Origin: a virus
Lineage: Duplodnaviria; Heunggongvirae; Uroviricota; Caudoviricetes
DNA: 6,762 nt
Virus record (IMG/VR): IMGVR_UViG_3300029878_000314
Location: 1-6,762 of that record
Direction: 5' to 3' (one strand)
Under the pieces are notes generated by a model. The model did not search any database. It had not been told where the DNA came from and was given only the letters and a program-made list of their open reading frames with translations. Positions 1 to 6,762 of the stretch are shown here, one piece after another. The translations under genes were made by a program, and so were the position numbers. How positions within the stretch are numbered: position 1 is the stretch's first letter; each line of letters opens with the position of its first letter.

Positions 1-723
<723 letters not shown>

Positions 724-740
724 ATTTTATAACCCAGAAC

Positions 741-768
741 GGGCGTCAGAAATGACGCCTTTTTTATT
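741..768 (+). terminator. Probable rho-independent terminator between J and lom
   Basis: Stem GGGCGTCA (741-748), loop GAAA, stem TGACGCC (753-759), followed immediately by the T-run TTTTTTATT (760-768). This is a GC-rich hairpin plus U-tract directly after the J stop. Confidence 0.6.
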
Positions 769-789
769 GCAGAAAAGCGAGAGGTAATT

Positions 790-1404
790 ATGCGTAAACT
801 TTATGCCGCCATTTTGTCCGCAGCCATTTTGTCCGCAGCCATTTGTCTGGCCGTATCCGGTGCGCCTGCATGGGCGTCTGAACATCAGTCCACGCTGAGC
901 GCGGGCTATCTTCATGCCCGGACGAACGTTTCCGGCAGCGATGATCTGAACGGGATTAACGTGAAATACCGTTATGAGTTTACGGACACGCTGGGAATGG
1001 TGACGTCATTCAGCTATGCAGGAGACAAGAATCGCCAGCTTACCCGTTACAGCGATACCCGCTGGCATGAAGATTCCGCGCGTAACCGCTGGTTCAGCGT
1101 GATGGCGGGGCCGTCTGTGCGCGTGAATGAATGGTTCAGCGCGTATGCGATGGCGGGTGTGGCTTACAGCCGTGTGTCGACTTTCTCCGGGGATTATCTC
1201 CGCGTAACTGACAACAAGGGGAAAACGCACGATGTGCTGACCGGAAGTGATGACGGTCGCCACAGCAACACGTCTCTGGCGTGGGGGGCTGGCGTGCAGT
1301 TTAACCCGACCGAATCCGTGGCCATTGATATTGCTTATGAAGGTTCCGGCAGTGGTGACTGGCGCACTGACGGTTTCATCGTGGGTGTCGGTTATAAATT
1401 CTGA
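790..1404 (+). CDS. lom: Lom outer-membrane protein (Ail/Lom/PagC/Rck family beta-barrel virulence-associated protein)
   Basis: 204-aa ORF with an N-terminal signal peptide ([12 protein letters not shown]…AWASEHQ) and C-terminal …[25 protein letters not shown] ending in Phe, typical of outer-membrane beta-barrels. It is near-identical to lambda Lom as I recall it. RBS GAGAGG at 775-780 precedes ATG 790. Position after J is the canonical lambda arrangement. Confidence 0.9.
808..837 (+). repeat. Perfect in-frame 15-bp tandem duplication (GCCATTTTGTCCGCA x2) inside the lom signal-peptide coding region
   Basis: Copy 1 at 808-822 and copy 2 at 823-837 are identical, followed by a related partial copy GCCATTTGT. 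They encode [10 protein letters not shown] in the hydrophobic core of the signal peptide. Confidence 0.9.
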
Positions 1405-1431
1405 TTAGCCAGGTAACACAGTGTTATGACA

Positions 1432-1457
1432 GCCCGCCGGTTCAGGCGGGCTTTTTT
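1432..1457 (+). terminator. Probable rho-independent terminator downstream of lom
   Basis: Stem GCCCGCC (1432-1438), loop GGTTCA, stem GGCGGGC (1445-1451), followed by TTTTTT (1452-1457). It lies 28 nt after the lom stop. Confidence 0.65.
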
Positions 1458-1468
1458 GTGGGGTGAAT

Positions 1469-4400
1469 ATGGCAGTAAAGATTTCAGGTGTACTGAAAGA
1501 CGGTGCAGGTAAACCGGTACAGAACTGTACAATCCAGCTGAAAGCAAAACGTAACAGCACCACGGTGGTGGCGAACACGGTGGCCTCAGAAAACCCGGAT
1601 GAAGCCGGGCGTTACAGCATGGACGTTGAGTACGGTCAGTACAGCGTTATTCTGTTGGTGGAAGGCTTCCCGCCATCGCATGCCGGGACCATCACCGTGT
1701 ATGAAGACTCACAACCGGGTACGCTGAATGATTTTCTCGGTGCCATGACGGAGGATGATGTCCGTCCGGAGGCACTGCGCCGCTTTGAACTGATGGTGGA
1801 AGAGGTGGCGCGTAACGCGTCCGCAGTGGCACAGAACACGGCAGCCGCGAAGAAGTCAGCCAGTGATGCCCGCACATCAGCCCGTGAGGCGGCAACCCAT
1901 GCGACTGATGCTGCGGACTCCGCACGCGCAGCCAGCACGTCAGCCGGACAGGCCGCGTCGTCGGCTCAGTCAGCGTCTTCCAGCGCAGGAACGGCATCAG
2001 CAAAGGCTACTGAAGCATCAAAAAGTGCTGCCGCTGCAGAGTCTTCAAAAAGCGCGGCAGCCACCAGTGCCGGTGCAGCGAAAACGTCAGAAACGAATGC
2101 CGCAGCATCACAAAAATCTGCGGCCACTTCTGCATCCACCGCGACCACGAAAGCGTCAGAAGCTGCCACCTCAGCCCGGGATGCGTCGGCTTCAAAAGTG
2201 GCGGCAAAATCATCAGAAACGAGCGCAGCCTCGAGCGCCGGCAGTGCAGCTTCCTCGGCAACGGCGGCAGGAAATTCCGCGAAGGCCGCAAAAACGTCTG
2301 AGACGAATGCGGATAACAGCGCACAGGCGGCAGCAGACTCACAAACTGCATCGGCAAATTCCGCGACAGCAGCCAAAAAATCAGAAACCAACGCGAAAAA
2401 TAGTGAGTCAGCAGCAAAGGTCAGCGAAACCAACGCTAAAGCGTCAGAGAACAAGGCGAAAGAATATCTCGACAAGGTCGGGGGACTCGTCAGCCCGATG
2501 ACGCAATACGATTGGCCTGTTGTTACTGCTAGTGAGTCTCTTTACATCAAGATCGCGAAACTTTCCGATCCTGGAACCAGCAGAAGTCATGTAACGCTAA
2601 TGGTTACTAACGCTGGTAACTACGGCTCCCCTTACGGAAACATTGACTTTATCGAGATCTCGGCGCGCGGTCTGCCTTCTTCGCTTACTGCGGATAATGT
2701 TTCTCGTCATCTGAGTATACGCCGCTTAGGGTCAACCGGGCTGACCGATAACAACCAGATGCGTTACGGCCTGGTTAAAGGTGACGGCTTTATTGAGGTT
2801 TGGGCATTCCAGGGTGCGTTTATTAACGACGCAAAGGTTGCGGTGCTGGCGCAGACAACACTAAGCACAGAATTATACATCCCAGACGGATTTGTTAAGC
2901 AAACCGCCGCGCCTTCTGGATATATTGAAGGCAACGTTGTAAGGATTTACGACCAGGTAAACAAGCCGACTAAAGCAGATTTGGGTCTTTCTAATGCTAT
3001 GCTTACAGGCGCTTTCGGTCTTGGCGGTAGCGGGATAGCAACAAACGGCAAGATGAGCGATGTAGAGATCTTAAAAGCTCTGCGTGACAAAGGTGGTCAT
3101 TTCTGGCGCGGTGATAAGCCGACCGGAAGCACGGCGACCCATTATGACCACGGTTCTGGTATATTCTCGCGGTGCGGCGATACGTGGTCTGCGATCAATA
3201 TCGACTTCAGAACAGGTAAGATCAAGGTTTACGCTGGTAACGATAGTGGACTTAATAGTGGTAAATTTTCCGTCAATGAGCTATACGGAACCCGAAACAA
3301 GCCGTCGAAATCGGATGTTGGACTTGGCAACGTAACTAACGATGCGCAGGTAAAAAAATCCGGCGATACCATGACAGGTGACTTGACAATCAAAAAAGGT
3401 ACACCGTCAGTCTTCCTGCGGGCAGACAGTGGAGTCACCGCTTTGCGGTTTTATACTGGCGATAACACAGAGCGCGGCATAATCTATGCTGGTCCTAACA
3501 CTGATTCGCTTGGCGAAGTTCGCATCAGGGCAAAGACAGCAGGGGGGACATCAGGAGGGGATCTTGTTGTTCGTCACGACGGGAGGGTTGAAGTCCGTGA
3601 TCTCACAGTAGCGTATAAAATTAAAAGCAGAACGATTGAGATTGCAAATACCGACACTGACTCATCGGCAACTACGCTAAGCATCTATGGAGTACAGCAC
3701 ACGCCGTTGGTTTTAACGCGTTCTGGTTCTTCTGAAAATGTGTCCATTGGGTTTAAGTTAGACAACGTGAACCCAAAGTATCTTGGAATTGATACTAATG
3801 GGGATCTGGCTTTTGGTGAGAGTCCTGATCAGAAACAAAACAGCAAATTGATCACGCAAGCGAAACTCGACAAGGGATTAACGATTGGTGGTCAACTGGC
3901 TTTCAAAGGTACGACAGCGTTTTCAGCCGCTGCTACGTTCAGTGCCGGGATAGCAGGAGCTATCGAGCCGGAAAACATTGGCGGCCAGAAGGTTGATCTT
4001 AACAACCTGACCATCAGGTCAGATGCCGGGGCGGTTAAATACTATAGTTGTCCATCCTCTGGAGGTGGTGCAAATATCACCAACAAGCCTGACGGTGTAA
4101 CCGGTAACTTTTTGCTCCGTGTAGAGTCGACTCGCAAAGTTTCTGCTTCGGATTATGCGAACATGCAAACGCTGATCAGCAACGACACAAAACGTATATA
4201 CGTTCGCTTTGTTGTTAATGGAAACTGGACAGCGTGGAGTCAGGTTGTTGTTTCCGGATGGAATCAGGATGTAACCGTCAGGTCGTTAACCTCGACGACT
4301 CCATCAAAATTAGGTGGCGGGCGGATTGATGTGCTTGGAAGTACGTCAGATTATGGCAGCATGAATTGTACCGTTCGTGGTGTTGATAGCACTGGAACCA

Positions 4401-5245
4401 ATTCGGCGTGGTCGGTAGGCACATCAGAAAGCACAGGCAAAATGTTGTTCCTGAAAAACCACAGAAGCAGCGCTCAAGTGCTGTTAAATGGCGATGATGG
4501 AGCGGTTCAACTACTAAGTGGCACTGTTAACGGTGCTACAGCGCAGGCGCTCACTATCAACAGGAATGAGGTTAACTCAACTGCCGATTTAGTAATTAGA
4601 AAACAAACAGGGACTGGCAATCGTTTTGCTTTACTTAATTCAGGTAATTCAGAACTACCAGTTAGTATCAGGGTGTGGGGTTCCAGTACTCGACAAAACG
4701 TTTTTGAGGTTGGAACGTCTGCTGCGTATCTGTTTTATGCGCAAAAAACAACAGACGGGCAAAACCTTACTGTAAACGGAAGTGTTAACTGCACCACACT
4801 GAATCAGTCATCAGACCGCAGACTGAAAGAAAATATCGAGATTATCGATAACGCGACTGACGCAATCCGCAAAATTAATGGATACACGTACACGCTCAAG
4901 GAGAATGGGGCACATTGCGCCGGGGTTATAGCCCAGGAAGTTGAAGAGGCCATCCCGGAGGCCGTTGGTTCATTCATCCATTACGGTGAAGAGTTGCAAG
5001 GCCCGACCGTTGACGGCAACGAGCTACGCGAAGAAACGCGCTATCTTAATGTTGACTACGCCGCCGTGACGGGTTTACTTGTTCAGGTCGCCCGTGAAAC
5101 AGATGATCGCGTTACCTCGCTGGAAGAGGAAAACACAACGCTACGTCAAAATCTGGCAACAGCAGACACCCGGATCAGCACTCTGGAAAATCAGGTAAGC
5201 GAACTGGTTGCACTTGTCCGGCAGTTAACAGGAAGCGAACATTGA
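1469..5245 (+). CDS. stf: Side tail fiber protein (Stf-like), mosaic: lambda-Stf-like N-terminal anchor with Ala/Ser/Thr repeat region, divergent distal domain, and C-terminal peptidase-S74-type intramolecular chaperone domain
   Basis: Supplied ORF 1463..5245 starts at GTG; I prefer the in-frame ATG at 1469, giving MAVKISGVLKDGAGKPVQNCTIQLKAKRNSTTV…, which matches the lambda Stf N-terminus from memory. The product is about 1258 aa. The C-terminal ~145 aa contain …NQSSDRRLKENIEIIDNATDAIRKINGYTYTLKE…, the hallmark of the self-cleaving chaperone domain of endosialidase-type tailspikes and T5 pb1-like fibers. Stop TGA at 5243-5245. Confidence 0.9.
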   Translation: MAVKISGVLKDGAGKPVQNCTIQLKAKRNSTTVVANTVASENPDEAGRYSMDVEYGQYSVILLVEGFPPSHAGTITVYEDSQPGTLNDFLGAMTEDDVRPEALRRFELMVEEVARNASAVAQNTAAAKKSASDARTSAREAATHATDAADSARAASTSAGQAASSAQSASSSAGTASAKATEASKSAAAAESSKSAAATSAGAAKTSETNAAASQKSAATSASTATTKASEAATSARDASASKVAAKSSETSAASSAGSAASSATAAGNSAKAAKTSETNADNSAQAAADSQTASANSATAAKKSETNAKNSESAAKVSETNAKASENKAKEYLDKVGGLVSPMTQYDWPVVTASESLYIKIAKLSDPGTSRSHVTLMVTNAGNYGSPYGNIDFIEISARGLPSSLTADNVSRHLSIRRLGSTGLTDNNQMRYGLVKGDGFIEVWAFQGAFINDAKVAVLAQTTLSTELYIPDGFVKQTAAPSGYIEGNVVRIYDQVNKPTKADLGLSNAMLTGAFGLGGSGIATNGKMSDVEILKALRDKGGHFWRGDKPTGSTATHYDHGSGIFSRCGDTWSAINIDFRTGKIKVYAGNDSGLNSGKFSVNELYGTRNKPSKSDVGLGNVTNDAQVKKSGDTMTGDLTIKKGTPSVFLRADSGVTALRFYTGDNTERGIIYAGPNTDSLGEVRIRAKTAGGTSGGDLVVRHDGRVEVRDLTVAYKIKSRTIEIANTDTDSSATTLSIYGVQHTPLVLTRSGSSENVSIGFKLDNVNPKYLGIDTNGDLAFGESPDQKQNSKLITQAKLDKGLTIGGQLAFKGTTAFSAAATFSAGIAGAIEPENIGGQKVDLNNLTIRSDAGAVKYYSCPSSGGGANITNKPDGVTGNFLLRVESTRKVSASDYANMQTLISNDTKRIYVRFVVNGNWTAWSQVVVSGWNQDVTVRSLTSTTPSKLGGGRIDVLGSTSDYGSMNCTVRGVDSTGTNSAWSVGTSESTGKMLFLKNHRSSAQVLLNGDDGAVQLLSGTVNGATAQALTINRNEVNSTADLVIRKQTGTGNRFALLNSGNSELPVSIRVWGSSTRQNVFEVGTSAAYLFYAQKTTDGQNLTVNGSVNCTTLNQSSDRRLKENIEIIDNATDAIRKINGYTYTLKENGAHCAGVIAQEVEEAIPEAVGSFIHYGEELQGPTVDGNELREETRYLNVDYAAVTGLLVQVARETDDRVTSLEEENTTLRQNLATADTRISTLENQVSELVALVRQLTGSEH
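1810..2460 (+). repeat. Low-complexity Ala/Ser/Thr-rich repeat region within stf (phage tail-fiber repeat-like, recurring AAKTSETNA-type motifs)
   Basis: The translation is dominated by A, S, T, K and E with recurring motifs (AAKTSETNAAAS, AAKTSETNADNS, AAKKSETNAKNS, AAKVSETNAKAS). The nucleotide sequence is GC-rich with reiterated GCN codons. Boundaries are approximate. Confidence 0.6.
4811..5242 (+). other. C-terminal intramolecular chaperone / autoproteolytic domain (peptidase S74-like) of Stf
   Basis: The motif S-D-R-R-L-K begins at the Ser codon 4811-4813, with Ser and Lys five residues apart as in the described Ser/Lys dyad of this family. Conserved-looking downstream block: ENIEII…INGYTYTLKE…GVIAQEVEE…LNVDYAAVTGLL…, ending in a heptad-like segment (LEEENTTLRQNL…LENQVSELVALVRQL). 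The domain boundary is inferred, not measured. Confidence 0.7.
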
Positions 5246-5290
5246 TATCCTTCAAGCTCTGAAGGAGGCTGTTCCCGGTACGTTCAGACT

Positions 5291-5428
5291 GTTGTTGAGC
5301 TGGAAATCGCAACGGAGGAAGAAACCTCATTGCTGGAAGCCTGGAAAAAGTATCGGGTGTTGCTGAACCGTGTTGATACATCAACTGCACCTGATATTGA
5401 GTGGCCTGCAAATCCTGTCAGGGAGTAA
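5291..5428 (+). pseudogene. tfa: Tail fiber assembly protein (tfa) 3' remnant, no start codon, about 45 C-terminal codons retained
   Basis: The translation in this frame is …[45 protein letters not shown], which matches the lambda Tfa C-terminus as I recall it (…[42 protein letters not shown]). There is no in-frame initiation codon between the stf stop and the homologous segment. Stop TAA at 5426-5428. Confidence 0.75.
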
Positions 5429-5477
5429 TCATTGGGATTATGCCGCAGCACGTCTTAAGCAAGAACGTGCTGCGGTT
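5300..5477 (+). repeat. Direct repeat copy A (about 178 bp; tfa 3' coding end plus downstream hairpin)
   Basis: Aligns base-for-base with 6349-6527 at offset +1049 (+1050 after a 1-nt indel in the hairpin). There are roughly 11 mismatches in the 129-nt coding part (about 91% identity). The 3' untranslated part is almost identical except in the hairpin loop. Confidence 0.85.
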
Positions 5478-5491
5478 GGATGCTATTTTTT
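5442..5491 (+). terminator. Stem-loop between the convergent tfa remnant and the methyltransferase gene; possible terminator or RNA-stability element
   Basis: 11-bp stem: GCCGCAGCACG (5442-5452) pairs with CGTGCTGCGGT (5466-5476), with a 13-nt loop. A T6 run at 5486-5491 lies about 9 nt downstream, not immediately adjacent, so this is not a canonical intrinsic terminator. A homologous hairpin exists in copy B at about 6491-6527. Confidence 0.35.
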
Positions 5492-6151
5492 CCCTGAAGC
5501 GGAAAACATTACTACAGTACCTTGAACCTTGGTTTTAACATTCTCGAAATGCTCTGAGAGTATATGTGTTAAGCCTTCTTCGGAATCTTTTGTGTTTGAA
5601 AAGATGCCTTTCTGATTGTAAATGCGCATCAGTTTTTGACCGAAGCTATTGTGCACAACTCCATCGCCAAGAATTGTGGCTCCGTATAGAGTTCCATCGT
5701 CAGTTAAGGCCTGCGCCGCATTGCGTATTACACAGCTTTTTGTAGATATATTTCCAGGCAGGCAGTGAAGAAGGTAAAACATGGAAATGGAATCAAATTG
5801 ACCATGTAACGCCGCGGGATAAGGTTCAAAAACATCATGGCTAATTTTATGTTTAATTTTTGATTCCCCAGCCCTTGTAGATGCCGCGTTCAGGCTAGCT
5901 TCGTTCAAATCCATTAAAGATATCAGACTACTCTCAGGTACGTGAGTAAGGTAAAACCCAGTTCCAACACCAATATCCAGATGGTTGTTACCTACATGTT
6001 CCAGAAAGTGTGGAAGAAGGTGTTCCTTTGTAGGACATCCCCATGCAAGCCGATTTGATACTCCCAAAACCCACCAGTCATAAAGCTTTAGGGTAAGTGG
6101 TGTGTAAATTTTAGCCCCATCATCTGTGTTTTTTTTCATTGATTTCACCAT
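5483..6151 (-). CDS. Class I (Rossmann-fold) SAM-dependent methyltransferase-like protein, about 218-222 aa, probably a moron (accessory cargo gene)
   Basis: Minus-strand ORF. The translation carries a glycine-rich SAM-binding motif I (HLDIGVGTGFY), a post-I acidic strand (ISLMDLNE), a motif II-like block (FDSISMFYLLHCLP) and a motif III-like block (LTDDGTLYG). There is no DPPY/NPPY or PC/ENV motif, so a small-molecule, protein or RNA methyltransferase is more likely than a DNA methyltransferase. It is visibly more AT-rich than the flanking phage genes. The alternative start at the second Met (rc of 6137-6139) has a better SD (GGTGA, 5-nt spacer). From memory this resembles ybcY of E. coli K-12 DLP12, which sits between tfa fragments; that is unverified. 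Confidence 0.75.
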   Translation of the reverse strand: MVKSMKKNTDDGAKIYTPLTLKLYDWWVLGVSNRLAWGCPTKEHLLPHFLEHVGNNHLDIGVGTGFYLTHVPESSLISLMDLNEASLNAASTRAGESKIKHKISHDVFEPYPAALHGQFDSISMFYLLHCLPGNISTKSCVIRNAAQALTDDGTLYGATILGDGVVHNSFGQKLMRIYNQKGIFSNTKDSEEGLTHILSEHFENVKTKVQGTVVMFSASGKK

Positions 6152-6207
6152 GTTATAGTTTTATTTGTGAATTAAATCAATTATGGCGATGAATTACAAG
6201 GGGTTAA
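6152..6207. promoter_or_regulatory. AT-rich divergent intergenic region between the methyltransferase gene (-) and the tfa-like ORF (+); probable promoter region
   Basis: 56-bp AT-rich spacer between divergently oriented start codons. I could not place convincing -35/-10 hexamers by eye, so this is a positional inference only. Confidence 0.3.
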
Positions 6208-6477
6208 ATGCTGCCGCAGCATAGCGATATTGAAATAGCCTGGTATGCTTCGATACAGCAGGAGCCGAATGGCTGGAAGACCGTCACCACACAGTTCTAC
6301 ATCCAGGAATTCAGTGAGTATATTGCGCCACTGCAGGATGCTGTAGATCTGGAAATCGCAACGGAGGAAGAAAGATCGTTGCTGGAGGCATGGAATAAAT
6401 ATCGGGTATTGTTGAATCGTGTTGATACATCAACTGTACCTGATATTGAGTGGCCTGCAAATCCTGTCAGGGAGTAA
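6208..6477 (+). CDS. Short tail-fiber-assembly-like protein (Tfa C-terminal domain fused to a novel about 35-aa N-terminus); TfaX-like fragment, function uncertain
   Basis: 89-aa ORF. The C-terminal half (…[53 protein letters not shown]) matches the lambda Tfa C-terminus as I recall it. The N-terminal portion ([35 protein letters not shown]) is not recognisably Tfa. Possible SD AAGGGG at 6198-6203 with a short 4-nt spacer before ATG 6208. It may be a remnant rather than a functional gene. Confidence 0.55.
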
Positions 6478-6527
6478 TCATTGGGATTATGCCGCAGACA
6501 CGTCGTATGCAGGAACGTGCTGCGGTT
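6349..6527 (+). repeat. Direct repeat copy B (about 179 bp; tfa 3' coding end plus downstream hairpin)
   Basis: Partner of 5300-5477; see copy A. Most coding differences between the copies are synonymous or conservative (T/R, K/N, A/V at the protein level). Confidence 0.85.
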
Positions 6528-6591
6528 AGTTTGTGAGCTTTCGATAGTGGTTGTTATTTTTGCCCTTATTTGTTCCGGAGGCCATGGTTCA

Positions 6592-6762
6592 ATGGTCCGT
6601 CTGCCCCCTGTGGTGATGTCAGCAAAATCAGCCACTGCGCGAACCACAATAGCCCGGGAAGATGCTGAAGATCACCAGGTAAAGCTGTCAGCGCAGAAAC
6701 TGGAAGAACTGCTCGCATCAATGGTTAAGGATGAGGTTGATCGCAATGATGGGATTTATTGA
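6592..6762 (+). CDS. Hypothetical small protein (about 56 aa; alternative start ATG 6616 gives 48 aa)
   Basis: The supplied ORF 6481..6762 has no plausible RBS at its 5' end. The internal ATG at 6592 is preceded by GGAGG (6577-6581) with a 10-nt spacer. The translation (MVRLPPVVMSAKSATARTTIAREDAEDHQVKLSAQKLEELLASMVKDEVDRNDGIY) has no family I recognise. Stop TGA at 6760-6762 is the last three bases of the window. Confidence 0.4.
   Translation: MVRLPPVVMSAKSATARTTIAREDAEDHQVKLSAQKLEELLASMVKDEVDRNDGIY

Follow-up and report, generated by a model that had tools for sequence, protein, structure and literature searches.

A lambda-type side tail fibre ending in an S74-type intramolecular chaperone beside a remnant of tfa in a lambdoid prophage

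The side tail fibre gene stf in the 6,762-nucleotide stretch of Caudoviricetes DNA analysed here (IMG/VR record IMGVR_UViG_3300029878_000314, positions 1 to 6,762, hereafter the window) encodes a mosaic protein, in which a lambda-type attachment domain and an Ala/Ser-rich linker are followed by a long shaft, a tip of the T5 pb1 type and a C-terminal S74 chaperone. Lambda-type side tail fibres normally depend on a separate chaperone, Tfa; behind this stf gene just the 3' end of tfa is left. We consider it likely, with a probability of about 0.8, that the fibre carries its own chaperone behind its tip and that a single ancestral recombination brought this fibre end into the locus and left the tfa remnant as a scar.

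The window represents the tail-fibre end of a lambdoid prophage. The open reading frames, the Pfam matches and the comparison with lambda give the lambda gene order, with the C-terminal part of J at positions 7-723, lom at 790-1404 and stf next (plus strand, as are all features below except one). A hairpin resembling an intrinsic terminator (1431-1452; an 8-bp stem with seven G-C pairs, then a T run) lies in the gap between lom and stf, and terminators are annotated at the equivalent position in the phages Ayreon and mEp460. The stf gene (1463-5245, the latter being the final base of its TGA stop codon) encodes a precursor of 1260 residues and 131.6 kDa. Its N-terminus matches the tail-attachment domain phage_tail_N (PF08400; residues 3-136, positions 1469-1870, E 1.1e-71), and over residues 1-286 it shares 86% identity with lambda Stf, whereas past residue ~286 no homology remains. 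Also the similarity to the Stf proteins of lambda, PhiR30_1 and mEp460 ends between residues 217 and 333, within a low-complexity segment rich in Ala, Ser and Thr (residues 137-345, positions 1871-2497, 67% A+S+T), which marks the left-hand boundary zone of the mosaic. Thus, the fibre is of the lambda type by its N-terminus and its place behind J and lom, but a full-length cognate tfa directly downstream is missing. A tandem-repeat search of stf gave nothing relevant. No NCBIfam family matched Stf, and the 'pyocin knob / S74' names given to such proteins by NCBI therefore stem from other rules.

The preliminary description had assigned an S74-type self-cleaving chaperone to positions 4811-5245 and proposed a profile search of the fibre C-terminus. 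This search returned the Peptidase_S74 family (PF13884) at residues 1117-1168 (positions 4811-4966) with 60.1 bits, well over the gathering score of 22 (E 2.6e-16; E 1.2e-17 when the 144-residue chaperone segment was searched alone), a match far beyond chance. The position is exact, as codon 1117, the first serine of SDRRLK, starts at 1463 + 3 × 1116 = 4811. The core of the preliminary reading is supported by all comparisons open to sequence analysis. The domain follows the distal domain and occupies the extreme C-terminus up to the last residue (residues 1117-1260, positions 4811-5242). The predicted scissile bond, Ser1116-Ser1117, and the predicted catalytic pair Ser1117 (4811-4813) and Lys1122 (4826-4828), five residues apart, lie within positions 4808-4828, where SSDRRLK corresponds to TSDARLK of T5 pb1. 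Ser1117 and Lys1122 align with Ser1264 and Lys1269 of pb1, which have been experimentally established as the catalytic residues for cleavage of the Thr1263-Ser1264 bond (PMC4690869). S1117, D1118, L1121 and K1122 are invariant in all 22 homologues (51-91% identity), and the chaperone has a dN/dS of about 0.16-0.25 against five homologues. The domain is probably self-cleaving, and homology to other S74 fibres and spikes, which are trimeric where studied, suggests that cleavage would depend on the trimer. The predicted released fragment has 144 residues and 16.0 kDa (computed 15.97 kDa).

Within the chaperone the Pfam model spans just the first ~52 residues, and the fold past these is a prediction; in the family, the full fold is a trimeric helical coiled coil with beta-hairpin 'tentacles'. 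A long C-terminal helix or coiled coil is predicted for residues 1199-1259 (positions 5057-5239; AlphaFold2 helix at query residues 264-324), with block pLDDT values that rise from 52 where it begins to 74-87 where it finishes, and coiled-coil-type matches to the chaperone C-terminus include the P22 gp26 needle. The AlphaFold2 monomer model of residues 936-1260, based on a 22-sequence alignment, had a mean pLDDT of 50 and a pTM of 0.26; low scores are expected, because an obligate trimer was modelled as a monomer. Foldseek comparison of this low-confidence model with the PDB gave no significant match (best E 0.37), and chains of 3gw6 appeared at ranks 4 and 8-12 with E values of about 0.6-0.9, which are to be read against the model pLDDT of 50. 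Sequence and profile searches of the PDB reached Salmonella phage S16 gp37, T4 gp34 and P22 gp26 but not the chaperone entries of T5 pb1 and K1F.

Among known systems, T5 pb1 resembles the window Stf in being a long lateral fibre of a siphovirus with a tip and an S74 chaperone as its last parts, in the motif xSDxRLK with Ser and Lys five residues apart, and in the make-up of the chaperone, which is 133-144 residues long and has a helical coiled coil, predicted in the case of the window Stf. The mechanism proposed for pb1 includes Arg1250 and Asp1239 of the neighbouring chain, 'folding sensor' residues upstream of the cut. However, the BLASTP match between pb1 and the window Stf was not significant (E 0.91), though the cleavage motif was aligned, and the N-terminal half of the window Stf is of the lambda type in a J-lom-stf context. 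The best sequence match with a solved structure was S16 gp37 (PDB 6F45, E 8e-9), in which SSDRRIK takes the place of SSDRRLK and precedes a GYTY...AGxIAQEVE block that the window Stf has too; this long tail fibre belongs to a myovirus and works together with a separate gp38 adhesin, and the remainder of the protein is unrelated. The K1F endosialidase (PDB 3GW6), the prototype of Peptidase_S74, belongs to the same Pfam family, and its catalytic Ser/Lys mechanism has been transposed to T5 (PMC4690869), but it is a tailspike enzyme, not a fibre, and has no detectable pairwise or profile match to the window Stf. The Stf/Tfa pair of lambda (Ur-lambda) shares the PF08400 N-terminus, the genomic position and the tfa 3' end, which is still present here; the window differs in that an S74 chaperone forms the end of the fibre and that Tfa residues 1-146 are deleted. 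A documented pair of closely related phages that differ in this way exists among the Teseptimavirus phages of the BASEL collection, where MeretOppenheim has the chaperone built into the fibre and EmilieLinder a separate Mu-like Tfa, although these belong to another phage group and no leftover tfa scar is reported.

The distal tip, the presumed receptor-binding domain (residues 936-1116, positions 4268-4810), is shared with the fibres of mEp460 and of the Tequintavirus slur09, and a T4 gp34-like motif lies immediately 5' of the predicted cleavage site. Tip and chaperone together are 76% identical to mEp460 and, over residues 936-1241, 65% identical to the 1272-residue L-shaped fibre of slur09. 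The latter homology stops at about 5105-5165 in a 60-nt identity profile; the last ~20-45 residues of Stf and the DNA downstream are specific to lambdoid loci. The proposal that tip and chaperone were exchanged as a unit agrees with the slur09 match, but the unit is looser than proposed, as PhiR70_1 combines the same chaperone and tfa stub with a tip unrelated to that of the window Stf. The segment kept among lambdoid loci consists of the C-terminal third of the chaperone, a spacer and the stub.

The stub (5282-5427) was identified by tblastn with PhiR30_1 Tfa and comprises 48 codons, Tfa residues 147-194 and the stop, matching positions 86-130 of the 131 positions of the Pfam profile Caudo_TAP (PF02413; E 1.4e-20). 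It is separated from the stf stop by a 36-nt spacer (5246-5281), which is not homologous to the classical tfa loci of lambda, PhiR30_1 and K-12 tfaD and is identical or nearly so in the window, Ayreon, mEp460, PhiR70_1, WP5 and STEC346; homology to classical tfa begins at about 5283. The stub has no in-frame start codon, carries a nonsense codon in STEC346 and has lost its last ~7 codons in mEp460 and PhiR70_1. On these three grounds we read it as a non-coding scar; dN/dS over 41 of its codons is too noisy for calling relaxed selection. Tfa proteins combine a variable N-terminal fibre-binding domain with a conserved C-terminal helical domain (PMC9608196). As the fibre-binding part is missing the stub cannot work, and as the C-terminal domain is conserved the tfa 3' end provides common homology among phages. 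By tblastn the window holds no full-length tfa, and the reduction of tfa to fragments holds, one being the stub and a second lying within an open reading frame of 89 codons at 6208-6477; the N-terminal domain is missing from both. The earlier wording of a promoter-less 3' stub was right as to the 3' stub; 'promoter-less' says little, because lambda tfa is not known to have its own promoter either.

In three complete phage genomes (Ayreon, mEp460 and PhiR70_1), as well as four E. coli prophage loci, WP5 and STEC346 among them, the stub starts exactly 37 nt past the end of stf. The same junction occurs in loci whose tips are just 62-73% identical, and two of the four prophage loci have diverged tips. 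A single junction of stf end, spacer and stub in all seven loci fits a scar formed in one step, and the gradual decay of tfa assumed in the preliminary description is not borne out. Among 5426 complete E. coli genomes, 800 (about 15%) carry the chaperone segment, and in 798 of these the best match runs on into the stub. A conserved block at 4986-5405, a probable right-hand recombination arm, has 83-100% nucleotide identity in 60-nt bins across five lambdoid S74-type loci, the exception being the P0083 locus with 67% in 4986-5045; outside the block, identity is 58-75% in 4806-4985 and 23-97% in the tip. The block could serve as such an arm because the stub is still homologous to the widespread tfa 3' end. 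We put forward tentatively, as a possibility with less in its favour than against it, that the stub is kept as part of a shared arm of ~400 nt that would allow tip swapping and switching between Tfa-dependent and self-chaperoning fibres by homologous recombination.

The analogy with T5 pb1 and with the K1F endosialidase suggests that folding of the distal fibre would be nucleated and kept in register by the three chaperone domains of a nascent trimer. Correct folding of the trimer would then let Ser1117, with Lys1122 as its activator, cleave between Ser1116 and Ser1117, and the cut would free the 16-kDa fragment and unmask the receptor-binding tip. As the built-in chaperone would fold the fibre, a separate lambda-type Tfa would not be needed, and we infer from the sequence comparisons that Tfa is dispensable for the window Stf. 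In the ancestral recombination, a lambdoid stf-tfa locus would have received a fibre end that bears the chaperone, with the right-hand junction inside tfa at about codon 142-147, deleting the fibre-binding N-terminal three quarters of Tfa; afterwards the C-terminal third of the chaperone, the spacer and the stub would have travelled together, as a highly conserved block, behind varying tips. Intact S74-type Stf proteins are encoded by Ayreon (1252 residues), mEp460 (1202 residues) and PhiR70_1 (830 residues), and tblastn with full Tfa found no other Tfa-like sequence in their complete genomes. Their deposited hosts are E. coli K-12, E. coli and E. coli C, respectively. The viability of phages without tfa is not proof of Tfa independence, because side tail fibres are dispensable when lambda is grown in the laboratory and hosts may supply Tfa from prophages. 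A K-12 growth host could supply it from its own cryptic prophages.

The locus might instead be a decaying relic of a cryptic prophage, with a vestigial S74 domain and no functional fibre, so that replacement of the chaperone would lack support. Several close relatives have a frameshifted or split stf, annotated in WP5 and STEC346 as frameshifted or partial pseudogenes, indicating that the fibre is not always maintained; related loci lie at prophage ends beside chromosomal genes or IS elements, and lambda PaPa has lost stf and is viable (PMC11990801). However, the window frame of 3783 nt is intact despite its 209-residue low-complexity segment, the catalytic residues are invariant at the low dN/dS given above, and the same architecture is intact in the Ayreon, mEp460 and PhiR70_1 genomes, and we regard a mere relic as unlikely.

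It is improbable as well, and slightly more so, that the S74 domain is a self-removing cap only and that a trans-acting Tfa is still required, supplied by another prophage or by the TfaX-like 89-codon frame. Sequences of the tfa 3' end occur in 4855 of the 5426 E. coli genomes, often several in each, and the frame is ATG-initiated, lies 1 kb downstream and carries the conserved C-terminal region of Tfa. Its Tfa homology is restricted to 6301-6474 (Tfa residues 137-194); residues 31-86 match Caudo_TAP positions 75-130, and the first 30 residues are not Tfa-like. The variable N-terminal domain, by which Tfa binds the fibre (PMC9608196), is missing, and TfaX was therefore rejected as a substitute chaperone. 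TfaX-like frames are absent from Ayreon, mEp460 and PhiR70_1, are truncated or interrupted by stops in other genomes, and in PhiR30_1 lie behind an intact tfa; in addition, C-terminal fragments of T5 pb1 fold and are processed without Tfa (PMC4690869). The frame equals TfaX of K-12 and follows a ybcY-like gene for a class I SAM-dependent methyltransferase of 222 residues (5483-6151, minus strand; Pfam methyltransferase domains), an inserted accessory gene outside the fibre system with counterparts in YbcY of PhiR30_1 and a ybcY pseudogene in K-12 DLP12. Two direct repeat copies of the tfa 3' end and downstream hairpin (5285-5477 and 6334-6527, 90% identical) flank the methyltransferase gene. 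Decay after the swap was rejected as the origin of this second fragment, which belongs to an older tfaD-ybcY-tfaX module found behind intact tfa in PhiR30_1 and also in K-12 DLP12; of the tfa fragments tied to the swap by the preliminary description, the stub next to stf stands and the second is unrelated.

Finally, read-through of the stf TGA into the stub, which would yield small amounts of an Stf-TfaC fusion that takes part in assembly, is very improbable and was rejected: the stub does share the stf frame with just the TGA and 12 sense codons between in every S74-type locus examined, but a shared frame arises by accident in one case out of three and would then descend from one ancestor, any extension would be part of the fragment that is cleaved off, the stub of STEC346 contains a nonsense codon, mEp460 and PhiR70_1 lack its last ~7 codons, and no read-through signal was found.

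The exchange of a separate chaperone for a built-in one is real in this locus yet common in E. coli, and is an ordinary example of a well-known kind. S74 chaperones, their transfer with T5-like tips and the alternation of intramolecular chaperones and Tfa in related phages are already described, and NCBI annotation already names such proteins S74 family peptidases. A literature search for lambdoid Stf proteins with an intramolecular chaperone found no paper on this locus or the tfa scar, and a Nature 2024 paper on the engineering of lambda Stf does not mention chaperones. The window thus offers a natural example of two known modes of fibre folding, the separate Tfa and the built-in self-cleaving chaperone, exchanged in one locus, and its junction can still be read from the DNA. 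In the engineering of lambda-based particles with chimeric side fibres, S74-ended tips could make the co-expression of a chaperone unnecessary, and the conserved block shows where such fibres could naturally be fused.

The window is the tail-fibre end of a lambdoid prophage. The ORF list and Pfam searches identified the C-terminus of the J tip protein (7-723; Ig_GpJ_C), lom (790-1404; Ail_Lom), stf (1463-5245), which encodes 1260 aa, a convergent class I SAM methyltransferase gene (5483-6151, minus strand) and an 89-aa ORF (6208-6477) that includes a tail fibre assembly protein C-terminus. A strong terminator-like hairpin (1431-1452) lies between lom and stf. E. coli chromosomes match the entire window, the top full-length match being WP5-S17-ESBL-10 (WP5; 97.8% identity, and 100% over 4811-5480). 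The final 93-aa ORF (6481-6762), whose stop lies at the window end, gave no significant match in a Pfam search; NCBI annotates its WP5 equivalent as a DUF4376 pseudogene that contains an internal stop. Prophages with this fibre module occupy different chromosomal sites, adjoining ompW/yciE/trpA in WP5 and appY/ompT (the DLP12 position) in STEC346. The STEC346 stf gave an uninterrupted tblastn match along the gene, yet is annotated at NCBI as two parts.

The preliminary description had placed an S74-type self-cleaving intramolecular chaperone at the C-terminus of Stf, and the profile search bore out its presence: PF13884 (Peptidase_S74, 'chaperone of endosialidase') matched aa 1117-1168 with 60 bits (E 2.6e-16) against a gathering score of 22. 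Nucleotide 4811 starts stf codon 1117, the first serine of SDRRLK, and 5245 is the final base of the stop codon. The top match among solved structures was the gp37 fibre of Salmonella phage S16 (E 8e-9), in which SSDRRIK is followed by the same GYTY...AGxIAQEVE block. In a pairwise alignment, which was not significant overall, SSDRRLK falls on TSDARLK of the T5 pb1 C-terminus. Cleavage of pb1 occurs between Thr1263 and Ser1264, Lys1269 activates Ser1264, and processing is stopped by S1264A (PMC4690869); the counterparts in this Stf are Ser1116|Ser1117 and Lys1122. S1117, D1118, L1121 and K1122 were invariant in an alignment of 22 homologues (51-91% identity), and a dN/dS of about 0.16-0.25 indicates purifying selection on the chaperone. 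We infer that Stf cleaves itself; the predicted released fragment of 144 aa and 15.97 kDa agrees with the previously proposed size of about 16 kDa.

Past the Pfam-covered N-terminal third, a predicted long C-terminal helix and coiled-coil-type sequence matches suggest that the chaperone fold continues. AF2 modelled aa 936-1260 poorly as a monomer (pLDDT 50), and a Foldseek search with this model returned no significant match, the K1F chaperone 3gw6 appearing at E 0.6-0.9. The heptad region at the chaperone C-terminus (5110-5239, Stf aa ~1217-1259) is similar to coiled-coil repeats in gp26, the P22 tail needle (PDB 4lin; profile E 1.5e-6), in keeping with a trimeric helical bundle. Immediately upstream of the cleavage site (~4640-4810, Stf aa ~1060-1116), Stf has a motif, SIRVWG...TR..VFEVG...FY.Q, in common with gp34, the proximal long tail fibre of T4 (PDB 4uxe and 5nxf; profile E 6e-9).

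A tblastn search with the complete phage PhiR30_1 Tfa (194 aa) revealed two partial tfa copies in the window: a stub next to stf (5282-5425, Tfa residues 147-194) and a second fragment (6301-6474, residues 137-194). The stub covers positions 86-130 of the 131 in the Caudo_TAP profile, and no in-frame ATG, GTG or TTG occurs between the stf stop and the stub's own stop. In Tfa proteins a variable N-terminal domain binds the fibre, whereas the helical C-terminal domain is conserved (PMC9608196, citing North et al. 2019); as the stub retains just part of the conserved end, it cannot be a fibre-specific chaperone.

The adjoining tfa is thus indeed reduced, with only residues 147-194 and no start codon left, but the junction argues against the gradual decay proposed earlier. 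At every S74-type locus examined, the stub starts exactly 37 nt past the stf stop, behind the same 36-nt spacer. These loci comprised the complete phage genomes of Ayreon, mEp460 and PhiR70_1, the E. coli prophages of WP5 and STEC346, and two further loci in which tip and chaperone taken together (aa 936-1116 plus 1117-1260) are only 62% identical to those of the window in one case and 73% in the other. The part homologous to classical tfa (lambda, PhiR30_1, K-12 tfaD) begins at ~5283. The identical junction and this common starting point strongly indicate the scar of one event, in which tfa was truncated as the chaperone-bearing end was installed, and which has been inherited since. Later erosion of the stub added a nonsense codon in STEC346 and removed the last ~7 codons at another breakpoint in mEp460 and PhiR70_1. 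At every S74-type locus examined the stub is in frame with stf, with just the TGA stop and 12 sense codons lying between them (5243-5427 in the window); given this erosion, the shared frame is probably an inherited accident. A homology breakpoint recurs ~22 nt before the tfa stop, at 5405/5406, where mEp460 and PhiR70_1 diverge, and at the equivalent position 6455 in the second copy, where the same is seen for K-12 tfaX and many E. coli genomes.

The second fragment, also previously counted as a tfa remnant, was rejected as an outcome of the swap; only the stub bears on that idea. In PhiR30_1 a classical stf is followed by an intact tfa (194 aa), the same methyltransferase gene (YbcY, opposite strand) and the same TfaX-like ORF, and K-12 DLP12 has the same order, tfaD-ybcY-tfaX. 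The tfa 3' end, ybcY and tfaX therefore constitute an older module that is present behind intact tfa. A 193-nt direct repeat made up of the tfa 3' end and a downstream hairpin lies on either side of the methyltransferase gene (5285-5477 and 6334-6527, 90% identical), and the two partial tfa copies form its cores. The ybcY-like gene, intact here (222 aa) and a pseudogene in DLP12, appears to be an accessory gene that was inserted; it has a minus-strand promoter-like site at 6207-6180.

Stf itself is a mosaic. Lambda Stf is 86% identical over aa 1-286, Ayreon Stf is 82% identical throughout, and mEp460 Stf shares aa 1-333 and 936-1260 but differs in the shaft. Homology to the lambda, PhiR30_1 and mEp460 proteins stops inside or just past a segment of 209 residues with 67% Ala+Ser+Thr (1871-2497, Stf aa 137-345), across which long antisense ORFs run, as such composition predicts. 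The stf of the WP5 relative is annotated as frameshifted and incomplete, with a homology break around aa 165-207. In the T5-like phage slur09 a 1272-aa fibre, by gene position and size a putative counterpart of T5 pb1, is 65% identical over aa 936-1241. In 60-nt bins across the lambdoid S74 loci, identity was 23-97% in the tip, 58-75% in the N-terminal part of the chaperone (4806-4985) and 83-100% over 4986-5405 (67% in the first bin of one locus), which spans the C-terminal coiled coil, stop, spacer and stub; homology to slur09 ends at about 5105-5165. This profile and the segments shared with slur09 and mEp460 indicate that tip and chaperone can travel together, in line with the proposed swap of tip and folding mechanism as a unit. 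However, PhiR70_1 shares only aa 1-406 and 1092-1260: its chaperone and stub are the same, but the tip ahead of them is unrelated. The conserved unit among the lambdoid loci compared is the right-hand block, which probably serves as a homology arm for further tip exchange.

With full Tfa as the tblastn probe, three complete phage genomes yielded no Tfa-like sequence besides the stub: those of Ayreon (44.7 kb; stated host E. coli K12), mEp460 (44.5 kb; host E. coli) and PhiR70_1 (48.8 kb; stated host E. coli C). The stub as sole Tfa-like sequence in three genomes is consistent with Tfa being dispensable for the S74-type fibre without proving it, since lambda can form plaques without side fibres and propagation hosts may provide Tfa from their own prophages, K-12 for example from cryptic ones. 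We infer that Stf is independent of Tfa.

The chaperone segment occurs in 800 of 5426 complete E. coli genomes (at least 80% coverage), and in 798 of these the best match runs on into the stub. NCBI names such proteins 'pyocin knob domain-containing S74 family peptidase' or 'prophage tail fiber N-terminal domain and S74 family ...'. Overall, the initial observation was confirmed and its interpretation supported with four corrections: the stub stems from one event, the second fragment is unrelated, the chaperone also occurs with other tips, and cleavage and Tfa independence are to be read as predictions. Our literature search turned up no publication about the lambdoid case or the tfa scar. The BASEL paper (PMC11990801) describes related phages whose fibre chaperone is either built in or supplied as a separate Tfa, and the lambdoid case with its tfa scar is a detail inside this known framework.

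Follow-up and report, generated by a model that had tools for sequence, protein, structure and literature searches.

A YbcY-family methyltransferase gene flanked by repeats of the tfa 3' end in a lambdoid phage, and its prevalence and conservation in Escherichia coli

In this study, we report that a lambdoid phage sequence (IMG/VR virus record IMGVR_UViG_3300029878_000314, positions 1 to 6,762; this whole stretch of 6,762 nucleotides is referred to as the window) carries an intact minus-strand gene for a class I SAM-dependent methyltransferase of the YbcY family, located between two copies of the 3' end of the tail fibre assembly gene tfa. The anatomy of the locus, the family and fold class of the protein, the prevalence of the gene, the purifying selection acting on it and the mosaic junctions around it are established below. 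The explanation that we favour as a whole, with a probability of about 0.6, is that the gene is a moron encoding a small-molecule methyltransferase, which was spread by means of the tfa repeats and kept for a benefit to the host. The features of the locus are listed in Table 1.

Table 1. Features of the methyltransferase locus and its surroundings (positions in the window)
Feature	Position	Strand	Basis or detail
Side tail fibre gene stf, 1260 aa, C-terminal S74 intramolecular chaperone	1463-5245	plus	Pfam
Left direct repeat: 5'-truncated tfa 3' remnant without start codon, then 3' UTR and hairpin	5285-5477	plus	90% identical to 6334-6527
Hairpin, perfect 11-bp inverted repeat CCGCAGCACGT-N11-ACGTGCTGCGG	5443-5475	both	folding energy
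YbcY-type class I SAM-dependent methyltransferase, 222 aa as annotated, uninterrupted	5483-6151	minus	PHROG 2132, WP_000240999.1
Divergent AT-rich spacer with predicted sigma-70-like methyltransferase promoters	6152-6207	sites on minus	
tfaX-like ORF, 89 aa	6208-6477	plus	unique 42-aa N-terminus joined to conserved Tfa C-terminal ~47 aa
Right direct repeat: tfaX 3' end and hairpin with 1-nt bulge	6334-6527	plus	90% identical to 5285-5477
Right-repeat copy of the hairpin, with 1-nt bulge	6492-6525		
Tail-fibre-like (DUF4376) pseudogene fragment at prophage end	6481-6762	plus	PHROG 7703 and 1141

The first-pass annotation had described an intact, AT-rich and compositionally distinct minus-strand gene for a class I methyltransferase, and this description was borne out in full. 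The reading frame is uninterrupted and its product exceeded the Pfam gathering scores of Methyltransf_12 (37.5 bits against 30), Methyltransf_23, Methyltransf_25 and Methyltransf_11. The GC content of the gene is 0.411 (GC3 0.359), as compared with 0.495 for J, 0.558 for lom, 0.507 for stf and 0.470 for tfaX; at 41% against 50-56% in neighbouring phage genes, the gene is compositionally foreign. Judging from the alignment of homologues, in all of which M5 is the first residue, the true start is likely the ATG at 6139-6137, which would give a protein of 218 rather than 222 aa. GGTGA is found 5 nt upstream of this ATG, a predicted -10 hexamer adjoins the ATG of M1, and the PHROG 2132 profile spans residues 5-222 (E=4e-157).

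The protein is a member of the YbcY / PHROG 2132 family, as indicated by the full-length profile match together with the tfa/tfaX synteny, and belongs to the class I (Rossmann-fold) SAM-dependent methyltransferase superfamily, so that the profile search agreed with the family suggested for it earlier. SAM motif I (LDIGVGTG, residues 58-65) is invariant in 28 homologues and near-invariant in 92. D81, the acidic residue that closes strand 2 and occupies the ribose-binding position, is invariant across 92 sequences of 31-56% identity, and D106 of acidic motif III is invariant in the closer homologue set. The AF2 model (pLDDT 89.6) displays the alternating beta/alpha Rossmann-like fold of solved methyltransferases, with a single 218-aa Rossmann domain and an N-terminal helical lid bearing the invariant aromatics Y16, Y24, W26, W27 and W37. 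Matches to individual structures were non-specific (15-21% identity), and sequence matches to the PDB were weak, the best reaching E ~1e-6 over the Rossmann core only. The family comprises 419 clusters at E below 1e-30, and the catalytic motifs are conserved throughout. Distant cluster representatives carry the source names 'class I SAM-dependent methyltransferase' or 'UbiE' and nothing else; longer homologues have N-terminal extensions without domains, apart from an RCC1 repeat region in one. No functional study of ybcY or its product was found in the literature, and NCBIfam returned only sub-threshold matches, to CpaM, RquA and PmtA.

A DNA methyltransferase was rejected. The claim that DNA-methyltransferase motifs are lacking was upheld both by a motif scan of the translation, in which neither (D/N/S)PP(Y/F/W) nor the PC/ENV motifs occur, and by Pfam, in which no match to N6_Mtase, N6_N4_Mtase, MethyltransfD12 or DNA_methylase was obtained; moreover, a length of 218-222 aa leaves no space for a target-recognition domain.

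The direct repeats align from 5285-5448 to 6334-6497 (164 nt, 90%) and, after a 1-nt indel, from 5449-5477 to 6499-6527 (90%), the total of ~193 nt being far above chance. Each copy consists of the final ~47 tfa codons, ending at stop codons 5426-5428 (left) and 6475-6477 (right), and ~50 nt downstream including the hairpin. The repeats had previously been placed at 5300-5477 and 6349-6527 with about 90% identity; the identity stands, and the 5' limits are moved to 5285 and 6334. The statement that the gene sits exactly between the repeats requires qualification: on the left its stop codon is 5 nt from the repeat end, and on the right the repeat is reached only after a spacer of 56 nt and the initial 126 nt of the tfaX ORF (6208-6333), which are unique. 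The unique insert between the repeats is 856 bp (5478-6333).

The hairpin of the left repeat has folding energies of -28.6 kcal/mol on the plus strand (z=-4.0) and -25.4 kcal/mol on the minus strand (z=-3.6). Its exact motif was present in 76 of 175 fetched loci, starting 8-11 nt past the methyltransferase stop in the loci compared. It is shared by the late operon (tfa) and the methyltransferase gene, which converge on it, and could act as a bidirectional terminator or stabilise 3' ends; a terminator role for the methyltransferase is doubtful because there is no U-tract on that strand.

PGAP labels the stretch equivalent to the left repeat 'tail fiber assembly protein, missing N-terminus'. The cut in the left tfa at 5283 is explained by a self-chaperoning S74-type stf having replaced the 3' end of stf together with the 5' end of tfa; the product of this stf matched phage_tail_N (residues 3-136, E=1e-71) and Peptidase_S74 (residues 1117-1168, E=2.6e-16). 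The tfaX-like ORF (PHROG 2341, E=6e-61) matched Caudo_TAP at profile positions 75-130 of 131 only, varied in length among 80 viral loci and was frameshifted in phage 2G7b; on this comparison it is probably a relic. The fragment that follows is labelled by PGAP 'DUF4376 domain-containing protein, internal stop, incomplete', after which the prophage adjoins ompW'/yciE.

A likeness to the ybcY/tfaX arrangement of the E. coli K-12 prophage DLP12, noted in the first-pass annotation, proved to be close. This three-part module is also found in DLP12, oriented as in the window (tfaD-ybcY'-tfaX, with ybcY' being pseudogene b0562), with 96.7% nucleotide identity over 5283-6454 and with the promoter spacer and hairpin in common. 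In K-12, 2 bp are missing at the A8-tract and ATG; this deletion takes out the start codon and so the K-12 copy is dead, whereas the frame in the window is intact. K-12 tfaD retains 187 aa, with homology from 5283, the point at which the left tfa of the window is truncated, and K-12 tfaX diverges from that of the window at its 3' end.

In comparison with other loci, homology to the window has left-hand junctions at 5283, 5296, 5331 and 5443 and right-hand junctions at 6432, 6455 and 6549, which place them within the tfa repeats or at the hairpin, and in Shigella-type loci the homology starts exactly at the hairpin. Empty sites, in which the tfa 3' end occurs once and the methyltransferase is absent, were found for example in PhiR49_2, 2B8, HK630 and Salmonella SPF_0923, which answers the earlier question of whether such sites exist in related phages; together with the foreign GC content, they agree with the reading of the gene as cargo at the tfa locus. 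Alternative cargo in the same slot includes ipaH (Shigella) and a katN/yciEFG-like cassette (O157). The gene is thus present or absent between conserved genes of related phages and has a foreign base composition, like the lambdoid morons (lambda lom and bor, prophage-borne T3SS effectors, ompT), which are likewise extra genes of foreign composition absent from sister phages. The promoter-like signals and the hairpin at the gene end are candidate counterparts of the transcription signals of such morons, and the gene lies at the late-operon/b-region boundary, a site of alternating cargo. Those morons encode envelope proteins or secreted effectors, whereas the methyltransferase is predicted to be a cytoplasmic enzyme.

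Two promoters are predicted on the minus strand of the spacer, TTGATT-17-TATAAC (6180-6152) and TTAACC-16-CATAAT (6207-6180), although consensus-like sigma-70 sites are no more frequent there than in shuffled sequence. The same TTGATT-17-TATAAC promoter has been predicted for the K-12 ybcY/tfaX spacer, in which sites for the RpoD holoenzyme and for H-NS were identified by in-vitro genomic SELEX (PMC3946193). These two sites are indirect support for expression from the prophage. The H-NS site suggests that the gene may be silent in laboratory culture. The A8 tract was considered as a phase-variation switch and rejected, A8 being present in 74 of 74 scorable viral loci, which had been chosen by similarity to the query protein.

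The arrangement is ordinary, not new, and the gene has already been annotated by PGAP and PHROG 2132. It was identified in 3836 of 5426 complete E. coli genomes (~70%), at 1-4 copies each and always at 95% identity or above, and in the isolated phages 2G7b, ev243, PhiR26_1, Turner and Kati. Of 39 full-length matches in an even sample of genomes, 34 had an intact frame and five had the K-12-type span shorter by 2 bp; the 80 viral loci were excluded from this count because they had been picked by similarity to the intact protein. dN/dS was 0.14-0.29 among E. coli alleles and ~0.10 against Citrobacter and Enterobacter homologues. The gene is also intact in UPEC-type prophage stumps (int'-tfa'-methyltransferase-ompT at argU). 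From the low dN/dS, and from its integrity beside ompT where the remaining prophage has decayed, the gene looks functional. Selection on the methyltransferase itself may not account for all of the high prevalence, part of which could reflect hitch-hiking, either with ompT or with prophages that are successful.

In Pseudomonas, Yersinia, Proteus, Erwinia and Xanthomonadales, homologues of 50-68% identity occur as single genes on the chromosome. Clustering of the ORFs within +/-6 kb of 80 genome loci from many genera revealed no conserved neighbours beyond within-genus synteny. The Pseudomonas homologue is neighboured by DUF6388, enoyl-CoA hydratase and CorA, and an SDR gene is directly upstream in Yersinia. 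The GC content of the homologue is in line with that of the host in Pseudomonas and Proteus, but is low against the surrounding DNA in E. coli, Citrobacter, Klebsiella and Enterobacter.

According to the favoured explanation, the region would be a moron in a cargo hot spot directly downstream of the lambdoid late operon. It would comprise one gene, convergent to tfa and expressed in the lysogen from its own sigma-70-type promoter, with transcription ending at the common hairpin. The product would be a soluble single-domain enzyme, of a predicted fold and size found in metabolite, xenobiotic or lipid head-group methyltransferases and not in DNA methyltransferases, and most likely would act in the cytoplasm, methylating a small molecule of endogenous or environmental origin. 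The flanking tfa 3'-end/terminator repeats of ~190-225 bp would provide the homology for spread of the cassette: homologous recombination between lambdoid phages would place it on different tail-fibre modules, and the same repeats could loop it out. The phage copy would trace back to an old family of genes that stand alone on gammaproteobacterial chromosomes, and in E. coli the gene would behave as a lysogenic-conversion or domesticated gene of benefit to the host.

A macromolecule methyltransferase, modifying rRNA, tRNA or protein so as to tune translation, or some protein, of the host in the lysogen, is a doubtful alternative, although the median pI of 8.7 in the YbcY family is compatible with an RNA or protein substrate. 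Conserved stand-alone chromosomal genes without operon partners are, additionally, typical for RNA-modification enzymes. Against this, the pI of the window protein is 6.9, the protein has no RNA-binding or target-recognition domain, its aromatic helical lid is as in small-molecule enzymes, and none of the NCBIfam RNA-methyltransferase models was matched.

In the PDB, the sequences that the family profile matched best were those of CysG/BelI (9FCD, 9FCE; E=9e-7), which are of similar length. These are Ca2+-dependent carboxyl O-methyltransferases of beta-lactone biosynthesis, with a His-His-Asp metal site and an Arg22 carboxylate clamp (PMC11408123). The invariant H129-C130 of the YbcY family aligns with their metal-binding His122-His123, with Cys instead of His at the second position, and the invariant D189, at a similar distance from the C-terminus, is a candidate counterpart of Asp191. 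The identity between CysG/BelI and the YbcY family is only 15-18%, and no biosynthetic gene cluster surrounds ybcY. That the family is a metal-dependent (His-Cys-Asp) methyltransferase, the product of which alters E. coli physiology or envelope chemistry, is an idea we consider unlikely; possible targets of such an enzyme include a carboxylate metabolite, a thiol or heterocyclic toxin that would thereby be detoxified, and phosphatidylethanolamine (PE), which would be N-methylated. The stand-alone detoxifying or housekeeping small-molecule methyltransferases Tam, TehB, TmtA, XrdM and Rv0560c/Htm are alike in fold class and gene organisation only, and no family-level sequence membership was found for any of them.

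The slot behind the tail fibres is known for lysogenic-conversion and exclusion genes, with lom, ipaH, ompT and stress cassettes found there, and the gene is AT-rich with an H-NS site; both would suit a weapon of phage against phage or against host (defence, counter-defence or superinfection exclusion), acting for example by methylating a signalling nucleotide or a receptor precursor. We regard this as quite improbable. The PADLOC 2.0 defence models gave a single match, to mad2, at E=0.009 and 12.9 bits, which does not amount to family membership, and the gene stands alone without partners. Defence genes are typically patchy and on islands, whereas the Pseudomonas and Proteus orthologues are stable, GC-ameliorated and syntenic, and the E. 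coli copies are nearly invariant at 95% identity or above rather than diversifying.

It is very unlikely that the protein is a Rhodobacter-type PmtA, a phospholipid head-group N-methyltransferase that would make monomethyl-PE in the lysogen, although the top Foldseek match was Rubellimicrobium PmtA with DMPE and SAH (8ys9; E=3.4e-12, 212-220 of 222 columns, TM 0.61-0.65), which is of similar size (~210 aa) and shares an N-terminal helix. The NCBIfam match to Legionella PmtA was weak, model NF045882 scoring 15.7 bits against a cut-off of 390. The family profile is closer to CysG, NodS and XrdM, and matched 8ys9 at E=1e-4 over the Rossmann core only. Methylated PE is not considered a normal E. 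coli lipid (PMC8590670), yet ~70% of strains have the gene.

A neutral passenger without function, with the tfa duplication as debris of repeated tail-fibre module exchange, is disfavoured and scarcely credible: clear debris is present in the form of tfaX, the left tfa remnant and the DUF4376 fragment, and K-12 has lost the gene without a known phenotype, but dN/dS is ~0.1-0.17, the frame is intact in those 34 of 39 genome matches, the gene was kept where the prophage was deleted around it, and the catalytic motifs are all conserved across the 419-cluster family.

The locus would be a clean example of short conserved gene ends, here the tfa 3' end and its putative terminator, serving as recombination handles for the shuffling of lambdoid cargo. 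ybcY is among the commonest cargo genes of E. coli prophages, and its K-12 counterpart is a named pseudogene. In most natural E. coli the gene is carried on prophages or prophage stumps, often beside ompT, where it has outlasted the prophage; it is under purifying selection and occurs in ~70% of E. coli genomes. If the metal-dependent reading were true, K-12, with its dead copy, would be a laboratory model without an activity that ~70% of the species has.

The window is the late-region right end of a lambdoid prophage, with a methyltransferase gene, the intact form of K-12 ybcY, on the minus strand. The first-pass annotation had read this gene as cargo placed between direct repeats of the tfa 3' end, as in DLP12, and both the observation and its interpretation were correct. 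The repeats are 90% identical over 5285-5448 and 6334-6497 and, past a 1-nt indel, 90% identical over 5449-5477 and 6499-6527. Each copy carries the final ~47 tfa codons and about 50 nt of 3' UTR, and the unique DNA between the copies (5478-6333) is made up of the methyltransferase gene, the unique 5' portion of tfaX and, between these two, an AT-rich spacer of 56 nt. The distinct AT-rich composition was also confirmed, with a GC of 0.411 and a GC3 of 0.359 against 0.495-0.558 in J, lom and stf.

Features of the prophage end, with the reduced argU prophage of two UPEC-type genomes
Feature	Position	Strand	Source
J C-terminus	7-723	+	window
lom	790-1404	+	window
stf, 1260 aa; N-terminal prophage tail-fibre domain, C-terminal S74 intramolecular chaperone	1463-5245	+	window
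tfa 3' remnant without start codon	about 5285-5428	+	window
Methyltransferase ORF, 222 aa	5483-6151	-	window
Truncated tfa-like ORF (tfaX), 89 aa	6208-6477	+	window
DUF4376/tail-fibre pseudogene fragment	6481-6762	+	window
int' - tfa' - intact methyltransferase - ompT	4964-7854		L094 and L095 (UPEC 26-1, FDAARGOS_1372)

A perfect 11-bp inverted repeat in the UTR of the left copy (5443-5475) folds into a hairpin of -28.6 kcal/mol on the plus strand and -25.4 kcal/mol on the minus strand (z about -4). Of the 175 fetched loci, 76 carried the exact hairpin; where loci were compared, it starts 8-11 nt past the methyltransferase stop codon. Rfam IS009 (RF02111, type 'Gene') matched both tfa 3' copies on the plus strand (6231-6434 and 5185-5385) with 112.5 and 95.1 bits, slightly below the gathering score of 117; this 'RNA family' is in effect a model of the tfaX/tfa 3' repeat. 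The Shigella sRNA CssrB gave a weak partial match over the hairpin (5410-5474).

The resemblance to K-12 was borne out by alignment, 5283-6454 matching the tfaD-ybcY'-tfaX module of DLP12 at 96.7% identity. In K-12, ybcY has lost 2 bp at the A8-tract/ATG and with them the start codon common to all homologues, which makes it a pseudogene. The left tfa of DLP12 (tfaD) is full length, its repeat reaching about 216-227 bp, whereas that of the window ends at 5283. The cut left tfa fits with the S74 chaperone on the adjoining stf, which would have no need for Tfa. The stf gene itself is a single unbroken ORF; in the nearest genomes PGAP splits its homologue into an N-terminal pseudogene and a 'pyocin knob domain-containing S74 family peptidase' (4267-8046 of L001, the complete-genome locus closest to the window). 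Within stf, at 1844-2400 (plus strand), a 29-nt core occurs six times at spacings given as multiples of 42 nt (84, 126 and 147 nt); these copies encode an Ala/Ser/Lys-rich low-complexity shaft, with local GC up to 0.67.

The methyltransferase module is already known and very common. Segment 5483-6207 was present in 3836 of 5426 complete E. coli genomes, always at 95% identity or more, in 1-4 copies per genome and nearly always on the chromosome. In an evenly spaced sample of the ranked matches, the undeleted 725-bp span was found in 34 of 39 full-length matches and the K-12-type 723-bp span in five. The gene also occurs in the isolated lambdoid phages 2G7b, ev243, PhiR26_1/29/30/49_1, Turner and Kati, and on at least 166 IMG/VR contigs, usually no more than about 1 kb from where the prophage is predicted to end. 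PGAP already names the product 'class I SAM-dependent methyltransferase' (WP_000240999.1), and PHROGs places it in family 2132, with function listed as unknown. A literature search found no published work on its substrate or biological role.

Empty sites, consisting of a single tfa 3' end and hairpin with no methyltransferase, were found in the related phages PhiR49_2, 2B8, HK630 and Salmonella SPF_0923; in PhiR49_2 the single tfa 3' end is followed by dinI. Homology between the window and fetched loci ended either within a repeat or at the hairpin (left, 5283, 5296, 5331 and 5443; right, 6432, 6455 and 6549). Other cargo occupies the tfa-methyltransferase slot elsewhere: in O157:H7 a katN/yciE/yciF/yciG-like cassette, and in Shigella-type genomes an ipaH (LRR and NEL) disrupted by an IS. 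From these comparisons we infer that the tfa 3' end and terminator serve as sites of homologous recombination, which would shift the cassette between tail-fibre modules and could also delete it. The best match to the whole window among the 5426 complete genomes was at most 97.8% identical, yet segment 5200-6762 was 99.9% identical to several, indicating that the region is mosaic. Directly beyond the prophage end, the closest complete genomes carry ompW'/yciE/trp. The manganese-catalase/yciE/yciF/yciG-like stress cassette of O157:H7 FRIK2455 (L093, 3290-5503) duplicates the chromosomal yciEFG genes bordering the attachment site of the window-type prophage. In the Shigella-type genomes (L013, L015 and L016, 6985-9966), the IS-split ipaH effector (LRR and NEL E3 ligase) lies no more than about 300 bp beyond the methyltransferase hairpin, and homology to the window begins precisely at the hairpin (window 5443).

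The protein is most likely 218 aa long, starting at the fifth residue (M5) of the annotated ORF, as judged from three sequence features: M5 is the first residue in all homologues and in the PHROG profile, GGTGA lies 5 nt upstream of its ATG (6139-6137), and the -10 hexamer of the promoter predicted for K-12 ybcY, TTGATT-17-TATAAC (PMC3946193), here at 6180-6152, abuts the annotated M1 ATG. A consensus scan for promoter-like sites gave no excess over shuffled sequence. In the K-12 ybcY/tfaX spacer, RpoD holoenzyme was bound in genomic SELEX and an H-NS site is present (PMC3946193), consistent with a xenogeneic gene that has a constitutive promoter and is controlled by H-NS.

Pairwise Nei-Gojobori dN/dS was 0.14-0.29 among E. 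coli alleles, figures which few substitutions underlie, and about 0.10 against Citrobacter and Enterobacter homologues. The adjacent tfaX, variable in ORF length and frameshifted in 2G7b, looks like a relic. At argU in UPEC-type genomes, the DLP12-site prophage has shrunk to fragments of integrase and tfa, an intact methyltransferase gene and ompT; the methyltransferase has thus outlived its phage, and in L094 and L095 it survives prophage decay together with ompT. The order methyltransferase - tfa' - alpha/beta hydrolase - ompT was seen in 2G7b and O157:H7, the hydrolase gene lying 1-3 kb from the methyltransferase (L002, 7394-8788; L093, 9665-11149), and a different, smaller alpha/beta hydrolase lies at this distance on Enterobacter chromosomes (L005, 7584-8414). 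Methyltransferase/methylesterase pairs such as CysG/CysE and BioC/BioH are known. Against such a pairing, the K-12 slot holds appY and no alpha/beta hydrolase, and the L001 prophage ends at ompW' without one; the proximity may be coincidence.

In the AF2 model, which is confident (pLDDT 89.6), a helical lid at the N-terminus accompanies a Rossmann methyltransferase core. The translation has no DNA-methyltransferase motif, as the first-pass annotation had stated, and no DNA-methyltransferase domain, and there was no defence-system match. A profile built from 92 diverse members of the family, compared with PDB sequences, matched CysG/BelI best (E=9e-7), over the Rossmann core only. Both enzymes are Ca2+-dependent carboxyl O-methyltransferases whose metal site consists of His122, His123 and Asp191 (PMC11408123). 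His122-His123 aligns with the invariant H129-C130 of the YbcY family, in which D189 is also invariant; a similar metal site is a lead only, drawn from the alignment.

The family comprises 1741 clusters (50% identity) at E below 1e-3 and 419 at E below 1e-30. Homologues sharing 50-68% identity occur as single genes on the chromosomes of the Pseudomonas syringae group, Yersinia (including Y. pestis), Proteus, Erwinia, Pantoea, Enterobacter, Salmonella arizonae, Pasteurellaceae, Xanthomonadales and Francisella, and no neighbour conserved across genera was found for them. In Pseudomonas and Proteus their GC matches that of the host; in E. coli, Citrobacter, Klebsiella and Enterobacter it is lower than that of the flanks. 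Only the copies in E. coli, Shigella and E. albertii have tfa flanks. In Yersinia similis and Y. pestis (L031 and L032, 5216-5896), a gene for a short-chain dehydrogenase precedes the homologue by about 100 bp on the same strand, an arrangement seen in no other genus, and the two may form an operon. Chromosomal distribution, neighbours, GC and tfa flanks together indicate that the phage gene was captured from an old family of stand-alone enzymes. Such an origin speaks more for a part in metabolism or detoxification than for one dedicated to phage warfare.

Follow-up and report, generated by a model that had tools for sequence, protein, structure and literature searches.

The question raised by this locus is how a prophage came to carry two similar 3′ ends of tfa, in direct orientation, on either side of a methyltransferase gene. 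The window, by which is meant the whole stretch of 6,762 nt that was analysed (IMG/VR record IMGVR_UViG_3300029878_000314), comes from a lambda-like prophage that is inserted in ompW and forms the right end of its late operon; its features are collected in Table 1. The initial annotation saw in the two segments a pair of diverged, functional tfa alleles that had been brought together by separate exchanges at a recombination hotspot. From the anatomy of the locus, the truncations, the pattern of divergence, the polymorphism in populations and the mosaic SNPs, we consider it likely that the tfa ends are dead remnants of two different tfa genes around an accessory methyltransferase cassette, and that the block they belong to provides a homology arm for exchange.

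Anatomy of the two tfa remnants

Table 1. Features in the right-hand part of the late operon (positions in the window).
Feature	Position	Strand	Remarks
stf, side tail fibre gene	1469–5245	+	Pfam phage_tail_N, 1.1e-71; Peptidase_S74, 2.6e-16
Junction of S74 fibre module and decapitated tfa	5246–5282	+	Same frame as stf, straight after the stf TGA
tfa remnant A (copy A), last ~45–48 codons of a lambda/DLP12-type tfa	5283–5428	+	Pseudogene, without start codon
Hairpin A, CCGCAGCACGT / 11-nt loop / ACGTGCTGCGG	5443–5475		11-bp perfect stem; 3′ hairpin of the methyltransferase unit
Class I SAM-dependent methyltransferase gene, 222 aa	5483–6151	−	‘Moron’ cargo; Pfam Methyltransf_12/23/25/11
Methyltransferase upstream region and 31 non-tfa codons of ORF 6208–6477	6152–6300		Weak promoter-like site on the − strand
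tfa remnant B (copy B), last 58 codons of a second, diverged tfa allele	6301–6477	+	PGAP pseudogene; equals tfaX of DLP12
Hairpin B, stem of hairpin A with a bulged A at 6498, loop CGTATGCAGGA	6492–6525		3 loop substitutions
Truncated start of a conserved ~62-nt block (...GAGCTTTCGATAGTG...)	6526–6550		Block normally behind hairpin B; homology ends at ~6549
DUF4376 tail-fibre-related pseudogene	6574–6762	+	Third tail-fibre-module remnant; runs out of the window towards attR in ompW

The N-terminus of the stf product is of lambda type, and its C-terminal part contains an S74 ‘chaperone of endosialidase’ domain at residues 1115–1166 (about nt 4811–4966); the protein is named in RefSeq ‘pyocin knob domain-containing S74 family peptidase’. 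In endosialidase-type intramolecular chaperones the S74 C-terminal domain is cleaved off once the protein has folded. With a chaperone of its own in the fibre end, Stf folds without Tfa, which thus becomes dispensable. Near-identical junctions between the S74 module and tfa are present in phages Ayreon and mEp460 and at three further loci (L140, L143, L144), and the contexts downstream of them are all different.

Homology of copy A to full-length tfaD and lambda tfa begins at 5283. What is left is the conserved C-terminal helical domain, which matches Pfam Caudo_TAP (PF02413) at positions 86–130 of 131 only (E = 1.5e-20), and RefSeq (PGAP) lists it as a pseudogene, ‘incomplete; missing N-terminus’. 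Copy A is in frame with stf, with one TGA between them; after that stop neither an in-frame start nor a ribosome-binding context was found for it. Copy B matches Caudo_TAP at positions 75–130 of 131 only (E = 1.7e-24) and forms the end of ORF 6208–6477 (89 aa), a chimera of 31 non-tfa codons fused to a tfa C-terminal fragment. In a protein search the first 31 residues of this ORF occurred only in fragment proteins of 86–142 aa and never in a full-length Tfa.

Neither copy is a functional tfa gene. Both fall short of a full-length Tfa of ~190 aa, with its variable N-terminal fibre-binding domain, and neither has a start of its own directly behind a Tfa-requiring fibre gene, B following the reverse-strand methyltransferase gene. 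The description of the two segments as functional alleles must accordingly be given up: they are C-terminal ends, A without a start and B chimeric, and PGAP treats both as pseudogenes. For annotators this means that ‘tail fiber assembly protein’ calls at 5283–5428 and 6301–6477 are pseudogene fragments, beside an S74-type fibre that needs no Tfa. The DUF4376 pseudogene (PGAP: ‘internal stop; missing N-terminus’) matches phrog_1141 (tail fibre protein) and phrog_7703; beyond it lie an ompW fragment and then yciE–trp.

The methyltransferase cassette and its hairpins

The methyltransferase gene is the intact version of the K-12 pseudogene ybcY and is assigned to phrog_2132, a PHROG without assigned function. 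Its GC content is 0.37–0.43 versus 0.46–0.56 in the flanks, and a homologue of 62–64% identity occurs in a non-phage Enterobacter chromosome beside peptidase M3, short-chain dehydrogenase and GntR-family genes. A role in defence was considered and rejected: PADLOC gave no significant defence match, the sole marginal one being mad2 (E 0.009, no stretch passing alone), and the PDB matches, to UbiG and juvenile-hormone methyltransferase, were weak and of the small-molecule type. The promoter-like site upstream (6207–6180, − strand) agrees at 9 of 12 positions, and such sites are not more numerous than in shuffled sequences.

Hairpin A, the methyltransferase gene and truncated tfa B constitute a cassette that is old, widespread and accessory. 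It is placed between the resident tfa and the hairpin that normally stands behind that tfa. The cassette is also carried by phages 2G7b, ev243 and the PhiR series, and is missing from mEp460; the methyltransferase gene was found in about 49 of 60 evenly spaced best matches among 4904 E. coli records, and the layout recurs in the majority of complete E. coli genomes. Collinear ompW prophages exist with the cassette (the window, L141) and without it (L140, L142), the presence or absence that marks a moron.

Conservation of the hairpin downstream of both tfa ends, as first described, is evident from the common 11-bp stem. The stems comprise 11–12 bp with G:C at 8 of 11 pairs, and stretches of 72–73 nt have predicted folding energies of −28.6 kcal/mol (z = −4.6) for A and −24.2 kcal/mol (z = −2.4) for B. 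In Shigella/E. coli L006, O157 strains and APEC O78 the left edge of homology of the methyltransferase unit is at 5443. AAAAA precedes hairpin A in APEC O78, which places UUUUU behind the stem on the − strand, and U-runs are also present in many IMG/VR contexts. In the window no U-tract lies directly behind the stem of either hairpin on either strand, the tails being UUGGAUGCUAUUUUUU (A) and UUAGUUUGUG (B) on the + strand and CAUAAUCCC on the − strand; a terminator scan did not call hairpin A and called hairpin B as a 5-bp sub-stem only. The hairpin looks like a shared convergent terminator, with predicted activity in the window. The earlier designation of it as a terminator is therefore plausible, given the stable GC-rich stem and the U-run on the − strand elsewhere, but not canonical here because of the missing U-tract.

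More than 100 instances of the hairpin family are present in IMG/VR. The hairpin B type stands directly behind tfa, or behind lambda ea47, in other phages, and its 34-nt sequence is identical in lambda at 24162–24195, between ea47 and ea31. Compensatory changes have occurred at two places: C:G has become A:T in the inner stem of lambda hairpin 1, and the basal pair is AU in 6 cases, GC in 5 and UA in 1. The loop sequence CGTATGCARGA is conserved, and the bulged base is kept in many copies; since the flanks are 85–99% identical, conservation of the loop may reflect only recent common ancestry. Assignment to a known RNA family was rejected. Rfam RF02111 (IS009) scored 112.5 and 95.1 bits, below the threshold of 117, on what is essentially tfa sequence, and RF02799 (CssrB, Shigella) scored 33.7 bits against a threshold of 76, with the terminal hairpin alone matching; the 3′ end of the CssrB consensus is hairpin A. 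The t′J sites are late-operon terminators of the lambda b region. The searchable literature contained nothing relevant on such terminators, so that no lambda terminator with a name of its own is put forward here as the counterpart of the hairpin.

The hairpin and the ~62-nt block behind it might also form a discrete lambdoid boundary element of ~100 nt, with a function of its own and a standard slot for leftward accessory genes, which we regard as unlikely; if it were so, the duplicated tfa ends of the window would be one footprint of the slot. Two stem-loops are predicted in such an element, and the genes exchanged in the slot would include ea47, the methyltransferase gene, dinI and ipaH-linked units. 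It might stabilise or terminate the 3′ end of the late mRNA, for example, or be a recognised recombination site. The lambda copy of hairpin and block, between ea47 and ea31, has no annotated feature in the reference record NC_001416.

Divergence of the copies and origin of the repeat

The direct repeat comprises 5285–5448 and 6334–6497, with 90% identity. A gapped alignment extends from about 5290/6339 to 5477/6527 (189 nt, 90.5%, BLAST E ~1e-69 to 1e-70), an identity far above chance, and includes a run of 60 nt without mismatch at 5389–5448. In Tfa the fibre-binding N-domain varies, and conservation is found in the helical domain at the C-terminus (PMC9608196). It is this conserved helical (trimerisation) domain that the 3′ ~130 nt of tfa specify, which accounts for the likeness of the repeats.

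Between the tfa ends proper (5300–5428 and 6349–6477) 11 of 129 nt differ (8.5%), in agreement with the figure of about 9% given initially. Seven codons have synonymous changes and three have amino acid changes: T→R (two bases), K→N and A→V. By the method of Nei and Gojobori, applied to 42 codons, there are 7.5 synonymous differences (Sd) in 29.8 sites and 3.5 nonsynonymous differences (Nd) in 96.2 sites. The resulting dN/dS of 0.12 (Fisher p = 0.0014) is not near 1. The differences had been called mostly synonymous or conservative; the first term is apt, and of the three amino acid changes A→V alone is clearly conservative. A pattern in which most differences are synonymous was therefore acquired while both parent genes were functional, and the three replacements make some drift after truncation likely.

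The B haplotype is limited to the position after the methyltransferase gene (29 of the 29 copies bearing it), and resident tfa copies are A-like. Other haplotypes at the B position are mosaics (bbbaaaaaaaa, xabaaxaaaaa and aaaaaaaaaaa). Among the sampled loci no full-length tfa had the B haplotype, so that the parent of copy B is a gene whose existence we infer.

Had the tfa 3′ end been duplicated in tandem recently in this genome, for instance through insertion of the methyltransferase gene with target duplication, and had the copies then drifted neutrally, direct repeats around a single inserted gene would result; lambda ea47, too, lies between homologous, non-identical hairpins, which has the superficial look of a target duplication. 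Neutral drift of two dead copies is, however, incompatible with a dN/dS of 0.12, and the B haplotype, which hardly varies, stays linked to the methyltransferase gene in phages and genomes with differing A copies and left contexts. Moreover, the left edge of the repeat is set by the truncation of copy A, the tfa homology of B reaching 40–50 nt further left, and the arrangement is common to K-12 DLP12 and hundreds of genomes. A duplication in place is thus highly improbable, and the initial reading of the segments as diverged alleles is upheld on this point. An artefact of assembly, in the form of a collapsed or duplicated contig end, has practically negligible probability: no point in its favour was found, 21 of 195 aligned positions distinguish the copies, and the structure recurs in the K-12 reference, in isolated phages that were sequenced independently and in 466 complete E. 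coli genomes with 80% or more of window 4800–6762 in collinear form. It is very unlikely that one or both fragments are functional, ORF 6208–6477 as a free Tfa trimerisation domain or copy A via readthrough of the stf TGA that alone separates it from stf. Of 40 loci, 32 have the ORF intact, and it belongs to large protein clusters and has a PHROG family of its own (phrog_2341); this leaves a small chance of expression and usefulness, and the tfa-derived part of the ORF keeps the conserved helical domain. A Tfa C-terminal domain of this kind might hamper or aid fibre assembly of its own or a superinfecting phage. The same ORF is nonetheless truncated in 8 of the loci and has been shortened independently in K-12 (61 aa), 2G7b (66 aa), L058 (11 aa) and Ayreon (32 aa), and polymorphism in its 31 opening codons, 3 synonymous versus 8 nonsynonymous, is near the neutral expectation. 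As for copy A, it lacks a start codon and ribosome-binding context, and since S74 C-terminal domains of the endosialidase type are cleaved off, a readthrough tail would be discarded.

The duplicated tfa ends could, alternatively, be a by-product of a dedicated, enzyme-recognised site for recombination or cassette insertion, formed by the hairpin with or without the ~62-nt block. Breakpoints located exactly at the hairpin edge (5437–5456) in several unrelated contexts, the at least 10 different upstream contexts that adjoin hairpin and block, the conserved loop, the bulged base kept in many copies, and the Hin/Pin-type recombinase genes that adjoin the hairpin in some loci would all be in keeping with such a site. 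Yet no recombinase is consistently linked, the window, the lambda ea47 region and mEp460 differing in this respect, and the window has no recombinase or invertase ORF by ORF list and Pfam. To our knowledge the hairpin is unlike the 26-bp gix/hix/cix crossover sites; many exchange endpoints lie within tfa, not at the hairpin; and the covariation and adjoining U-runs fit an RNA terminator. We therefore consider a dedicated site quite unlikely, and return to the remnants of two different tfa genes, with exchange through their shared homology.

Exchange of modules in populations and in known systems

Four combinations occur at the same ompW prophage site: an S74 or a conventional fibre, each with or without the methyltransferase gene. 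To the right of the S74 junction there are 5 different contexts. To the left of the cassette are a full-length tfa (20 loci), a short tfa ORF (11), ipaH without tfa (3) or the S74 junction (2). Homology breakpoints recur at 5283–5312, 5406–5410 and 5437–5456. The four ompW states, with the five right-hand and four left-hand contexts, indicate that the conserved tfa 3′ end and hairpin are the shared homology for exchange; their proposed role as a homology anchor is thus borne out, the mosaic SNPs and recurrent breakpoints being in accord with it.

The probable order of events would begin with copy A as the resident tfa of the lineage, cut off when an S74-bearing fibre end took the place of the distal part of stf and of the 5′ two-thirds of tfa. 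The cassette most likely arose once, by an illegitimate join that would have fused the methyltransferase upstream region of one phage to the middle of tfa in another, and may afterwards have spread through homologous exchange. The conserved tfa end with its hairpin would act as the right-hand homology arm for swapping host-range modules (the stf C-terminus with the tfa N-terminus), and on the other side of the same arm accessory genes would be exchanged, in both cases by ordinary RecA- or Red-type recombination. The stem-loop would separate the late operon, read rightward, from the accessory genes, read leftward, as a terminator-like boundary common to both.

Such exchange has been demonstrated by experiment in lambda, which gains stf–tfa DNA from Rac and Qin by homologous recombination, mainly Red-beta-dependent (PMC3945230). 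DNA of this region that is 88–96% identical over ~700 bp exchanges at ~2e-6 per phage (De Paepe et al., 2014; PMC3945230). The junctions of lambda × Rac recombinants were scattered over stf–tfa, and no hotspot was reported (PMC3945230). Chi (GCTGGTGG) is absent from both strands of the window, by which a Chi hotspot was rejected. The locus thus gives no evidence of a recombination hotspot in the strict sense.

The direct repeats had also been thought to make the intervening segment prone to deletion. The 60-nt identical run makes this possible, but the predicted S74 single-copy product was present in 1 of 5426 genomes (L140), so that such deletion is either infrequent or counterselected. L140 is a single-copy variant without the intervening gene, of the kind for which the initial annotation suggested a search; its SNPs follow a third-allele pattern, so that it is no clean recombinant of the two copies in the window, and a simple A × B deletion was rejected as its origin. 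The single-copy L140 and L142 could be ancestral empty sites or deletion products, and for L142 the SNP patterns fit either. Repeat-mediated deletion was likewise rejected for Ayreon, where the methyltransferase gene was lost by another deletion (window ~5519–6177) that left both flanks.

The layout is a common, already annotated scar of phage module swapping and no new kind of element. Since the principle, the counterpart in K-12 and the mechanism of recombination are all established, it raises no new question. It offers a data-rich example of the reshuffling of host-range and accessory modules in temperate coliphages, in which the homology comes from a shared hairpin and from one strongly conserved segment in a gene that otherwise varies, and dead gene ends are carried along as scars.

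The K-12 equivalent is tfaD–ybcY′–tfaX of DLP12 (E. coli K-12 MG1655, b0561–b0563), which has the same order and orientation. Window 5283–6454 is collinear with MG1655 at 581.9–583.1 kb, with 96.7% identity over 1172 nt. The upstream tfaD of DLP12 is longer (564 nt) and fused to debris of a terminase gene, whereas tfa in the window is cut off by the S74 module; ybcY is a pseudogene, and the methyltransferase gene of the window is intact; and tfaX has a premature stop and a replaced 3′ end, so that hairpin B is missing.

In the tfa–ea47–ea31 region of lambda, the conserved 3′ ~130 nt of tfa and a homologous hairpin are likewise followed by a leftward accessory gene, and a second hairpin, identical to hairpin B, is followed by the conserved ~62-nt block (lambda 24162–24260). 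In contrast to the window, the cargo is ea47 rather than a methyltransferase gene, the second hairpin stands without a tfa fragment in front of it, and the first hairpin has compensated stem changes (AACGTT/AACGTT).

Morons are accessory transcription units between conserved lambdoid phage genes. The methyltransferase gene resembles them in being present or absent, of low GC content, in opposite orientation and equipped with its own 3′ hairpin. Repeats of an adjacent gene on either side are no part of the classic definition, whereas the cassette in the window carries a dead piece of tfa, which is the homology arm.

The invertible tail-fibre segments (Mu G/Gin, P1 C/Cin, e14 P/Pin and p15B Min) also have alternative or partial fibre and tfa-type (U/U′) ends, which adjoin the fibre gene, and in them too host range is diversified by recombination. 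They use inverted 26-bp crossover sites and a serine invertase, whereas the repeats of the window are direct and no invertase is present. Closest in mechanism is the stf–tfa exchange between lambda and defective prophages (De Paepe et al., 2014; PMC3945230): that study does not address the methyltransferase cassette or the hairpin, but the exchange it describes is the one proposed here for the window.

The two tfa remnants

Neither tfa copy in the window is a working gene. In Tfa the fibre-binding N-terminal domain is variable and the trimerising C-terminal helical domain is conserved (PMC9608196). Copies A (5283-5428) and B (6301-6477) keep solely the latter, matching positions 86-130 and 75-130, respectively, of the 131 in the Pfam Caudo_TAP profile, and RefSeq labels both "tail fiber assembly protein, incomplete, missing N-terminus". 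Copy A begins directly past the stf stop codon, in the stf frame, and has no start codon; these truncated ends are not the functional tfa alleles suggested in the initial annotation. The stf TGA alone separates stf from in-frame remnant A (5243-5428), so readthrough would lengthen the fibre protein by 60 residues that include the C-terminal helical domain of Tfa.

At its C-terminus the stf product has an intramolecular chaperone domain of the Peptidase_S74 family. S74-type fibre ends fold and then remove their own chaperone, as is established for endosialidase-type fibres. Because such an end supplies and removes its own chaperone, Tfa is dispensable for this fibre. Phages Ayreon and mEp460 have the same S74/tfa junction (5246-5299), as do three other prophages of E. 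coli. This sharing suggests that distal stf and the 5' portion of tfa were lost in one replacement in a common ancestor. Copy A is the scar of this S74 fibre swap.

The tfa homology of copy B starts at about 6301. The 31 codons upstream (6208-6300) are found only in short fragment proteins, never in full-length Tfa. Among 37 comparable loci, 3 of their variants are synonymous and 8 nonsynonymous, in line with expectation in the absence of selection. The 6208-6477 ORF has been broken independently in 8 of 40 loci, K-12 tfaX among them. The Rfam family RF02111 ("IS009"), which describes a candidate sRNA of E. coli, has matches on the plus strand at 5185-5385 and 6231-6434. These matches to the tfa remnants score 95.1 and 112.5 bits, just under the gathering score of 117, and the family seems in essence to be the conserved 3' region of tfa rather than an independent RNA gene.

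A repeat search of the window paired 5285-5448 with 6334-6497 at 90% identity; in a gapped alignment the repeat reaches 5477/6527, across the stem-loop (189 nt, 90.5% identity). Between 5300-5428 and 6349-6477, 11 of 129 nt differ (8.5%), close to the 9% first estimated. Seven codon changes are synonymous and three change an amino acid (T to R, K to N, A to V), giving a dN/dS of 0.12 (Nei-Gojobori; Fisher p = 0.0014). This strong synonymous bias indicates that most of the divergence built up while selection acted on both parent genes, which supports the independent origin proposed for the two copies. Conservation of the downstream hairpins was confirmed: hairpins A (5443-5475) and B (6492-6525) share an identical 11-bp stem, B having a bulged A and three loop substitutions, and the stability of both clearly exceeds that of shuffled sequence. 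An assembly artefact is ruled out, since at least 80% of 4800-6762 is present as a single collinear piece in 466 complete genomes, and the repeat structure is present too in K-12 MG1655 and in isolated phages.

Prophage setting and the methyltransferase cassette

The window is the right end of the late operon of a lambda-like prophage. In E. coli WP2-W18-CRE-03 a 99.9% identical region runs into a fragment of ompW, followed by yciEFG and the trp operon; the prophage is therefore integrated in ompW. The tfa repeat region lies about 0.8 kb from attR. The fibre gene is one unbroken ORF here; the annotation of RefSeq genome L001, which is otherwise similar, splits it (5667-9446) into an N-terminal pseudogene and an S74 peptidase CDS of its own. 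Over the full window, identity to L001 is only 95%, with 51 gaps; the two prophage ends, though nearly identical, therefore differ in their fibre gene. The N-terminal third of stf (1844-2440) is rich in Ala, Ser and Thr and has a degenerate repeat at multiples of 21 nt (spacings of 84, 126 and 147 nt), the 29-nt core of which occurs six times. In the signal-peptide region of lom (805-834), a 15-nt tandem duplication (GCCGCCATTTTGTCC / GCAGCCATTTTGTCC) yields a 10-residue protein stretch.

Features of the window and copies of the conserved element of about 100 nt
Feature	Position	Strand
Tail-tip protein J, C-terminus	7-723	
lom	790-1404	
Side tail fibre gene stf, 1258 aa	1469-5245	
Short tfa-like stretch	between stf and methyltransferase gene	
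Class I SAM methyltransferase gene	6151-5483	reverse
tfa-like ORF, 89 aa	6208-6477	
DUF4376 tail-fibre-related pseudogene, start only	last in gene order of window	
Element of about 100 nt, window	6492-6550	
Element of about 100 nt, lambda (L004)	5262-5360 = lambda 24161-24260	
Element of about 100 nt, L030	8704-8806	

Hairpin A, the methyltransferase gene and copy B form a cassette. In K-12, tfaD-ybcY-tfaX of the cryptic prophage DLP12 matches window 5283-6454 at 96.7% identity, and the layout is shared by phages 2G7b, ev243 and the PhiR series and by about 30 IMG/VR contigs, in which hairpin-to-hairpin spacing is invariant (1049-1050 nt). The methyltransferase gene was present in about 49 of 60 hits sampled at even spacing from the best hits among 4904 E. 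coli records. Ten or eleven diagnostic bases define the B haplotype. Among the collected loci 29 copies have it, all downstream of the methyltransferase gene, and resident tfa copies are A-like. Copy B therefore belongs to the cassette and is no second resident gene; it is carried as a passenger by this widespread methyltransferase unit.

The methyltransferase (phrog_2132) has only weak similarity to small-molecule methyltransferases and gave no significant defence-system match in PADLOC (one marginal, E 0.009). Enterobacter chromosomes (L013-L016) carry a 61-64% identical homologue whose neighbours are genes for peptidase M3 (dcp-like), a short-chain dehydrogenase and a GntR-family member; phage genes were absent from the examined flanks. 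Together with the lower GC of the phage gene, this fits a moron of chromosomal ancestry, and the Enterobacter homologue is a likely source of it.

Exchange and deletion at the conserved tfa block

All four combinations of fibre and cassette are found at the same ompW prophage end. The S74 fibre with tfa remnant occurs with the cassette (window, L001) and, with a single remnant, without it (L140, 1 of 5426 genomes); a conventional fibre with full tfa likewise occurs with (L141) and without it (L142). SNP patterns at the B-position and related copies are mosaic: in L141 A-type coding bases lie between B-type flanks and hairpin, K-12-like copies switch from B to A past three sites, and L140 has the junction of A, the hairpin of B and a third allele. 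To the right of the S74 junction there are five contexts (the cassette; DUF4376 directly; dinI; pin-ydfK-...-methyltransferase; the cassette minus its methyltransferase gene), and to the left of the cassette four (full tfa, short tfa, S74 scar and, in Shigella, an ipaH gene). Across the E. coli collection, the ends of homology fall into three clusters: 5283-5312 (left edge of the conserved block), 5406-5410 (just upstream of the stop codon) and 5437-5456 (hairpin). Homologous exchange of lambda with Rac or Qin in the stf-tfa region was measured at about 2e-6 per phage and is mainly Red-beta dependent (PMC3945230). These findings support the proposal that the conserved tfa 3' block serves as a homology anchor. 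The suggested hotspot, taken as anything beyond plain homology, was not borne out: the window has no Chi site, and the lambda study saw no hotspot inside the exchange region (PMC3945230).

The initial annotation held the direct repeats to favour RecA-mediated deletion. The longest perfect identity, 60 nt (5389-5448; next runs 25, 19 and 15 nt), is enough for low-frequency RecA or Red recombination. The predicted single-copy product was found in one complete genome only, L140, whose SNPs do not fit a simple A x B crossover, whereas both copies are kept in 436-466 genomes; the cassette is therefore evolutionarily stable. In Ayreon (L019 3316-3432) both cassette flanks remain and only the last 36 nt of the methyltransferase ORF survive; the rest was lost in an unrelated deletion (window about 5519-6177) that did not involve the tfa repeats.

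A longer accessory region is present in APEC O78 (L143 2876-5492), in the order S74 stf, tfa remnant without hairpin, pin-type recombinase gene, ydfK, ynaM/ynfT, hairpin A and methyltransferase gene. This suggests that the layout of the window derives from arrangements of this kind by shortening.

The hairpin family and known systems

The hairpin consensus is CCGCAG-NN-ACGT-CGTATGCARGA-ACGT-G-CTGCGG, and compensatory changes preserve the stem. At least 119 IMG/VR contigs match the search pattern, mostly as members of this family. In some places the hairpin directly follows tfa; in others there is no tfa and at least 10 unrelated sequences lie upstream, and there a conserved block of about 62 nt nearly always comes next. 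In lambda, tfa is followed by one hairpin and ea47 by another, which is identical to hairpin B. Several contexts have an A-run upstream of the hairpin, which provides a U-run on the minus strand; in APEC O78 hairpin A, with its canonical minus-strand U-run upstream of the methyltransferase 3' end, forms a canonical leftward terminator. Within the window no U-tract adjoins the stem of either hairpin on either strand. The Shigella sRNA CssrB is about 180 nt on Northern blots, and terminator prediction put its 3' end at the hairpin (PMC3071730), as does the Rfam alignment (RF02799). In Shigella flexneri and Shigella-like E. coli (L006, L008, L009; 4709-5000) the methyltransferase unit adjoins an ipaH-type LRR effector gene and begins precisely at the hairpin. 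We read the hairpin as a shared boundary or putative terminator between the rightward late operon and leftward accessory genes.

Hairpin and block (CTGGCTGGTGAACTTCCGATAGTGCGAGTATTGAATGATTTCCAGCCGTTACCGATTTTAC) together form a discrete conserved element of about 100 nt, the sole mildly novel lead here. It has about 35 sequence variants in L021-L139 and variable sequence on both sides. Its RNAalifold fold consists of two predicted stem-loops in which some pairs are compensatory; the G-U pairs point to the plus strand. The lambda reference record has no feature annotated over it; the window copy is truncated about 25 nt past the hairpin.

The repeats described in the initial annotation are real and its reading was largely right in spirit, with dead gene ends in place of functional alleles. 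The arrangement is already annotated, as tfaD-ybcY-tfaX in K-12 and as pseudogenes in RefSeq, and the mechanism is textbook phage mosaicism, directly supported by experiment.
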